Of a DNA stretch of 64,000 nucleotides, positions 1 through 64,000 are shown in pieces (the first letter of the stretch is position 1; each line of letters begins with the position of its first letter). The DNA comes from Candidatus Kaiserbacteria bacterium (lineage in GTDB: Bacteria > Patescibacteriota > Minisyncoccia > Phycocordibacterales > Phycocordibacteraceae): positions 2,365 through 66,364 of the forward strand of contig JAHFMN010000002.1 in assembly GCA_023264445.1 (NCBI GenBank). Direction: 5' to 3'. Under the pieces are notes generated by a model. That model saw only the letters and a program-made list of their open reading frames with translations. It was not told the origin of the DNA and made no database searches. The position numbers were made by a program, and so were the translations under genes.

Positions 1-169
1 GAAGCGCGTTGATGACCTGCGTAACGACGCGGCCAAGACCGACGCCGACGAGCCAGCCGACGATGAAGATGACGATTGCAACGACTAAATTAGGGATGAA
101 TGCCACCAGTCCGTAGAAAAGATTCTGGAAAGACTGGCTCAATACATCCGCCCAAGTGGTAAACACCAT
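1..169 (-). CDS. Partial CDS (N-terminal 56 aa; the gene continues beyond the window start). Hydrophobic N-terminus MVFTTWADVLSQSFQNLFYGLVAFIPNLVVAIVIFIVGWLVGVGL resembles a mechanosensitive-channel (MscS-family) or small membrane protein
   Basis: ATG at 169 on the minus strand; open frame to the window edge; a TM helix. No RBS was checked. Confidence 0.4.
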   Translation of the reverse strand, partial: MVFTTWADVLSQSFQNLFYGLVAFIPNLVVAIVIFIVGWLVGVGLGRVVTQVINAL

Positions 170-231
170 AATGAATAATGCTTTGTTTTATGCGGCTAAT
201 ATGCGAGCACCTGCCATAAATTGTAGCATTT

Positions 232-840
232 TTATAGCCCTATTTTGTCGATAAGAAGGCGGTGTGGATAATCAAAAACATCCCGTAACAAGCGATCATA
301 CACCCCGAATCGATAGCGGAAGTCGGCCGTCGAGAAAGATGCGTAGCGAATTTCGCGACCAAGCTCGGCTTCAAGGGCATGCACGACACTTGCAAGGGTG
401 CGTTCATCTAAATGGTCCCCCACGACAAGCAGATCAACCTGAGGTTCGAGGATGCCGGTGAAATGCCCGGAGAGCGCGACGAGTCGGAGCGTACCGGCAC
501 GCTTCAAGGCCGCGATGATATTGCGCGGTCGCACCGCAGTAGTTTCGCGGATGAAGGTATCGAGAGCGGCGAGGTGTTCAAAACTCGGATTGACCCGATA
601 CGTTGCCGCGGCGCGCGTTCCCTTCTTTCGGAGCAAACCCGCGGCGAGCAATTCGCTGACTTCGCGGCGTACTGCTTCCTTCCCAAGCTTCGTCCTGATA
701 GAAATCTCCGCGAGGGTAAGGGCTGATTCTTGGTTGAATACAAACAAACGGAGCATTTTCAGGCGAGCGGGTGATCCGAAGAGTCTTGAAAGCCGGTCCA
801 TGGATCCTGCCAGTGTAGACGCTTCTCCCGCCAAAAGCAA
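232..840 (-). CDS. Winged-helix (TrmB/MarR-like) DNA-binding protein, 202 aa
   Basis: N-terminal HTH segment LKMLRLFVFNQESALTLAEISIRTKLGKEAVRREVSELLAAGLL; full-length ORF. Confidence 0.6.
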   Translation of the reverse strand: MLLAGEASTLAGSMDRLSRLFGSPARLKMLRLFVFNQESALTLAEISIRTKLGKEAVRREVSELLAAGLLRKKGTRAAATYRVNPSFEHLAALDTFIRETTAVRPRNIIAALKRAGTLRLVALSGHFTGILEPQVDLLVVGDHLDERTLASVVHALEAELGREIRYASFSTADFRYRFGVYDRLLRDVFDYPHRLLIDKIGL

Positions 841-885
841 AACCGGCCTCCGCCAAGGGCGGAGGCCGGTTTTTGCGAGACTTTT

Positions 886-1308
886 TTACTTCAAGGTCAC
901 CTTCGCTCCAGCCGCTTCGAGTTTCTTTGCAAGCTCAGCAGCGTCTTCCTTCTTCATGCCTTGTTTCAGCATTGACGGGGCGCCGTCAACGAGATCCTTC
1001 GCCTCCTTAAGACCGAGAGCAAGTGCTTCCTTCACCGCCTTGATGACGGCAATCTTGCTCGCGCCCGCGTCCGTCAGTTCGACATCCGCAGTCGACTTCC
1101 CTTCTTCAGCCGGCGCACCGGCTGCTGCAGGACCTGCTACCGCGACGGCCGCAGCGCTCACACCAAACTTCTTTTCAAGCACCTTCACGAGCTCGGAAAG
1201 TTCGACGACCGTCATAGCCTCAACCTCCTCGACAAGCTTCTTGAATTTGCTCGGTACCTCGACCGGAGTCTCGGAACCTTCGACTGCTACTGTGTTGTTT
1301 TCATCCAT
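886..1308 (-). CDS. rplL: 50S ribosomal protein L7/L12
   Basis: 140 aa with an Ala-rich flexible hinge and a C-terminal [11 protein letters not shown]...GAKVTLK domain typical of bL12. Confidence 0.95.
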
Positions 1309-1310
1309 AA

Positions 1311-1802
1311 TTATTGCTTTTTCTTACTAATGTGATCCAGAGCGATGACCAATCCCTGTATCGGCGAATTGATGACATTGACGAACATACCTCGCAGGAC
1401 GGGCAGCGGCGGAATCGTCGCGATGCCAATCATCTGCTTTGCGTCGAGAAATGCTCCCTCAAATACGCCGCCAAGGAGCGCGAGCGCACCCTTTAGCTTC
1501 TTGCCGTATTCATGCACGCCGCGAGCGGGTGCTGTAATGTCGTCATTTGTCCACGCGATAGCAACTTCGCCAGGAAGCTCTGGGGCTTGACCTTCGTACC
1601 CGAGCTCCTTGAGCGCGAGGCGAAGCAGAGTCTTCTTCGCGACGTAGTATTTTACGCCAGCTTTCGAAAGCTCATTACGCATGCTTGATGCATCCTTCAC
1701 GGTAAGCTTATTGAAGCCAACAAACACGACCGAGGTCGCTTCTTTGAGCGCATCCGTGAGCTTCGCGAGTATCGCGCGCTTCTTATCTTTTGATATTGCC
1801 AT
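1311..1802 (-). CDS. rplJ: 50S ribosomal protein L10
   Basis: 163 aa matching uL10; immediately upstream of rplL. Confidence 0.95.
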
Positions 1803-1903
1803 ATGCTATTTCATACGAACGAAATAAAGGAGAGTTCGACCGTTATGTGGTCTCCCTGCGCCGGACTTATAATCGCCAGCGGTCTTCGGTTCGTACAAGG
1901 CGC

Positions 1904-1932
1904 ACTCTACCAGTTGCAGAGTCTCATCGCAA
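1904..1932 (-). promoter_or_regulatory. Putative sigma70-type promoter for rplJ-rplL: -35 TTGCGA, 17 nt spacer, -10 TAGAGT. It sits about 100 nt upstream of the rplJ ATG, giving an L10-leader-sized 5' UTR
   Basis: Hexamers read on the minus strand; an A-rich tract lies upstream. Confidence 0.4.
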
Positions 1933-2065
1933 GTTTTTTGTCTAACGCATCGCGGCGGAAGCGACGTGGAGCGTGAGGAGGGCCGCCGCAACGATGGCGG
2001 CAAATCCGGAAGAGAATTTTACGAATTCAATGAAAAAAGGAAGAGCTTTCCGTTCAGTATCGCGA

Positions 2066-4321
2066 TTATTTTTTTGATTGTGCATAGGTAGTGATGGCGG
2101 CAAGAAAGTTCTGGTCGGTCGCAAGCATCGTAGGATCTTCAGTCCGCAGTTTCTCGACAATCCGCAATGCGGCGGCTGGATCGCCAGCAAGATACGTTAC
2201 CTTTGCGAGATCATAGAGTGCATCGTAGTCGGAAGGATTCTCCGCAACCAGATCCGCAAGAAAAGGAACGGCATGTTTCCAATCCCCTATCGCAATATAA
2301 TACTTCACTGCTGGGCCGGCCGCCGCCGGATCCGAATTTTTGTATAGAGGGAAGGCACTATCGGCCCATTCTTTCGCAGCGACTCTGTCGCCGAGCTTGA
2401 AATACAGTGTCGCAAGAACGTACCTCGGCACAGGGAGCATGGGTTCTTTCTGCACGTATGTCTTGAGTACGGCTATTGCTTCTTCAAAATACGTTCCCTG
2501 CAGCGCACTGCCGAGTGGAAGACGATCAGCTTGCCGCAGATAAATATTCGCCGTCATGTACCATGCCTGGGCTCGTAGTGGCGACAATTCTAGGGCCCGC
2601 GTCAATACCTTCCTATCGAAGGTGTCATCCACGACGACTTCCGGCGGCGCCGTATCGATAACGTGTCCGAGATAGGTCGCGGTTCGTGCATCATACGGAT
2701 ATCGTTCGAAATTCGTCGTCAGCGTAGAAAGCGCGAAGTCATAAGCGGCCACGCGGTTCGCTCCCGTAAGCTGTACCACTTGATGGGCCGTAAACATATC
2801 ATACGCCTGATAGCCGTATTCCAGATTGGCATACGTATGGAGCGCAAGTCCTTTCGTAAAGAGTGTGTTCGCTCCATTCACATCAATGAGGTGCAGACGA
2901 TACCCCTTCGTCAGCAGGATATTCGCGTACAGCGGCATCAGAACGGCCGGCACGATAAGAAATGCAATAAGTAAGGAGACAATTCCTGCCGTTATAGGCG
3001 GTGCACGCTTCTGCGAAAGCGGAACGGGAGAATCATCGGAGAGGAGGACGACGAGAAGTGCGAAGAGTGCATACAAGAGCCATAGTGATGACGGTGTATC
3101 GAAAACGAAGAAGTTCTGAATTGCGTACGTAAGAATGAGCAGGGAGAAGAGGAGACCGACGTTCATGAGACCGCGTTCCTCGCGCCGATATAATCTCAAA
3201 GCGAAGGCACCAAATGCGCCGATAAGTGCCATATAGAGTGCCAAGCCGAACACGCCATATTGCACGAAATAGTCGAGGAAGGCGTTGTGCGAACGATCAA
3301 ACCATTGCTCAACGATTTTACCCGGGTCATAGACCTTGTCGAAGAGTCGTGCAATATGTTCCGCTCCATAGCCAGAAAGAGGATGCTGCAATGCTTCTTG
3401 CGTCAGGTGCGACCAGACGAACAGACGGCTACTGACGGTTCCGTCGGAGAGCGAAATGGAGGCGATGCGTTTTACAGGCTCAAAGGAGCTCTGCGCAAGT
3501 TCGCTGCGGAAGACGAAAAAAAGACCACCAAGAATGGCCAGGATAAGGAGTCCATACCGTGCGATACGCTGTATCTTCTCCTCCCCTTTCCATGCAGCAA
3601 AAACGAGAGCAACGACTCCCGCACCAAGGAGGGCGAGTATCGTACCGCGCGTTGCAGCAAGGACGATTGCGAGTACCGAGAGAACGGCCGCCGTCGCATA
3701 GAGACGACGCCACAGACCCTGCGAATCCCGTAGCACAATCAAAATGATGAAGAAAGACATGCCGAGATACCCTGCAAGAAACGCCGCATTCCCAAACGTA
3801 CTGCCGATACGGCCGGTAACCGGCGGTAAGAACCATGCCCTTCCACCAACGGCCGCTGTTATCCACTGAAGAACGGCTATGGCCGCGACGAGACCCGCGA
3901 CGACAGCGACCGTCTTTGCGAATCGCTCCAGAAAAGCACGGTCGGCAGAAAGCACGATGAGATAGAAGAAAATGGTGACGACCGTGGAGGTCAAGAGCCC
4001 ATCGCCGCGTTCAAAAATACCCCAGAAACTATGATAGAAATCGAAACCGAAGAACGAAGTGACATACGCGACGAGGAGCAAAAGCGCAGGAATCCACGTT
4101 GCGGGGGTTTTCAAACGCCCATAGAAGAAAGGCTCCCCAATAAGCTTCAGATAGGTGAAAATCGCGAGTGCCAGGATCCCAAAGCCCTGAAGCAGGAACG
4201 TTTTCGGCGCGACATACGGGTAAAGTATCCCTCCGATATAGACGAGCGGCAAAACGGCGGGTGCAAGGAGCACATACGGGAATAAGTGTTTCAAGCGGTA
4301 TCTCATGACTGCTGTTCCCAA
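2066..4321 (-). CDS. O-antigen ligase (Wzy_C/RfaL-like) family polytopic membrane protein with a C-terminal TPR-repeat domain, 751 aa
   Basis: About 12 TM segments in the N-terminal 430 aa, then TPR-like repeats (LGDRVAAKEWADSAF, YDALYDLAKVTYLAGD). Confidence 0.7.
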   Translation of the reverse strand: MGTAVMRYRLKHLFPYVLLAPAVLPLVYIGGILYPYVAPKTFLLQGFGILALAIFTYLKLIGEPFFYGRLKTPATWIPALLLLVAYVTSFFGFDFYHSFWGIFERGDGLLTSTVVTIFFYLIVLSADRAFLERFAKTVAVVAGLVAAIAVLQWITAAVGGRAWFLPPVTGRIGSTFGNAAFLAGYLGMSFFIILIVLRDSQGLWRRLYATAAVLSVLAIVLAATRGTILALLGAGVVALVFAAWKGEEKIQRIARYGLLILAILGGLFFVFRSELAQSSFEPVKRIASISLSDGTVSSRLFVWSHLTQEALQHPLSGYGAEHIARLFDKVYDPGKIVEQWFDRSHNAFLDYFVQYGVFGLALYMALIGAFGAFALRLYRREERGLMNVGLLFSLLILTYAIQNFFVFDTPSSLWLLYALFALLVVLLSDDSPVPLSQKRAPPITAGIVSLLIAFLIVPAVLMPLYANILLTKGYRLHLIDVNGANTLFTKGLALHTYANLEYGYQAYDMFTAHQVVQLTGANRVAAYDFALSTLTTNFERYPYDARTATYLGHVIDTAPPEVVVDDTFDRKVLTRALELSPLRAQAWYMTANIYLRQADRLPLGSALQGTYFEEAIAVLKTYVQKEPMLPVPRYVLATLYFKLGDRVAAKEWADSAFPLYKNSDPAAAGPAVKYYIAIGDWKHAVPFLADLVAENPSDYDALYDLAKVTYLAGDPAAALRIVEKLRTEDPTMLATDQNFLAAITTYAQSKK

Positions 4322-5010
4322 TCCGAGCGGAGTATGAGCACTTCCGAGTCTTGCCCGAGATTCTTAAGTGCAATCGTGAATGCTTTTTCTATAGCGGTTT
4401 TTTCATTCGGCACGTTTCTCACGAGAAATGAGAGATACGCGTATTGATATTGTTTCAGGAACGGTTGTACCAATGATGCCTTCTCATACGCTATCTGTGC
4501 AGTACGGAGAGCACCGAGCTTCTCCATAAGAACGCCGAGGTTATACCAAGGAAGACCAGCCGTCTCTCCGCCAGCTTGTACTGCTTTATTGAGGAAGGTG
4601 AACTCCTGCTTCCCGTCTCCAAGCAAATCGTACTGATTGGCGATGCTCACATAGAGGTTCATGTCGGGACTCACCCCTTTCCCGATGAGATCCGATAGGC
4701 GCGTAATCTCCTGATGTGCTTTCGAGATGAGCTCCGAAGTATCCGAATAGGCTCCTTTGAAATCCCAGGACACAATCTGATCTCCGGACGCAAGCGTAAG
4801 CGGTTGAGGATGCTTGGTTTCGAGTACTGGATTCGAAATTTGTATCGAAGGGGTTTCCTGTGCAGAAGAAGTCGCGCTTGTAATTTCAAAATCAGTCCCA
4901 GAAGGAACGGCGGGAGGCGTAGCGGGTGTGTACGACAGAGAAAGATAGAGACCGGCAGCAACGAGCACGATTCCAAGAGCCCCGGTTATATACAAACCCG
5001 TCCTATTCAT
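4303..5010 (-). CDS. Membrane-anchored hypothetical protein of about 235 aa; start taken at MNRTGLYITG
   Basis: Internal ATG at 5010 is followed by a TM helix. The longer listed ORF has an improbable Arg/Cys-rich leader. Confidence 0.55.
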   Translation of the reverse strand: MNRTGLYITGALGIVLVAAGLYLSLSYTPATPPAVPSGTDFEITSATSSAQETPSIQISNPVLETKHPQPLTLASGDQIVSWDFKGAYSDTSELISKAHQEITRLSDLIGKGVSPDMNLYVSIANQYDLLGDGKQEFTFLNKAVQAGGETAGLPWYNLGVLMEKLGALRTAQIAYEKASLVQPFLKQYQYAYLSFLVRNVPNEKTAIEKAFTIALKNLGQDSEVLILRSDWEQQS

Positions 5011-5129
5011 ATGGCGAAAGCATACCATAAAACGCAAAACCACCCTCGAAAGGGTGGTTTTGCTTGCTCGGACCGATTCTCCGAGCCGGAATCTCAAGCG
5101 CTTATGCGCAAGAGATCATGAACCTAGGC

Positions 5130-8100
5130 TTAGATAGACGCTGAACGCGTTCCGATCGTAAGCGGAAGATTCTTCACGAGGTAATCGCTTGCCCAGTCGG
5201 ACGTAGCCGTGCTGTGCACCGTCGAGATCGACGACTTGTCAGTCCAAGTGAAGGATGGGGTTGTGCCCGCATCAGTTCCGACCTGAGCTGCTGTAGCAGT
5301 CGTAGAAGCCGTGGTCTGCGGATTTGCGATCGACACATCGAGGACGTTCTGTCCTGACGTTGTCACACCAGCAATCGTGCCACGGAGTTCATACGTGAGG
5401 CTTGTGCCAGCCGGAACCGTCTGCTCCGAAGTCGGAGTGAAGACGAGGTTCAGGTTGCTTGCGCCTGCTGCCGCAGTAACCGGGAAGGATTCAAGAGCTG
5501 CACCGATCGTCGCAGCCGTTGTGGTTGCGAAGCTACCGCCGATAGAGTTGGAGCCCTGCCACAACTTCACCGTAGAGGTTGCGCCGATGGTAATCGCCGC
5601 AGTCTTGTTGATGTTGAAGGCAAGCTTTGCCCAACCGATATCACCAGCCGCGTCTGCCGTTACCTTGAAGCGACCGAGTACCTGGTTAGAACCACCGGTA
5701 AGGGCCGTGCTGTCAAGAGCAACTGCAGAGATTGTCGGGGCTGATTTGCGAACATAGAGCGTGCCTTTACCAGTCGTGCCCGCACCGTTAAGGTCGGCGC
5801 CCGCGATGGTAGTGCTTGCCGTGCCCGCAGAGTCAGTCGCGCGGAAGCCTTCGTTCCAGTCAAGAACCGAGGAGATCGCAGAACCGGACGTAGCGCCGGA
5901 TTCGATCGTCGGAACGCTGACATAGACATCAAGCTTCTTCGTGGTGTTCTTCGGGACGAAGAACGAGAGGCCAGTGAAGGTCGCCGTTGCATAGACTTGC
6001 GACGTTGACGGGAGAGCAAGAACTGCTGTCGATTCCGTCTGCGTGCCACTTGCGTTCGGGTAGCTCAAGATGACCGAAGTGACCGACGTTGCGGCACCAT
6101 TCGGAATCTTGATATTGACCTTATCAACCGTGAACGATGAGTACTGCGATGTGAAGTCGAACGAGCCGACTTTCACGTGCGTAGAACCAGCGACCACGAT
6201 TGTGTCATCCGGCGATACTCCGACTGCACCCGAAAGGGCGGCAGTACCGAGCGTAATCGTCTGAAGCGTTGCGGTTGTAGCGGTTGCATCACCGAAGGTT
6301 ACGGCGCTACCGGTAGAGGCACCAGTACCCGAACCATCGACGTTTGCTGCCCACGGACCAGCCTCGCTGCCGGACTTCACAGTTCCGTAGATGTTGATGA
6401 CCTTCGTTCCGGAAGCCGGAATGTTGAGGTTCACCGAGAACGAGTTGCCAGAGCTGCCGGAGGCCGGAGTGACTTTCGTTGTTCCGATCTGGGCACCCGT
6501 CGCATCGTCCTTCAGCATGAGGTCGGTCACAGACGCGGACTCATTTGCCGAAAGCGTAACGGAGATTGTGTTGACATTCACTCCTTCCGAAGCGCCGGCC
6601 GAGAGCGTAAACGCACCAAGGCGGGCATTTTGCGTACCTGCGATGATGGTCTGGTTGCCGTAGCCGGAGTACTTCGTCAGTGTGACCGCCGAGGACGAGA
6701 TCGTGATGGAATTACCCGTCACATTCGAACCCGGTACGTCGACAGTCGAGAGTGAGTTCTGTCCTTGGCCGTTCGCAGCTCCCGAAGTGTACGAGAGCTG
6801 TATCTGGGCCGAGTCACCATCGGCGTAGGAAGCGCCGGTCGTCGTCTTGGCATCTGCATAGATGTCAACGATGGCCGTCTGTCCTGCCTTCAGGATGAAG
6901 GATGAGCCGAAGGTGAAGTTCACGTTCGTAGCATCAGTGAGGTCCTTGGTAGAACCGACCTGGACACCGTTAAGGAAGACCTTACCGTTGTCGAGGCCGT
7001 GGTCAAGCGTCGTGAGCGCCTGGACGTCGAGGTTGTCAATTTTGACATCTTCGCCGGCCGCACGCATCTCGAAGGTTGCCCACTTCACGTTCGATGCACT
7101 GACTGCAACGTTCGAAGACGGAGAGCTTGCAGCCTTTGTGACCGAGACGGTTCCCGAAGAAATCGTCGCAGAGGTCGCTGCGCGAGCGGAGAACGTACCA
7201 GTCGAGCTGGAGCCGTTACCGGTTGCGAGGACTGGCTGATTAAGATCCGTATCGATCATCTGCGCGTCAGAAGCGCGTCGAAGCGAGAACTGGAACGTGT
7301 TGCCCGAACCGTTGACGATATCGCCAACGACCTTGACCACACGACCGCCCGTCTCAAGACGGACCGGTGCTGCAGAGAGGTCCCACGTTATCGTGCTGTC
7401 CTTTGCATCAAGCCCTGCGAGCGACGTTCCCACCTGTACACCGTCTACATAGAGGCGGTAGTTGATGATGTCCGTCGCGTCGATGGAACCGATGTTGCGG
7501 AGCTGGAACGACTTCATCGTTACCGCGCGCGTGCCGATCGTTACTGTGTTCTGCCAGACCGTATAGTCGTTCTGGGGAATCACAGACGAAGCGGACGGAA
7601 GCACGGATGTAGCGTACGCAACCGTTGCGAGTGTCGCAGCGGAGACCGTCTGGGTTGCTCCAGTGATTGGAAGCGCTACAGACGAATCAAGCGTACCGCT
7701 CGATGAGACCGACACAAGCTGCACGCCGATCTGCTGACCGGACGTGGAACCCGCGATATCGGCAAGGATGGAGATCGTGTAGGTCTGGCCTGCCGGAACC
7801 GTGAAGAGTCCCGTTGTGTCGTTGAAGTTGAACGCCGAGCTGCTCACGCCTGCCGAATCAGTGAGGCGCTTTGCCCCATTGTAAAGGTAGACGTTCGAGA
7901 TCGTCGAGTCGTTGCTGACGCCAATGCGCTTGAAACCAAGGCTTGTGACCTTGATGTCAGAACCGGTCGGGTTCGCGAAGGTGAACTTCGCAAGACCGCC
8001 GATCGCCTGGCCCTGCACGAGCGAGACATTGTTCGGAGAGTCAGAAGCGAGCATGACCTTAAGGCCGTTGCCCGTGCCTGCGCTCACCGGAGGTACTGTA

Positions 8101-8576
8101 GTACCGCCTGTCGTCGTACCACCGAATGCAGCGCGCGACTTAGGACCGAAGTAGCCGGCAGCAGGAGAAACACCTGCTGACGTCTGCCATGCGACTACAC
8201 CAGCCTTCGTGAGGGCACCGAAGTAGCCCGTCGCGTTTGCTGACATGTAACCGCCTGCTTTCAACGCATTCTGAAGGCAGGTGACATCTGCGCCCGTCGA
8301 GCCGACCGTAAGGTCTCTCGAGAACGAGCAGCTAGATGAAACCGAGCCGCCGCCAGTCGATACCGGAGTACCGCCTGTAAGCGATGCCTGTACGTTTGCG
8401 ATCGTCGATGCATCAGCACCGAACGAAGTAAGAAGCGAGAGAATCGACTGGACCTGTGCGTCGGTCAACGACGCCGCATGCGCCATAGGCGCAAGCGAGA
8501 GCATCGAAGTTGCCATCGCGAGTCCGGTCGCCACTGCTGCGACCTTCGCGATCGCTTTTGTAGTTACCGTTTGCAT
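5130..8576 (-). CDS. Very large secreted surface protein of about 1148 aa. It has a signal peptide, a peptidoglycan-binding (PG_binding_1-like) domain and many Thr/Ser/Gly-rich beta-sandwich (Ig-like) repeats
   Basis: Signal peptide AIAKVAAVATGLAMATSMLSLAPMAHA-AS; motif TCLQNALKAGGY...GYFGALTKAGVVAWQ; recurring domains of about 100 aa. Confidence 0.8.
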   Translation of the reverse strand: MQTVTTKAIAKVAAVATGLAMATSMLSLAPMAHAASLTDAQVQSILSLLTSFGADASTIANVQASLTGGTPVSTGGGSVSSSCSFSRDLTVGSTGADVTCLQNALKAGGYMSANATGYFGALTKAGVVAWQTSAGVSPAAGYFGPKSRAAFGGTTTGGTTVPPVSAGTGNGLKVMLASDSPNNVSLVQGQAIGGLAKFTFANPTGSDIKVTSLGFKRIGVSNDSTISNVYLYNGAKRLTDSAGVSSSAFNFNDTTGLFTVPAGQTYTISILADIAGSTSGQQIGVQLVSVSSSGTLDSSVALPITGATQTVSAATLATVAYATSVLPSASSVIPQNDYTVWQNTVTIGTRAVTMKSFQLRNIGSIDATDIINYRLYVDGVQVGTSLAGLDAKDSTITWDLSAAPVRLETGGRVVKVVGDIVNGSGNTFQFSLRRASDAQMIDTDLNQPVLATGNGSSSTGTFSARAATSATISSGTVSVTKAASSPSSNVAVSASNVKWATFEMRAAGEDVKIDNLDVQALTTLDHGLDNGKVFLNGVQVGSTKDLTDATNVNFTFGSSFILKAGQTAIVDIYADAKTTTGASYADGDSAQIQLSYTSGAANGQGQNSLSTVDVPGSNVTGNSITISSSAVTLTKYSGYGNQTIIAGTQNARLGAFTLSAGASEGVNVNTISVTLSANESASVTDLMLKDDATGAQIGTTKVTPASGSSGNSFSVNLNIPASGTKVINIYGTVKSGSEAGPWAANVDGSGTGASTGSAVTFGDATATTATLQTITLGTAALSGAVGVSPDDTIVVAGSTHVKVGSFDFTSQYSSFTVDKVNIKIPNGAATSVTSVILSYPNASGTQTESTAVLALPSTSQVYATATFTGLSFFVPKNTTKKLDVYVSVPTIESGATSGSAISSVLDWNEGFRATDSAGTASTTIAGADLNGAGTTGKGTLYVRKSAPTISAVALDSTALTGGSNQVLGRFKVTADAAGDIGWAKLAFNINKTAAITIGATSTVKLWQGSNSIGGSFATTTAATIGAALESFPVTAAAGASNLNLVFTPTSEQTVPAGTSLTYELRGTIAGVTTSGQNVLDVSIANPQTTASTTATAAQVGTDAGTTPSFTWTDKSSISTVHSTATSDWASDYLVKNLPLTIGTRSASI

Positions 8577-8974
8577 AACAATTGTTAATGATTTTAGACG
8601 CACGTGATAATCAATGTTGGTTTCGCACGAGTTTAGAGAACCTGACGCACGTTCACTTTTACACTACCCCACAGCGCACGGCATCGACCAGTACGCCATG
8701 GGTTAGTTGGCAAGGGTTGATGTCTCGTTGTGACGAGACTATTTAGTTATCAAAGTACGCCCAAGGGGAACAAAAGCGTCCCCGCAAGGACTAGGATTAG
8801 TATATAGCGGGTGAGCCTGTTCCTAGGGGCTCCATGTGGATAACGATAGAAAGTAAGAAACGGAAAAAAGACCGGAAAACGGCCTCTTTTTTCGCCCTTA
8901 TGTCCTAGTCGCCATCACGGGGAGTATAGTAGCAAATACGAGGTCCCAAGTCAAAATATTACAAAATCTGCGTA

Positions 8975-9820
8975 TCAGGCGATAGAATAAGTGCTCCAAC
9001 GACGCTCTCCTTTTTTCAGCACTTTCCCTGTGTTAATGAGAACCATAAGTTCGCGCTGGATAGTTTTTTCTGAGACACCGCGCACCAGTGTAGAAATGTC
9101 CTTTATGCTCGCTATACCTTTAGTCCCTATAACGGACAATATTGCCTGTTGTCTGTCCTTTACTCGTCCTTCAGGTGTCGGCTCTATGTCCTTTAAATGA
9201 CCTTTATAAACAGTCTTGATTTGGCGGTCTTGTTGTCGCCTCGGCGTGTGACTCGACTCCTCTCTCATCGTTTGCGAAAGCGTATTCTTTGCGATAACAG
9301 AGAGCGTCGGTGTCTCATCAAGAGAGAGCCTTGGTTCTTCATAGGAGGCGATTTCTTGCAGGAGCGCATGCGTCTCTCGGGTAATCAGCTCGGCATTCAT
9401 CGAAGAAAGCAAGTGACTCGTGCGCGCCAAAGAAAGGAAGCTCGAAAGGGCTAGGAGTTCATGGGAAAGCACGGCGCGAGCAGCACCGGGTGGAAGCATC
9501 GCCGCATCTATAAGTCCGATAGCAATGGCGTCAATACGATTCTTCAAGGACACTGAGCTCTCGAACGCCGGTGTAATAAGGTGAACTGCTTTTGCGAGTC
9601 GTTCAGCTTTCTTATATATAAAGACTCTACGTATGTCCTTTTCAAATATGTTATTAAATATATTCTTTTCTAGGACAATATCATCTATTTGCCCATGTCT
9701 TACACTTGTTTGTATTTTACGTATTTCAGTGCTTTGACCTTTATATGATTGTCCTTGTCTCATACTGTATCGGACAGTATACCCCGAGAGGTGTTCCCTG
9801 CAAGCCCAAACGAGCACCAA
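8975..9820 (-). CDS. Hypothetical protein with a C-terminal winged-helix HTH domain (DeoR/MarR-like); the start is uncertain
   Basis: C-terminus QQAILSVIGTKGIASIKDISTLVRGVSEKTIQRELMVLINTGKVLKKG. The 5' 250 nt is markedly AT-rich, so the true start may be internal. Confidence 0.5.
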   Translation of the reverse strand: MVLVWACREHLSGYTVRYSMRQGQSYKGQSTEIRKIQTSVRHGQIDDIVLEKNIFNNIFEKDIRRVFIYKKAERLAKAVHLITPAFESSVSLKNRIDAIAIGLIDAAMLPPGAARAVLSHELLALSSFLSLARTSHLLSSMNAELITRETHALLQEIASYEEPRLSLDETPTLSVIAKNTLSQTMREESSHTPRRQQDRQIKTVYKGHLKDIEPTPEGRVKDRQQAILSVIGTKGIASIKDISTLVRGVSEKTIQRELMVLINTGKVLKKGERRWSTYSIA

Positions 9821-9959
9821 AAGAAGACTCTGCAGCTAGTTTTGATGCATAGGAAACTTGGGAAATGAACAGTGGTCGTGAAATATCCTTCCGTAGAGAC
9901 CCGTACATGCCCTCTCCACCCTAGTTTTGCTAAGCTCTCGTATTAAGCGGTGATATACT

Positions 9960-12191
9960 GTGTGCATCATGAGTCGCGGCAATGGCAGAAACGGTAATGG
10001 CGCTAAGAGAGGGCGTGCGCGAGAGGAAGAAGTCAAGGAATACGATATGCTCATTCGCTATGCTTCGGCGATTGTACTCCTCGCTGCGGGTGTCTTGCTC
10101 ACTCTTTCCATATTCGGCGCTGCGGGTCCGGTCGGGACTATCGTATTCACTACCAGTTATGCCATCGTGGGGATCGGGGCGTTTCTCCTTCCTTTCGCTT
10201 TGATAGCAGTCGGTCTGTATGCGGGATTCGGACGTCCAGCGCTTGAGCCTCTTACTGCCTCCGGCCTTCTCATTACACTCGCCTCGATTCTCGCCTTTGC
10301 GGGCCTCTTTCCCGGTTCAGACTTTGGGGGGAAAGCCGGCTCGTGGGAAGGAGCTATGCTCGTCGGATTCTTCGGCTTCTGGGGAGCACTCGTCCTGCTT
10401 ATCGCTTCTATCGCCATCGGCGTCGCTATCGTGGCGGATCTCGAGGCGCTTGGAGTGCTTCTCGGCGAGAATGTACTCTCGCTGTGGCAGCGTATTCGGC
10501 CAGCACGCAGACAAGATGAAGAGGGGGAGTTGGAAGAAGAGTTTTCCGACGTCGTCGGCGTTCCAGAAGATGAGGAAGACGCATATGAAGAGGAACCGGG
10601 AGAAAATGATTCTTCAGCGGATACCGAGCCGACGATAACCGTCTTCAATCGTTCACAAGGTGCCCAAGGAACGGGCATAGCGAACTTTGATGCCGAGTAT
10701 GAGGCGCCGCCGCTCTCCATCCTCGGCGCTGATCGCGGACGCCCGGGCGTGGGAGACATAAAGGCGAATGCAAACATCATCAAGCGTACATTCCAGAACT
10801 TCGGCATTCACCTTGAAATGGATGAGGTCTCGGTCGGTCCGACTGTCACGCGATATGCAGTGAAGCCGGCTGAGGGTGTGCGTCTTTCCAAGATCGTATC
10901 GCTCGCGAATAATCTGGAGCTCGCGCTTGCGGCCCATCCGGTGCGCATTGAGGCGCCGATTCCTGGCAAATCACTCGTGGGTATCGAGGTACCAAACACA
11001 ACTAAGGCGATGGTCGGACTTGGCGGTCTTCTCTCTGCACCGGAATGGTCTGACAGCACGAAACCTCTGCTTGCCGCGCTTGGACGCGATATCACCGGCA
11101 CACCACACTATGTGAACATCGCGAAGATGCCGCACGGACTTGTCGCGGGAGCCACAGGCTCTGGAAAGTCCGTTGCTATCCATGCGCTCATTACGTCCCT
11201 CCTCTATCGGAACGGTCCGAATCAGCTGCGCTTTATCATGATTGACCCGAAGCGGGTAGAACTCACTGCCTATAACGGCATCCCGCATCTGCTTACACCA
11301 GTCATCACCGATCCAAAGAAAACCATCCTTTCCCTCAAGTGGGCGGCAAAGGAAATGGAACGTCGATACAATCTCCTTGAAGCAGAACACGTGCGCGACA
11401 TTGACTCCTATCATTCCTCCGTCTATGAGCCGGCAAAAAAGAGTCGGGCCGAAGAGATGCCTGAAGCCCTTCCCTTCATCGTCATCGTCATCGATGAGCT
11501 TGCTGACATCATGCATAGTTACCCGCGAGAGCTTGAAGCATCTATTGTGCGCCTCGCACAGATGTCGCGCGCTGTCGGCATCCATCTAGTGCTTTCGACC
11601 CAGCGTCCATCGGTCAACGTCATCACCGGCCTCATCAAGGCGAACGTGCCGACGCGCATGGCGCTCCAGGTCGCTTCACAGATCGATTCTCGCACCATTC
11701 TTGACGGCTCCGGCGCTGAGACTCTGCTTGGCGCCGGCGACATGCTCTACCTCTCAAGCGATATGCAGAAGCCAGTACGCATACAGACCGCATTCATCAG
11801 CGAAGGAGAAGTGAAAAAAGTGGTTAGTTACATCAAAAGCCACAATGTCGGCGACCTCTCAAGTATCGACCTAGGCGGATCCAGTACAAACGGAGACCAT
11901 ACCGACGTCATCGGGCTTACGCACGGTACCGGAGATGATGACGATATTGATGATGATTTGTATGAGGATGCACGGGTCGCAGTCGCAGAGGCAGGTCGCG
12001 CTTCGACTTCCTATCTGCAACGGAAACTGAAGATCGGATATTCGCGTGCCGCGCGACTAATGGATGTGCTTGAAGAACGTGGCATCATCGGCCCTGCCGA
12101 TGGCAGTAAGCCGCGCGAGGTGCTTCTACGCGGATCATCCCCTACAAGCGTCGCTTCCCAGAGCACGAAAGATGAGGAGGAATTCTTTTAG
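9960..12191 (+). CDS. ftsK: DNA translocase FtsK/SpoIIIE
   Basis: Four N-terminal TM helices, an acidic linker, Walker A GATGSGKS, Walker B VIVIDELAD, and a C-terminal gamma winged-helix domain. Confidence 0.9.
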   Translation: MCIMSRGNGRNGNGAKRGRAREEEVKEYDMLIRYASAIVLLAAGVLLTLSIFGAAGPVGTIVFTTSYAIVGIGAFLLPFALIAVGLYAGFGRPALEPLTASGLLITLASILAFAGLFPGSDFGGKAGSWEGAMLVGFFGFWGALVLLIASIAIGVAIVADLEALGVLLGENVLSLWQRIRPARRQDEEGELEEEFSDVVGVPEDEEDAYEEEPGENDSSADTEPTITVFNRSQGAQGTGIANFDAEYEAPPLSILGADRGRPGVGDIKANANIIKRTFQNFGIHLEMDEVSVGPTVTRYAVKPAEGVRLSKIVSLANNLELALAAHPVRIEAPIPGKSLVGIEVPNTTKAMVGLGGLLSAPEWSDSTKPLLAALGRDITGTPHYVNIAKMPHGLVAGATGSGKSVAIHALITSLLYRNGPNQLRFIMIDPKRVELTAYNGIPHLLTPVITDPKKTILSLKWAAKEMERRYNLLEAEHVRDIDSYHSSVYEPAKKSRAEEMPEALPFIVIVIDELADIMHSYPRELEASIVRLAQMSRAVGIHLVLSTQRPSVNVITGLIKANVPTRMALQVASQIDSRTILDGSGAETLLGAGDMLYLSSDMQKPVRIQTAFISEGEVKKVVSYIKSHNVGDLSSIDLGGSSTNGDHTDVIGLTHGTGDDDDIDDDLYEDARVAVAEAGRASTSYLQRKLKIGYSRAARLMDVLEERGIIGPADGSKPREVLLRGSSPTSVASQSTKDEEEFF

Positions 12192-12197
12192 GAGACG

Positions 12198-12533
12198 ATG
12201 ACCCAATATCTCATTGCTTTCGTTTTCATCGTTCTCATGGGATATGGACTTATCGAAGCATGGCCGCTTCTAGCGGGCCCTTCCCTCTCTATTTCCTCCC
12301 CGAAGAACGACACGCCATACCCGAGTGGAACTGTCAGCATCACCGGAGTAGCTGTACGCGCCGCAACGCTGACGCTCAATGGCGCGCCCCTTCTCCATGA
12401 GAAGAATGGACATTTCTCTTCAACGCTTACGTTTCCCCGCGGAGGGTCTATACTTACCTTCGTCGCTACCGACCGCTTTGGGCGGACGGTCATCGCGACT
12501 CGCTCTATTTTCGTACCAACCACAAACGAGTAG
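12198..12533 (+). CDS. Small membrane-anchored hypothetical protein, 111 aa, with a beta-rich ectodomain
   Basis: N-terminal TM helix; it starts 7 nt after the ftsK stop. Confidence 0.5.
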   Translation: MTQYLIAFVFIVLMGYGLIEAWPLLAGPSLSISSPKNDTPYPSGTVSITGVAVRAATLTLNGAPLLHEKNGHFSSTLTFPRGGSILTFVATDRFGRTVIATRSIFVPTTNE

Positions 12534-12553
12534 CAGCTAACCAATAACACATC

Positions 12554-13603
12554 ATGGCCTTCGGTAAACCAAAGAAAGAGAAAGTGCTTAAATCAATCAC
12601 GGCGACGAGTACGGATAAGGATGAGAAACAGAGATCTATTGAGCACGCGCTCAAGGAGATACGCACAAAATTCGGGGACGAGGCCATCACTACCTACGGT
12701 GCAGGCGCACCACAGAAGATACCGGTGATAGGAACAGGCTCTATCGGGCTTGATGCTGCTCTCGGCGTCGGCGGGCTTCCGCGCGGGCGCATCATCGAGA
12801 TATTCGGTCCGGAATCCTCCGGCAAAACAACGCTCGCACTTCATGTCATTGCCGAGGCACAAAGAACGGGTGGCATCGCCGCATTTGTCGACGCCGAACA
12901 TGCTCTTGATCCTGAATACGCTCGGCGCATCGGCGTAAAGCTTTCTGAACTCCTTATCTCCCAGCCGGACACTGGTGAACAGGCGCTCGACATCGTCGAG
13001 TCGCTCGTGCGTAGTGGTAACGTTGATGTCATCGTCATTGACTCCGTCGCAGCGCTCACGCCGAAAGATGAAATCGAGGGCGAGATGGGCCAGCAGCATG
13101 TCGGTAAGCAAGCCCGGCTCATGAGCCAGGCATTACGCAAACTGACCGCCATCGTCTCCCGTAGCAAGACCATCGTCATCTTCATCAATCAGATCCGTAT
13201 GCAGATTGGCGTCATGTTCGGCAACCCAGAGACGACGCCGGGCGGCAAGGCGCTCAAATTCTACACGTCCATACGCTTGGATATCCGCCGAATCGCATCC
13301 ATCAAGAAAGGCGAGGAAGTCGTCGGCGGCCGAGTGCGGGTGAAAGTGGTGAAGAATAAAGTTGCCGCGCCATTTAAGACGACCGAATTTGATCTCCTCT
13401 ACAACGAAGGGATTAGTCGCGAGGGCGAACTTATCGCGCTCGGTGAGAAATACGGCCTTGTTGCAAAATCGGGTTCTTCGTATGCCTTCGGGAAAACATC
13501 GCTTGGTCGCGGGTATGACGCATCACGCACCTTCCTGCACAGCAATAAGGACGTTTCAAAAGAACTGCTCAAGCAGATACGAGAAAAGCTCGCAGAAGGA
13601 TGA
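12554..13603 (+). CDS. recA: Recombinase RecA
   Basis: 349 aa; Walker [10 protein letters not shown]; conserved RecA core throughout. Confidence 0.97.
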
Positions 13604-13646
13604 TCGCTGCAACCTCTCCCTCCCCCATCTTGTTCTATAGACCAAG

Positions 13647-14516
13647 ATGAAGATTGGATTTATTGGGCAGGGATGGATTGGGAAGAACTATGCAGATGAT
13701 TTTCAGGCGCGCGGCTACGATGTTGTCCGGTATGCGCTCGAAGAACCATATGTCGCAAACAAAGGAAAGATTGCTCTTTGCGATATTGTGTTCATTGCCG
13801 TCCCGACGCCGACAACGCCCGATGGATTCGATTACTCGTCCATCCGCAATGTACTACCGCTCGTAGGCAAGGGGAAGACTGTTGTCATAAAATCAACGAT
13901 ACTCCCCGGCACGACTGAAGCGCTGCAAAAACTTTTCCCGAATCTTTTCATACTGCACAGTCCGGAATTCCTCGTCGAATCCTCCGCCGCCTATGATGCG
14001 GCACATCCTAATCGCAATATCATCGGTATCCCTATACAGGACGCCTTGTACCGCGAAAAAGCCGAGAAAGTGCTCCAAGTCCTCCCCGATGCGCCATACG
14101 CGAAGATCATGGCCGCACGAGACGCCGAGTTTGTGAAATATGCCGGCAACTGTTTCCTCTTTACTAAGGTCATGTTCATGAATCTGCTCCACGACGTTGT
14201 CATCGCGACAGGTTCTGATTGGGCGGGCGTACGCGAAGCGCTTATCCATGATCCGCGCATCGGGACGAGCCACACCGAGCCCGTGCATAAGAGCAGACAG
14301 GGGGCGAAAAGCGGGCGGGGAGCGGGCGGCCATTGTTTCATCAAGGACTTCGAAGTATTCCGAGAGATGTATCGTGCGAACGTGCCCGATGCATATGGAA
14401 ATGCCTTACTCGCTGCCCTAAAGGACAAGAACATCGAATTACTCGTAAACTCGAAAAAGGATATCGATCTGCTCGAAGGAGTATACGGTGATATTAGTGG
14501 TTATATGCACTCTTAG
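13647..14516 (+). CDS. Nucleotide-sugar dehydrogenase family protein (UDP-glucose/GDP-mannose dehydrogenase-like), short form of 289 aa
   Basis: N-terminal Rossmann motif MKIGFIGQGWIGKNYA and a catalytic-Cys motif GGHCFIKD. The C-terminal UDP-binding domain appears to be missing. Confidence 0.65.
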   Translation: MKIGFIGQGWIGKNYADDFQARGYDVVRYALEEPYVANKGKIALCDIVFIAVPTPTTPDGFDYSSIRNVLPLVGKGKTVVIKSTILPGTTEALQKLFPNLFILHSPEFLVESSAAYDAAHPNRNIIGIPIQDALYREKAEKVLQVLPDAPYAKIMAARDAEFVKYAGNCFLFTKVMFMNLLHDVVIATGSDWAGVREALIHDPRIGTSHTEPVHKSRQGAKSGRGAGGHCFIKDFEVFREMYRANVPDAYGNALLAALKDKNIELLVNSKKDIDLLEGVYGDISGYMHS

Positions 14517-14854
14517 GCGGCTTTTGCGGCGGAAATGAAGGCGAGCGCGCGAACAATCTCGCGGGCAACAAAGAAGAGCGCAGCGAGTGCCAACAGCACG
14601 AGTACCTGCACAAGCAGATGCGTATGCATGAATGCTGCGAGATAGAAACCGGGGAGATTGAGCACGTCCGTCGGGGCATTCTGCAGCACATGCGCTACCC
14701 ATACTTCCCTGCCGATGCCCCAGAGTGCGAGAAGTGATATGAGCGTAGAGAATACGCCGCTTGAAATAGCAAACCGGAGCGCGCGAATGAGGTGCACGCG
14801 CTGCATCACGATGCGTTCAATGTTTGTCTGTTCATTCATAGTGTTGTTCATCAT
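14513..14854 (-). CDS. Putative anti-sigma factor / small membrane protein, 113 aa
   Basis: Two TM helices; overlaps the 3' end of the upstream ECF sigma gene by about 23 nt and is co-directional. Confidence 0.45.
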   Translation of the reverse strand: MMNNTMNEQTNIERIVMQRVHLIRALRFAISSGVFSTLISLLALWGIGREVWVAHVLQNAPTDVLNLPGFYLAAFMHTHLLVQVLVLLALAALFFVAREIVRALAFISAAKAA

Positions 14855-15425
14855 ACGCCTGTTTGAAGAGTTTTTTAGCGCGATGCACGCGAGTTTTTAC
14901 CGCTGGAATCGAAAGCTGCTCCGCCTCTGCGATTTCCTCCTGACTTTTCCCTTCTATAAATTGCATCCGTAGGATTTTTGCTGCGGTTTCGGGAAGCTTC
15001 GCGAGTGCCGTGATAACCTCATTCCGTATCGAAAGGTCCTCGAGAAATTCCGCCCGTGCGTCTGGCAATGATTCATAGTGTTCGGGTTCGAGCTCCGCAC
15101 GCTTCCCCCGCTCGATGCTCTGTGCACGATATTTCGTGTACGCAACGCGATTCAGGATGGTGTACGCCCACGAGGAAAAGCTCGCCCCCTCCTGCGGATG
15201 GTACTTATCCGCGTAGAGGTACATCTTAGTGAAGGCATCTTGCACCACCTCCTCGGCATCTTCGGGACTCTTGAGGATGGTCCGGGCTCTCCGCAGAAGC
15301 GCTGCTTCGTAGCGGCGGACGAGTACCGCAAAGAGGTCTGGTTCCTTCTGGGAACGAGCTAATACCTCGGCATCGGGGAGATTCGAGAGTTCGGTGGTTG
15401 AAAAAGCCATTATGTCTGCTAGCAT
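14832..15425 (-). CDS. ECF-type RNA polymerase sigma factor (sigma-70 family regions 2 and 4)
   Basis: 197 aa. Region 2 DAEEVVQDAFTKMY; region 4 SQEEIAEAEQLSIPAVKTRVHRAKKLFK. Confidence 0.85.
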   Translation of the reverse strand: MLADIMAFSTTELSNLPDAEVLARSQKEPDLFAVLVRRYEAALLRRARTILKSPEDAEEVVQDAFTKMYLYADKYHPQEGASFSSWAYTILNRVAYTKYRAQSIERGKRAELEPEHYESLPDARAEFLEDLSIRNEVITALAKLPETAAKILRMQFIEGKSQEEIAEAEQLSIPAVKTRVHRAKKLFKQAYDEQHYE

Positions 15426-15491
15426 ACACGAATTCCCGTCCTGACGGGATACTTTTTATAACTCACTTTATCCAGCACTTGTTACAAGCAT

Positions 15492-16067
15492 ATGGCCGTC
15501 CTCTCATATAACGAAATACTTCCGAAGACCATCATCAACTACAACGACGAGCCGTATGAAGTGCTCTCGTCGCATATCTTCCGCATGCAAATGCGTAAGC
15601 CCGTGAACCAGACAAAATTGCGCCAACTTGTGGGTGGCAAGGTCATTGAAATATCGTTCCACCAGAATGAGACAGTTACTGAAGCAGAAACCGATAAGAT
15701 GCAGGCGCAGTATCTCTACTCTAACCGCGGCGAGAGCTGGTTTGCCGAGGAAGGGAATGCGAAGAATCGCTTTTCATTTCCTGAAAATCAGGTGCACGAC
15801 AAAGTGCAGTGGCTCGTACCAAACACTTCAGTCGAAGTGCTCACGTATGAAGAGAAGCCGATGGCCATCAAAATACCCGTAAAAGTAGACCTTGAAGTGA
15901 AGGACGCACCACCGGCCGTCAAAGGCAATACCGTTTCAGGAGGCTCGAAACTTGTCATTCTCGCAACGGGTGCAAAAGTAAATGTGCCGCTTTTCATCAA
16001 TACGGGCGACGTCGTGCGCATTAACACCGATACGGGCGAATACACTGAACGCGTTGAGAAAGCATAG
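15492..16067 (+). CDS. efp: Elongation factor P
   Basis: 191 aa with three OB/KOW-like domains matching the EF-P pattern. Confidence 0.88.
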   Translation: MAVLSYNEILPKTIINYNDEPYEVLSSHIFRMQMRKPVNQTKLRQLVGGKVIEISFHQNETVTEAETDKMQAQYLYSNRGESWFAEEGNAKNRFSFPENQVHDKVQWLVPNTSVEVLTYEEKPMAIKIPVKVDLEVKDAPPAVKGNTVSGGSKLVILATGAKVNVPLFINTGDVVRINTDTGEYTERVEKA

Positions 16068-16081
16068 CGACACAGAAAATT

Positions 16082-16125
16082 AAAAAGAGGGAGTAGGCCT
16101 GGGGCCCGGAGCGCTCCCTCTTTTT
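16082..16125. terminator. Bidirectional intrinsic terminator between efp (+) and rpsR (-): AAAAAGAGGGAG-loop-CTCCCTCTTTTT
   Basis: Perfect 12-nt inverted repeat flanked by A and T runs. Confidence 0.65.
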
Positions 16126-16144
16126 AATTTACCTGTGGATTCCT

Positions 16145-16351
16145 TTATGCGGCAACGTAGGGGAGGAGTGCCATATAGCGAGCGCGCTTTATGGCTTGTA
16201 CGATATCGCGCTGCTTCGCAGCCGGGATGCCAGTGCGTTTCTTGGAAAGAATTTTCGCGTGAGGATTTGTAAACAGTTTCAGATACGCGACATCCTTGTA
16301 GTCGATAAATTTCTTGATTTCTACTTCTTCGCGTTCAGCTTGATAGGCCAT
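16145..16351 (-). CDS. rpsR: 30S ribosomal protein S18
   Basis: 68 aa; IDYKDVAYLKLF...KQRDIVQAIKRARYMALLPY. Confidence 0.9.
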   Translation of the reverse strand: MAYQAEREEVEIKKFIDYKDVAYLKLFTNPHAKILSKKRTGIPAAKQRDIVQAIKRARYMALLPYVAA

Positions 16352-16382
16352 GTTGAATAATTGCTATTTAAACCTAAATAAA

Positions 16383-16832
16383 TTAGAAGGGAATATCTTC
16401 CGGATTAATCTCTTCATCGGGATATTTGATTGCTTCGGCATCGCTCGGAGCCGGCTGTTCCCCGTGAGAGTCTTGCCCTGCTCCGGAACCCCCGCCCTTG
16501 CCACCATCGGCACCGAACTGGAAGGTATCCACGACAATTTCAGTACGATAATTCTTCTTGCCGCTCTCCTTATCGTCCCACGAGCGAGTCTGGATCCGTC
16601 CCTCGACGAAGATGGGGCGCCCTTTCTTCATGTACTGCGCGATGACTTCCGCCGTGCGGCCGAAGGCGACGACGTTGTGAAATTCCGTTGCCTCCTGCTT
16701 AGCTCCGCTTTTGTCCTTAAAGGTACGGTTCGTCGCTATGCCGAAGTTCACGACCTGCCCTCCAGACGGAAGTGCTTTCAGCTCCGGATCGCGGGTGAGG
16801 TTACCGTAGAGAAATGCCTTGTTAAGATACAT
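16383..16832 (-). CDS. ssb: Single-stranded DNA-binding protein
   Basis: OB-fold core and acidic C-terminal tail ending DIPF; start taken at MYLNKAFLYGNL. Confidence 0.9.
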   Translation of the reverse strand: MYLNKAFLYGNLTRDPELKALPSGGQVVNFGIATNRTFKDKSGAKQEATEFHNVVAFGRTAEVIAQYMKKGRPIFVEGRIQTRSWDDKESGKKNYRTEIVVDTFQFGADGGKGGGSGAGQDSHGEQPAPSDAEAIKYPDEEINPEDIPF

Positions 16833-16839
16833 GATTGAA

Positions 16840-17331
16840 TTATACCGCAGCGTTCTCGAGAGCTGCGTCGAGCTCGGTGCCGAGAACCGCATCCACGTCT
16901 TCAGTGCGCTCCGAAGTCTTCAAGGAGAGTTCGCGCATTTCTACGGCATGACGAGCAGCATCTTTCGTCGTCAGGATATCGATGAAACGAATGATACGCT
17001 TATCGGCATGTGCCACAGAAAGAATCTCCGCATGTTCCGGCGCTACAGTTTCGTAGGCAATCCAGGAAAAATAAGCGGAGTCAAAATCGCGCCGGCCGGA
17101 GGTCTCTTGGCGGGAGATGGTGTAAGCGAGCTGCACCATGTGCGGCTCGCCCTCGGCGACGAGGGTGCCCTTCCCCGAAATGAGTTCGCGGACCGCCTGG
17201 TAGGCCTTCTTTACCTCCTCGCTCGGAAGCTCGGGGTCGAGATGGAAGCCAAGCTCATATACGCGGGGATCTCCACCCACGTCTTCAAACGATTCATCTA
17301 CGCGCATCTGCGCATCCTGTTCCTTCGCCAT
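16840..17331 (-). CDS. rpsF: 30S ribosomal protein S6 with an acidic C-terminal extension
   Basis: YELGFHLDPELPSEEVKKAYQAVRELI motif; canonical rpsF-ssb-rpsR arrangement. Confidence 0.85.
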   Translation of the reverse strand: MAKEQDAQMRVDESFEDVGGDPRVYELGFHLDPELPSEEVKKAYQAVRELISGKGTLVAEGEPHMVQLAYTISRQETSGRRDFDSAYFSWIAYETVAPEHAEILSVAHADKRIIRFIDILTTKDAARHAVEMRELSLKTSERTEDVDAVLGTELDAALENAAV

Positions 17332-17340
17332 AGTGGCGCT

Positions 17341-17369
17341 ATCCTAGCACGGGATTTTAGTGCTCGCAA
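17341..17369 (-). promoter_or_regulatory. Putative promoter for rpsF-ssb-rpsR: -35 TTGCGA, 17 nt spacer, -10 TAGGAT
   Basis: Read on the minus strand just upstream of rpsF; it overlaps the tatD 3' end. Confidence 0.3.
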
Positions 17370-17375
17370 GAACGA

Positions 17376-18194
17376 TTACGACGTCCTTGCACCAGGCATA
17401 TTGAACATGCGATATGCGTTTGAAAGAAGTGCTGCACGGACAGTCTCGAGGTCTTCGCCTCTGATGTCTGCAATCTTAGCCACAACGTCCTGCACGGCAA
17501 GCGGGTCGTTTCTCGAGCCGCGCGCTCGATTGGTCGGCGGCACATAGGGAGAGTCCGTCTCTGAGAGGACGCTCGAAAGCGGGATGGCTCTGATAACTTC
17601 ATCATAGTCGCGCGCAAAAGTTATAACCGCTGTGAAAGAAAGTGTGAAGTCGAGGGCAGCGAGTGCCTGCGCTTCAGGGATGCCACCAACAAAGAAATGA
17701 ATATCCCCTCGCAGATTCGGATGAATGCGCTTTGCTTCCGTCAGGATTGAAATCAAATCGTGATAGGCGTCCTGCGTGCCCTTGCTCGGGCGCGAGTGGA
17801 TGATGAGCGGCTTATCGAGCTCCGCAGCAAGTGCTATCTGGTCCTGCAGTATTGCCTTTTGTTTACGCTTCACTTCATCATTTACCTCTATTGGACGGAA
17901 GTAGTCTAATCCGCACTCCCCTATCGCAACGACTTTTGCGCTCTTCGCGAGCGTGCGGTACTGCTCGACCTCATACCATTCGTCGCCTTCTCGGTTCGGG
18001 TGGAGCCCGATCGAAGCGAACAGATGGTCATGCCTCTCGGCAAGCGCTACCGCACGCTTTGAAGATTCGAGATCGACGCCGACGACGATGCCGAGAACGC
18101 CTTCATGGCGCATTCGTTCAATAAGCTCCTCATCGTCTGATGCGTATTGGTCAAACTGGATATGGCAATGCACGTCGGCATACTTTGCTTGCAT
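17376..18194 (-). CDS. tatD: TatD-family metal-dependent hydrolase/DNase
   Basis: His-rich metal site MQAKYADVHCHIQFD and a GECGLDY motif; start taken at the internal ATG. Confidence 0.85.
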   Translation of the reverse strand: MQAKYADVHCHIQFDQYASDDEELIERMRHEGVLGIVVGVDLESSKRAVALAERHDHLFASIGLHPNREGDEWYEVEQYRTLAKSAKVVAIGECGLDYFRPIEVNDEVKRKQKAILQDQIALAAELDKPLIIHSRPSKGTQDAYHDLISILTEAKRIHPNLRGDIHFFVGGIPEAQALAALDFTLSFTAVITFARDYDEVIRAIPLSSVLSETDSPYVPPTNRARGSRNDPLAVQDVVAKIADIRGEDLETVRAALLSNAYRMFNMPGARTS

Positions 18195-18261
18195 GGGCGC
18201 ACGATAGCATAAAAACAAAAGGCGGCTCGATGCTCGAGCCGCCTGCCTGAACTTGAGATGC

Positions 18262-18735
18262 TTACTCCCCCTCCCCGATCCATCGACCCACCTTCTCGTT
18301 TGCCTTGTCGAAAAGGTAGAGAGCCCCGCCGACCGGTAACGCGCAAACCGTAAGGTACAAGAGCGTTTCCCTGAAAAGGCGCCTTCGTGCCCTGACGATT
18401 AACGCGGCCGCAAATGCGAACGCGATGCTGCACAGGGCACTGAAAATCGCAAGGACTGCCACCACATGGGTGAATAGCATGGATGTCGCAAAAAGCGACG
18501 ACATCGCGACTAAGACACCTATGTTGTCCCGGTAAATCAAAGCCGCGCATACCATGACGACGCTTGCCCATGTGGCAGCAACGACCAAGGCCGTCGGAAA
18601 CGAGTACCCATCCACGATGTTGTAGATGAGAACCCCGAAAATAACCTGGGGAGCCAAAATCCATGCCCCCCACTTCCCAAGAATTTCCATGAGACTCCCC
18701 CGATAGGTACGACTCACGCGGCGCGCGAGTTCCAA
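18262..18735 (-). CDS. Hypothetical polytopic membrane protein, about 157 aa
   Basis: Four predicted TM helices. Confidence 0.45.
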   Translation of the reverse strand: MELARRVSRTYRGSLMEILGKWGAWILAPQVIFGVLIYNIVDGYSFPTALVVAATWASVVMVCAALIYRDNIGVLVAMSSLFATSMLFTHVVAVLAIFSALCSIAFAFAAALIVRARRRLFRETLLYLTVCALPVGGALYLFDKANEKVGRWIGEGE

Positions 18736-18765
18736 GTTAAATTATGGGCTATAGATAACAATTTG

Positions 18766-20205
18766 TCAAATCCGCGGAAAGAGGTTCTCGGGTTTTTTAT
18801 GTATACGCACTGCCTCACTTATTTGTGCACTCGTGCTGGGCATGAAGGACTCAAGTTCAATGGAGGTTGCGTGCAACTCTCTTACCAATTTCTTGATGAT
18901 TGAAAGAGCTTTCTCGCGAATAGCACCATCATCGGATTTAACACCCGCAAAAGGCTTCTCGAGTGCAATAAGAGCATCATCATGTCCGATACGTTCCCAA
19001 ATACCATCCATCGCACGACCAAACTCAAAAACTTCCACATGAGCGGCAACTGAAACATCCGGCTCGGTCTCTCCGGTTATTTCTACTGGACCTTCAAGAT
19101 AGGCCACAGCCATTTGCATCACGCGAGCGACGAGATTGCCAAGGCCGTTAGTAAGATTTGCTGTGTACCATTCATCGAGCCGTTCCCAGGTAACATCCGA
19201 ATCCTCCATCGGATTCACATGCCGCAAAAGCAAATAGCGCGTTGCGTCGGTACCGTATTTTTTCACCAAATCGTATGGATTGATGACATTGCCGAGCGAT
19301 TTACTCATCTTCTGCCCTCCCGAGTTTATGAAACCATGATAGAAGACTCGGTCGGTATTCTTGATGCCTGCAGATATAAGCATGGCTTGCCAGATAAGCG
19401 ACTGGAATCGTACTTGATCCTTCCCCGCTACTTGGAGCGTCGTGCCCTCTTCCCAAAATTTCTTGAAGGTTCCTTCAGAATCGTTTGGCCAACCAAGTGT
19501 CGAAATATAGCCTGTCAGAGCATCAAACCACACATACATCACTTGAGAATCATCCCCAGGAACCGGAATACCCCAAGAAAGGCGTGCTTTCTCGCGGGAG
19601 ATGCTGAAATCTTCGAGACCGCCTTTCACGAACGCGATAGCTTCTTCGCGGCGCCAGTCAGGAATGATGCTATCCGGGCGAGACAAATGTGTAAGGAGCT
19701 GATCGGCATATTTTGAAAAGCGGAAGAAATAATTCTCTTCGGTTATCTCCTGCAGTTCGAGAGTTGTATGGATACTGCAGTGGCCGTCCACTATCTCTTT
19801 CTCCGTCTTGTATGATTCGCACCCGACGCAATAGAGGCCCGTGTACGACTTTTTATAGATGTCGCCTGACGCGTCGCAACGGCGCCACATCTCTTGTGCG
19901 GCACTGACGTGTTCCGGACTCGAAGTACGGATGAAATGCAGAGCATCAAGATTGAGGGATTCTTTCAGCTTCTTGAATTCGTTTGCGTAGTGATCAACAT
20001 AGGTGTGCACCTCCTGCCCGGCTTTCTCTGCAGCTTCAAGGATCTTCTGCCCATGCTCATCAGTACCGGTATTGAAAAATACTTCATCCCCTGCGGCGCG
20101 CCAGGTGCGTGCGAGCACATCGGCCTGCACGATTTCAACTGCAAATCCGATATGCGGATCGGCATTCACATACGGCAGCGTAGTAGTGATGTAGCGCGCA
20201 CTCAT
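18766..20205 (-). CDS. metG: Methionyl-tRNA synthetase, short form of 479 aa that lacks the C-terminal tRNA-binding domain
   Basis: HIGF (HIGH variant), CVGC zinc knuckle, KMSKS. Confidence 0.95.
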   Translation of the reverse strand: MSARYITTTLPYVNADPHIGFAVEIVQADVLARTWRAAGDEVFFNTGTDEHGQKILEAAEKAGQEVHTYVDHYANEFKKLKESLNLDALHFIRTSSPEHVSAAQEMWRRCDASGDIYKKSYTGLYCVGCESYKTEKEIVDGHCSIHTTLELQEITEENYFFRFSKYADQLLTHLSRPDSIIPDWRREEAIAFVKGGLEDFSISREKARLSWGIPVPGDDSQVMYVWFDALTGYISTLGWPNDSEGTFKKFWEEGTTLQVAGKDQVRFQSLIWQAMLISAGIKNTDRVFYHGFINSGGQKMSKSLGNVINPYDLVKKYGTDATRYLLLRHVNPMEDSDVTWERLDEWYTANLTNGLGNLVARVMQMAVAYLEGPVEITGETEPDVSVAAHVEVFEFGRAMDGIWERIGHDDALIALEKPFAGVKSDDGAIREKALSIIKKLVRELHATSIELESFMPSTSAQISEAVRIHKKPENLFPRI

Positions 20206-20211
20206 GCGAAA

Positions 20212-21273
20212 TCAGGCCGACGCGTTCCCTGCGCGGCGTTTCCGTTTGTCAAAGTCGGTGATGAACTCAAGCAAGACTGCTGCTGCCGGCACCGAAAGCA
20301 GTACGCCGAGGAAACCGGCAAGCGTGTAGCCGGCGATGAGTGCCACGATGACCAGCAAGGGCGGTACGCCGACGATCTTCTTCACGATAAGCGGATAGAT
20401 GAGATTCGATTCGAACTGATTGACGACGACATAGAGGCCGGCGACAATCGCAGCGATTGCTACGCCGCCATCGGCAAAACCGACGATGACCGCCACGACG
20501 CCAGAGAGAAGCGACCCGAACACAGGAATGATCTCTATCATGGCGGTAAAGACTGCCAGGAGAAGCGCGTACGGGACGCCGATGATAAGAAGCCCAAGAT
20601 ACACGAGTATGCCGACAATGACCGAGAGCAATATCTGTCCCTGCATCCATAGCCCTATTTTCTTCTGGGTCCGCTTCCAGAGGTCGACTGAATATTCTTC
20701 ATACTCGAGCGGCATCACCAGGCGGAGGAAATCATCGACTCCAGTGTCCTGAAGCGCGAAGTAGAAAGAGAGAACGATGACAAGCAGAGATGAGAAAATG
20801 CCCCCGAAGAACGCGACAAAAAGATGTAGGATGCCGCTTGAACTCGCAGTGAAAACAGATTGGAAAGAAAGGAGCGTTTGTATGAAAGACTGTACCCCTT
20901 CCTGTCCGCCGATAAGAGCGGTCGCGTCAGCAAGATTTGGAAGAGAAGAAGCTGCGTTTATATCATCGAGATATTGCGGCATCAGGGAGAGAAAACCTGT
21001 CGCATCCGCAATGATGGGCGGGAAGAAGAAGTACAGAAGTGCGAAAATCGAACCGAATACCAGAACGTAGACCAGAAGCGCAGCGATGAAGCGTGGAATT
21101 CGCCGCCGAATAAAGAACACGATTCCCGGCTCGATCGCCGAGGCGATGACGATGGCGGTGATAACTAGAAGGGCGAGGTCGCGAAGGAGCCAGAGCACAT
21201 AGGCCCCTACAATGATGAAGAGCGTAGTGACGATAGTGCCCGGCGTGATGGAGACATGGATGTCCTTGCCCAT
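20212..21273 (-). CDS. AI-2E family transporter (PerM/UPF0118)
   Basis: 353 aa with about 8 TM segments and the characteristic AI-2E topology. Confidence 0.8.
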   Translation of the reverse strand: MGKDIHVSITPGTIVTTLFIIVGAYVLWLLRDLALLVITAIVIASAIEPGIVFFIRRRIPRFIAALLVYVLVFGSIFALLYFFFPPIIADATGFLSLMPQYLDDINAASSLPNLADATALIGGQEGVQSFIQTLLSFQSVFTASSSGILHLFVAFFGGIFSSLLVIVLSFYFALQDTGVDDFLRLVMPLEYEEYSVDLWKRTQKKIGLWMQGQILLSVIVGILVYLGLLIIGVPYALLLAVFTAMIEIIPVFGSLLSGVVAVIVGFADGGVAIAAIVAGLYVVVNQFESNLIYPLIVKKIVGVPPLLVIVALIAGYTLAGFLGVLLSVPAAAVLLEFITDFDKRKRRAGNASA

Positions 21274-21547
21274 ACGGGCATCCTAGCACATTCTCTCTTT
21301 GAGTTTGTGCGCGTTCCCGTGGCGTACGCATTGCCATCTGCGCCACTGCCCATCGAGAATTCTCCGGGCTGAATCTGATTCGGGACATCGAAGTCCTCTA
21401 GCAATGCGTACCAACTATTTCATTTTTGTTTGAGAAACATCCAAACGCTCTCTCTCAAGCCGTGGCCGAAGAGATTCTGGTATTGCATGTTTCTCGAATC
21501 TTCCGCATAAGCCGTGGCCGCTGCGCCCAAAGATTCGAGTGTAAGTA

Positions 21548-21591
21548 TACAAAAAGAAAATCGGCCCAAGGATACAAGTATCCAAGGGCCG
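21548..21591 (-). terminator. Intrinsic terminator for gene 21611..22270: hairpin CGGCCCAAGGATAC-AA-GTATCCAAGGGCCG, then a T-run on the minus strand
   Basis: Two 6 bp stems with a 2-nt internal loop, followed by ATTTTCTTTTTG. Confidence 0.5.
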
Positions 21592-21610
21592 AGTTCAAAG
21601 CGCCAAAGCG

Positions 21611-22270
21611 CTAGTTGCGAGGGAACACCCGATAACCGGCGCTCCAGTAGTAGTCGTCGCGCCCCCCCGCGTTCACGAACCAGTAGCCACTGTCGGCAAG
21701 CCAGAACACGTACACGACGAAGCCGGGCACGTAGAAGAGGTTGGCGTATCCGTTGTTCAGGAGTTCGCCATCCCTCCCTCCCCACTGCTTCTCGATCATC
21801 TGCGCGATGCGCGCACAGAGTTCGGACGGGTCCCACTCATACCCTTCGGGAAGTTCCGCCGTGATTTGGCTGTCCTTTGCGTTTTTGCGAAGGTCATAGG
21901 ACTTGCCGGTGCAGGCGTCGAGCTTCTCGACCGACTTCACGTTCGCAAGAATGCGTTCGTTGAATTCGCCCCAGATGTAGAGGCCGTCACGCGTCTGATA
22001 GAACGCGTGCGGGTCGTGAGGTTTGTCGAGCGCCGGATACTCCACCTGTCCATTCGCGAGAGCAAGTAAGGCGGGTTTCGGAACCATGGGAACATCGCCC
22101 AGTTTCGGGCAACCGGCTTTGAGGTAGGCCGCGAGATTGCGGCGCGCTTCGCGGTTATCCGTCACCGCCAAGAGTTCGGTGGTGACACCCTCCTTCGCCA
22201 TGACCCGTACAAATTTCGCGGTCGTGTCGAGGACGTTACTGATGGTTTCGAGGTGAGCGATGTTCGACAT
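21611..22270 (-). CDS. Hypothetical protein of 219 aa (start MSNIAHLETISNV). It is monocistronic with its own strong promoter, leader hairpin and terminator
   Basis: AGGAGG sits 7 nt upstream of the ATG; there is no recognisable family motif. Confidence 0.6.
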   Translation of the reverse strand: MSNIAHLETISNVLDTTAKFVRVMAKEGVTTELLAVTDNREARRNLAAYLKAGCPKLGDVPMVPKPALLALANGQVEYPALDKPHDPHAFYQTRDGLYIWGEFNERILANVKSVEKLDACTGKSYDLRKNAKDSQITAELPEGYEWDPSELCARIAQMIEKQWGGRDGELLNNGYANLFYVPGFVVYVFWLADSGYWFVNAGGRDDYYWSAGYRVFPRN

Positions 22271-22300
22271 CGTGTGCCTCCTAAGTAAAGAGCAACCCAT

Positions 22301-22368
22301 CCTGAATACGGGAATCCCGCACTCATTAGGTTGTTTATATTATATACTCAAATGACCTATCCTGTCAA
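22301..22368 (-). promoter_or_regulatory. Promoter plus conserved 5' leader module, copy A: -35 TTGACA (22363-22368), 18 nt spacer, -10 TATAAT (22339-22344). A leader hairpin UGAGUGCGGG-AUU-CCCGUAUUCA lies at 22303-22326
   Basis: Consensus hexamers; the 23-nt palindrome/hairpin starts about 10 nt after the predicted TSS; a near-identical module sits at 39501-39570. Confidence 0.55.
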
Positions 22369-22421
22369 GTCACCAAATGATCCTGTAGACACGGCTCAAA
22401 ATAGAACAAGGTTGAACCTTG

Positions 22422-23792
22422 TTAGGAGATGGAAGAGCGGATGCGGGTGGCGACTTCAGCAACAGTAAGGCGCTCTTGCTCGCCAGAATCACGATGGCGA
22501 AGGGTGACGGTGTCCGTGAGATTCGGCGTCTCGCCCAAGGTATCGAAGTCGATGGTGACGCAGAACGGCGTACCGATCTCGTCCTGGCGGCGATAGCGCT
22601 TGCCGATATTGCCATTATCGTCCCATGCGATAGCTGGGTGTATCTTCTGCAGCTCTTTACGCACCTCCTGCGCTTTCGCGACGAGCTCGGGTTTGTTTTT
22701 CAAAAGCGGCGAAACCATCGCTTTCACCGGTGCGATCTTCGGCGCAAGGGCGAGGTAGGAGCGCACTTCTCCGCCCATGTCATCTTCGCGATATGAGCTG
22801 GTAAGAATCGCAAGAATCGTGCGGTCCACGCCAAGAGACGGTTCGATAACGTGCGGAATAAATTTCTCCTTCGTCTCTTCATCAAGATAGGAAAGCGGAG
22901 TTCCAGAACCTTTTTCATGTGCCGAGAGGTCGAAGTCGGTGCGATAGGCGAGACCCCAGAGCTCTTTGCGGCCAAATGGGTATTCAAATTCAAAATCAAT
23001 CGTGCGTTTAGAGTAATGTGCGCGCTCTTCAGCAGGCACTTCAAGCTCATGGAGTGCGCTCGATGGTATTCCAACCGCTTCGGCAAACAGGTGCATCGCC
23101 TTGCGCCATTCCTCAAAGGCCTGCTCCCATGTATCGGGCTTTACGAAATACTCGACTTCCATCTGTTCGAGTTCACGCAGACGGAAGACGAAATCACGCG
23201 GAGCAATTTCGTTGCGGAACGCCTTCCCTATCTGCGCAATACCGAATGGAAGCTTCGGATGAAGCGAGTCAACAACATTTTTAAAGTTAGCGAAGATGCC
23301 GCCAGCCGTTTCCGGACGCAGATAGACCGTAGCCGACTCGTCCTCGGTGGCTCCCGCATGTGTCTTAAACATCATGTTAAATTGCCGAACTTCTCCAAGA
23401 GTGCCTTCTTTACCGCACGAAGGACAGACTTTATTTTCATTCACTATTTTTCCATTCTCATCTTTTTCATATTTAACTGGCACATGATCAGATCGGAAAC
23501 GACCTTTGCAATTATTGCACTCAACGAGAGGATCGGAAAATCCGGCGACATGGCCGGACGCTTCCCATACTTTCGGATTCATGAGTATTGCAGCATCAAC
23601 GCCATACATGTCGTCACGCGAATCACGGAACATCTGCAACCAGAGGCGTTCCACATTTTCCTTCAAGACAACACCGAGGGGCCCGTAGTCATAGGTGCCG
23701 GCGAGGCCGCCGTAAATCTCGGAGCCAGGGAAGACGAAGCCGCGGCGCTTACAGAGCGAGACAATTTTCTCCATCAACTGCTGATTAGCCAT
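22422..23792 (-). CDS. glyQS: Glycyl-tRNA synthetase (class II, alpha2 type)
   Basis: 456 aa; class II motifs; C-terminal anticodon-binding domain. Confidence 0.95.
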   Translation of the reverse strand: MANQQLMEKIVSLCKRRGFVFPGSEIYGGLAGTYDYGPLGVVLKENVERLWLQMFRDSRDDMYGVDAAILMNPKVWEASGHVAGFSDPLVECNNCKGRFRSDHVPVKYEKDENGKIVNENKVCPSCGKEGTLGEVRQFNMMFKTHAGATEDESATVYLRPETAGGIFANFKNVVDSLHPKLPFGIAQIGKAFRNEIAPRDFVFRLRELEQMEVEYFVKPDTWEQAFEEWRKAMHLFAEAVGIPSSALHELEVPAEERAHYSKRTIDFEFEYPFGRKELWGLAYRTDFDLSAHEKGSGTPLSYLDEETKEKFIPHVIEPSLGVDRTILAILTSSYREDDMGGEVRSYLALAPKIAPVKAMVSPLLKNKPELVAKAQEVRKELQKIHPAIAWDDNGNIGKRYRRQDEIGTPFCVTIDFDTLGETPNLTDTVTLRHRDSGEQERLTVAEVATRIRSSIS

Positions 23793-23885
23793 AGAGCGAT
23801 ATTACTGCCAAGCGAGCCGAGTGGCAAAGCATGTCCCCATGATTTGTCCGAGGCAAGCGCAGGAAGAAAGCTCGGTCATACGAGC

Positions 23886-25772
23886 TTATTGAACAGTAGC
23901 GTTAGTCGGGACATATCCTGGATCTCCCTTCGTTTCGGTCGTCACTGGATCGGCCGTCTCTGCTATCTGCACGCCAGCGAAGCGATCGTATCCTGAAAAA
24001 GTGACCGCACCGGTAAGTGGCGGCGCAGAACCTTTCTGCGAGGTGGACGGAGTGAATGAGACCTGGAAAAGCCCTTGTGTGCTCCCCGCTTGTGCGAGGT
24101 CGCCGATATCCCATGAGACAGAACGAGAGGTTCCATCATACGAGAAAGAGCCGCTACCGCCTGTGAGACCGGTATAGGAAACGTAGCCGGGCAATACCGT
24201 CGAGACCCTTCCCCCGGCCACCGCGCTTCCTTTGTTTTGAGCAGTCAGGACAATACTATATGTCGTCGCTTGATTGGCTTTAGGAGGAATAGGGCCGCTG
24301 TTTCCTATAGCTCCCGAACTATGCAGCGCTGCTGCTGAAAGCATGACTGAGGTCGCGACCTTCACGGTCTTGGCTGCAGAAGCATTCACCAATTCCGGCA
24401 CATTACTCTGGCCCACGCGAGTACCAGAGACAGAGATAGTGAAGGTGATTGATGGTGTGGTGGGAAGCATACTCGCTGGAAGGGTTGCGAAAGAAAACGA
24501 ACCGAAACCAGAAGCACCAGGCGCAAGCGAGGCAAGAGAGGAATCGGTGTCCCTGCTGAACACGACGGTATGATCGGAGGAGCGGTAGAAACCATTTGTC
24601 GTCTGTATGCTGTCATAATCAACCGCCGAACCAGAGAGTGCGATAGAGATTGTCGCATTTGTCACACTCGTTGAGAGCGTATTCGTATAGGAAAGGCTGA
24701 CGTTCTGAGGGCTCCCAGCAGTGACGACGGTGTTCGTGCCTGTATCCCCGTTAAGGGCAAGCGTCGTATTAATAAAAGGCGCTCTGATGGTAACCGTCGC
24801 ATCTTGTGTCATATAGGAGACGACGGGCGTCTGGTTCGTCGGCGTATCCGCGGTCCCGACTGTAAAGTGGAAAACGCGCTGCTCTTTATCTTGTCCCAAG
24901 AGCGTTCCAACAAGCGTCACTTCCTTGCTCGCACCGGGCGCGATAGTGCCGAGCAGAAAACTGGAATTATTCAGCGGGCGTGACGACGAGGTGACCGAAA
25001 AGCCAAATGGGAGCGTGCTTGCGAGAACGACGTTCTCGAGCGGTACTGTTGCATTAGAACGGACGGTGAGTGTAAAAGCGAGCGGTTTGCCGGAAATCGT
25101 TTCAGAGAGCGTCTCGACCGAAAGCGAAAGCGGCGTAGAAGAGATCGTCAGTGGATAGGAAGTTTTCTTTACAAAACCCGCATTGGAGCCGGTCGTACCG
25201 TAGGAAAATGTGACTGGCAGAGTGAGCGTTTGTCCGGCTCCGCCGAATATGATTGCCTTCAACGAACGAGTTATCGTCGCACCGCTTGCGAGCATGCCAA
25301 GATTCTCGGTGTAGCGCGGGTAGGTCTGCGAGATATCATCTGCACTGCGCGTGCCGCTTGGGAATTCAATCCCAATCGTCGCATTTTCAAGAGCAACCGG
25401 ATTCTTATTCGTTATGGTGAGTGATAGGGGGACGGTATCTCCTCCTGCGATTGTCGTCGGGCCTTGTATATCGATGGTGATCTTGTCTACCGAGACGGTG
25501 TTGCCGCCGGCAAAGAAGAAATAGCCGGCGGCAACAAGTGAAACGAGAAAGAACAGGAATGCAATGGTGAAAAATATACCGGCGAAATGAACGTGTCGCT
25601 CCCCATTTCGCGAGAATTGCTGAAATGATTCTCGCCACGTATGAGGTAGAAGGCGTGGGCCAGACTGTGCAAGTGGAGGATTTCCTCCCGATGAGGGGGC
25701 AACGGGCTCGTAGAGACGCTTTCGCGCCCGTTCAAGCGAGCCAGTATCATCTTCAGGAAGCGGCGGCATCAC
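23886..25772 (-). CDS. Large membrane-anchored surface protein of 628 aa with repeated beta-sandwich (CARDB/Ig-like) domains
   Basis: Single TM helix IFFTIAFLFFLVSLVAAGYFFF followed by a 550-aa Thr/Ser-rich ectodomain. Confidence 0.7.
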   Translation of the reverse strand: MMPPLPEDDTGSLERARKRLYEPVAPSSGGNPPLAQSGPRLLPHTWRESFQQFSRNGERHVHFAGIFFTIAFLFFLVSLVAAGYFFFAGGNTVSVDKITIDIQGPTTIAGGDTVPLSLTITNKNPVALENATIGIEFPSGTRSADDISQTYPRYTENLGMLASGATITRSLKAIIFGGAGQTLTLPVTFSYGTTGSNAGFVKKTSYPLTISSTPLSLSVETLSETISGKPLAFTLTVRSNATVPLENVVLASTLPFGFSVTSSSRPLNNSSFLLGTIAPGASKEVTLVGTLLGQDKEQRVFHFTVGTADTPTNQTPVVSYMTQDATVTIRAPFINTTLALNGDTGTNTVVTAGSPQNVSLSYTNTLSTSVTNATISIALSGSAVDYDSIQTTNGFYRSSDHTVVFSRDTDSSLASLAPGASGFGSFSFATLPASMLPTTPSITFTISVSGTRVGQSNVPELVNASAAKTVKVATSVMLSAAALHSSGAIGNSGPIPPKANQATTYSIVLTAQNKGSAVAGGRVSTVLPGYVSYTGLTGGSGSFSYDGTSRSVSWDIGDLAQAGSTQGLFQVSFTPSTSQKGSAPPLTGAVTFSGYDRFAGVQIAETADPVTTETKGDPGYVPTNATVQ

Positions 25773-25790
25773 TCATTAGTATACAAGAAT

Positions 25791-26360
25791 TTAAAGGCCG
25801 GAAGTGGCAATGCCGTGATTGATGCGCGTAATGTATGCCGTGCGATCTTCTGCGACCGCAGCAAGTAGTGGAGGCGTGAACGCCGATGGTTCTCCTGGTA
25901 TGCCACCTACATCGAGCCCCAGTGCAGCAAGCGTGCGGAGTGCGGCGAGCATTTCAACGGCCTCGTGCTGCTCCTCAGGATGCTCCGAAAGCGCGGAAAA
26001 AAAGCCACTCATGATGGGAAAGAGTGTCGTGTCATGGGCTTCTCCGGCAACAAGGCGCAGCAAGAGTCCCGACACGCGCGCCGCCCGCTCTCGCGGCGGC
26101 GCGCTCTGCATGCGCTTGAACCAATTTTCTTCAAGCATGGCGCCGGCAAGCCGCCAGCCCTCCTTCCCGCGAACAAGCACGAGAGAACTTTCAGCAAAGG
26201 TAGTGAGAGCATGGGCGAGCTTCGCCCCGGAAGCCCGGAGGCCCTGCGCCCGAGCGCGCACGAGACCGAGCTCGGGCGTGAGCACCATGACAAATGCGTT
26301 CGCTTCTCCCAAAGGAGAACGGGAGAGCACGATACCGCGCGTCTCGTATTTATGGCGCAT
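25791..26360 (-). CDS. recO: DNA repair protein RecO
   Basis: N-terminal OB fold [28 protein letters not shown]. Confidence 0.75.
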
Positions 26361-29300
26361 TGCGAATGAGATTGAAGCGTACCGGACCGGTTGAGAGGGT
26401 CGCCGCATGCTTCCCTTCCGGAGCTATCTCCGTGCGCACCGTATCTCTGGGAGAGAATCCTTCGGCTTTGCGCGCATCCGCGACCGCGCGCGCCATCTCG
26501 CGCTCGTCTCCCTCCTTTATAAGCTCTGGCGTGAGAGCCGTGTCGAGCACAAGCTCTTTGCCTGCGATCACTTTTTTCACATTCATCTCTTCAGCGAGAA
26601 TGCCTGCCAGCTCGGTTGGCAGTTGCCCTGGAACCGTGAGCGAAGCGAGCGGTTGGCGCACCTTGATACCGGCCTTCTGCCGCAATTGGAGCGCTTCTGA
26701 TGCGAGCGCACGAACTTTCTTCATCTCTGCGAGCAGAGCTTCGTCTTTCCCTTTGCCGAACCAGCGCCGTTTTCGCTCCGGCCATGATGCAAGATGCACG
26801 CTCTCTGGAGCAGAAGCATCCTTTACCCTCGCGTACACATCCTCTGCAAGAAATGGCGCGAACGGAGCGAGAAGAAGCGCCGATGTATGAAGCGTGTCGC
26901 GGAGAGTCTCGAGAGCTGCTGCATCGCCTTCGCGCACGCGGTCGCGAATGCGCCGCACATACCATTGTGAAAGATCTTCAGTAAGCCCCGCAATCATACG
27001 CGTCGCCTCAAAGGGACGGTACCCGTCCATACTTTCGGTCATAACCGAGACAGCTTCCTGCACTCGCGCCCGCATCCATGTATCAATAACCGCCGGCTGC
27101 TTTTGCACAGGCGGAACATCTTTGAACAACTCATAGAACTTCGCGCTATTCTCGAGCCAAGAGAGCACTTTCGCCGCCTCCTTCACCGTTTTCTCGCCAT
27201 AATTCTTTGAGTCGCCCGGCTGGGTCACGCTATACATCCAGAACCGGAGCGTATCGACGCCCCACTTCTCCATCTCCACCCATGGGTCAACCACATTCCC
27301 TTTTGATTTGCTCATCTTCTGCCCTTCGGCATCGAGGAGGTGTCCGAGCGAAATCACATTTCTGAAAGAAGCGCCGCGGCCTGCAAGCGTTCCTACCGCG
27401 AGCAGCGTATAAAACCAGCCGCGCGTCTGGTCGATGGCCTCGCTGATGAAATCAGCCGGGTACGCGATCTTCTTCAGAAAGGCGCTCAGCGATTCGTTCC
27501 CGCGCTCGCGCGCCGCTTGTGCAAACGGCATTCCGCCGGAGTCAAACCATACGTCCATTACTTCCTTCACTCGGCGCAGTTTGGTCCCCTTTTCTGAAAC
27601 GAGCACCACATCATCGATATAGGGCCGATGCAGATCAAGCTCATAGTCCTCATTGTGTGGAAGAGGGAGGAAGTTAAGAGCGCGCTCCTCGGCAGGAGCA
27701 AGAGCGTCCCGTTCGATATGCCCGTGGCGCACGACCGCTTCGGGTATCGTCTCGCCAAGCGCGACTGACTGAAGCATGAAAGCGGGGGTCTCATGCGTCA
27801 CGAAGAGAATCTTCTCGCCCTGATACTGCTCCTCGCACTCGTACAGGAGCGCGCCGACACGGCGCTTGACCTCTACCCAGCTCTCACCTCCTTGTGGCGC
27901 AGACAAGCCTTTCGGCTGCGACGCTAAAAACCATTCATGATACGCGCGTATCGGTCCTTGATTGAAGATGCCGAGCCCAAGCTCTCGCAGGCGCGCATCA
28001 GCGGCTATGCTGTCGGACAGGCCACATTCTTGCGCGATAATCTCCGCCGTCCGGGTCGTCCGCCGCAAGGGCGAGTGGATGATGCGCGTGATGCCGAGAT
28101 GCTTAAGGCGCTTCGCAGTCGCTCGTGCATCATCCTCCCCTTTCTGGGTAAGATTTCCCGAAATCGAATCGTCGTCATTGAGTATCCTGCTTACGTTATT
28201 CTCCGTCTCTCCATGCCGCATCACGAAATACGCATTGCCGGATTTTTTCGTATGCTTTTTCAGGTCATCTATCGAATCAATAACGAGCTGTTCGCTTCCA
28301 TCAGTATTGCGCCAGATAGGTAGCGGCGTACCCCAATAGCGCTCGCGGCTTATCGCCCAGTCTTTCGCATTTGCGAGCCATTCGCCCATGCGCCCCTCGC
28401 GGATGTATTCCGGCTCCCAATGAATCTTCTTATTTTCAGAAACGAGCTTCACGCGCAGGTCGCTCATGCGGATGTACCACGAATCGCGCGCATAATAGAT
28501 GAGCCGCGTCTTGCACCGCCAGCAGAAGGGATAGGTGTGCGTATAGGATTCTTTCTTGAAAAGCAGATCGCGCGCCTGCAGGTCTTTCAGTATCTCAACC
28601 GACGTCTCCTCTTCAACGACAGACCTTCCGGCAAGAAAACCAGTTCCATCAATAAACTTCCCTTCAGGATTTACTAAATGCACTTTCGGCAGGCCAATAC
28701 TGTTCCCAAGTTCGAAATCTTCTTGGCCGTACATCATCGCGGTGTGTACGATGCCCGTACCATCTTCGGTCGTGACGAAATCCGCCGCATATACCTGAAA
28801 TGCTTTCTCAAACTTTGCCTTCTCGTTCTCTGACGCGAGATTCTTTGCAAAATCGTAGAGCGGCTTATATTTCTTGCCAACTAAATCTTTTCCTTTAACT
28901 TCTCTCTCGACACTAAAAGAAATCCCGGCATCGGAGAATCGTTCAAGAGCTGATTTTGCCAGAAGATACACACCAGAGTCAGCTTCATAATGGCCCGCAC
29001 CCGCCGCTTGTATTTGAGTCTTAAAAATTTTTGCTTTTACATAATCAATGTCCTTCCCCACTGCGAGTGCGATGTTGCCAGGAAGCGTCCATGGCGTCGT
29101 CGTCCACGCGAGCAGATAGGTACCCGGCTCATCTACGAGCTCAAACTTCGCAGTAATGGTGAGATCTTTGATGTCTTGGTATCCCTGCGCAAGCTCGTGC
29201 GAAGAGAGTGCCGTCCCGCAACGCGGACACCATGGCACGACCTTGTAATCCTTATAGAGCCGGCTGTCCTTTGCCGTCTGGGCAAAGAGGTGCCAGAGGA

Positions 29301-29769
29301 CTTCCATGTAGGAACTGTCAAAGGTGAAATACGCCTTAGTCTCATCGACCCAGTAGCCGATGCGCTTGGTAAACTTCGCCCATAAATCAATGTATGCAAA
29401 AACGCTCTCGCGGCACTTCTTATTGAAAGCGGCTATGCCGTATTTCTCGATGTCGGGCTTTCCTTTGAAACCAAGCTGTTTTTCGACTTCAAGCTCGACT
29501 GGAAGCCCGTGCGTGTCCCACCCCGCGCGGCGATTGACCCGATACCCGCGCATGGTCTTGTAGCGCGGAATGGCATCTTTAAATGCGCGTGCCTCAAGGT
29601 GGTGGATGCCCGGCTTTCCATTGGCCGTCGGCGGTCCTTCATAAAAGACGAATTCGCCTTTGGGGGACTTTTTCGTGAGTGATTTCTCAAAGATGCGCTC
29701 GCGCTCCCAAAACGCCAGAATCGCTTCTTCGCGCTTCGCCGCTTCTGACTTCTCTGGAACATCAGCCAT
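26350..29769 (-). CDS. ileS: Isoleucyl-tRNA synthetase of 1139 aa carrying an inserted histidine-phosphatase (PGAM-like) domain of about 200 aa between the WGTPLPIW and DVWFDSG segments
   Basis: HIGH-like [10 protein letters not shown]1 editing domain, KMSKS. The insert carries RHGETENN and LFVTHE motifs. Start taken at [12 protein letters not shown]. Confidence 0.93.
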
Positions 29770-29857
29770 ATCTCTCGTATCGTAGCGTTTACCGGGCAAA
29801 AATGGAAACGGCGGCCCAGGAGAGAATCCCTGTGACCGCCGTTGTGGCGTTGTGTCG

Positions 29858-30163
29858 CTATGCGACCCGGAGCGCCGGATGGAATCGCCGATATCGCTCA
29901 CGGTGCGAACGGGCGCGGATCGCCGTTCGACGGGCGATTGCCCGCTCGTATAGCCCCCTCGCATACTTCAGGACATAGTCCGGAATCTTGCGGAGATTCA
30001 CGACGACTTTCCGGACGATGTTCTCACCCCGCTGCATACGCAGAGCATTCTCGAAGCTGGTTGCTTCCTCGAACAATTCCTTGATTGTCCACGAGCGAAA
30101 GCGTGCAGCCCGATAGATGATCTCGATGTGAGAGGATGTCCTGCGACGGTTCTTATTTGCCAT
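29858..30163 (-). CDS. Small basic hypothetical protein of 101 aa with an Arg-rich C-terminal tail
   Basis: GGAGGA sits 3-4 nt upstream of the ATG; it lies between argS and ileS. Confidence 0.45.
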
Positions 30164-30327
30164 TACTCCTCCATAGCAGTCGCGACCGACGACATGTACG
30201 GTCTGCGAAAGAATCTAGCGCACTCTCAGCTTACCCGCAACCTACTGCCAAGCGAGCCGAGCGACAAATGAAGTCCCTACTTTATTTGTCCGAGGCAAGT
30301 ACAGAGAGAAAGCTTTGTCTTCAAAGC

Positions 30328-31974
30328 TTACATCCTTTCAGGCGTGGGGACACCGAGAAGCGTGAGACCGTTCGTCATGGTCTGCACGAACGCGCGGGCG
30401 ACAATCAGTTTATGCGCCTCGTGATCGCCGCCGATGATGCGTTCCTTCGCATAAAAAGAATTCCACTGTCCTGCAAGCTCGGTCAGATAGGTCACGAGGA
30501 GATTCGGGGTAAGCTCCCGTGCGGCGCGTGCGGCTACTTCAGGGAAATGCAACATGACTCGTTCTATATCGTACGGTTCGGCAGGTATATCACCCTTTCC
30601 CTTTTCTCCTGCTTGAGCGAGCACAGAGGCCGCCCGCACAAGCGCGTACTGGAGGTACGGTCCAGAATCACCCTCAAGCGAAAGTGACTTCTCTTCGTCA
30701 AAGACGATATCCGATCCCGGGGCCTGGCGCAGAATCATGTACTTGATCGCACCGATTGCCACCTGCTCGGCGATAAGCGGATCTGGATTCTTCTCACTGG
30801 CCCTTGTGATGATGTCTCGGATAAATTCGGCGGCGGCAATGACATTCCCTTCGCGCGAAGACATCTTCCCCGAGGCAAGCTTTAGAAAACCGGTAGAGAC
30901 ATGAACCGTTTTCTCGGCAAGAACTGGCGCGATGTCGGAAAGCGCTGCGAGTACGGTCCTGAAACGTCCTGTCTGTTCATTCCCAGTAATAACGACTGCC
31001 TGGTCTGACGGCCATCGCTCCTCCTTCAGGAATGCAAGTCCTATATCTTTTGCTTCATACGTCGGCGTATCATGCGAGGTGATGAATACCATCGTATGCA
31101 CGCCTTTCTTCTCTCCGTTGTAGATGATGGCACCATCGCTTTTTTCAAATATCCCTTTTTGCAACCCATCCATCACGATGCGCACGCCGGCTTCAGTCGT
31201 ATCGCTGTCAAAGAATTCAAAATCGAAATGCGTCCCGAGCAATTTCCAGATGCGGCGGAACTCTTCCATAGAAACGTCTCGTCCTTTCCGCCACAATTCC
31301 ATGAGTGCGTGGTCAGTACCCGCATACATCGCCTGATTGAGCGCGTCTATCTCTTCCTTCGCGTTCGGATCAGTCTCATAGGCGCGCGAACCTTCGGTAT
31401 ATGCCGCACCGATTTCTTGAGCGGTCGTCGGATCATCAATGCCGTTTTTTCGCAGTCCCCAGAGCGCCTTCGCGACGTTCGGACCGATATCTCCGCCGAA
31501 GGTATCGCGCGCCACCGTTGCACCGGAATTCTGTATGAGACGTGAGAGTGCCTCGCCTACGACCGTACCGACAAGATGACCGATATGCATCTCCTTGAAT
31601 GCATTCGGATTTGAATATTCGACGAGGATGCGTTTCGCGGTATTCCCGCCACCTTTCCCCCAGTCCGGTCCCTTCGCATCGGCCTCGGCAACCATAAAAT
31701 TGACCGCATCGCGCGCAAGCAGAATATTTATGAAGCCCGGTCCGGCGACTTCTATTCTTGAAACATGATCGCGAAGAGATTCTCGGAGTGCGTGCGCAAG
31801 CTCGTCAGCGAGCTCACGCGGATTCTTACCAAGTGATTTTGCTGCTGCAAGCGCGGCATTCGTCGCATAATCTCCATGTGCTATATCCCCGGGCCGTTCA
31901 ACGACGAACGCGACGGTATCGGCACCCATACGCACCAAAATATCCTTGATGGACTGCCGGATTTGCTCCTCCAT
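30328..31974 (-). CDS. argS: Arginyl-tRNA synthetase
   Basis: HIGH-like PNAFKEMHIGH and KMSS motifs; start taken at MEEQIRQSIKD. Confidence 0.93.
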   Translation of the reverse strand: MEEQIRQSIKDILVRMGADTVAFVVERPGDIAHGDYATNAALAAAKSLGKNPRELADELAHALRESLRDHVSRIEVAGPGFINILLARDAVNFMVAEADAKGPDWGKGGGNTAKRILVEYSNPNAFKEMHIGHLVGTVVGEALSRLIQNSGATVARDTFGGDIGPNVAKALWGLRKNGIDDPTTAQEIGAAYTEGSRAYETDPNAKEEIDALNQAMYAGTDHALMELWRKGRDVSMEEFRRIWKLLGTHFDFEFFDSDTTEAGVRIVMDGLQKGIFEKSDGAIIYNGEKKGVHTMVFITSHDTPTYEAKDIGLAFLKEERWPSDQAVVITGNEQTGRFRTVLAALSDIAPVLAEKTVHVSTGFLKLASGKMSSREGNVIAAAEFIRDIITRASEKNPDPLIAEQVAIGAIKYMILRQAPGSDIVFDEEKSLSLEGDSGPYLQYALVRAASVLAQAGEKGKGDIPAEPYDIERVMLHFPEVAARAARELTPNLLVTYLTELAGQWNSFYAKERIIGGDHEAHKLIVARAFVQTMTNGLTLLGVPTPERM

Positions 31975-32135
31975 ACGCGCGAGTATACCAATAAAATGAG
32001 GCCTGCCGGAGAGCGGTGGCAGGCCTCGGGAGCCAAGAAGGAGAAAGAAAAGACCCGGTACTTCAGGCATTGGGATTGGAATTCCTGGCCGGTTTCGGGT
32101 TTTTGGTTCCCTCTCCTTCGCGACTATGCCGAATG

Positions 32136-33419
32136 CTATATCTCCTTGAGAGATTCTGCAATAAATGACTCGGGGATAGGGTGTGCAAGCGCAAGTTTTT
32201 TTACCTCTTGCTTCGCATGTTCAACAGTTGCATCATCGCGCTTTGTGAGCACATCTACCATGAGTTCAGCCACTTGCGCAGACTCGGTTTCGCGAAATCC
32301 ACGCGTCGTCATCGCCGGCGTGCCGAAGCGGATGCCGGACGGGTCCATCGGTTTGCGTGTATCGTCTGCAATCGTATTTTTATTGAGCGTGATGCTCGCA
32401 CGATCAAGAAGTGTCTCTGCTTCGCCGCCGGAAATGCCGAATGATGCCCACGCATCAAGCAGGATGAGGTGATTGTCGGAACCGCCAGTGATCATGCGCG
32501 CGCCGTGCTTTTTAAATATCTGCTCCATCGCCTTTGTGTTCGCGAGAATCTGTTTTGCATACCGTTCAAAAGATGGATGCAATGCCTCTTTGAAAGCAAC
32601 TGCCTTTGCGGCTATCTGGTGCATATGCGGGCCGCCCTGTAGCCCCGGGAATACCGCCTTATCTATCTTCTTCGCGATTTCCTCGTCTTCGCGCGTGAGG
32701 ATCATGCCGCCGCGGGGGCCTCGGAGCGTCTTGTGGGTCGTGGTCGTCATGATGTCAAAGCCGTACTCAAACGGATTCTTCGCGGCCTTCCCCGCGATGA
32801 GCCCGGCAATGTGCGCAATATCCATCACGGCCAGTGCTCCGACTTCGCGTGCGATATCAACGAATTTTACATAGTCTAACTCGCGCGGATATGCCGAGAA
32901 ACCAGCGAGTACTATTTTCGGCTTCACTTCCTTCGCGACGCGACGCATGTCGTCGTAATCTATTTCGCCGGTCTCGATGTCTTTCATCTTGTACCGTACG
33001 AAATTAAAAATCTTCGTGAGATAGGTGACCGGATGCCCGTGCGTCAGATGCCCGCCATGCGAGAGATCCATGCCAAGCACCGTATCGCCCGGCTGAAGAA
33101 GGGCGAAATACATCGCGATGTTTGCATTCGCGCCACCAAGCGGCTGGACGTTCGCATAGGAGGCACCGAAGAGCTTTTTTGCTCGCTCAATCGCGAGCAT
33201 TTCTACAGCGTCGGTAAATTCTTGCCCGCCGTAGTATCGCTTTCCCGGATACCCTTCCGAGTATTTGTTCGTGAGCGATGACGCCATTGCCTCCTTCACG
33301 GCGCGCGAGACGTAATTTTCCGATGGGATGAGTTCCAATCCCTCCGCCTGCCGCTTCTCCTCCCCCGCAAGCGCCGCAAAGATTTCCGGGTCCTCTTTTT
33401 CGATAAAGGGAAATTCCAT
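32136..33419 (-). CDS. glyA: Serine hydroxymethyltransferase
   Basis: 427 aa; PLP site TTTTHKTLRGPRGG. Confidence 0.97.
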   Translation of the reverse strand: MEFPFIEKEDPEIFAALAGEEKRQAEGLELIPSENYVSRAVKEAMASSLTNKYSEGYPGKRYYGGQEFTDAVEMLAIERAKKLFGASYANVQPLGGANANIAMYFALLQPGDTVLGMDLSHGGHLTHGHPVTYLTKIFNFVRYKMKDIETGEIDYDDMRRVAKEVKPKIVLAGFSAYPRELDYVKFVDIAREVGALAVMDIAHIAGLIAGKAAKNPFEYGFDIMTTTTHKTLRGPRGGMILTREDEEIAKKIDKAVFPGLQGGPHMHQIAAKAVAFKEALHPSFERYAKQILANTKAMEQIFKKHGARMITGGSDNHLILLDAWASFGISGGEAETLLDRASITLNKNTIADDTRKPMDPSGIRFGTPAMTTRGFRETESAQVAELMVDVLTKRDDATVEHAKQEVKKLALAHPIPESFIAESLKEI

Positions 33420-33512
33420 AGCGGCACTCTAGCATGTTTGACTATTCCTCTACGCTCCGTATGATGCGGCAGGACAACAACTCAACGCAGTTCATTTTAG
33501 GAGGGGCATCGC

Positions 33513-34403
33513 ATGGAAAACATCTACAAACCGCTCGCAGAGCGGACGCCCGATCATCAGTATGTGGATCGGCTTAAATTCATTCTCGAGAACGGTGTCA
33601 TGGTGCGGGATACGCCGCAAGGTGTCGGCGCGCTCACCTGTTTCGGCACGCTCGCGCCGATGGTGTTCGATCTCGCAAACGGCGTTCCGCTCATCACCGA
33701 GCGCAAGCTTGGCTCATGGCGGTTCGCCATCGGCGAGAAGATCGCCTTCATCAACGGCGCACGCACGGTCGATGAGATCGAATCCTATGGCTGCGGCCCA
33801 CGATTCTGGGGCCAGTACCGAGGAGGAGGCACGGCGCTTGGTCTTACACCGGACGACATGGGTCCGGGTTCCTACGGCGCAGCGTTCCATGATTTCGAGG
33901 TGCCAGGTGGCGGAACGCTGAACCAATACGAGCAAGTCGTTGAGCAGATCCGGCTCTATCCGATGATGCGAACCCATCTCGTCACGCCATGGAAGCCGTA
34001 CTACACAGCGCGCGGCCCGAACCGGAAAGTCATCGTGGCGCCCTGCCACGGATGGGTGCATTTCCGCGTCGTCGATGGGAAGCTCCATATGCGCATGGAT
34101 CAGCGTTCTGCGGATATGCCAATCGGCGAGCCGCACAACATGATCCAATACGCAGCGCTTCTGCTCATGGTGTGCCAGGTGACCGGGTACCAGCCCGGCA
34201 ACTACATCCATAGCTTCGCCGACGCGCACATCTACGAGAATCAAATCAAGGATGTGCACGAGCTCGTGAAGCGTCCGCCACGCCCCTCCCCCGTGCTTCG
34301 GCTCGATCCGAGTGTGAAGAACTTGTTCGACTTCCGAGTCGAACATTTCACGCTTGAAGAGTACGATCCGCATCCGGCCATGAATATCTCCTTCAGTCCT
34401 TGA
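33513..34403 (+). CDS. thyA: Thymidylate synthase (ThyA type)
   Basis: 296 aa; catalytic APCHG motif. Confidence 0.93.
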   Translation: MENIYKPLAERTPDHQYVDRLKFILENGVMVRDTPQGVGALTCFGTLAPMVFDLANGVPLITERKLGSWRFAIGEKIAFINGARTVDEIESYGCGPRFWGQYRGGGTALGLTPDDMGPGSYGAAFHDFEVPGGGTLNQYEQVVEQIRLYPMMRTHLVTPWKPYYTARGPNRKVIVAPCHGWVHFRVVDGKLHMRMDQRSADMPIGEPHNMIQYAALLLMVCQVTGYQPGNYIHSFADAHIYENQIKDVHELVKRPPRPSPVLRLDPSVKNLFDFRVEHFTLEEYDPHPAMNISFSP

Positions 34404-34430
34404 ACGTCGGCCACGTTCACCCGCCTCCCC

Positions 34431-34458
34431 CGGAGGCGGTTCTTTTTTATCGGATGGC
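34431..34458 (+). terminator. Intrinsic terminator after thyA: CCGCCTCC-CCC-GGAGGCGG followed by TTCTTTTTT
   Basis: 8 bp GC-rich stem followed by a T-run. Confidence 0.65.
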
Positions 34459-34506
34459 GTGGTATAAGAGCGCCATGATCTTTATAGAAAGCAGGAGGAA
34501 TCACTC

Positions 34507-34983
34507 GTGAAGAAAGCTGGGAATTCGAGGCGGCAGCAAGTAGATGTCAGAAATGCGGAGGTCGTGAAGCGGGACGACTATGCAAAAACGCTCAAAGCCA
34601 TCATTGCGGGCGGGTTCTGTCCGTTCTGCGAAGAACATCTCTTCAGGCACCACTCACGGCCAATCGTGTACAAAAGTAAGCACTGGCTTGTGACGGAAAA
34701 CGCATGGCCGTATGAAGGTTCTCGACATCACTTTCTTTTTATCGCGCGGAAACACGTGGAGAACATCGAGGAATTGTCGGCCACTGCATGGACTGAGTTG
34801 CATGCGATGCATCGCTTTTTGGTGAAGCGGTGTGGATTGAAAGGCGCGACACTCTTCATTCGCTCTGGTGATACAAAATTCACCGGGGCATCCGTGAATC
34901 ACCTGCATGCACAAGTCATCGTCGGCGGGCCGCGAACCAAGAATCCAAGATTTATCAAAGCGCTCGTCGGCTTCAAGCGTTAG
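34507..34983 (+). CDS. HIT-family (histidine triad) nucleotide hydrolase/transferase-like protein
   Basis: HIT motif VNHLHAQVI and an N-terminal CPFC zinc motif. Confidence 0.65.
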   Translation: MKKAGNSRRQQVDVRNAEVVKRDDYAKTLKAIIAGGFCPFCEEHLFRHHSRPIVYKSKHWLVTENAWPYEGSRHHFLFIARKHVENIEELSATAWTELHAMHRFLVKRCGLKGATLFIRSGDTKFTGASVNHLHAQVIVGGPRTKNPRFIKALVGFKR

Positions 34984-34997
34984 AAGTGTTGAAGTTC

Positions 34998-35030
34998 AAC
35001 CGCCACCGGAAACGGGGCGGTTCGTTTTTT
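34998..35030 (+). terminator. Intrinsic terminator after the HIT gene: AACCGCC...GGCGGTT followed by TTCGTTTTTT
   Basis: Stem-loop followed by a T-run. Confidence 0.5.
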
Positions 35031-35067
35031 ATAAAAAGGACTCCCTCGGCCCGAAGGACGAGGGAGT
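35031..35067 (-). terminator. Intrinsic terminator for the convergent dCMP-deaminase gene: CTCCCTCG-GCCCGAAGGAC-GAGGGAG with a T-run on the minus strand
   Basis: 8 bp stem; AAAAA on the plus strand flank. Confidence 0.5.
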
Positions 35068-35081
35068 AATGCATGCAAACC

Positions 35082-35921
35082 TCACATCTGCACACGGATG
35101 ATCTCCACAGCCTTCGCCTGGAGCGTTTCGGCTCCGGCGACAAGCGAGTACCCATCCGCGTAGTAGAGGCGCTTGATGCCTGAAAAGGCCCAGATATTCG
35201 CACAGCCCGGACAAGGGAAGGTTGTAACGTACAGACTGCATCCTCTTGTACAGATCCCGCGGGACGCGGCCGTAGCGAGAAGCACTGCCTCGGCGTGCGC
35301 CGCATTCGAAAGGTCGATGCGCTGACCCGGCTCGAAATTGCTTCGCGGATCGCCCATGAGATACGCGCTCTGCTCGTGCGGCACGTGCTGATTGAAGCCG
35401 GCGAGCAACACGATGCCGTCTTTCACGAGAAGCGCGCCTATCTGCCGCCACCAGTCCGGACTCTGATGTGCCTCCCGGAATGCGGAGCGCATGAGCTCAC
35501 GATCGAGTTCATCGACCGAAACCACGCGTTCGCCTTCCGGCCGCCGGTTCTGGGTGGTGGTGGTCCAGTCCCAGCGAAGTCGCCAACGCCCATCGAACGT
35601 AACCGCCGCACCCGCGAAGTATTCCTTCGCAAGCGCACGCGACACGTCCTCATCCGGCATAACAACGCGCGACTGCCGCACGGTATCGAGCTCCGCCGAA
35701 GTGAGGATGCGAACGTCCGAAAAAATGCCGAGCGCCTGAATCATCTTCTGTGATTCTTGAGGCGCAACCCCCGGCAGATTCCGCACGAGCGGCTGAAACT
35801 TCCGCGTGAACTCCTCGCCGAGCACATACAGAATACTTCCTGCATATGCCCGGAAGAACTTCAGGTAGCCCGCATGCGGCGATGCGACGTATGCAACGAC
35901 GGTGTCATTACCCAATTTCAT
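35082..35921 (-). CDS. CMP/dCMP deaminase zinc-binding family protein with a 150-aa N-terminal extension of unknown function
   Basis: C-terminal HAE...PCPGC zinc motif. Confidence 0.7.
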   Translation of the reverse strand: MKLGNDTVVAYVASPHAGYLKFFRAYAGSILYVLGEEFTRKFQPLVRNLPGVAPQESQKMIQALGIFSDVRILTSAELDTVRQSRVVMPDEDVSRALAKEYFAGAAVTFDGRWRLRWDWTTTTQNRRPEGERVVSVDELDRELMRSAFREAHQSPDWWRQIGALLVKDGIVLLAGFNQHVPHEQSAYLMGDPRSNFEPGQRIDLSNAAHAEAVLLATAASRGICTRGCSLYVTTFPCPGCANIWAFSGIKRLYYADGYSLVAGAETLQAKAVEIIRVQM

Positions 35922-36588
35922 CGCGGACCTCCTTCAGTATAGCGATGAGCCTTCCTTCGATCTTCAGGAGAAGACTGGCGGCCCCATCGAAGGAGAGACG
36001 TCTGATGCGTGCCGTCGTGCTCGTTTCCGCTTGCGGCGGAAGATTCACGATATGCACGCACTGCTCCTGCATCATCGCGAGCCCCGGCAAGTCCTTGGTC
36101 GACTGGGAGATGATTCGCACATCATGCTTCACGACCTTGAACAGCTGGTCGGCTTCGTACTGCGGGGTGATGATATCTACCGACCGCAAATGTCTCAGCA
36201 CGCGAGCCCGTTCATCTTCCGGCACAATCGGCCGATCGGGACCCTTGCGCAACTTCGTGAAGGCATCGGTGTCGATACCGACGACCATGATGATGTATTC
36301 CGCGTCCGGGTAGAGTTTCCGTGCTTCCTCTTTCCCTTTCTCGATATAGTCACCATGACCGATGTGGAACAAGTCCCACACGCCGGTTGAGAATACGATG
36401 ATGCAGCCCATAGACCGCAACATCTCGATCATTTGCACCAATACCGCATGGTCTGCAACGAACCGTTCTTCGAACGGAATCGTGAAGGACGTCGTCGTCT
36501 TGAGAATACGCGAGACGCGCCTATTCAGCTGATTGATTTCAGCCGGAGACCGCTTCCCTTCGTACAGTTCAACAGATTCATTACCCAT
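35908..36588 (-). CDS. Cytidylyltransferase-like (nucleotidyltransferase HIGH-motif) protein, 226 aa
   Basis: GVWDLFHIGH motif typical of TagD/RfaE-II/ECT-type nucleotidyltransferases. Confidence 0.65.
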   Translation of the reverse strand: MGNESVELYEGKRSPAEINQLNRRVSRILKTTTSFTIPFEERFVADHAVLVQMIEMLRSMGCIIVFSTGVWDLFHIGHGDYIEKGKEEARKLYPDAEYIIMVVGIDTDAFTKLRKGPDRPIVPEDERARVLRHLRSVDIITPQYEADQLFKVVKHDVRIISQSTKDLPGLAMMQEQCVHIVNLPPQAETSTTARIRRLSFDGAASLLLKIEGRLIAILKEVRDEIG

Positions 36589-36763
36589 CTTCGAGTCCTC
36601 CGGTGGTTGAGTTTCGAGGTACTGTCCGGCCGTACTGTACGCGCGAAATGGGCATGGTGCAACCGTTGACGTTCTAGCCGCCTTGGGTGAGTATGCGGGC
36701 AGAAATCTGTACGAATGACTGTTTCAAATCGGCCTACCTATCCATCCTTTTGAGGAGAGCTCC

Positions 36764-37282
36764 ATGCAATCAGCCAGCGGTCTTTCGCTTATCGTCGCGA
36801 TGACGCCGGAGCGTGTTATCGGCAAGGACAACGCTCTGCCCTGGCGCATCCCAAGCGACCTGCGGCGATTCAAAGACATAACAACCGGACATCCGGTTAT
36901 TATGGGGCGCAAGAATTGGGAATCGATTCCGTTGAAGTTTCGTCCGCTTCCGGGAAGGACGAACATCGTGCTCACGCGCCAGCCGGGGTATGCGACACAC
37001 GGCGGGGTGGTTGTCGGTTCGATTGAAGATGCTCGCGCGATTGCCTTTCAATCCCCCGGCGCCGAAGAAGTGTTCGTCATCGGCGGCGAGGAAATCTATC
37101 GGGCATTCTTGCCGCAGATGCAGAAGGCATACGTCACGCTGATCGACGCTTTCGTTGCAGGCGATGTGCACTTCCCCGAAATGCCGTCATCCGAGTGGTT
37201 GCTCGTTTCCGAAACCGAAACGAAGAAGTGGAATGAGAACGACCAGCATCCCTACTCATTTCGCATCTACGAACGAAGATGA
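36764..37282 (+). CDS. folA: Dihydrofolate reductase
   Basis: 172 aa; IGKDNALPWRIPSDLRRFK and VIMGRKNWESIP motifs. Confidence 0.9.
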   Translation: MQSASGLSLIVAMTPERVIGKDNALPWRIPSDLRRFKDITTGHPVIMGRKNWESIPLKFRPLPGRTNIVLTRQPGYATHGGVVVGSIEDARAIAFQSPGAEEVFVIGGEEIYRAFLPQMQKAYVTLIDAFVAGDVHFPEMPSSEWLLVSETETKKWNENDQHPYSFRIYERR

Positions 37283-37300
37283 AAATGGAGAGGAGAAAGC

Positions 37301-37325
37301 AAAACGGCGCCTTCGGCGCCGTTTT
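37301..37325. terminator. Bidirectional terminator between folA (+) and rplK (-): AAAACGGCGCC-TTCG-GCGCCGTTTT
   Basis: Perfect 7 bp GC stem with a UUCG loop; A and T runs on both sides. Confidence 0.65.
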
Positions 37326-37428
37326 CATTTGTTCAAAAACCTACTTCACGTCGACCCACGCATACTTTTCTGCTGAAAAGTTGTGCGGGCCCGCCTCGGC
37401 TCGTCAGCCTCCGGCCGGTCGACGTTTC

Positions 37429-37848
37429 TTATTTCACGTCGACCCCCATTGAGCGAGCGGTGCCGGCGATGATGCGCGCGGCCGCTTCCGGAGAACTTGC
37501 ATTCAAGTCTGGCATTTTCTCTTCGACGATTGCCGCAATCTGCGCCTTCGTGATGGTACCGACCTTTGTCTCCTTCGCCTTGCCGGAGCCCTTCTCGAGA
37601 CCGAGCGCCTTGAGGATGAGGCGCGAGGCCGGCGGGTTCTTCATGATGAAGGTGAACGAGCGGTCGTCGTAGACCGAGAGCTCTATCGGGATGATCGTCC
37701 CACGTTTGTCCTTCGTCGCCTCATTAAACTGGGTCACGAATTGGCCGATATTCACGCCAGCAGGGCCAAGCGCGGTACCGACCGGAGGCGCCGGCGTCGC
37801 CGCGCCGCCCGGAATCTGGAGCTTTATCTTCTTAACAACGGTAGCCAT
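37429..37848 (-). CDS. rplK: 50S ribosomal protein L11
   Basis: 139 aa; [14 protein letters not shown] motif. Confidence 0.95.
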
Positions 37849-37866
37849 ATATAGAGCGACTGTACG

Positions 37867-38505
37867 CTAGAGTTTACGAATTTGCAAAAAGTCGAGTTCG
37901 ACCGGCGTTTCGCGCCCGAACATCGAGACCATGACCTTTACCTTGCCGCGGTCTTCATCGATCTCTCCCACCTTACCCTCAAGGTCCTTGAACGGGCCGT
38001 CGGCAATGACGATAGGATCGTCTTTCACGAGGTCGATGCGATGCTTCGGCGCCTCCGCCGTCATACGCTTCATGAGCGAGGCGACTTCGGATTCTTCCAT
38101 CGGAACTGGCGTATTGCCGGAGCCAACGAAGCCGGTTACTCTCGGTGTGTTGCGCACCACGAACCACGAGTCATCATCGACGATCATGCGCACGAGAATG
38201 TAGCCGGGATAGATTTTCTCTTCCTCGACAATGCGCTTGCCGCCCTTCACGCGGATCTTCTTCTCCGTCGGCACAATGACGTCAAATATCTTCCCTTCCA
38301 TACCGAGCGACTCGATGCGCTGCTTTAGATTGCGCTCCACGGCATTCTCGTAGCCAGCATAGGTGTGGATGGTGTACCAACGCGCATCTTCCTCGCGAGG
38401 AAGCGTCTCATCGCGCACTTCCTTGCGCACAGTCGGCGCGATGTCGGCCATGCCGATTTCCTCTGGCAAATCCGCTTCCCCGCTGTGCATGAGATTTTCG
38501 TCCAT
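37867..38505 (-). CDS. nusG: Transcription termination/antitermination factor NusG, with an acidic N-terminal extension
   Basis: NGN domain WYTIHTYAGYE and a C-terminal KOW domain. Confidence 0.9.
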   Translation of the reverse strand: MDENLMHSGEADLPEEIGMADIAPTVRKEVRDETLPREEDARWYTIHTYAGYENAVERNLKQRIESLGMEGKIFDVIVPTEKKIRVKGGKRIVEEEKIYPGYILVRMIVDDDSWFVVRNTPRVTGFVGSGNTPVPMEESEVASLMKRMTAEAPKHRIDLVKDDPIVIADGPFKDLEGKVGEIDEDRGKVKVMVSMFGRETPVELDFLQIRKL

Positions 38506-38515
38506 AGAGATACAA

Positions 38516-38701
38516 TTACGCGCTGGCAATCTGGCTCACTACCAAGCCGAAGAGGTAATCAAGAAGACCAACGAGAAGGGCGATAGCAATCGCGATGAAA
38601 ATGACGACAAGCGTATGCGAGAGTGCTGTCCGATTGCTCGGCCAGACAATGTGAGTGAACTCTTCGCGCACATGTTTCAGATAGCTGAATGGCGAGGTCA
38701 T
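38516..38701 (-). CDS. secE: Preprotein translocase subunit SecE, 61 aa
   Basis: Single TM helix; immediately upstream of nusG; start taken at MTSPFSYL. Confidence 0.75.
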   Translation of the reverse strand: MTSPFSYLKHVREEFTHIVWPSNRTALSHTLVVIFIAIAIALLVGLLDYLFGLVVSQIASA

Positions 38702-38723
38702 GACAGATGTCGCATTACTAAAT

Positions 38724-38780
38724 AAAAAAGCCCTGCGGGCTTCGATAGCGCCAGTATAGCAGAACGCCAAAACGCGTCAA
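38724..38780 (-). promoter_or_regulatory. Putative secE-nusG-rplK promoter: -35 TTGACG (38775-38780), 16 nt spacer, -10 TATACT (38753-38758). A terminator-like hairpin AAGCCC-GCA-GGGCUU plus U6 follows in the 5' UTR at 38724-38744
   Basis: Good hexamers; the hairpin with its U-run lies between the predicted TSS and the secE ATG. Confidence 0.4.
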
Positions 38781-38796
38781 CACCTTTACTCTAAAG

Positions 38797-38832
38797 TAAA
38801 CAAAAAGCCCCCAATGCCGAAGCAAAGGGGGT
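38797..38832 (-). terminator. Intrinsic terminator for gene 38884..39480: CCCCC-14 nt loop-GGGGG followed by CTTTTTGTTT
   Basis: GC stem followed by a T-run on the minus strand. Confidence 0.5.
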
Positions 38833-38883
38833 AGGCCGGGAGAGCCAAAGTTCCCAAGGGCCAAAGTGCAAAAATCCGAAGAC

Positions 38884-39480
38884 CTAAGCCCCAGAGACCT
38901 TGCGAACGGCGAGGAAGCGACAACCCACACTCCAGCCGCTGCCGAACCATAGGAGGTCGAGGTCACACTCGGAATCGCTCCGAGGGAGGTACGGCACGCT
39001 GCGATTGCCACGGACCTCCGCGACCGAGCCTAGGCCGATGATTGGGAACTTGCGCTGTTCGTCGGGGTATTTCTCCCCGAAGCAGAGCAGGTGCTCGATT
39101 CTTGCCGGTTCCCAGCCCGCTTTCTTCATCGCTTCAATCGCTTTCTCCGAGGAGATGTTGTGGTTGAAGTGGAAGTAGCGGCTCTCGAACTCCACCATGT
39201 CCTCCCCTTCGAGCGGGAAGCGCTTCGCTGTGATGTCGCTGTTCTTCCAGTCGTAGCGACCGGCGGCGATCATCTCTTCGAGGGAACGGTCGTAGTCGAT
39301 GGTGAGGGGGATGGTGAGGGGGAAGGTGTTGGGGGTGGGCGTGACGTGCTCAAATGGATTCTTCCGCTGATTGAATAGTGCGAGTTCGTCGAGAGTGATA
39401 CCTCCCTTGCGGATTTTGCATGCAAGGTCTTCCCACAATCCAGCCAAGCGTTCGCCCGGCAAAGTCACGGCGTTAGCCAT
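38884..39480 (-). CDS. Hypothetical protein of 198 aa, monocistronic, carrying the same promoter-leader module as gene 21611..22270
   Basis: Full-length ORF; CAGGAG Shine-Dalgarno sequence; own terminator. Confidence 0.6.
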   Translation of the reverse strand: MANAVTLPGERLAGLWEDLACKIRKGGITLDELALFNQRKNPFEHVTPTPNTFPLTIPLTIDYDRSLEEMIAAGRYDWKNSDITAKRFPLEGEDMVEFESRYFHFNHNISSEKAIEAMKKAGWEPARIEHLLCFGEKYPDEQRKFPIIGLGSVAEVRGNRSVPYLPRSDSECDLDLLWFGSGWSVGCRFLAVRKVSGA

Positions 39481-39500
39481 GTGTTTCTCCTGTAATGAGC

Positions 39501-39570
39501 TATCCTGAATGCGGGGAATCCCGCACTCATTAGCTTTTTCAATAATACACCTAATAACCTATATTGTCAA
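39501..39570 (-). promoter_or_regulatory. Promoter plus conserved 5' leader module, copy B: -35 TTGACA (39565-39570), 17 nt spacer, -10 TATTAT (39542-39547). Leader hairpin UGAGUGCGGG-AUU-CCCCGCAUUCA at 39505-39528. An extra partial half-site CCCGTGAATACGGG lies at 39583-39596
   Basis: About 34 nt of the leader are near-identical to copy A, with a compensatory-like U to C change in the stem. Confidence 0.55.
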
Positions 39571-39624
39571 TGGATAGAAAAGCCCGTGAATACGGGATTT
39601 TCTGACATTATTTCAAGACTCTCG

Positions 39625-40431
39625 CTAGCGAATTTCGTAGGTGATGGAGACCGAGGCGTTGTAGGTGTTCTCACCAGTCTGAATGTTCGGTGTTTCGGCT
39701 TTAGAAGCGACCATATCGCCACCCATGCCGTACGCATACATTGGATACGGGTAGCCGCCAGATGAGGCGCTGAAGTTTATAATCTTCCCGAGACGGACGC
39801 CGAGCTGGCTTGCGAGCAACTTCGCCTGTGATTTTGCCTTCGTAATTGCATCGGCACGAGCAGCATTGTACCCGGCAGTCGAATCGTCGAGCGCAAATGC
39901 CGGACCATTGAGGTTCTGTACCTCGAGTTTCCCGAGACCACCGAGCATCTCGCCGACCTTGGTAAGGTCGTGCACGGTGACCTGAATTGTCTCAGACACC
40001 TGGTAGCCAGTTACCTTCGGTGCGCGGGTATAGTCCGGACAAAGCATGCCAGGCACGCAGGGGTTCGGATAGGAATACTGTGGGGAGATGTTGTAAGAGA
40101 GCGTCTTTATATCTTTTTCGGCAATGCCCTGCTCTTTCACGAAATCAAGAGCCGCATTTGCTTGTTTGGTAGTCGATTCCTGTGCCGCAGCGACAGTCGC
40201 TGACACGTTCTCAACACTGAATGAAATGCGAGCAACATCCGGCGGCAGAGTCGCTTGTCCCTCACCCTGTACTGTAATCGTATCGGTTGCCGGGTTAGTT
40301 GAACGGCCGAAATTAGAGGTGAGCGTCAATGTTTCGGCGAGCAAGAAAAGCGAGAGAACGACGAGTGCGCCCGTGGCGGCCATGCGTATGCCCTTGTTTT
40401 CAAAAGCCTCGTGAAGGAAATTTTCGTTCAT
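39625..40431 (-). CDS. SIMPL/DUF541-family periplasmic protein (26 kDa periplasmic immunogenic protein-like)
   Basis: N-terminal TM/signal anchor; ITVQGEGQA...VARISFSVE pattern. Confidence 0.75.
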   Translation of the reverse strand: MNENFLHEAFENKGIRMAATGALVVLSLFLLAETLTLTSNFGRSTNPATDTITVQGEGQATLPPDVARISFSVENVSATVAAAQESTTKQANAALDFVKEQGIAEKDIKTLSYNISPQYSYPNPCVPGMLCPDYTRAPKVTGYQVSETIQVTVHDLTKVGEMLGGLGKLEVQNLNGPAFALDDSTAGYNAARADAITKAKSQAKLLASQLGVRLGKIINFSASSGGYPYPMYAYGMGGDMVASKAETPNIQTGENTYNASVSITYEIR

Positions 40432-40523
40432 ATGAATTAATGGTTATAGATTCAGTGCAATCCTACCAATAAGATACTCATTCTACAACGAAGGCGGGTG
40501 CGGCTAAGTACCGGCCCGCACCC

Positions 40524-41168
40524 CTACTCCCCCTGCAGGCCTATAAGAAGCTTACGGAGGGCAACAGCAGCAGGGAGTGTCGCCGTATCAAGACTCGGAT
40601 TGGTCCACTCCAATACGCCCCGGTCGATCGCGTCAAACCGCAGGACGTCGTTCCCGCGTGCAAGATAATATGCCGTATCCACGACTCCTTCGAAGCGCTC
40701 AATCAAGGCCACGGTAAAGCGGTGAGTGCCAAGTACCGTGGAAGAAAATGAAGTTGCGCTTACGGGCATGCCGGAGGCCCCGCCGATAGCCGTCTGCTGG
40801 ATGGTTGCAAGGGCGGTCGAGGACGCATTGATAGCATACCGACGAATGATGATACTCGCGGGTTCCGTCGAGGAAGATGTTCGCATCTCGTATGCGGCGA
40901 CACCCGATGCATCCGGAAGTTCCGCAGTAGTAAATCCTGCCGGTATCGCAAAGGCAATAGCGGCGTCTTTGAGCGAAATATTTGGCAACGAGCATTCTGG
41001 GAATGCGCAGGAGGAACCGGTACGCACGACTGAAGTACCATCGGGGCAGATACGCGCATCAACCGGGCAGGCGACTGGCTGATTCGGATGCTCCAGTGCA
41101 TTGCGGTACACCAATCCGCCGAAGCCGATAATGATAATGAGTAAAATACCAAGCAGTAAACTTTTCAT
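40524..41168 (-). CDS. Secreted hypothetical protein, 214 aa
   Basis: Signal peptide MKSLLLGILLIIIIGFGGLV and paired Cys residues. Confidence 0.55.
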   Translation of the reverse strand: MKSLLLGILLIIIIGFGGLVYRNALEHPNQPVACPVDARICPDGTSVVRTGSSCAFPECSLPNISLKDAAIAFAIPAGFTTAELPDASGVAAYEMRTSSSTEPASIIIRRYAINASSTALATIQQTAIGGASGMPVSATSFSSTVLGTHRFTVALIERFEGVVDTAYYLARGNDVLRFDAIDRGVLEWTNPSLDTATLPAAVALRKLLIGLQGE

Positions 41169-41358
41169 ACGCGCATACTATCACGAGTGAAAGAATCGGG
41201 GCGGCTATCGGGAATCGGCTACAACTCTCACCTCGCCGTCGCTTCGGTTCGGTCGCAGCCCCGCCTCACCATCTCGCCTGCTGGCTCGATATGGCTGTGG
41301 CATTCGATTCCCTGCCCGTGCATGCACGGGCTAGCTGCCAAAACGAGCTTGTGAGTTT

Positions 41359-41431
41359 GGGCGGCTATCGGGAATCGAACCCGAATTGAGAGCTCCACAA
41401 GCTCCAGTGTTAACCGTTACACCATAGCCGC
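41359..41431 (-). tRNA. tRNA-His (anticodon GUG) with an encoded G-1
   Basis: Manual cloverleaf: GCGGCUA acceptor with an extra 5' G opposite the C73 discriminator; anticodon loop UUGUGGA. Confidence 0.85.
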
Positions 41432-41472
41432 CATGCACAAGATTTTTATAACACAAATTCGTAAAATACGCC

Positions 41473-42015
41473 CTAATAGCGAGGGTTTTCTTCTTTGACG
41501 CCCGCAAGATGATTGACGAGGCGCGCAAGCGCAAAGAGGAGCGAAGAAAGGCGATTCATATATGCCTTGGTTGCGTCCGAGAGGAGGCGCACCTCCGCCT
41601 CGACGACAGCGACGAGGCGCCGCTCGGCTCTGCGCGAAAGCGTCCGCGCGACATCAAGGAGCGCGGAGAGTTCTGTCCCACCGGCGATGGAGAATCCTTT
41701 GATTGGAGGAATTTCTTTTTCAATACCATTGACGATATTCTCGATTTTTTTCACGACTTCATCACTTACCTTCTTATCGGCGCCAGCAACTTCCGCTTGA
41801 ATGATGAAAAGCGTTTCCTGTACATCCCGTACGATTTCAGCGACAAGCGGTTCCGCCAAACTGCGCATCTTCACAAAGCCGAGAAAGGCATTCAGTTCGT
41901 CCAGAGCGCCAAGTGCTTCCGGCAATTCAGAAGACTTTGATATCCGCTGTTGATCGCACCCGAAGACTTTTGTCGTCCCCCCATCCCCTTTACCTGTATA
42001 GAGCATAGAAAGCAT
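41473..42015 (-). CDS. ATP:cob(I)alamin adenosyltransferase, PduO-type (MMAB-like)
   Basis: N-terminus YTGKGDGGTTKVFGC and an ALDELNAFLG motif. Confidence 0.75.
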   Translation of the reverse strand: MLSMLYTGKGDGGTTKVFGCDQQRISKSSELPEALGALDELNAFLGFVKMRSLAEPLVAEIVRDVQETLFIIQAEVAGADKKVSDEVVKKIENIVNGIEKEIPPIKGFSIAGGTELSALLDVARTLSRRAERRLVAVVEAEVRLLSDATKAYMNRLSSLLFALARLVNHLAGVKEENPRY

Positions 42016-42040
42016 TATACACAGGCGTTCGGAGGGGGTA

Positions 42041-42091
42041 TTGACTTTTTATATCCACTATGATATAGTGGATATGGCTAAAACTAGGAGG
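42041..42091 (+). promoter_or_regulatory. Strong promoter: -35 TTGACT (42041-42046), 17 nt spacer, -10 TATAGT (42064-42069). A perfect 25-bp palindrome ATATCCACTAT-GA-TATAGTGGATAT at 42051-42075 overlaps the -10; AGGAGG Shine-Dalgarno at 42086-42091
   Basis: Consensus hexamers; palindrome with 11-bp arms. Confidence 0.5.
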
Positions 42092-42095
42092 GGCC

Positions 42096-42287
42096 ATGAC
42101 AGACGATTTACGTCATTTCCACCTGAGTTGGTCGGAACGGCTACTGAAGTGGCTGTCCGAATGCGGTGATTGGGCTGGTCGTTGGGCGGATAGCCCGTCA
42201 ATAGCAGGGCTTACTCGCGGGCAAGTCTTGCTTATTGCAATCCTTGCCGTAGCGATCACCGTCGATATCGGGGAACGGTTGACTTAG
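42096..42287 (+). CDS. Small protein of 63 aa with a C-terminal TM helix
   Basis: Strong promoter, Shine-Dalgarno sequence and downstream terminator. Confidence 0.45.
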   Translation: MTDDLRHFHLSWSERLLKWLSECGDWAGRWADSPSIAGLTRGQVLLIAILAVAITVDIGERLT

Positions 42288-42311
42288 GACCGATTCCTCG
42301 GACACCCCCTA

Positions 42312-42345
42312 AACCCGGAGCGCATGCGCTCCGGGTTTCTTGTTT
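42312..42345 (+). terminator. Intrinsic terminator: ACCCGGAGCGC-AT-GCGCTCCGGGT followed by TTCTTGTTTTGT
   Basis: Perfect 11 bp stem followed by a T-rich tract. Confidence 0.65.
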
Positions 42346-42499
42346 TGTGCGAAGGAGCTCGGTCAGGAATAATTTGCTCGCCGTCGCTCGCAAATTTTCA
42401 CGACCCTGCCTCGCGGTTTCGCCTGCTGACGAAACATCGCTCCGGCATTCGAGTCCTCTCACACAAAGCGCGCAGGCGCTTTGCTCTGCGTACAAAATG

Positions 42500-42523
42500 A
42501 AAAAGCGCCTTTCGGCGTTTTTT
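42500..42523 (-). terminator. Terminator-like hairpin downstream of tRNA-Leu(GAG); A and T runs on both sides
   Basis: AAAAAGCGCC-TTTC-GGCGTTTTTT. Confidence 0.45.
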
Positions 42524-42530
42524 CATTTTG

Positions 42531-42614
42531 TGCGCAGGAGAGGACTCGAACCTCCAATCCCTTGCGGGAGCTACCACCTCAAGGTAGTGCGTCTACCAAT
42601 TTCGCCACCTGCGC
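42531..42614 (-). tRNA. tRNA-Leu (anticodon GAG), type II with a long variable arm
   Basis: Manual cloverleaf, 84 nt, anticodon loop UUGAGGU. Confidence 0.85.
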
Positions 42615-42625
42615 AGGTGAGAACA

Positions 42626-43123
42626 CTATACTACCACTTCTTCTTTCTTTTCCTCGACAACTGGCGCGACTTCTTCAGCTATAGCTTCTGGAGCTATTTC
42701 CTCCGTCGCAATCGTCTCATCGCTCTTTATATTCAGCATGCGCGCGTTGCGGAGCTGACGGCGGACTGCCTTCGCCGCCTTCTCGCGAATGAAGTAGAGC
42801 TTCGCGCGGCGGACTTTAGAGCGCTTCACGATTTCGATGGAATCGATAACTGGAGAGTAGAGCGGGAAGGTCTTTTCAACGCCGACGCCAGAAAGCGTTG
42901 CGCGAACAGTGAACATCCCCCCTGCTTCCCTCCCATGCTTAGTGGAAAGGACGAGGCCCTCAAATACCTGCTTACGGGCATTCTTCACGGTCTTCTCTTT
43001 CTTGTCGGTGCCGCGACCCTTCTTGAGCTCGATGATGTTTTGAGTGACGCGCACCGTATCGCCCGCGCGAATACCAAGCTTCGCGCGCCCTTCGACATTG
43101 ACCGGTGTGATGACTTTCTGCAT
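42626..43123 (-). CDS. rplS: 50S ribosomal protein L19 with an acidic C-terminal extension
   Basis: VRVTQNIIE...GRAKLYFIR pattern. Confidence 0.9.
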   Translation of the reverse strand: MQKVITPVNVEGRAKLGIRAGDTVRVTQNIIELKKGRGTDKKEKTVKNARKQVFEGLVLSTKHGREAGGMFTVRATLSGVGVEKTFPLYSPVIDSIEIVKRSKVRRAKLYFIREKAAKAVRRQLRNARMLNIKSDETIATEEIAPEAIAEEVAPVVEEKKEEVVV

Positions 43124-43138
43124 GTGCCGCGCACTCTA

Positions 43139-43876
43139 TCACGCGTTTGGCGGAGGAGCAAATTTCGCTGCATCAGGAAAATGGGCAAACGCCGGAGCGA
43201 GATCATCGGGAATCGGTGCAATGATATGCGCGCGTTTCCCTGATGGAAGCGGGAGATCAAGCTCATAAGCATGCAAGCCGAGGCGAGTGACGCCGAGAGC
43301 CGGTTCGCGTTTTGGCGCATAGAGCGCGTCTCCCACGATAGGGTGATGAATTGCCTTGAGATGAACGCGAATCTGATGCGTCCTGCCGGTTTCCGGGCTC
43401 ATCTTCATGAGCGCATAGTCACCCGACTCGCCCACCACTTCATAGTGGGTGAGCGCTTCCCGCAAACGGCCTTTCGCTTTCGGCTGGGCGCTTCTCAAGC
43501 GGAAATCGCTTCGCGAGCGGCCGATGGAGAAATCGATGACGCCTTTTTTCTGCTTCGGCACGCCATAGACAAATGCCAGATAGGATTTCTTCACCTCCCT
43601 ATCGTGAAATGCTTTGCGTAAAAATTCATATGCCGCGGTATTTTTTGCGAATACCAATACCCCGGATGTATCTCTATCGAGCCGGTGCACGTACCCGGCG
43701 CCCTCGGGATATGTTTCTGTAAACCAATCCTCGGCGGTCGCTTCCTGCGTGCGGCCGTCAGAGTGCGTGATGAGTCCTGCGGGCTTCGCGACCGCAACGA
43801 CATCCGCATCCTCATATAAAATAGGAAGTCTTGCCCCGTTTGAACGCGAGTCTTCGAGCTTTCTAATGGGGTCCAT
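43139..43876 (-). CDS. RluA-family pseudouridine synthase
   Basis: HRLDRDTSG catalytic motif; start taken at MDPIRKLED. Confidence 0.85.
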   Translation of the reverse strand: MDPIRKLEDSRSNGARLPILYEDADVVAVAKPAGLITHSDGRTQEATAEDWFTETYPEGAGYVHRLDRDTSGVLVFAKNTAAYEFLRKAFHDREVKKSYLAFVYGVPKQKKGVIDFSIGRSRSDFRLRSAQPKAKGRLREALTHYEVVGESGDYALMKMSPETGRTHQIRVHLKAIHHPIVGDALYAPKREPALGVTRLGLHAYELDLPLPSGKRAHIIAPIPDDLAPAFAHFPDAAKFAPPPNA

Positions 43877-43898
43877 CACTTCACCGTAGCACGTCCAC

Positions 43899-44591
43899 TT
43901 ACTTCCCGCGGCGCCGCTCGCGAGATGCGAATTCCGAGAGGATGTCGTCAAGATGCTTCTCCGTAAATGCCGGCCACTTCGTGTCGGTAAAGAAAAATTC
44001 GCTGTACGCGGCCTGCCAGAGGAGGAAATTGGAAAGACGCTCTTCTCCGCTTGTACGAATGATGACGTCAGGATCCGGCATCTCGGCACTCCAGAAATGA
44101 GCATGCAAGGATTCTTCGGTGATGGGTTCGCCTGTCGCCGCAGCGGTTGCTGCTGCAGCGGTGATTTCCGCACGACTGCCGTAGGATAAACACACCCATA
44201 ATGTGTATTCATGCGCGGCACTCTCTCGCTCTAGACGTTCTATGAGTTCAAGCACGTCCGGTGCGAAACGGTCGCGAGTACCGATGAAGCGTATGCGAAT
44301 ATTCTCCTTCGCGAGTTCCTGCAGCCCTTTCTGCGCCGCCTCGCGCAACAAGTTCATGAGATACGACACTTCTTCGACTTCCCTGTTCCAATTCTCGGTT
44401 GAGAACGCATAGACGACGAGATGTCGTATGCCGCGATCGCGCACCCAGCGCGCGCAATCCAGAAGACGTTCATATCCACGGCGATGGCCTTCTAGTTTTG
44501 GCATTCCCTGTTCCTTCGCCCAGCGGCGGTTGCCATCCATGATGATGCCGATGCAAGATGGTGCATCGGCTCCTATGGCGCGTTCATTCAT
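43899..44591 (-). CDS. uppS: Undecaprenyl diphosphate synthase
   Basis: IMDGNRRWA motif. Confidence 0.92.
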   Translation of the reverse strand: MNERAIGADAPSCIGIIMDGNRRWAKEQGMPKLEGHRRGYERLLDCARWVRDRGIRHLVVYAFSTENWNREVEEVSYLMNLLREAAQKGLQELAKENIRIRFIGTRDRFAPDVLELIERLERESAAHEYTLWVCLSYGSRAEITAAAATAAATGEPITEESLHAHFWSAEMPDPDVIIRTSGEERLSNFLLWQAAYSEFFFTDTKWPAFTEKHLDDILSEFASRERRRGK

Positions 44592-44630
44592 ATACGTATC
44601 AACCTGTATAACATGAATTTTAGTTTCAAG

Positions 44631-44703
44631 TGCACCCTGAGGGGCTCGAACCCCCGACCTTCGCAGTGTAAATGCGCTGCTCTACCAACTGAGCTAAGGG
44701 TGC
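44631..44703 (-). tRNA. tRNA-Val (anticodon UAC)
   Basis: Manual cloverleaf, 73 nt, anticodon loop UUUACAC; one G-A mismatch at positions 27-43. Confidence 0.8.
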
Positions 44704-44724
44704 ATCATTCCATTATCGCACTTG

Positions 44725-44806
44725 TGGGCATGGGGAGACTCGAACTCCCAAGTCTTGCGACATACGCTTCTGAGACGTACGCGTATACCAATTCCGCCAC
44801 ATGCCC
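44725..44806 (-). tRNA. tRNA-Leu (anticodon CAG), type II
   Basis: Manual cloverleaf, 82 nt, anticodon loop CUCAGAA. Confidence 0.85.
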
Positions 44807-44901
44807 TTCGCTAAGACCATACTATATGAAGGGGTGCCAAACACAAACAGCATTGTATTTCAGGTATATTCTGTTAGCGTGGCCCGAGAAAGGAGGTTCA
44901 C

Positions 44902-45099
44902 ATGTTCCCGAAAGCGACAGATATCATAGCGGCGAGCGTGTTCGCGCTGATAGCATCATGCATCTTCGGCTTCGTCATCGCGGCCATCATTCAGCCATGG
45001 GTTGGCTTGAAGACCGGTTGGATCGTTTCATTTCTCGTGCTTCTCTGTATATCTGAATTGCCAATCATCGGCATATGGGTACGGGATCGGTTTTTCTAG
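44902..45099 (+). CDS. Small membrane protein, 65 aa, two TM helices
   Basis: AGGAGG Shine-Dalgarno 5 nt upstream; hydrophobic. Confidence 0.45.
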   Translation: MFPKATDIIAASVFALIASCIFGFVIAAIIQPWVGLKTGWIVSFLVLLCISELPIIGIWVRDRFF

Positions 45100-45136
45100 C
45101 GGCGCATACTTCTGCAAGTATGCGCCGCTTCACTAT

Positions 45137-45310
45137 AGTGCACCGTATCGAGGCACATCTCGAACTTTTCCTAAGAGAGCCAAGAGGTGCGTCCATAAAC
45201 AAGTGGGGAGAGCTTGCTCTGAGTGCATGAGCTATCGCGGCCTGGCGAAGAAGATCATGCGTGGTCTGGATGAGAACCATGATGAAAATACCCAGCTTGA
45301 CTGAATAATT
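45137..45310. repeat. Repeat R1 copy a, about 150-170 bp. The first 75 nt are about 96% identical to copy b at 45836-45990, and the 5' edge resembles the tRNA-Arg 3' end (tGGTGCaCCG)
   Basis: Pairwise alignment by eye. Confidence 0.7.
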
Positions 45311-45357
45311 ATGGGTTGTAAGGTGCAGAGAGAAGTTCCCCACGCCACAACCTAAGG

Positions 45358-45636
45358 GTGAATCACATGGACAAAGAAGATAAAGAGTTGGTACTGGAGT
45401 TCTGTCGTGAAATGAAGGAGTTGATGGCAACAAAAACGGATCTCGGAGCACTGGCGAAGAAAGAGGACATAAGAAGCCTGGGCGCCACTCTGGATCGCAT
45501 GATGTTGGAGAGGCATATAACAATAAGACGTATGCCTCCCGAAAATCCACCTACCGCGTGGCCGTCGAATCCATGGAGAAATGACGTGTTTCGCGCAGTA
45601 CGAGCTGGTTCAGTATCAGGCCCGCGCTACCGCTAA
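45358..45636 (+). CDS. Cassette ORF X1, about 90 aa, with a coiled-coil-like N-terminus (start GTG 45358 or ATG 45367)
   Basis: Followed by a strong terminator; unique sequence flanked by conserved blocks. Confidence 0.4.
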   Translation: MNHMDKEDKELVLEFCREMKELMATKTDLGALAKKEDIRSLGATLDRMMLERHITIRRMPPENPPTAWPSNPWRNDVFRAVRAGSVSGPRYR

Positions 45637-45658
45637 TGAGAAAGTTGAAAATGAGCCT

Positions 45659-45688
45659 GAAGGCCACGAATGTGGCCTTTGCTTTTCG
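45659..45688 (+). terminator. Intrinsic terminator: AAGGCCACG-AA-TGTGGCCTT followed by TGCTTTTC
   Basis: 9 bp stem. Confidence 0.6.
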
Positions 45689-45689
45689 C

Positions 45690-45835
45690 AAGAGTTCGAT
45701 TCCTGTGCGGGTTGAGCTCATCCGTGTCTCGTCTGGCAGGATGTCACGTCATTTGGAGAAAAGGAAAACGGCTCGTAGGTAAGCCGTTTTCCTTTGGATG
45801 TGGGGGAAATGTGCCTGTGTGGCACGTTTCCACTC
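45690..45835. repeat. Repeat R3 copy a, about 150 bp. It is homologous to 46425-46576 and contains an 11-bp inverted repeat GGAAAACGGCT/AGCCGTTTTCC and a GTGCC...GGCAC hairpin
   Basis: Alignment by eye; a 1-nt indel argues for a noncoding function. Confidence 0.7.
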
Positions 45836-45990
45836 CTGGTGCACCGTATCGAGGCACAACTCGAACTTTTCCTAAGAGAGCTAAGAGGTGCGTCCATAAA
45901 CAAGTGAGGAGAGCGTGCCCTCGTTGCGCGAATTACCGCGGCTTGGCGAAAGAGATCATACATGGCCTCGGCGACTTGACTGAAGAGGCA
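45836..45990. repeat. Repeat R1 copy b; begins cctGGTGCACCG
   Basis: See R1a. Confidence 0.7.
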
Positions 45991-46083
45991 GGAGTTGTAG
46001 AGTAGTGAAAGAACCCCTTTCTTTCCTTGTCAGCAAGAAGTCCGCATATCCGATGTGAATTTCTACTGATGAAGGAGACAGGC

Positions 46084-46377
46084 ATGGGTGCAACGGAAGT
46101 AAAAAACGAGTCATCGACTGTACCGCGATATGTCGTGGAGAATCCCCGAGTGCGGTTTGGAACTCTTCAAGAACCCGTCTTGTTCAAACTTTGCAATCCA
46201 AGCCGCAACGAGAATGGGAGGATTTATCTGAAGTTCTGGAGGGGGCGTTGGCCGATGGGTGTATGTTTGGGAGAGGATGGTAACCCTGTCCAATCTTGTT
46301 CATCGAATGACGGGACTCTCATAGCGCCAACACCCCTCACCTGGGTAGTTGTCGTTAAGAAGCACACCGTGGAATAA
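46084..46377 (+). CDS. Cassette ORF X2, 97 aa (MGATEVKNESS...), a beta-rich small protein
   Basis: AAGGAGA Shine-Dalgarno 6 nt upstream; followed by a strong terminator. Confidence 0.45.
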   Translation: MGATEVKNESSTVPRYVVENPRVRFGTLQEPVLFKLCNPSRNENGRIYLKFWRGRWPMGVCLGEDGNPVQSCSSNDGTLIAPTPLTWVVVVKKHTVE

Positions 46378-46397
46378 CTGGGGCACGCTGTGAATCT

Positions 46398-46424
46398 GAG
46401 GCCACGAACGTGGCCTCTTTTCTA
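46398..46424 (+). terminator. Intrinsic terminator: GAGGCCACG-AA-CGTGGCCTC followed by TTTTCTATTC
   Basis: Perfect 9 bp stem. Confidence 0.6.
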
Positions 46425-46576
46425 TTCAAAAAGTTCGATTCCTGTGTGGGTTGAGCTCATCCATGTCTCGCCTGGCACGATTTCGTACCACTGGAGAAAG
46501 GAAAAGTGGCTTACAGGTAAGGCGCTTTTCCTCTTGATGACGTGAGAATGTGCCTACCTGGCACATTCTCTAATCC
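46425..46576. repeat. Repeat R3 copy b, directly abutting the 3' end of tRNA-Arg(TCT)
   Basis: See R3a; stems preserved with U-G / C-G substitutions. Confidence 0.7.
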
Positions 46577-46651
46577 TGGTGCCCCGAGCTGGAATCGAAC
46601 CAACATCAACGGCTTAGAAGTCCGCTGCACTATCCATTGTGCTATCGGGGC
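46577..46651 (-). tRNA. tRNA-Arg (anticodon UCU) with an encoded CCA
   Basis: Manual cloverleaf, 75 nt; anticodon loop CUUCUAA; A31-G39 mismatch. Confidence 0.8.
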
Positions 46652-46685
46652 GATGTCACTCCCTCTACCCTAACTCATTGCGAGG

Positions 46686-46994
46686 TCATTGCGAAGGGTC
46701 GGTGAAGCGATACACGCCCGTCTCGTATTTTGCTTCTTCGGTTGCATGATTAAGGAAAACAGTACGGATTTCTTCGAGGGAGGAGTCAGTGAGGGACGCT
46801 CCTGTTCTGGCTGACGGCGTACCGATAATCCCTCCACCCGCAACCGTGTCAAATGCCCATATATTCCACACAATGATGCCAGCAAGCGCTATGGCCCCGA
46901 GCGTCAGTAGGATGAGCCAGTCGCGCACCGGATCAAGCTCCGTATCAATATGTACACGCTTCAGGAAAGAATTGAGGAAATTAGAGGTGGGCAT
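46686..46994 (-). CDS. Hypothetical membrane protein of 102 aa, the last gene of the pilMNO operon (possible PilP analogue)
   Basis: One TM helix; co-directional with pilO and overlapping its stop. Confidence 0.45.
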   Translation of the reverse strand: MPTSNFLNSFLKRVHIDTELDPVRDWLILLTLGAIALAGIIVWNIWAFDTVAGGGIIGTPSARTGASLTDSSLEEIRTVFLNHATEEAKYETGVYRFTDPSQ

Positions 46995-47553
46995 GGTGAA
47001 GAAGTGAAAGGATGATGGTGCTTGACTCTCTCGCCGACGAACGCGCAGCCGGAACGGAACCGACGAGCAGCTTTATGTCAGCATGCCAGCTTCGTTTATC
47101 GCCCTGTGAGAGTGAGAGCGCCGACACTGAAAGGTCGTAAGGAGCATATTCGATTGAACCGACGGTGCGCATGACCGCATCGAATGTCCCTTCGATAGTG
47201 AACGCAAAGGCGATCGTGGGTTGCGCCGGCGTGCCAGCTGTGGCGACTGACGAGACACTTACCGCAGCTCCATGTACTTTTCCTTTCTTTTCAAGCACAT
47301 CGATGAAAGCGACCACTCCGCTCTCCGGAACGAAGAAATTCTGTACGGTCGCCTCATCGCCTGCGATGCCAGCAAGCGTTGCGCGTGCCGCAGTGATGCG
47401 GTGTGCGGTTTCGGTCTTCGCATCGATTTGGTTCTGGAGGTCTGCTACCACTGCACTTTTGGCGGTAATGGCTCCATACCATATCCCATAGCCGACCAGT
47501 ACGACTATGCAGACGATGAGCGCGCTGACCAGATGCCAAAAAGTAGATTTCAT
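46981..47553 (-). CDS. pilO: Type IV pilus assembly protein PilO-like
   Basis: N-terminal TM helix, coiled coil LQNQIDAKTETAHRITAARATL, and operon context. Confidence 0.6.
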   Translation of the reverse strand: MKSTFWHLVSALIVCIVVLVGYGIWYGAITAKSAVVADLQNQIDAKTETAHRITAARATLAGIAGDEATVQNFFVPESGVVAFIDVLEKKGKVHGAAVSVSSVATAGTPAQPTIAFAFTIEGTFDAVMRTVGSIEYAPYDLSVSALSLSQGDKRSWHADIKLLVGSVPAARSSARESSTIILSLLHHAHL

Positions 47554-48104
47554 GATGCAAGGGTCACGATGATGGTAAAGGAGATGTTGGTGTCTTTCGC
47601 GTACGTAGAGACCGGTAGATCAGCCGATGCGGCGAATGGCGCGCTTGAGAGTGCAATCTGATAGCCGCGCAGCACATCGCGCGTCGCAGCATTGCCGGAG
47701 ATTTTGAGTGTCGCTGGGACCTTCGGCGCAGCCGGCGTATAGGTGAACCCCGAGAGAGTCACGCCCGTGTGGGCGACGGCGAGTGCATTGCGAATAGTCG
47801 CGCTTGCAGAAGGAGTCTTGCCAAGTGCAATCAGGAGCGCCGCATCCCCCGAAAGCGCGGCGAGGCGAGCGGAGAGTGCTTTTTCTTCTGCCGAAGAAAA
47901 AGCGGATTCTATGTGTGCAAGATGTTTTTCCTTTGTGTCCATACTCTTCGCGAGGAACATATAGGTCGGAATCGACAAGAGAATCGCTGCAAACACAAGC
48001 ACGGTCAAAAGTATCGCCGTAATCACCCCGAGACGCATGAGGTAATCGCGCGAAAGCGCGCGTTGTCGTTCCGGAGGAAGCAGATTGGTACGTTCGTTAT
48101 GCAT
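47550..48104 (-). CDS. pilN: Type IV pilus assembly protein PilN-like
   Basis: N-terminus TNLLPPERQ then a TM helix; start taken at MHNERTNLLPP. Confidence 0.65.
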   Translation of the reverse strand: MHNERTNLLPPERQRALSRDYLMRLGVITAILLTVLVFAAILLSIPTYMFLAKSMDTKEKHLAHIESAFSSAEEKALSARLAALSGDAALLIALGKTPSASATIRNALAVAHTGVTLSGFTYTPAAPKVPATLKISGNAATRDVLRGYQIALSSAPFAASADLPVSTYAKDTNISFTIIVTLAS

Positions 48105-49191
48105 ACGAGTGGACGTGATCGCGTAGTGCGAGGCCGATTGCAGTGGCGTAGGAAAGCGATTCGGTGTAATCAAGTGTCGGAATCCACGTGTCACGTGAGG
48201 CGAGATTCGTGAAGACATCGCCGGCAGACACTGGGACCTGTAGTGCACCTTCGAGATATTCGGGAAGGCCGCGCACTGAAGCGTTGCCGCCGGCAAGAAT
48301 CACGCGCTCGACCGGCACATGTCCGGGAAGCGTCGCCTTGCTTTGCCAATACTCGAGCCGTCGTGCAATCTCATCACGAATAGCGGAAACGGTTGAGAGC
48401 ATGGCGGCAAGATAATCTTCGTTCCCGGGAGTCGGTACGATGCCTCGTTCCGCTTTTACTGTGCGGGCTTCGGCTTCCGTCACGCCGAAATGTTTCTGTA
48501 CCGCGAGCGTAAGCGCGTGGCCACCGATACCGATCGTCGCGGCGAAACGCGGTATCCGCTCTGTAACGATGGCAAGTTTCGTCGTCGTCTTTCCTACATC
48601 GATAAGAAGCGCAGTCGATGTATCTCCTCTAGGAAGCAGCGCGCGTGCCATCGCGAATGTCTCTCCCTCGAGCACACGCACTCCGATACCCGCTTCATCA
48701 AATACAGAGAGGGTGTCGTCGACGATTCTTCGGGCGAAACCGATACCCGCGATGCGCACCTCGCCTTGCGCACCCTGCCCCACCTCGACAAGATCGAAAG
48801 AGGTTTCCGGCGGCGGGAGCGGTATGAGCTCATCGAGATGCTGTTCGACCGCCACGCGCCACTCTTCTTTCTTCGTGCCAGTAGCCGTCGTCTCAAAAAG
48901 ATACGATTTCGATTCCGGCAATGAGACTACTGCAGTGGAAATGCCGGCTGTCCGCGCGGCGGTGGTGAGCGCTTCTATGATTGCTGTACGATTTACAATC
49001 TCTCCGTCGGTGAAGACACCGAGCGGCAACCGCACTTGCGAGTATCGTTCGAGAGTGAGGCCATGAGCCCCTTCTGCCAGGCGTGCTATCTTGACGCCGC
49101 TTGTTGAAATATCAATACCAGAGAGCGGTGGCACCAGATATCGCGGCGGCGCGAAGATGGCACGCGTACGCTCACCGAAAACGGATGACAT
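48097..49191 (-). CDS. pilM: Type IV pilus assembly protein PilM (actin-like ATPase fold)
   Basis: 364 aa with PilM/FtsA-like motifs. Confidence 0.8.
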   Translation of the reverse strand: MSSVFGERTRAIFAPPRYLVPPLSGIDISTSGVKIARLAEGAHGLTLERYSQVRLPLGVFTDGEIVNRTAIIEALTTAARTAGISTAVVSLPESKSYLFETTATGTKKEEWRVAVEQHLDELIPLPPPETSFDLVEVGQGAQGEVRIAGIGFARRIVDDTLSVFDEAGIGVRVLEGETFAMARALLPRGDTSTALLIDVGKTTTKLAIVTERIPRFAATIGIGGHALTLAVQKHFGVTEAEARTVKAERGIVPTPGNEDYLAAMLSTVSAIRDEIARRLEYWQSKATLPGHVPVERVILAGGNASVRGLPEYLEGALQVPVSAGDVFTNLASRDTWIPTLDYTESLSYATAIGLALRDHVHSYA

Positions 49192-49227
49192 GCACCAAGT
49201 ATAGCGCGTGCGAAGCGGCTTCGTATC

Positions 49228-49572
49228 CTAATGTGCACTGGTTCCGGGCGGTATGTCTCTATCCGGTGTCAGGAATGCGAACGTCTCATCCGTACCGACT
49301 GCAAAAAGCATGCCATTACTCTCGAATCCGCGTATGGTACGCGGCTCGAGATTCGTGACAAATGCAAGCTGGCGACCAATAAGCGACTCTGGCTCAGAAA
49401 CATACGCAGCAATACCGGAAATAATTTGTCGTGGACCCGTTTCCTCCCCGAAATCGACCATCAGGCGCAGAAGCTTATCGGTCTCGGGCACGCGTTCGGC
49501 ACTTCGTACCGTACCGACCCGCACCTCTATTTTCCCGAATTCGTCAATTGAAATGCGTGGTTTATTGTCCAT
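49228..49572 (-). CDS. Standalone tRNA-binding domain protein (CsaA/Trbp111-like, homologous to the MetRS C-terminal domain)
   Basis: GKIEVRVGTV...KLLRLMVDFGEE...LAFVTNLEP OB-fold motifs; start taken at MDNKPRISIDEF. Confidence 0.75.
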   Translation of the reverse strand: MDNKPRISIDEFGKIEVRVGTVRSAERVPETDKLLRLMVDFGEETGPRQIISGIAAYVSEPESLIGRQLAFVTNLEPRTIRGFESNGMLFAVGTDETFAFLTPDRDIPPGTSAH

Positions 49573-49978
49573 GATTGGTATGCGAAAGGTAGCTCGTAAG
49601 TATGAGCGCGGCAGCGGAAGCATCCACATCCGCGTGGGGCTTCGCCGCGCGTGATTTCATCTCTTTTCCCGGGGCACGGCGGGCTTCGGCGGTGGTAAAC
49701 ACTTCTGATTCGTAAAACACGGGTACACCCGCACGCTCGCCGAGCTGCTCGCCGAGCGTGCGGGCGCCTTTCACTATCGGATTCTCACCGCCCGCGAGCG
49801 TACGCGATTCTCCGATGACCACTGCGCCAATATTCTCCTTTGCGATAAGCGCGCACAGCTCATCCACGAGGCGTGGAGTGTTCGCCACGATGTTGTGCGG
49901 AAAACCCATCGTGCCTGCCTCGTCCGAGAGTGCAAGACCCACCTTCTTATGACCATAATCCACGCCGAGATACCGCAT
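49562..49978 (-). CDS. ruvX: Putative pre-16S rRNA nuclease / Holliday-junction resolvase-like YqgF (RuvX)
   Basis: MRYLGVDYGHKKVGLALSD N-terminus. Confidence 0.85.
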   Translation of the reverse strand: MRYLGVDYGHKKVGLALSDEAGTMGFPHNIVANTPRLVDELCALIAKENIGAVVIGESRTLAGGENPIVKGARTLGEQLGERAGVPVFYESEVFTTAEARRAPGKEMKSRAAKPHADVDASAAALILTSYLSHTNHGQ

Positions 49979-50007
49979 GTGACCAGTGTATGGTATAATG
50001 AGCTTCT

Positions 50008-50283
50008 ATGCACGACTACTCGCCGTTTTATTCTCCCTTCGCTCCTGCACTTCTCGGGGCGCTCATTCCGCTTCTTGTCGTTGTCGCGGCCTGGACCGTC
50101 ATTATCAAAGGATATGCTCTCTGGCACGCCGCACGCAACAGCCAGAAAGGCTGGTTCATCGCCCTCCTCATCGTCAACACGCTCGGCATCCTTGAAGTCG
50201 TCTATCTCATTTGGTTCCGCCCAGATGCTTCAAACATTATCGGTTCGCAGACGCCTGCGAAAGAATCATCACCGCAGGCGTAG
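50008..50283 (+). CDS. Small membrane protein, 91 aa, two TM helices
   Basis: Extended -10 TGGTATAAT at 49992-49999 with an 8-nt leader. Confidence 0.5.
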   Translation: MHDYSPFYSPFAPALLGALIPLLVVVAAWTVIIKGYALWHAARNSQKGWFIALLIVNTLGILEVVYLIWFRPDASNIIGSQTPAKESSPQA

Positions 50284-50290
50284 TAACGAA

Positions 50291-50380
50291 GGAAGGGTGG
50301 CAGAGCGGTCTAATGCACCGGTCTTGAAAACCGGAGTCTCCTTACGGGGACCGTGAGTTCGAATCTCACCCCTTCCGCCA
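50291..50380 (+). tRNA. tRNA-Ser (anticodon UGA), type II, with an encoded CCA
   Basis: Manual cloverleaf, 90 nt; G73 discriminator; long variable arm. Confidence 0.85.
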
Positions 50381-50404
50381 TATTTCTGGTGCTATACTTT
50401 TCCA

Positions 50405-50878
50405 ATGAATCGCGCGGTCCTTTTAGAATGGGAAGGGAGAGAATACGACCATAATCCGAAGCATAGCGACTGGTATTGGGCGCTTGGCATCATCGCAGTC
50501 GCCGGTGCGCTTGCCGCAATACTCTTCGGGAATTACCTCCTTGCTGTGCTCATCATCATCGCGACTGGCGCGCTCGCTCTCCACGCCGCCAAAGAGCCAC
50601 CTTTGCATCGCTTTAGTCTGGTTGAGCAGGGTATCGTCATCGGGGACGAATTACATCCATTTGAACGGATGATTTCATTCTCTGTCCTTGAAGATGTCGA
50701 GGGAGCCCTTGCGCCCATGCTCTCTATCAAGACTGAAAGCTGGTTCTCACCACATCTCATCATCCCGCTTGAGGGCGTTGACCCCGACACCGTGTACGCA
50801 TATTTTCTCCAGCGTGTTGATGAAGATGAACACCATCACACGTTCGTTGACTTGGTGGCGGCGTGGCTCGGGTTCTGA
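50405..50878 (+). CDS. Hypothetical membrane protein, 157 aa
   Basis: Two TM helices then a soluble domain. Confidence 0.5.
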   Translation: MNRAVLLEWEGREYDHNPKHSDWYWALGIIAVAGALAAILFGNYLLAVLIIIATGALALHAAKEPPLHRFSLVEQGIVIGDELHPFERMISFSVLEDVEGALAPMLSIKTESWFSPHLIIPLEGVDPDTVYAYFLQRVDEDEHHHTFVDLVAAWLGF

Positions 50879-50973
50879 TATACATTCAGTATTGCTCCCG
50901 TATCTTCTCGGATTCGATACGTGAGCTCGTTCGGAGAGTTAAGAATCCGAGGATGCACCTACTTCCTCACTAC

Positions 50974-51045
50974 GCTCTCGTCGTTCAACGGATAGGACAC
51001 CGGCTTGCGGAGCCGGCAATAGAGGTTCGATTCCTCTCGAGAGCA
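50974..51045 (+). tRNA. tRNA-Arg (anticodon GCG), with no encoded CCA
   Basis: Manual cloverleaf, 72 nt; the acceptor and D-arm are near-identical to the adjacent tRNA-Arg(CCG); anticodon loop UUGCGGA. Confidence 0.7.
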
Positions 51046-51079
51046 CTGAATTCGTTTTAGAGTTAGGATTGAAAAGTTC

Positions 51080-51154
51080 GCTCTCGTCGTTCAATGGATA
51101 GGACACCTCCCTCCGAAGGAGGAGATACAGGTTCGATTCCTGTTGAGAGCACCA
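51080..51154 (+). tRNA. tRNA-Arg (anticodon CCG) with an encoded CCA
   Basis: Manual cloverleaf, 75 nt, anticodon loop CUCCGAA. Confidence 0.85.
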
Positions 51155-51174
51155 AATGTATGACAAAGTCATAC

Positions 51175-51206
51175 AGAGAAAACGGCTCTTACGAGCTGTT
51201 TTCTCT
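51175..51206. terminator. Intrinsic terminator after the tRNA-Arg pair: AGAGAAAACGGCTC-TTAC-GAGCTGTTTTCTCT
   Basis: 14 bp stem (one G-U pair) followed by a T-run. Confidence 0.6.
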
Positions 51207-51341
51207 TTGGCAATTTTTGAATGCCTGGCACACCCCAAGAGGACATCGAACTTCTCTACGATGCACTTACTAGTTTTATTGTTTGGTTAAAAGAAAGAGC
51301 ATCCCGGAGGATGCTCTGCGATGTTCATTCTGCACGCGACA

Positions 51342-51509
51342 TCAGGCAGTTGTGCCTGTCGTGCCCTGCTCAGCGTTGTGGTTTGCCACGACCTTCTCGA
51401 TGGCATCGGCCAATATCTCGGCCGCACCGGCGATAGCTTTCTCGCTCGTGCCCGGCGGGACCAGCTCCCTGATATCGTCAGTGACTTTCTGCAAAAGCTC
51501 CGGATTCAT
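51342..51509 (-). CDS. Small hypothetical protein of about 55 aa (MNPELLQKVTDDIRELVPPGTSEKAIAGAAEILADAIEKVV...)
   Basis: GGAGGA directly upstream of the ATG; below the ORF-track size cutoff. Confidence 0.35.
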   Translation of the reverse strand: MNPELLQKVTDDIRELVPPGTSEKAIAGAAEILADAIEKVVANHNAEQGTTGTTA

Positions 51510-51670
51510 ATGTCCTCCAATCGTTATAGAAGCCTGGGGTTGAACCTCTCCCCATACAGTACTATCTCAAAACGAGTGGTCAAGAGGACGCATGCGCAGC
51601 TACAAGAATGTGCGCCCCACGCACATTTACCCGCCGTGCGCTCCTCGGCATCAGGAGCGACACTCTTTGC

Positions 51671-51844
51671 ATGACATGTCGTGTCGCATTCACCATATCG
51701 TTGCCACCCGACTTGGCGAGGAAGCTAGCTGAGGGCATGGATCGGGAGCACCGCACCCGGTCGGAGTTCGTGCGGGAGGCCATTCGCCAATATCTTTCCT
51801 CCCATGAGGAAAGATATTCCAAAGATATCGCCCCTCGTTCGTGA
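51671..51844 (+). CDS. Ribbon-helix-helix (CopG/Arc/MetJ family) DNA-binding protein, 57 aa
   Basis: Beta-strand VAFTISLPPDLARKL followed by helices EHRTRSEFVREAIRQYL. Confidence 0.65.
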   Translation: MTCRVAFTISLPPDLARKLAEGMDREHRTRSEFVREAIRQYLSSHEERYSKDIAPRS

Positions 51845-51848
51845 GCTC

Positions 51849-51989
51849 ATGCCAGGAGCAACAGAGGAAGAGTTGCAAGAGGCAACTGAGAACCTGCGTG
51901 CCTACCTAGCGGTGGCCTACAGGATCTTCAGGAGGCTGGAAGCTGAAAAAAGCGGAACGAACGAGGATAGCGATTTGGACGGCGTGTAG
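51849..51989 (+). CDS. Small ORF of 46 aa starting 4 nt after the RHH stop (MPGATEEELQEATENLRAYLAVAYRIFRRLEAEK...)
   Basis: Tight coupling to the RHH gene; helical propensity; weak support. Confidence 0.3.
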   Translation: MPGATEEELQEATENLRAYLAVAYRIFRRLEAEKSGTNEDSDLDGV

Positions 51990-52182
51990 CAGGTGCTACA
52001 TCCTGAGAGAGTTCGGCAGCATCGGCCGGGCGCTCTTTGTCTATGACCGCATCATAAATCTTCTCTACGAACTTGCGACGTTTACACTGTTTAGTTCGAG
52101 GTCTGTCCCGAAACGGTGCACAAATTGATTGACTTTCCCGGATGCTAAAGTTGGAGAGGAATCCTTACCTAGGAGACGAGTC

Positions 52183-52434
52183 ATGGACGATCCTGTCCTT
52201 GTTTCCGCAGAGCGTTGGTGGAAGAAACTCCACAACCCTCTCGGCGCAACATTCCGCATCACCTTTGCTGGGCGTCCGAAGCCAGTCATCCCGTCGGATC
52301 GGGAGATTGTGCAGAGCGTCGTCGCAACGGTCGCATCAGATGAAGTGAGTCTTCATCAAGGTCACTTCATCACCGAAGACGATGTCGCGAAGCTTAGGGC
52401 CGAAGTTCTCGCACACGATTTTCAACGGAAGTAA
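52183..52434 (+). CDS. Hypothetical protein of 83 aa (start MDDPVLVSAERWW)
   Basis: AGGAGA Shine-Dalgarno 6 nt upstream of the internal ATG. Confidence 0.45.
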   Translation: MDDPVLVSAERWWKKLHNPLGATFRITFAGRPKPVIPSDREIVQSVVATVASDEVSLHQGHFITEDDVAKLRAEVLAHDFQRK

Positions 52435-52454
52435 GGGAAAGATCCCGACAACAG

Positions 52455-52476
52455 AGGAGCACCCACGGGTGCTCCT
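52455..52476. terminator. Bidirectional terminator between gene 52183..52434 and rpsT: GGAGCACCC-ACG-GGTGCTCC
   Basis: 8 bp stem with flanking T/A-rich tracts. Confidence 0.55.
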
Positions 52477-52490
52477 TCTTACTTTAGGGA

Positions 52491-52757
52491 TTAACCCTGA
52501 GCGCGTTTGAGAGCGGCGGCGAGGCGCGCTTTCTTGCGGTCGGCGGTGTTGCCCTTGATGACGCCGCGCTTCATCGCCTTGTCGATTGCCTTGTAGGCCG
52601 CGGGGAGGAGCTTTTCAGCACCTTTTACGTCCTTAGTGGCAAGCGCCTTCATGAACGACTTGGTCGTATCGTAGAGTGCGTCCTTGCGGCGCAGATTGAA
52701 AACATGCTTCCGTGCCGCAGAGCGGATCGCTTTCTTTGCCGAACTAGTAATAGCCAT
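52491..52757 (-). CDS. rpsT: 30S ribosomal protein S20
   Basis: 88 aa; basic helical protein matching bS20. Confidence 0.9.
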   Translation of the reverse strand: MAITSSAKKAIRSAARKHVFNLRRKDALYDTTKSFMKALATKDVKGAEKLLPAAYKAIDKAMKRGVIKGNTADRKKARLAAALKRAQG

Positions 52758-52815
52758 AGGTACTCCATATATACGTCATCTCCCCAATGAGTGCAAATGG
52801 TAGTACGATAGCAGC

Positions 52816-53358
52816 ATGATTCGGCAGATACGCGGGAAGGTACTCTCTGTGGGGCCTGTGCATGCGATCATCGAAGTCGCTGGATTCGGAATTGAGGTAC
52901 GCATGTGTGCGCCTGACACTCTTTCTATCGGCAGCGAGGCAACTCTTGCGACGCATCTCGCCGTCAAACAAGACGGGATGGATCTCTACGGCTTCCTCGA
53001 TGCGGCTGACCGTGATTTCTTTGAGCGCATCATCTCCGTTTCGGGTATAGGGCCGAAAACTGCACTCTCAGTATTGCGCAAAGCACCTCGTGAGGCGCTT
53101 GAAGGCGCTATCGGTAAGCGTGATCTCAGCTACCTGACCAAGGTCGTCGGGCTCGGCAAGAAAAGCGCAGAGAAAATGCTTGCGGAACTTGCAGACAAGA
53201 TCGGTCCTCATTCGCATGACGGCGCGGACGGTGAAGTGTTTGATACGCTCGTTGCGCTCGGTTATACCGAACGTGAGGCACGCCGGGCACTTCAAGATAT
53301 TCCGAAAGAGGCCGTTGGTAAGGAGGCGCGGTTGAAGGCCGCGCTTTCCCGCTCATAA
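52816..53358 (+). CDS. ruvA: Holliday junction branch migration protein RuvA
   Basis: HhH motifs ISVSGIGPKTA and VVGLGKKSAEKM. Confidence 0.9.
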   Translation: MIRQIRGKVLSVGPVHAIIEVAGFGIEVRMCAPDTLSIGSEATLATHLAVKQDGMDLYGFLDAADRDFFERIISVSGIGPKTALSVLRKAPREALEGAIGKRDLSYLTKVVGLGKKSAEKMLAELADKIGPHSHDGADGEVFDTLVALGYTEREARRALQDIPKEAVGKEARLKAALSRS

Positions 53359-53366
53359 GACATTGC

Positions 53367-54644
53367 ATGTACGAATTGGTTAATCGTTTTGTTCGCGTAT
53401 TAAAGAAAATCCTGCCGGGGTGGGTTGTACGGCCATTTCTACCTCTTTACCATGGTGCGCTTGCCTTTCTCTTAGCTCTCTCCTATGGCTTCCCTGCCCG
53501 CTCACTCACCGTCATCGGCATCACGGGGACCAAAGGGAAATCGACTACCGCTGAAATGGTCTTTTCAATCCTACGTAAAGCCGGGCACCGAACGGCACTC
53601 CTTTCTACTATCCGATTCGCGATTGAAGACCATTCAGAGCCAAATCTTTTCAAGATGACGCTCGCGGGGCGCGGATTCGCGCAGGCATTCATGCGCCGTG
53701 CGCTTGATGCGGGATGTACGCATCTTGTTGTTGAAATAACGTCTGAAAGCGTCCTACAGTACCGGCACTGGTTCTTAAATCTTGATGGGCTCATTGTGAC
53801 AAATGTGCAGCGTGAACACATAGAACGACATGGCTCATTTGCACATTATGTCGCGGCCAAACGCATCATCGTGGATACGCTTGCGCGCTCACCCAAGCGC
53901 AAACGCGTACTGATTGCAAACGATGACATCCCTGAAAGCCATGCGTTTCTCGCACGACGTGGACTGACAGCGATCGGATTTAGTGCACAAGAGCTTGCAC
54001 ATCTGTCTGCAGACGATCAGAGTATCCGTTTTGAGTACAGTGGTGTGCACTTCGTTGTCCCTCTACCGGGCACTTTTTCTGCAATGAACGCGCTTGCTGC
54101 AATAAAACTCTGCGAAGCGTTCGGCGTCCCGCTTACTATTGCCGCAGCAGCACTTGCCGCTCTGCCGATTGTACGCGGCCGCATGGAACGCATTGAAGCG
54201 GGTCAAAACTTTCTTGTCATCGTTGATTACGCTCATACACCGGATTCGCTCCGGGCGCTCTATAGCGCCTTTCCAAAACAGCGGAAGATTTGTGTCCTTG
54301 GGAATACCGGAGGGGGACGCGACGCATGGAAACGACCGGAGATGGGCAACATTGCTGACGAAGCATGTGAAAAAGTCATCCTCACAAATGAAGACCCGTA
54401 CGACGAAGACCCTCGCGCAATTCTCGACGCAATGACACGCGATATGAAACGCGCTCCTACTATCGTCCTCGATCGGCGCGAAGCTATTCGCGCCGCGCTT
54501 GCCTCAGCGAGCGCGGGCGATGCTGTTCTCATTTCCGGAAAAGGCACCGACCCATTCATCATGTCCGCAAACGGAACGAAGATACCGTGGAGTGATGCAC
54601 AGGTCGCCCGCGAGGAACTTGAACGGCTTCTCCCAGAAGTTTGA
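53367..54644 (+). CDS. murE: Mur ligase family protein, most likely UDP-MurNAc-tripeptide synthetase MurE
   Basis: GITGTKGKST P-loop; Mur ligase middle and C-terminal domains. Confidence 0.8.
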   Translation: MYELVNRFVRVLKKILPGWVVRPFLPLYHGALAFLLALSYGFPARSLTVIGITGTKGKSTTAEMVFSILRKAGHRTALLSTIRFAIEDHSEPNLFKMTLAGRGFAQAFMRRALDAGCTHLVVEITSESVLQYRHWFLNLDGLIVTNVQREHIERHGSFAHYVAAKRIIVDTLARSPKRKRVLIANDDIPESHAFLARRGLTAIGFSAQELAHLSADDQSIRFEYSGVHFVVPLPGTFSAMNALAAIKLCEAFGVPLTIAAAALAALPIVRGRMERIEAGQNFLVIVDYAHTPDSLRALYSAFPKQRKICVLGNTGGGRDAWKRPEMGNIADEACEKVILTNEDPYDEDPRAILDAMTRDMKRAPTIVLDRREAIRAALASASAGDAVLISGKGTDPFIMSANGTKIPWSDAQVAREELERLLPEV

Positions 54645-54656
54645 TACTATTGCCAT

Positions 54657-55607
54657 ATGGAGCATGATGCATGGTTTTTCATAGGCGTTTTCGTCTTCAT
54701 ATTCCTCATGTGGATCGCGACTGGTGGACCCCTTCACCCCATCGCATTTACCGGACCATCGCTTGCAGAGCCGCAGGAGCTCGGCGGCGGTACCTATCTC
54801 CAGCTTCCTCGAGCGCCATTTGGCATCGGTGGTACGAATATTTCCTTGCCGGGTTCCTCAAGTGGTGGTGGCGCGGTTACTAATTCAGGAGCATCTCTTC
54901 CCACATTGACGGGGGGCACCTTCGGCACGCTCTCCCCCTATCGTGGCATCGTTCGGATGAATCACTATGTATCGAGCGCCGGCGCCACAGATCCCAAAAA
55001 CGAATATGTAGAAATTTCCGTCGCTCAAGATGCCCGGGTGCCGATTAATCTTTCCGGGTGGAGGCTGCAGAGCGATGCGAGCGGCAAGACGGTTGCTATT
55101 CCGAAAGGGACCGAGCTTCCGATCGGCGGGACGATAAATGAAGCGCAAGACATCGTGCTTGTGCCCGGCGCGCGTGCAATCATTGTTTCCGGCCGTTCTC
55201 CAATCGGCGCTTCCTTCCGGGAAAATAAATGCATCGGTTATTTCGGTACGTTCCAGACGTTTTATCCACCTCTTCCACAGAACTGCCCAGCGCCCTCGGA
55301 TGAACTTTCTTCTTTCTATGGGCCTGGGTACATCAGCGATGCCGCTTGCATAGAATACGTGCGCACGATTCCCCGCTGCCAAGTCACACTTACTCCCCCC
55401 GCGAATGCTTCGGGTGCGTGCCAGAATTTCATAGTAAAATACTTCAACTACAACGGCTGCATCGATGCACATAAGAATGATGCTGCCTTCGAAGGCGACA
55501 CATGGCGTATCTACCTTGGCCGCACCACGTCCTTATGGCTCGCCAGATATGAAATCGTGAAGCTGCTCGACGGCAATGGCAAAACGGTAGACGCGTTCAG
55601 CTACTAA
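54657..55607 (+). CDS. Membrane-anchored protein with a lamin-tail domain (LTD) and a Cys-rich C-terminal region
   Basis: TM helix; NEYVEISVAQDARVPINLSGWRLQS is typical of LTD. Confidence 0.65.
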   Translation: MEHDAWFFIGVFVFIFLMWIATGGPLHPIAFTGPSLAEPQELGGGTYLQLPRAPFGIGGTNISLPGSSSGGGAVTNSGASLPTLTGGTFGTLSPYRGIVRMNHYVSSAGATDPKNEYVEISVAQDARVPINLSGWRLQSDASGKTVAIPKGTELPIGGTINEAQDIVLVPGARAIIVSGRSPIGASFRENKCIGYFGTFQTFYPPLPQNCPAPSDELSSFYGPGYISDAACIEYVRTIPRCQVTLTPPANASGACQNFIVKYFNYNGCIDAHKNDAAFEGDTWRIYLGRTTSLWLARYEIVKLLDGNGKTVDAFSY

Positions 55608-55617
55608 TCTAAAGGGG

Positions 55618-55690
55618 TGCGCCCAGATGGATTCGAACCATCGACCAACGGCTTAAAAGGCCGCTGCTCTACCAACTGAGCTATGGGCGC
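55618..55690 (-). tRNA. tRNA-Lys (anticodon UUU)
   Basis: Manual cloverleaf, 73 nt, anticodon loop CUUUUAA. Confidence 0.85.
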
Positions 55691-55791
55691 GAACTGAGGA
55701 AGAATGAATGCATCCTCGGATTCTTTCTCTCCAAACGAGCGCTCATATCGATCCGGGAAGATATGGGCGCGATTTTTATAACGTACTCTTT

Positions 55792-56478
55792 TTAAAGAGA
55801 AAGCGCAAAACGTTCAAGGGAAAGAGACAGGTCAAGACCACCGCGACGAGAGTCTTGAAGAAGTTTGATAAGAGCAAGCGAGAGTTGCCGCGATTCTTCT
55901 TGCTTCCACACGCGACTCCCCTTCTCCATAAGATCGCGCGCCTTCCAGTGCAAAAGTCCATGCAGCATCTCTGGCGCATCGCCCGCGGCGAGCGCTTGAT
56001 TGACTTCAAGCCAGAGCTTCTCACGGCTGCGCGCGGCAAGTGCATTCACTAGGTTTGTATTGAATCCGCGTGCGGCCTCGCGTGGAATAGCTGCATCAAA
56101 CGTATACGTCATTTTCGCCTTCGCCGCTATCTTCTTCGCCTTTGCTGCAAGCAGTTTCGGCGCAAGGATAACTATTGCGTTATCGGAAGCGGCAAGCTGA
56201 TCGAGATGTTCCTCGAGAATCCCCGTAGCATCTTCATCACTCCCTTCGTCTTCTGCTGCTGTCCGTTTAGACGGAAATGGGTCATCTATCAGTATGAGGA
56301 GGCGTTGTACAAAAAGGCCTCCCGAAAGCGCTGCATCCTCGAGCGCGGCGTGCGAGAGCTCCTCGCGCGCAAGCCGCACGTATGCAAGGTTTGGCTCTTT
56401 CATGCGGGCTTTTGCTACCCATTCAAAGGCCTTGGTGCGCACCTTCTCAACTTCAGAACCGTGGAAAAGATATATCAT
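55792..56478 (-). CDS. holA: DNA polymerase III delta subunit (HolA-like), short form
   Basis: MIYLFHGSE N-terminus; overlaps polA by 4 nt. Confidence 0.65.
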   Translation of the reverse strand: MIYLFHGSEVEKVRTKAFEWVAKARMKEPNLAYVRLAREELSHAALEDAALSGGLFVQRLLILIDDPFPSKRTAAEDEGSDEDATGILEEHLDQLAASDNAIVILAPKLLAAKAKKIAAKAKMTYTFDAAIPREAARGFNTNLVNALAARSREKLWLEVNQALAAGDAPEMLHGLLHWKARDLMEKGSRVWKQEESRQLSLALIKLLQDSRRGGLDLSLSLERFALSL

Positions 56479-58871
56479 ACGGGACGCATCTCACCCCAAT
56501 TCGGACCAGTCTTCATTGCTGTGATAACTGGCACTCCATTCGTCTCTGCGCTCGTCAAAACCGATTCCATTATTTCTTTTATTTTTGAACCAAGTTCTTC
56601 GATACGAGTGGAACGAATCTCATACACCAATTCGTCGTGCACCTGAAGCAGCAAGTATGCATCTTCAAGCGCATGTTCTTTCTCTAACATCTCATCCACG
56701 CGCACCATCGCAAGCTTGATGATGTCGGCCTGCGTACCCTGCAAAGGTGCATTGATAGCCATACGCTCGGCCTGCGCGCGCACATACGGCAATGTCGACT
56801 TCATCTCGGGGAATTGGCGGCGGCGACCGAATAAGGTCTCCGTGTAGCCATGTTTTCTTGCAAACCCGCGTGTGCTCTCCAGATATTCGGCAAGCGTCTT
56901 GAATGTCGCGAAGTATTCTTCGAGATACTGATGCGCTTCAGCGGTAGTCGAGCCGAGCTGGGTACGAAGCGCATTCACGCCCATCCCGTAGAGAATGCCG
57001 AAATTGATGACTTTCGCACGCCGGCGCATCTCTTGATCCACCGCTTCCGGAGCGACGTGGAATACTTGCGCCGCGACCTCTTGATGGACGTCACGACCGC
57101 TCTTGAATATGTCGCAGAGTTTCTTGTCGCCCGAGAGGATAGCGGCGAGACGCAGTTCTATCTGCGAATAGTCGAGTGAAACGAGTGTAAATCCTTTCGG
57201 TGCGGTGAAGGCATGGCGGATTGCCCGACCGCGTGCAGAGTGAATCGGGATGTTCTGAAGGTTCGGATTCTGACTTGCCATGCGTCCTGTTACCGCCCCA
57301 GTCTGGATGAACTCGGCATGCAGGCGATGTTCCGTATCGAGGAGGGGTGGCAGATTCTCGATGTAGGTCGAAAGGAGTTTTTTCACTTCGCGATATTCCA
57401 AAATATCGCTGATGATCGGATGCTCCATGCGAATTTTCTCCAATTCGCTCTCGCGGGTTGAGCGTTGGCCGCCTGCAGTTTTCTTTTGCCGTTCAGGAAT
57501 GATTTTCAGCTCGTCGAAGAGCACTTCGCCGAGCTGTTTCGGCGAGCTCACGTTAAACTCGCGCCCCGCGGCCTTATAGATGCGTTTCTCAATTGCATGC
57601 AGTTCGACACTATACGTGGAAGAAAGATCTTTGAGCACGTCGGTATCGATGAGGACGCCGCGCGATTCCATTCTCCGTATGACGGGAATGAGCGGCTTTT
57701 CAATATGTTCATAGACCTCGCGCACCTTACCGAGAGCGGCTAGTTGCTTCCCAAGCGCTGCATATGCAGCCGCAAATGTGCGCTGCTTCGTGAAAGCGAG
57801 GACATCATCGACCGATGGATTCGTGAATTCTGACGAAATGAGCCAGAGCATCGCCTGCGCTTCGGAAAGTGCAGTTGGTTCCACTTCTTCAGGAGTCGGT
57901 TCCGGTTCGACGGTGTCTTCCGCACTAGTGCTCGACTGGTTGAAAACGGCTTTTACCCTCTCTCGAAGAGAACGAAAACCGAATGTATCGAATAATTCCA
58001 ATACCTTCGTGGTCACTACTCCTTCTTTCCAAGGTTTTTCGGGGAGTACGAATGCAATCGGCGCATCGGTGCGTATCGTGGCAAGCGCCTTTGAAAAATA
58101 GGCAGCCTCCTCATTATCGAGGACGAGCTGTAGGTAACGCTTCTGTATGCCCGTTTCTTTTGCAATCGGTTCAACGCCTTTCTTCTTGAGGATCTTGTAG
58201 ATGGCATCGAGATCGCCATACTTCTGGATGAGTTTCAGCGCGCTCCCCTCGCCGACGCCAGGCACTCCCTTTATATTGTCGGACGGATCGCCCATGATGC
58301 CTTTCAGATCGCGGATGAGGAGCGGCTTGAAGCCAAATCGTTCTTCCACCTTCTCTTCGTCATACAAGATAGTGTCATTTAGCCCGCGCTTGAGTGTAAA
58401 GACGCGCACGCGCTCATCATCCACCAACTGCAGCATATCCATATCGCCCGATGCAATGATGACGTCGATATTTTTCTCCACCGCAAGCGTGTGTGCGATG
58501 GTCCCGAGTAGGTCATCGGCCTCGAACCCTTTTCGTTCATATACGGGAATAGAGAATGCTTCAAATATTTCCCGCGAACGTTCAATCTGCATCGAGAGTG
58601 CATCTTCCATCTTCGCGCGCGTGCCTTTATACGCTTCGTACGCTTCGTGACGAACGGTCGGTCCGGGAAGGTCATAGCAGGCGGCCATGTAGTCCGGCTT
58701 CAGATCATTAATTATCTTTAAGAGCATCGCAACGAGGCCATAGAGTGCGCCGGTTGGCTCTCCCGATGGACCAGTCAATTCTGCGGCAGATAATGCATGG
58801 TAGGCACGGTGAATAATTGCGTGCGTATCAAGAAGCACAATACGTTTCCTCTCAGAAAGTTTTTTACCCAT
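56475..58871 (-). CDS. polA: DNA polymerase I (5'-3' exonuclease plus polymerase domains)
   Basis: 798 aa; 5' nuclease motifs and a palm domain (LLQVHDELV). The size suggests a reduced 3'-5' exonuclease domain. Confidence 0.93.
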   Translation of the reverse strand: MGKKLSERKRIVLLDTHAIIHRAYHALSAAELTGPSGEPTGALYGLVAMLLKIINDLKPDYMAACYDLPGPTVRHEAYEAYKGTRAKMEDALSMQIERSREIFEAFSIPVYERKGFEADDLLGTIAHTLAVEKNIDVIIASGDMDMLQLVDDERVRVFTLKRGLNDTILYDEEKVEERFGFKPLLIRDLKGIMGDPSDNIKGVPGVGEGSALKLIQKYGDLDAIYKILKKKGVEPIAKETGIQKRYLQLVLDNEEAAYFSKALATIRTDAPIAFVLPEKPWKEGVVTTKVLELFDTFGFRSLRERVKAVFNQSSTSAEDTVEPEPTPEEVEPTALSEAQAMLWLISSEFTNPSVDDVLAFTKQRTFAAAYAALGKQLAALGKVREVYEHIEKPLIPVIRRMESRGVLIDTDVLKDLSSTYSVELHAIEKRIYKAAGREFNVSSPKQLGEVLFDELKIIPERQKKTAGGQRSTRESELEKIRMEHPIISDILEYREVKKLLSTYIENLPPLLDTEHRLHAEFIQTGAVTGRMASQNPNLQNIPIHSARGRAIRHAFTAPKGFTLVSLDYSQIELRLAAILSGDKKLCDIFKSGRDVHQEVAAQVFHVAPEAVDQEMRRRAKVINFGILYGMGVNALRTQLGSTTAEAHQYLEEYFATFKTLAEYLESTRGFARKHGYTETLFGRRRQFPEMKSTLPYVRAQAERMAINAPLQGTQADIIKLAMVRVDEMLEKEHALEDAYLLLQVHDELVYEIRSTRIEELGSKIKEIMESVLTSAETNGVPVITAMKTGPNWGEMRPV

Positions 58872-59307
58872 ACAAAATCGAAATAGTGCGCGAATCCTCG
58901 GATTCTACTGTCAGGATAATTTGTATTGTTGGCGATGGGAGCGCGTCTACCACTTTCTCCGGCCACTCAAGAAAAATAAGATTGGTGGGATCGCGCATGA
59001 GTTCATCAAAACCGAGCGAAGCGAGATCGCTTCCCTGTTCCAAGCGATACGCGTCGATATGGACAAGCCGCTTGAATGGCTTTCCTTCTGGAAGCAGGTA
59101 GATTTTTTCAAGCACAAAGGTCGGACTCGTCACGGTTTCCTCGACGCCGAGCGCTCTCGCGGCCGTCTGTGTGAAGGTGGTCTTCCCTGCTCCAAGCTCT
59201 CCCGAAAGCGTTACCAGGGTTGCTCCTTTTTCGCTCGGCGAGAGGAGGGAGGAGAACCGTACAGCCTCCATTTCAAATTCTGCAAGCGTGTTGACCGTTT
59301 TCCCCAT
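58864..59307 (-). CDS. tsaE: tRNA threonylcarbamoyladenosine biosynthesis protein TsaE
   Basis: P-loop LSGELGAGKTTF. Confidence 0.85.
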   Translation of the reverse strand: MGKTVNTLAEFEMEAVRFSSLLSPSEKGATLVTLSGELGAGKTTFTQTAARALGVEETVTSPTFVLEKIYLLPEGKPFKRLVHIDAYRLEQGSDLASLGFDELMRDPTNLIFLEWPEKVVDALPSPTIQIILTVESEDSRTISILYG

Positions 59308-59381
59308 GAGGAAGATTGTACCGCTGAATAGGAAAGTGCGCCTGCCGGGTAGACAGGCGCACGTGACTAAGTCGCCCCTCC

Positions 59382-59654
59382 CTAGCGACCGTAGTAGAAA
59401 ATCCAGTTGGATGGGGACATCACCCGCGGCGGGTAGTAATACACGAGTGGCGGAAGCTGCATGTACATATACAGTGACGGGGACAGAGCACCATTCAGTA
59501 CGTACGGGGCCGGTGAATACAGGTAGCCTGCCGACTGCTGAATAGGTGTCCCTTCCACGTATATGATACGCACCGGCACAATGCCACAGCCGGAGAGCAT
59601 CACCGCAATTGCTATGAAAAGAACGGGAAGCGCAACCCTCATGGCTGTCTCCAT
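59382..59654 (-). CDS. Small Tyr/Pro-rich lipoprotein-like protein
   Basis: Signal peptide with lipobox LSGC. Confidence 0.45.
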   Translation of the reverse strand: METAMRVALPVLFIAIAVMLSGCGIVPVRIIYVEGTPIQQSAGYLYSPAPYVLNGALSPSLYMYMQLPPLVYYYPPRVMSPSNWIFYYGR

Positions 59655-59745
59655 GGTTAATCAGACAAAAAATAATATACTACAATATAGCACCTTATGT
59701 CAAGGCTTTCCATTACGGACTTTGTCCGAGTGGTATTATGGGCCG

Positions 59746-61404
59746 ATGGTTTCTCATTTTGATACTGAAAGCGAAGATACGAAGCTCGCCGACGTGCGAG
59801 CACGCGAAGAAGAAGACGTCACACACATCCTCTCCGAGAAATACGGCATGACCTATGCCGATCTGACATTGAAGGAAATCGATAACGAGGCACTCCGTGT
59901 CATTCCCGAGGAGACCGCGCGGCTTGTTGAGGCGGCGGCCTTTTTGAAAACAGGAAAAACACTTTCACTCGCGATTCACAATCCAAATAATTCGGCACTT
60001 GAAAAACTACTTGCCGAACTGACCGGTCGTGGATTTCAGCTCCAGAAATATCTAGTATCAAAAAAGAGTCTCGATAAGATCCTCGGACGCTATACCGGCC
60101 TCTCGTTTGCAACTGAATCAAGAGCGGGTGTACTTACCATTTCTCCTGCAGTACATGGGACGTTGAATGGAAGGGGTGCATTCCAAAGTGCGCTTGATGC
60201 CGCAACCGCACTGAAGTCGCTCGAACGCGTTTCCCAGGTTCTCGAAATAATTCTTGCCGGTGCCTTCGCGCTTCGCGCTTCCGACATTCATCTCGAGCCG
60301 GAAGAGTCAAAGACGCTCCTGCGCCTGCGCATCGATGGTCTCCTTTCTGACACATACTCCTTCGACCCAGATATATCTCTCCAGCTTAACTCGCGCATCA
60401 AGCTCCTCTCGGGCGCGAAGCTTAATATCGCTAATCGAGCGCAAGATGGACGTTTTACTATCGAAAAAGGTACGAGTGAAATCGAAATTCGTTCTTCTTT
60501 CATTCCAGGCAACTATGGTGAATCTATCGTGTTGCGTATCCTTGACCCCGAGACGACTGCTGTCTCATACAAAGAGCTTGGTATTCATTCGAAGCTACTT
60601 GCGCGTCTTGAGAAAGAGATCCGCCGACCTAACGGCATGCTCCTCACTACTGGACCCACCGGAAGCGGTAAGACGACGACACTCTATGCCTTTCTCCGTG
60701 AGATAAATGCCCCGGAAATAAAGGTCATCACGATTGAAGACCCCATCGAATACCACCTCGCAGGAATCGTACAGACGCAGGTTGAAGGAAATAAATACAC
60801 ATTCGCAGAAGGACTCAAGTCCATCGTGCGCCAGGACCCCGACATCATCATGGTCGGCGAAATACGGGATGGAGAGACCGCCAACATTGCGATTCAAGCG
60901 GCACTCACTGGTCATTTTGTCTTCTCGACGCTCCACACGAATGATGCTGCTGGCACTTTCCCACGCCTCGCTGACCTCGGCGCGGACCCGAAATCATTTG
61001 GCTCGGCAATCAGCGTGTCGATGGCGCAGCGCCTCGTACGTAGACTTGACCCAAAAAAGAAAAGAGAGCGCCCGCTTACGGCCGACGAGAAAAAGATGGT
61101 TCATAGCGTGTTGGAGTCGCTTACCGACAAAGCTCTTGTACCAGAAAAGATAGACACCGTGTGGGAGCCTGCTCCGGAAAACGATGAGGAGACAGGGTAC
61201 AAGGGGCGTGTCGGTTTATATGAAGCTATTTTTATGGACGATGAGCTCGCACATTTCCTCCGCGACAATCCACCAGAAAATGAAATTGCGAAACTAGTAC
61301 AAAAACAGGGATACCTCACGATGGCGCAGGACGGCATCTTGAAGGCACTTGCCGGTATTACCTCCCTCTCCGAAATCGCCGCCGCTGTCGATCTCCCACG
61401 ATGA
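59746..61404 (+). CDS. pilB: Type IV pilus assembly / type II secretion ATPase (PilB/GspE family)
   Basis: Walker A GPTGSGKTT, Asp box, Walker B, His box; start taken at MVSHFDTE. Confidence 0.9.
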   Translation: MVSHFDTESEDTKLADVRAREEEDVTHILSEKYGMTYADLTLKEIDNEALRVIPEETARLVEAAAFLKTGKTLSLAIHNPNNSALEKLLAELTGRGFQLQKYLVSKKSLDKILGRYTGLSFATESRAGVLTISPAVHGTLNGRGAFQSALDAATALKSLERVSQVLEIILAGAFALRASDIHLEPEESKTLLRLRIDGLLSDTYSFDPDISLQLNSRIKLLSGAKLNIANRAQDGRFTIEKGTSEIEIRSSFIPGNYGESIVLRILDPETTAVSYKELGIHSKLLARLEKEIRRPNGMLLTTGPTGSGKTTTLYAFLREINAPEIKVITIEDPIEYHLAGIVQTQVEGNKYTFAEGLKSIVRQDPDIIMVGEIRDGETANIAIQAALTGHFVFSTLHTNDAAGTFPRLADLGADPKSFGSAISVSMAQRLVRRLDPKKKRERPLTADEKKMVHSVLESLTDKALVPEKIDTVWEPAPENDEETGYKGRVGLYEAIFMDDELAHFLRDNPPENEIAKLVQKQGYLTMAQDGILKALAGITSLSEIAAAVDLPR

Positions 61405-61808
61405 AAAAGAAACTCGCAAAACACTCCGGCTCATGTCAGTGTGGCGCAATACGATTCTCCTTTGGCGGCGTGCTAGACGACATTTGGTTCTGTCACTGCA
61501 CACAGTGCCGAAAGAATTATGGAATGTATGGTGCGTTTGTAGGAACGCTACGAGAAAATTTTACTATAAACAAAACAAGGAAGTTGCGTTCATATAAATC
61601 CTCCGCAGATATTAGGAGAACTTTTTGCGGCACCTGTGGCTCGCCGATTACGTGGGACCGGAAGGGTTACACACGCATCTATGTACTCGCGGGTTTATTG
61701 GACGGAAAAGTGAAAATTACCCACGGCAAACACATTTTTACGAAAAATAAAGGCGGCTACTATCAAATTTGCGATTCTTTACCTCAATACAAAACCGTTC
61801 CTAAATAA
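61401..61808 (+). CDS. GFA-family (CENP-V / glutathione-dependent formaldehyde-activating-like) zinc protein
   Basis: CQCGAIRF...CHCTQC...CGTCG cysteine pattern; a locally AT-rich gene. Confidence 0.65.
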   Translation: MKKKLAKHSGSCQCGAIRFSFGGVLDDIWFCHCTQCRKNYGMYGAFVGTLRENFTINKTRKLRSYKSSADIRRTFCGTCGSPITWDRKGYTRIYVLAGLLDGKVKITHGKHIFTKNKGGYYQICDSLPQYKTVPK

Positions 61809-62085
61809 ATCCCGTCCATATGTAAGCATATGCACGGTCGTTCGGCGCAGAAGGATATGAGAGTACTCACATCCTTCTGACCTCTCTTCCCGTCCATAGT
61901 CCTCAAGGCAAAACCCGCAATAAATCGCGGGGAAGACGAGACACCTGAGGAGATTCGCAGTGCCAGCACCGAAGTACCGGACCACAAAGTCCTTGGGGAA
62001 ACGCCTAAAGCCGTCAAGCCTTGCCTAGAGGAGTATGAACAGGATCAAAAAAACTATGATAGAATGCTAGCATCATATAAATTTT

Positions 62086-63087
62086 ATGTCAAGTCCTTTG
62101 AAGAATCTCACGTCCATACCTTCATCGCTTGATGCCGCTCTACGCCCGTCTCACTGGGACGAATATGTGGGTCAGAAGCAAGTAAAAGCAAACGTGCGTA
62201 TCAATATCGACGCAGCGAAGAAGCGCGGGGGCATGCCGGAACATATCCTCTTCTATGGTCCGCCCGGCGTCGGGAAGACGACGCTCGCCCACCTCATCGC
62301 TACGACGCTTGAATCCCCTCTCAAGAGTACTTCCGGAGTCGCCATCGAGCGCGCAGGCGACCTTGCAGCTATTCTTACCAATCTTGAGCCGCATACCGTC
62401 CTTTTCATTGATGAGATTCATCGCCTATCACGCAAGATAGAAGAACTTCTCTACCCCGCGCTTGAATCGGGGCACCTCGACATCGTGCTGGGGAAAGGTC
62501 CTTCGGCACGCACGGTTGAGCTCTCTCTTCCCCCGTTTATGCTCGTGGGGGCGACGACGCGGGTTGCGGAATTATCCGGACCGCTTCGCTCACGGTTTGG
62601 CGGCGGTGTGTTTCAGCTTGATTTCTATAATGATGATGATTTGCGCGATATCATCCGCCGCTCGGCACTCTTGCTTAATCTTGCAGCGCCGGAAGAAGTT
62701 ATTGAGCGCATTGCCGCAAGAAGCCGTGCAACCCCACGAGTCGCAAATGCACTCTTAAAGCGCGTCCGTGACTTTTCTGAAGTGCATGAGCGTGCACTCT
62801 CCGCCGCGCTCTGCGATGAGGCGTGCACACTCTTCGGTATTGATGCACATGGCCTGACCAAAGATGACCGCCGATACCTCGAAACTCTTCTTAAGAGTTT
62901 TCGAGGGGGCCCGGCAGGAGTAGGGGCGCTTGCAGCCGCTCTCCATGAGGACGTCGATACGGTTGAACATGTGTATGAACCATATCTGCTGCGTCTTGGT
63001 TTTATTGAGCGCTCGCCGCGAGGCCGTATCCTCACCTCAAGCGGCCGTTTGTATTTGAGCGGCGGAAATGATGGTGATATGTTCTAA
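62086..63087 (+). CDS. ruvB: Holliday junction DNA helicase RuvB
   Basis: AAA+ motifs GPPGVGKTTLA and LFIDEIHRL. Confidence 0.95.
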   Translation: MSSPLKNLTSIPSSLDAALRPSHWDEYVGQKQVKANVRINIDAAKKRGGMPEHILFYGPPGVGKTTLAHLIATTLESPLKSTSGVAIERAGDLAAILTNLEPHTVLFIDEIHRLSRKIEELLYPALESGHLDIVLGKGPSARTVELSLPPFMLVGATTRVAELSGPLRSRFGGGVFQLDFYNDDDLRDIIRRSALLLNLAAPEEVIERIAARSRATPRVANALLKRVRDFSEVHERALSAALCDEACTLFGIDAHGLTKDDRRYLETLLKSFRGGPAGVGALAAALHEDVDTVEHVYEPYLLRLGFIERSPRGRILTSSGRLYLSGGNDGDMF

Positions 63088-63089
63088 AG

Positions 63090-63641
63090 ATGTCCGGGCA
63101 CAGTAAATGGTCACAAATCAAGCGACAGAAATCGGTAACTGATGCGGCAAAGAGTCGTACATTCTCGCGTTTTGCGCGCCTTATCACGCTTGAGTCGAAA
63201 AAGGCAGGAGGGGTGATGAGTACTCCCAGTCTTTCAACCGCTATCGCGCGGGCAAAAGCCGCCAATATGCCGAAAGAAAATATCGAGCGTGCAATCGCGA
63301 AAGGCACCTCAAAAGATTCGGGGAATCTCGAACAGATTCTATACGAAGCATACGGCCCAGGCGGCGTCGCTATCCTTATCGATGCACTGACCGACAATAA
63401 GAATCGCACGACACAGGAAGTGAAACATCTCCTTTCCTTACAAGGGGTAGAACTCGCCGCTCCAGGAGCAGCGAGCTGGGCATTTAAAAAAGCTGGTGCG
63501 GTATATGAAGCAAATGGACTTTTAATTGAGGTCGCCGGAACCGACGAAGAACATCTCTCTACCATTCTTGACGCACTTGATGAACATGAAGATGTACAGC
63601 GGGTATTCACGAACGCAGTCGGTTATGAAGACACCGAATAA
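63090..63641 (+). CDS. yebC: YebC/PmpR-family transcriptional regulator, short form of 183 aa
   Basis: MSGHSKWSQIKRQK N-terminus. Confidence 0.85.
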   Translation: MSGHSKWSQIKRQKSVTDAAKSRTFSRFARLITLESKKAGGVMSTPSLSTAIARAKAANMPKENIERAIAKGTSKDSGNLEQILYEAYGPGGVAILIDALTDNKNRTTQEVKHLLSLQGVELAAPGAASWAFKKAGAVYEANGLLIEVAGTDEEHLSTILDALDEHEDVQRVFTNAVGYEDTE

Positions 63642-63654
63642 ACATCCTCCTAGG

Positions 63655-64000
63655 GTGCTGGCGATTGATCCTGGATACGACCGCCTCGGCATCGCGGTCA
63701 TCGAGGGAAATCCATCGCGCCCGACGCTCGTTATGAGCGACTGTGTGCTACCCGAGAAAGGGGCTCGTGAAGAACGCTTGTCTTATGTATCAAAAGCAGT
63801 GCATGCTGCAATTAAAAGGTACGCGCCCGATGCACTTGCTATCGAAACTCTTTTCTTCAGCGTCAATAAGAAAACAGCTCTCGGCGTCGCTGAAGCGCGC
63901 GGTGCGGTCCTTGCCGCGGCAGGAAATGCTTCTCTCCCGGTCATCGAATGTTCTCCTCAACAAGTGAAGTTGGCAGTTACCGGCTACGGCGGTGCCGATA
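63655..64000 (+). CDS. ruvC: Crossover junction endodeoxyribonuclease RuvC (partial, running off the window end); putative GTG start
   Basis: LAIDPGYDRLGIAVIEG N-terminus; ruvB-yebC-ruvC context. Confidence 0.75.
   Translation, partial: MLAIDPGYDRLGIAVIEGNPSRPTLVMSDCVLPEKGAREERLSYVSKAVHAAIKRYAPDALAIETLFFSVNKKTALGVAEARGAVLAAAGNASLPVIECSPQQVKLAVTGYGGAD

What the first reader, a model, noticed from the sequence alone, without database searches (positions are those of the whole stretch)
44600..46660. Tandem two-unit cassette array flanked by tRNA genes, with edges resembling the tRNA-Arg 3' end
Between tRNA-Val/tRNA-Leu(CAG) and tRNA-Arg(TCT) lie two consecutive units of about 700 bp. Each is built from conserved block R1 (about 150 bp), a unique small ORF with a Shine-Dalgarno sequence (X1 or X2, unrelated to each other), a 9-bp-stem terminator, and conserved block R3 (about 150 bp with preserved hairpins). 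R3b abuts the 3' end of tRNA-Arg. The junction R3a/R1b (cctGGTGCaCCG) and the start of R1a (taGTGCaCCG) imitate the tRNA 3' end cctGGTGCcCCG. This is the architecture left by serial site-specific insertions at a tRNA gene, yet no integrase is present and the cargo is a single tiny ORF per unit. Alternative readings are a new kind of mini mobile cassette or a hypervariable small-protein locus. R1 keeps an open reading frame between copies, with several synonymous differences, but lacks a start codon.
Basis: seen in the sequence. Interest (0 to 1): 0.7.

Follow-up and report, generated by a model that had tools for sequence, protein, structure and literature searches.

The report
Recombinase-less mini gene cassettes at tRNA-Arg
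Two ~700-bp self-contained gene cassettes, each a promoter, one small gene and a terminator block but no recombinase, sit in tandem right after a tRNA-Arg gene of a tiny-genome (Patescibacteria) bacterium, joined at a 28-bp site that imitates a tRNA 3' end; this looks like a small, undescribed family of piggy-backing integrative elements.

Summary
Units A (45138-45846) and B (45838-46586) share block R1 (85% over 130 nt) and block R3 (77% over 190 nt) around unrelated ORFs X1 and X2. They lie directly downstream of tRNA-Arg(TCT). A relative (L010) has only 34 bp between tRNA-Arg and tRNA-Leu, so the window carries a ~1.77-kb insertion.

All similarity breaks at one point, ...ACGGTGCAC|. This is the edge of a 28-nt core found in R1a, R1b, a diverged islet behind tRNA-Arg(CCG) (52094-52121), contig L014 (next to a truncated large serine recombinase) and contig L023. 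L023 holds an X2 homolog followed by the same R3|R1 junction and another cassette, so the module recurs in another genome.

Each cassette has a conserved promoter (TTGACw-N16-TAnnGT, found only at these two places in 64 kb), a cargo ORF and three hairpins. The junction lies inside a small basic ORF (orfJ, ~64 aa), which is intact only where R3 meets R1.

Best reading (about 0.55): serial site-specific integration of recombinase-less mini-cassettes, with the recombinase supplied in trans. It is unidentified; a serine recombinase is the candidate. Mobility is inferred, not shown. Integron attC, split tRNA and group I intron are rejected; DGR is excluded by inspection only. I rate it a new variant of a known kind.

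The parts
46577..46651 (-). tRNA-Arg(TCT), the proposed integration target (attB side). It reads ...TCGGGGCAC|CAGG, so CCA is encoded here, unlike in relatives.
   Evidence: ARAGORN and Rfam, 65 bits. Relatives read GCAC|AG or GCGC|AA.
46393..46586 (+). R3b. It holds the cargo terminator hairpin (46398-46417), the conserved block AGTTCGATTCCTGTGTGGGTTGAGCTCATCC (from 46431), hairpin 2 (~46499-46532), hairpin 3 (46544-46570) and a 5' stub of orfJ fused to the tRNA end.
46084..46377 (+). Cargo ORF X2 (97 aa, predicted all-beta, strong Shine-Dalgarno GAAGGAGA). It belongs to a rare protein family.
   Evidence: Four homologs among 1.84 billion representatives. One of them sits in the same cassette scaffold in L023. 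Structure model.
45976..46003 (+). Promoter of cassette B: TTGACT-N16-TAGAGT.
   Evidence: This pattern class occurs only twice in the whole window.
45811..46005 (+). orfJ, the intact copy (64 aa from GTG 45811). It spans the R3a|R1b junction: MPVWHVSTPGAPYRGTTRTFPKRAKRCVHKQVRRACPRCANYRGLAKEIIHGLGDLTEEAGVVE.
   Evidence: The frame is open in all copies. The CxxC..Y..LAKKI..GL motif is kept in L023 at 57% nt identity with an excess of third-position changes.
45839..45866 (-). 28-nt core, copy b: GTTCGAGTTGTGCCTCGATACGGTGCAC. With the following CA it mimics a tRNA 3' end. This is the proposed attP-type half-site.
45838..46005 (+). R1b: the core, the 3' part of orfJ and the promoter.
45655..45846 (+). 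R3a. It holds the terminator hairpin (45661-45678), the conserved block (45692-45730), hairpin 2 (45760-45795), hairpin 3 (45805-45831) and the junction TGGTGCAC (45837-45844).
45367..45636 (+). Cargo ORF X1 (89 aa, predicted helical, no homologs found).
45297..45324 (+). Promoter of cassette A: TTGACT-N16-TAAGGT.
45138..45330 (+). R1a: the core (45138-45165 on the minus strand), a 5'-truncated orfJ (to the stop at 45302-45304) and the promoter. Its left edge, GTGCAC|TATAGTG, is the distal junction with the old chromosomal flank.
44902..45129 (+). X0, a 65-aa membrane-like ORF, plus a 14-bp-stem hairpin (45098-45129). It lies between R1a and tRNA-Leu. It is lineage-specific and has no R1 or R3.
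51155..52121 (+). Islet 2, a probable third, diverged family member downstream of tRNA-Arg(CCG) (51080-51154). It has an R3-like hairpin-2 module (51178-51210), small ORFs including a CopG/RHH gene (51608-51844), and a core copy (52094-52121, 23/28) ending ...ACGGTGCAC|.

Best explanation
The locus is a tandem accretion of two members of a family of miniature (~0.7 kb), recombinase-less integrative cassettes. They are inserted at the very 3' end of tRNA-Arg(TCT) in a Patescibacteria genome. Written on the tRNA strand, each element is: left end CAGGA, then hairpin 3, hairpin 2, a conserved block and the cargo terminator (together R3); then a cargo ORF transcribed convergently to the tRNA from its own sigma70-like promoter; then R1, which ends in a 28-bp core, GTTCGAG.TGTGCCTCGATACGGTGCAC. 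In the circular or tandem form the core is followed by CA, so the junction spells a complete tRNA-like 3' end (...ACGGTGCACCA). It also reconstitutes a ~64-aa basic CxxC ORF (orfJ) that spans the junction. I infer that a site-specific recombinase supplied in trans exchanges strands within or next to GCAC, between this attP-like junction and the tRNA end ...GGGGCAC|. The first insertion gave tRNA|R3-X1-R1a|old flank. The second went in at the regenerated tRNA end and gave tRNA|R3b-X2-R1b|R3a-X1-R1a|flank. R3 also insulates the convergent tRNA and cargo transcripts. Shown: the anatomy, the empty site in a relative, the common breakpoint, the recurrence of the module elsewhere and the conserved promoters. 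Inferred: mobility as 0.7-kb units, the identity of the recombinase (a large serine recombinase is the leading candidate) and the function of orfJ and the cargo.
For: (1) Insertion: relative L010 has tRNA-Arg(tct), a 34-bp spacer, tRNA-Leu and tRNA-Val. L012 and L013 carry other inserts at the same tRNA cluster, and none has R1 or R3. (2) Relatives' tRNA-Arg reads GCAC|AG, while the window reads GCAC|CAGG. In the window, His, both Leu, Val, Arg(gcg) and Lys do not encode CCA; the two islet-bearing tRNA-Arg genes and tRNA-Ser(tga) do. (3) One common breakpoint: similarity stops exactly after ...ACGGTGCAC in R1a (|TATAGTG), R1b (|CAGGAGTGG, the start of R3a), islet 2 (|AAATTGATTG) and L014 (|CGTAGTAGG). 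Reciprocally, R3 ends either on the core (R3a, L023) or on the tRNA (R3b). (4) The core is 28/28 identical in L014/L008 and 30/32 in L023 although the flanks are unrelated or ~43% diverged. The only two core differences among copies are non-synonymous in the overlapping ORF, so the constraint is on the DNA. (5) L023 (a different sample, GC 0.49, unrelated flank gene) has an X2 homolog at 44% aa identity, then R3 (72%, E 5e-20), the core and R1, a promoter and the start of the next cassette. (6) R3a and R3b (77%) are barely closer to each other than to L023's R3 (71-72%), and the cargos are unrelated, so this is not a recent local duplication. (7) An X2 homolog also occurs without R1 or R3 in L021, so the scaffold and the cargo are separable. 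(8) TTGAC[AT]-N16-TA..GT occurs only twice in the 64-kb window, before X1 and X2, and at the two equivalent places in L023. (9) In L014 the core lies ~240 bp from a truncated large serine recombinase, and L020 shares that recombinase fragment and the small ORF but diverges near the core position. (10) Identical sequence in four assemblies.
Against: There is no direct evidence of movement. All population contigs recovered are identical, and no empty-site, single-unit or circular-junction variant was seen, although the look-ups work by exact protein match and would miss most variants. No recombinase was found among about 60 window ORFs checked, and some remain unknown or unscanned. Only 4 bp (GCAC) are shared between the tRNA-Arg end and the core, which is atypical for tyrosine integrases that target tRNA genes. 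Strict attP x attB serine integrases do not normally make tandem arrays. The link to a serine recombinase rests on one locus holding a truncated gene. Only three full R3/R1 copies are known, from two populations. The evidence for islet 2 is weak (core E 0.018, hairpin module E ~0.002). The whole-database DNA scans used a single 20-mer, so the family's true distribution is unknown.
Confidence: 0.55

Rival explanations
1. This is a non-mobile tandem gene-family locus. An ancestral two-gene unit (orfJ plus a small downstream gene, with shared regulatory DNA) was duplicated in place. The downstream genes were then replaced or diverged beyond recognition, and the tRNA-end resemblance is incidental.
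For: orfJ looks like a real small gene that recurs with each unit. In L023 the promoter and 5'UTR of consecutive cassettes are similar. No recombinase gene was found in the window and no population variation was seen.
Against: The cargos are unrelated while the flanks are 77-85% identical, with sharp boundaries. The first orfJ copy is cut exactly at the core edge and the last R3 is fused exactly there to the tRNA end. The same core, cut at the same base, occurs in unrelated contexts in L014 and islet 2. The core's conservation is at the DNA level, not the protein level. The insert is absent in relatives. R3a and R3b are about as diverged from each other as from L023's R3.
Confidence: 0.2
2. 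The units are decay remnants of much larger integrated elements (prophage or island ends with att sites) that integrated serially at tRNA-Arg. Most of their content, including the integrase, was then deleted. The 0.7-kb units never moved as such.
For: Serial integration with partial-tRNA separators and degraded integrases is well documented, for example in tycheposons (bioRxiv 10.1101/2020.12.28.424599). L014 shows the core beside a truncated recombinase.
Against: Two independent deletions would have had to leave the same compact promoter-ORF-terminator architecture with intact signals. L023 shows the same compact unit in another genome. The cargo ORFs are intact, with Shine-Dalgarno sequences and terminators.
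Confidence: 0.15
3. The units move by single-strand HUH (IS200/IS605- or IS91-like) transposition. They insert 3' of a hairpin followed by the tetranucleotide GCAC. The element's own right end (inverted repeat, 10 nt, GCAC) and the T-arm plus acceptor end of tRNA-Arg genes both present this target, which would explain the tandem arrays.
For: There is no target-site duplication and no terminal inverted repeats. The boundaries are sharp after GCAC. Subterminal hairpins lie 1-9 nt inside the left end. The right end finishes in the same GCAC as the target.
Against: The left-end and right-end hairpins are unrelated in sequence, whereas TnpA recognises similar hairpins at both ends (knowledge of the family). 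The inverted repeat in the core is not stable (z -0.4 to -1.2). No Y1/TnpB genes were found. Both insertion sites in this window are tRNA-Arg ends although GCAC is common in the genome.
Confidence: 0.05
4. This is an integron-like cassette array without an integrase (a CALIN), with R3-R1 acting as a giant attC.
For: The units are single small ORFs separated by conserved structured DNA, and R3 contains GTTGAGC, which matches GTTRRRY.
Against: No RYYYAAC partner lies within 50-160 nt on either strand in any of the three copies. The inter-ORF module is ~330-450 bp, against 57-141 bp for attC (from knowledge). The cassettes carry their own promoters. No IntI gene was found.
Confidence: 0.02
5. R1 is the 3' exon of a tRNA gene split by a group I intron, or a pseudo-tRNA left by duplication of the tRNA gene.
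For: The core looks like a T-loop plus acceptor end. Group I introns are common in Patescibacteria tRNA genes (PMC13011429).
Against: There is no Rfam group I intron or tRNA hit, even at E <= 10. The arm has a 6-nt loop and 5-bp stem instead of a T-arm, and no 7-nt complementary 5' acceptor strand lies upstream. R1 does not fold better than shuffles (z -0.7 to +0.9).
Confidence: 0.01

Closest known systems
Tycheposons and their remnants in Prochlorococcus genomic islands (Hackl et al.; bioRxiv 10.1101/2020.12.28.424599)
   Same: They occur in a streamlined genome and integrate at the 3' part of specific tRNA genes, including tRNA-Arg(tct). Successive integrations push older elements outward, leaving tandem elements separated by a tRNA-like repeat. 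Degraded members without an integrase are found.
   Different: Tycheposons are kilobases long and encode their own tyrosine (or serine) recombinase and replication genes. Their separators are true partial tRNA copies of about 40 nt. Here the units are 0.7 kb with one ORF, the separator only mimics a tRNA end (with 6 extra nt), just 4 bp match the target, and the junction lies inside a small ORF.
Cis-mobilizable elements (CIMEs) and site-specific accretion of ICEs/IMEs (e.g. Streptococcus; reviewed in PMC5704250, listed in ICEberg PMC6323972)
   Same: These are elements bounded by att sites that lack integrase and conjugation genes. They sit in tandem with related elements at a tRNA or gene 3' end and depend on a recombinase in trans (from knowledge of the family; the papers were located but not read in detail).
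   Different: CIMEs are usually several kilobases long, derive from ICEs or IMEs, and are flanked by identical att repeats recognised by a tyrosine or serine integrase of a co-resident ICE. No such partner is seen here, and the host phylum and the size class are different.
IMEX elements (integrative mobile elements exploiting host Xer recombinases)
   Same: They are integrase-less and form tandem arrays at one chromosomal site through a ~28-bp site that mimics the host target. The recombinase is supplied by the host (from knowledge).
   Different: IMEXs target dif and carry dif-like 11-6-11 sites. Here the target is a tRNA 3' end and the breakpoint lies at the edge of the core, not in the spacer between its inverted repeats.
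Integron gene cassettes / CALINs
   Same: They are arrays of single small ORFs of unrelated function separated by conserved structured recombination sites, and a local integrase can be absent.
   Different: The attC signature is absent, the cassettes carry their own promoters, the module is 3-5 times longer than an attC, and the array is anchored on a tRNA gene.
Large serine recombinase attP/attB logic (A118/Bxb1/phiC31-type integrases)
   Same: The half-site-sized (28 bp) conserved core ends at the crossover and needs very little identity with the target. The core equals the tRNA-type half-site (GTTCGA...GCAC, 22 nt) with 6 extra nt, reminiscent of the roughly 5-bp outward shift of the zinc-ribbon-domain motif in attP versus attB half-sites (from knowledge). 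A truncated recombinase of this family lies beside the core in L014.
   Different: The two halves of the putative attP are not detectably symmetric. Tandem arrays are not expected from strict attP x attB chemistry. No intact cognate recombinase was linked to the site.

Membership tests
tRNA-targeting integrative elements (genomic islets made by site-specific recombination) | The insert is absent from the same site in related genomes (an empty site exists). | tested here: met
   L010 has tRNA-Arg, a 34-bp spacer and tRNA-Leu; the window has 1.77 kb there.
tRNA-targeting integrative elements (genomic islets made by site-specific recombination) | The insert starts at or inside the tRNA 3' end, and a tRNA-end-like repeat marks the distal end. 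| tested here: met
   The proximal junction is GCAC|CAGG and the distal junctions are core...GGTGCAC|. The repeat is a mimic (alignment score 7-10 against a null of 3.4 +/- 1.5), not a true copy.
tRNA-targeting integrative elements (genomic islets made by site-specific recombination) | An integrase or recombinase gene lies within the element. | tested here: not met
   Each unit holds only orfJ and one small ORF. No recombinase Pfam hit was found in the window.
tRNA-targeting integrative elements (genomic islets made by site-specific recombination) | Excision or circularisation is demonstrated, or presence/absence varies within a population. | tested here: inconclusive
   Only identical contigs were recovered by exact-protein look-up.
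Cis-mobilizable (recombinase-less, att-bounded) elements in tandem accretion | The element is bounded by related att-type sites, has no recombinase of its own, and is arrayed head-to-tail with relatives. | tested here: met
Cis-mobilizable (recombinase-less, att-bounded) elements in tandem accretion | A cognate autonomous element or recombinase exists in the same genome. | not testable with these tools
   Only 64 kb of the genome is available. The one lead is a truncated large serine recombinase next to the core in L014.
Integron cassette array (CALIN) | An attC site with paired R'' (RYYYAAC) and R' (GTTRRRY) boxes 50-160 nt apart lies between ORFs. | tested here: not met
   No such pair exists in any of the three inter-ORF modules on either strand.
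IS200/IS605-type ssDNA transposons or their miniature derivatives | Similar subterminal hairpins at both ends, and a Y1 transposase or TnpB somewhere nearby. | tested here: not met
   The left-end hairpin 3 and the right-end inverted repeat are unrelated, and the latter is not stable. No Y1/TnpB hits were found.
Group I intron-split tRNA gene | A group I intron core lies between matching tRNA 5' and 3' exons. | tested here: not met
   There is no RF00028 hit at E <= 10 and no 5' acceptor complement.
Diversity-generating retroelement (TR/VR repeat pair) | Differences between the repeats are restricted to adenines of the template, with a reverse transcriptase nearby. | not tested
   By eye, the 19 R1a/R1b differences listed include all substitution types. 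I did not tabulate them per base. No reverse transcriptase Pfam hit was found in the window.

The most novel reading that the evidence does not exclude
Patescibacteria carry an undescribed class of miniature, recombinase-less gene cassettes, each about 0.7 kb with its own promoter, one ORF and an insulating terminator block. They are stacked at tRNA-Arg 3' ends by a trans-acting (possibly large serine) recombinase. This recombinase would recognise a 28-bp attP half-site built as a tRNA 3' end with 6 extra base pairs, placed inside a small basic ORF (orfJ) that is intact only in the circular or tandem form. That would make orfJ a built-in sensor or regulator of integration state. Functionally this would be an integron-like gene-capture platform anchored on tRNA genes in ultra-small genomes.
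Probability: 0.3. Interest if true: 0.75.

Novelty: new variant of a known kind. Interest (0 to 1): 0.58.

Why it matters
Patescibacteria have tiny genomes, and how they gain and exchange accessory genes is still poorly described. Here the three tRNA clusters examined are all insertion hotspots, and one family of inserts is reduced to a promoter, a gene and a terminator plus a 28-bp tRNA-mimicking site. If these units really move, they are among the smallest cargo-carrying integrative elements known. They would provide a cassette-exchange mechanism analogous to integrons but anchored on tRNA genes. They would also give a defined, testable pair of sites for discovering the recombinase: a 60-bp R3|R1 junction and the tRNA-Arg 3' end. 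A recombinase with a compact tRNA-end target could be useful as a tool. If they do not move, the locus is still a clean example of how tRNA-proximal islets are built and decay in streamlined genomes.

Tried and rejected
Rfam at gathering threshold on the window, and at E <= 10 on 44800-46700, found only the tRNAs. R1 as a structured RNA was rejected because its fold z-scores are -0.7 to +0.9.

Whole-collection scans with the 20-mer GTGCACCGTATCGAGGCACA gave two chance hits in GC-rich coding DNA from the genome collection (L006, L007). The metagenome collection gave one chance hit (L009) and one true hit (L008). Five DNA-pattern scans and one protein-pattern scan of viral contigs found nothing. 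Phage and plasmid collections gave no match.

A chimeric protein query made of X0, X1, X2 and the R1 peptides returned nothing, not even X1 itself. That negative is therefore uninformative and cost one capped search. Pfam and PHROGs found nothing for X0, X1, X2 or orfJ, and PDB had no significant hit for orfJ. Single-sequence AlphaFold models of X1 and X2 were too poor (pLDDT 53 and 57) to justify fold searches.

The tRNA-Gly(ccc) next to an intact serine recombinase in L014 was tested as the source of the core, but its 3' end is unrelated. ORF88 of L014 shows no similarity to the 61-aa ORF of islet 2. I noticed by eye an apparent resemblance between R3 hairpin 3 and the L014/L020 sequence upstream of the core, but it is not significant (nhmmer E 0.54) and I do not claim it.

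Pair-counting on the MAFFT alignment of R3 was abandoned because hairpin 2 is out of register, so each copy was folded separately. A possible terminal-inverted-repeat relation between the core and the conserved R3 block (both GTTCGA...6-bp palindrome) was considered, but it is too weak to claim. The attC, group I intron and HUH models were tested as listed under the rivals. The DGR model was only inspected by eye against the differences listed, not formally tested.


Full report
OBSERVATION. The window comes from a Patescibacteria genome (Paceibacterota/Kaiserbacteria-like, judged from the names attached to UppS homologs). Three tRNA genes lie on the minus strand: tRNA-Val(tac) 44630-44703, tRNA-Leu(cag) 44724-44806 and tRNA-Arg(tct) 46577-46651. 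Between tRNA-Leu and tRNA-Arg are two direct-repeat units. R1a (45138-45267) and R1b (45839-45968) are 85% identical over 130 nt (E 1e-38). R3a (45661-45846) and R3b (46399-46586) are 77% identical over 190 nt (E 1e-33). They flank the unrelated ORFs X1 (45367-45636) and X2 (46084-46377). The same sequence, at 100% identity, occurs in two ENA assemblies and two Logan assemblies, so it is not an assembly artefact. The described object is real and far beyond chance.

THE ARRAY IS AN INSERTION AT THE 3' END OF tRNA-Arg. I fetched syntenic loci from relatives whose UppS is 74-76% identical. In L010, tRNA-Arg(tct), tRNA-Leu(cag) and tRNA-Val(tac) are packed together with only 34 bp between Arg and Leu. 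The window has about 1.77 kb there. L012 and L013 carry other inserts in the same cluster: a LAGLIDADG-like ORF with an inverted tRNA-Leu, and a bestrophin-like gene plus a PemK toxin-antitoxin pair. None of them has R1 or R3. The relatives' tRNA-Arg genes do not encode CCA (GGGGCAC|AG, GGGGCAC|AG, GGGGCGC|AA), whereas the window reads GGGGCAC|CAGGATTAG. In the window, His, both Leu, Val, Arg(gcg) and Lys do not encode CCA; the two tRNA-Arg genes followed by islets and tRNA-Ser(tga) do. The foreign DNA therefore starts immediately after ...GCAC and supplies the 'CA'.

ONE COMMON BREAKPOINT AND A 28-NT CORE. On the tRNA strand, R1 ends in GTTCGAG(A/T)TGTGCCTCGATACGGTGCAC. This core is 28/28 identical in an unrelated metagenome contig (L008, the same locus as L014) and 30/32 identical in another (L023). 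A 23/28 copy lies at 52094-52121, about 970 bp downstream of tRNA-Arg(ccg) and on its strand. In every copy similarity ends exactly after ...ACGGTGCAC: R1a |TATAGTGAAG, R1b |CAGGAGTGG (the start of R3a), islet 2 |AAATTGATTG, and L014 |CGTAGTAGG. The L014 case creates a perfect 14-bp palindrome, TACGGTG|CACCGTA. Reciprocally, the three R3 copies are homologous up to ...(C/A)TGGTGC. After that, R3a and L023's R3 continue into the core, while R3b continues into the tRNA. So R3b|tRNA and flank|R1a are hybrid junctions, and R3a|R1b is the junction expected of a circular or tandem form. The implied empty site is tRNA-Arg...GCAC|TATAGTGAAG.... The core followed by CA spells ...ACGGTGCACCA, a tRNA-like 3' end. 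Among the window's tRNAs it resembles tRNA-Val(tac) best (GTTCGAG...CCTC...GGTGCAC; alignment score 10 against a shuffled mean of 3.4 +/- 1.5), with tRNA-Arg(tct) scoring 7. It carries 6 more nucleotides between GTTCGA and GCAC than a real tRNA. Only GCAC is shared with the tRNA-Arg ends.

THE MODULE RECURS ELSEWHERE WITH HOMOLOGOUS AND WITH DIFFERENT NEIGHBOURS. X2 has four homologs among 1.84 billion representative proteins. The 74-aa homolog (44% identity) lies on L023. That contig comes from a different sample, has GC 0.49 against 0.54, and its flanking 183-aa gene has no homolog in the window. There the homolog is followed by an R3 copy (72% to R3b, E 5e-20), the junction ...CCATGGTGCACCGCATCGAGGCACATCTCGAAC, an R1 copy, a promoter, and a 5'UTR like the one upstream of the homolog itself, which marks the start of a second cassette. 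The 133-aa homolog (56% identity) on L021/L022 sits between a response-regulator-like gene and pyrF, with no R1, R3, core or tRNA. Cargo and scaffold are therefore separable. R3a and R3b (77%) are hardly closer to each other than either is to L023's R3 (71-72%). Together with the unrelated cargos, this argues against a recent in-place duplication.

ANATOMY OF A UNIT. (i) Promoter: TTGAC[AT]-N16-TA..GT occurs only twice in the whole window on both strands, at 45297-45324 and 45976-46003, in front of X1 and X2. It also occurs at the two equivalent positions in L023. (ii) Cargo: one ORF with a Shine-Dalgarno sequence. Pfam and PHROGs give no hit, and single-sequence models are poor (X1 helical, X2 all-beta). 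(iii) R3: a terminator hairpin followed by a T-run; a conserved non-coding block AGTTCGATTC..GTG.GGGTTGA.CT.AT, which contains a TAG stop in L023; and two further hairpins. All three hairpins are retained in all three copies while their stems change: GGCCAC/GTGGCC becomes GCCGG/CCGGC, GG..CC becomes AA..TT, and GGAAA/TTTCC becomes GAGAA/TTCTC. Fold z-scores are -3.5 to -6.3. Single-base indels between copies rule out coding. R3 sits between the convergent tRNA and cargo transcripts, so a role as a bidirectional terminator or insulator is a reasonable inference. (iv) orfJ: the frame GGT GCA CCG (G-A-P) is open in R1a, R1b, L023 and L014, and for 64 codons in islet 2. Window and L023 share GAP(Y/H)RGT(S/T)RT, then a basic stretch of the same length (26 residues up to the first Cys of CxxC), then CxxCxxYxxLAKKIxxGL. 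In those last 20 codons, 10 amino acids are kept at 57% nucleotide identity, with an excess of third-position changes. In contrast, the only two differences inside the core codons are non-synonymous. Downstream of the core, orfJ thus behaves like a coding sequence, whereas the core itself is conserved as DNA. Start codons lie about 10 codons upstream of GAP, inside R3 hairpin 3: GTG at 45811 in the window and ATG in L023 and L014. orfJ is therefore intact (64 aa) only across R3a|R1b and in L023. It is 5'-truncated in R1a and reduced to a stub at R3b|tRNA. orfJ has no Pfam, PDB or viral-contig relatives.

WHICH RECOMBINASE? None was found among about 60 window ORFs with gene-table or Pfam information. 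They are housekeeping genes, and a few remain unknown or unscanned. In L014 the core lies about 240 bp from the C-terminal 219-244 residues of a large serine recombinase, whose homologs carry Resolvase, Recombinase and Zn_ribbon_recom domains. L020 shares that fragment and the adjacent small ORF at 78% identity but diverges just before the core position, so a breakpoint lies there too. Several features fit serine-integrase logic better than the long identity blocks of tRNA-targeting tyrosine integrases. The microhomology is only 4 bp. The core is the size of a half-site and ends at the crossover. The mimic is a tRNA end plus 6 bp, which recalls the different motif spacing in attP and attB half-sites (this last point is from my own knowledge of the family, not tested here). 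Against this, tandem arrays are not what strict attP x attB enzymes produce, and the two halves of the junction are not detectably symmetric. An HUH single-strand mechanism (target GCAC 3' of a hairpin) would explain the lack of duplications and the tandem stacking. However, the two end hairpins are unrelated, the core's inverted repeat is not stable, and both sites in this window are tRNA-Arg ends. The enzyme therefore remains unidentified.

ISLET 2. Downstream of tRNA-Arg(ccg) (51080-51154...GAGAGCAC|CAAATG) lies a hairpin and a copy of the R3 hairpin-2 module (51178-51210; blastn 84%, E 0.003; nhmmer E about 0.002). Small ORFs follow, including a CopG/RHH gene (51608-51844, Pfam E 7e-10), and then the core copy (nhmmer E 0.018) ending ...ACGGTGCAC|. 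Each hit is weak on its own, but their positions and orientations relative to a tRNA-Arg match the array. I regard islet 2 as a probable third, diverged member.

REJECTED ALTERNATIVES. Integron attC is rejected because no R''/R' pair exists in any copy. A split tRNA, a group I intron or a structured RNA is rejected because Rfam gives no hit, R1 does not fold, and no 5' acceptor strand is present (PMC13011429, read). A DGR looks unlikely: by eye the R1a/R1b substitutions are of all types, and no reverse transcriptase was found, but I did not tabulate this formally. A type I toxin-antitoxin-like UTR family does not fit because the ORFs are unrelated and not hydrophobic. A plain tandem duplication is disfavoured for the reasons given above but not excluded (0.2). 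'Remnants of large elements' remains possible (0.15).

COMPARISON AND NOVELTY. The closest known phenomena are three. The first is tandem accretion of integrative elements at tRNA genes with integrase-less members (cis-mobilizable elements). The second is tycheposons and their remnants in Prochlorococcus, which also use tRNA-Arg(tct) and stack serially. The third is IMEX elements, which are integrase-less, form tandem arrays and carry a 28-bp target mimic. The present units differ in several ways: their extreme reduction (0.7 kb, one gene with its own promoter and insulator), a tRNA-end mimic in place of a tRNA copy, the 4-bp crossover homology, a junction-spanning small ORF, and the host phylum. 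I rate this a new variant of a known kind. Mobility is inferred from comparative anatomy only.

VERDICT. Confidence in the best explanation is about 0.55, and interest is 0.58.

Noticed in passing
window 51080-52434: A second tRNA-linked islet lies behind tRNA-Arg(ccg). It holds a 55-aa ORF (51342-51509, minus strand), a CopG/RHH gene (51608-51844), an overlapping 61-aa ORF (51804-51989), the core copy at 52094-52121 and then an 83-aa ORF (52183-52434). The RHH gene and the 61-aa ORF overlap as if one of them were frameshifted.
   Followed up: partly
L014 141-177, 2361-2397, 8421-8457 (ENA ERZ27256814 k141_853603): Three copies of a 37-nt CRISPR-like repeat, GCTGCACAATAACCTTTTTGCGCACTGTTCCTGCAGG, lie next to cas1 (8783-9838) and a cas2-like gene (8490-8786). 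They are separated by 2.2 kb and 6 kb instead of spacers. The 6-kb interval holds the truncated serine recombinase, the core and a 1484-aa PG_binding protein. It looks like mobile DNA inserted into, or bracketed by, CRISPR repeats. An intact 441-aa serine recombinase (9977-11302) abuts tRNA-Gly(ccc) (11404-11475).
   Followed up: partly
L012 4015-5003; L013 8153-9980; L010 2504-5894: The same tRNA-Arg/Leu/Val cluster and the nearby tRNA-Ser(tga) are insertion hotspots in relatives. L012 has tRNA-Leu(cag) predicted on the opposite strand, followed by a LAGLIDADG-like ORF. L013 has a bestrophin-like gene between Arg and Leu and a PemK toxin pair between Leu and Val. L010 has a BglII-type endonuclease and a LexA/S24-fused methyltransferase next to tRNA-Ser.
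   Followed up: no
window 45692-45722 and 46431-46461; L023 ~1343-1373: The most conserved, non-hairpin block of R3 (AGTTCGATTCCTGTGCGGGTTGAGCTC) reads on the plus strand like the 3' end of tRNA-Arg(ccg) (GTTCGATTCCTGT..TGAG) with about 6 extra nt, and it ends in the palindrome GAGCTC. This is the same construction as the core (GTTCGAG...GTGCAC) but in the opposite orientation. Its role is unknown; it could be a second recombinase-binding site.
   Followed up: partly
window, all nine tRNA genes: Six of the nine tRNA genes do not encode the 3' CCA. The three that do are tRNA-Arg(tct), tRNA-Arg(ccg) and tRNA-Ser(tga). Two of them are followed by the islets described here. The third is followed by a 157-aa ORF of unknown function (50405-50878), which may be another insert.
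   Followed up: partly
protein P0153 (516 aa): A 516-aa protein contains six tandem repeats of the X2 motif (...KFYRGRW(S/P)LG...SST(E/D)G...LV...), so the small cargo protein X2 corresponds to a domain that can be iterated.
   Followed up: no
window 44902-45129: X0 is a 65-aa, strongly hydrophobic ORF with a good Shine-Dalgarno sequence and a 14-bp-stem hairpin. It is wedged between the array and tRNA-Leu and is absent from L010. It may be an older insertion without recognisable ends.
   Followed up: no
window 45837-45844 and 45134-45143: The junction octamer GGTGCACC is a perfect palindrome that contains an ApaLI site (GTGCAC). At R1a the flank forms another 10-bp palindrome, CACTATAGTG, which overlaps the breakpoint.
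   Followed up: no
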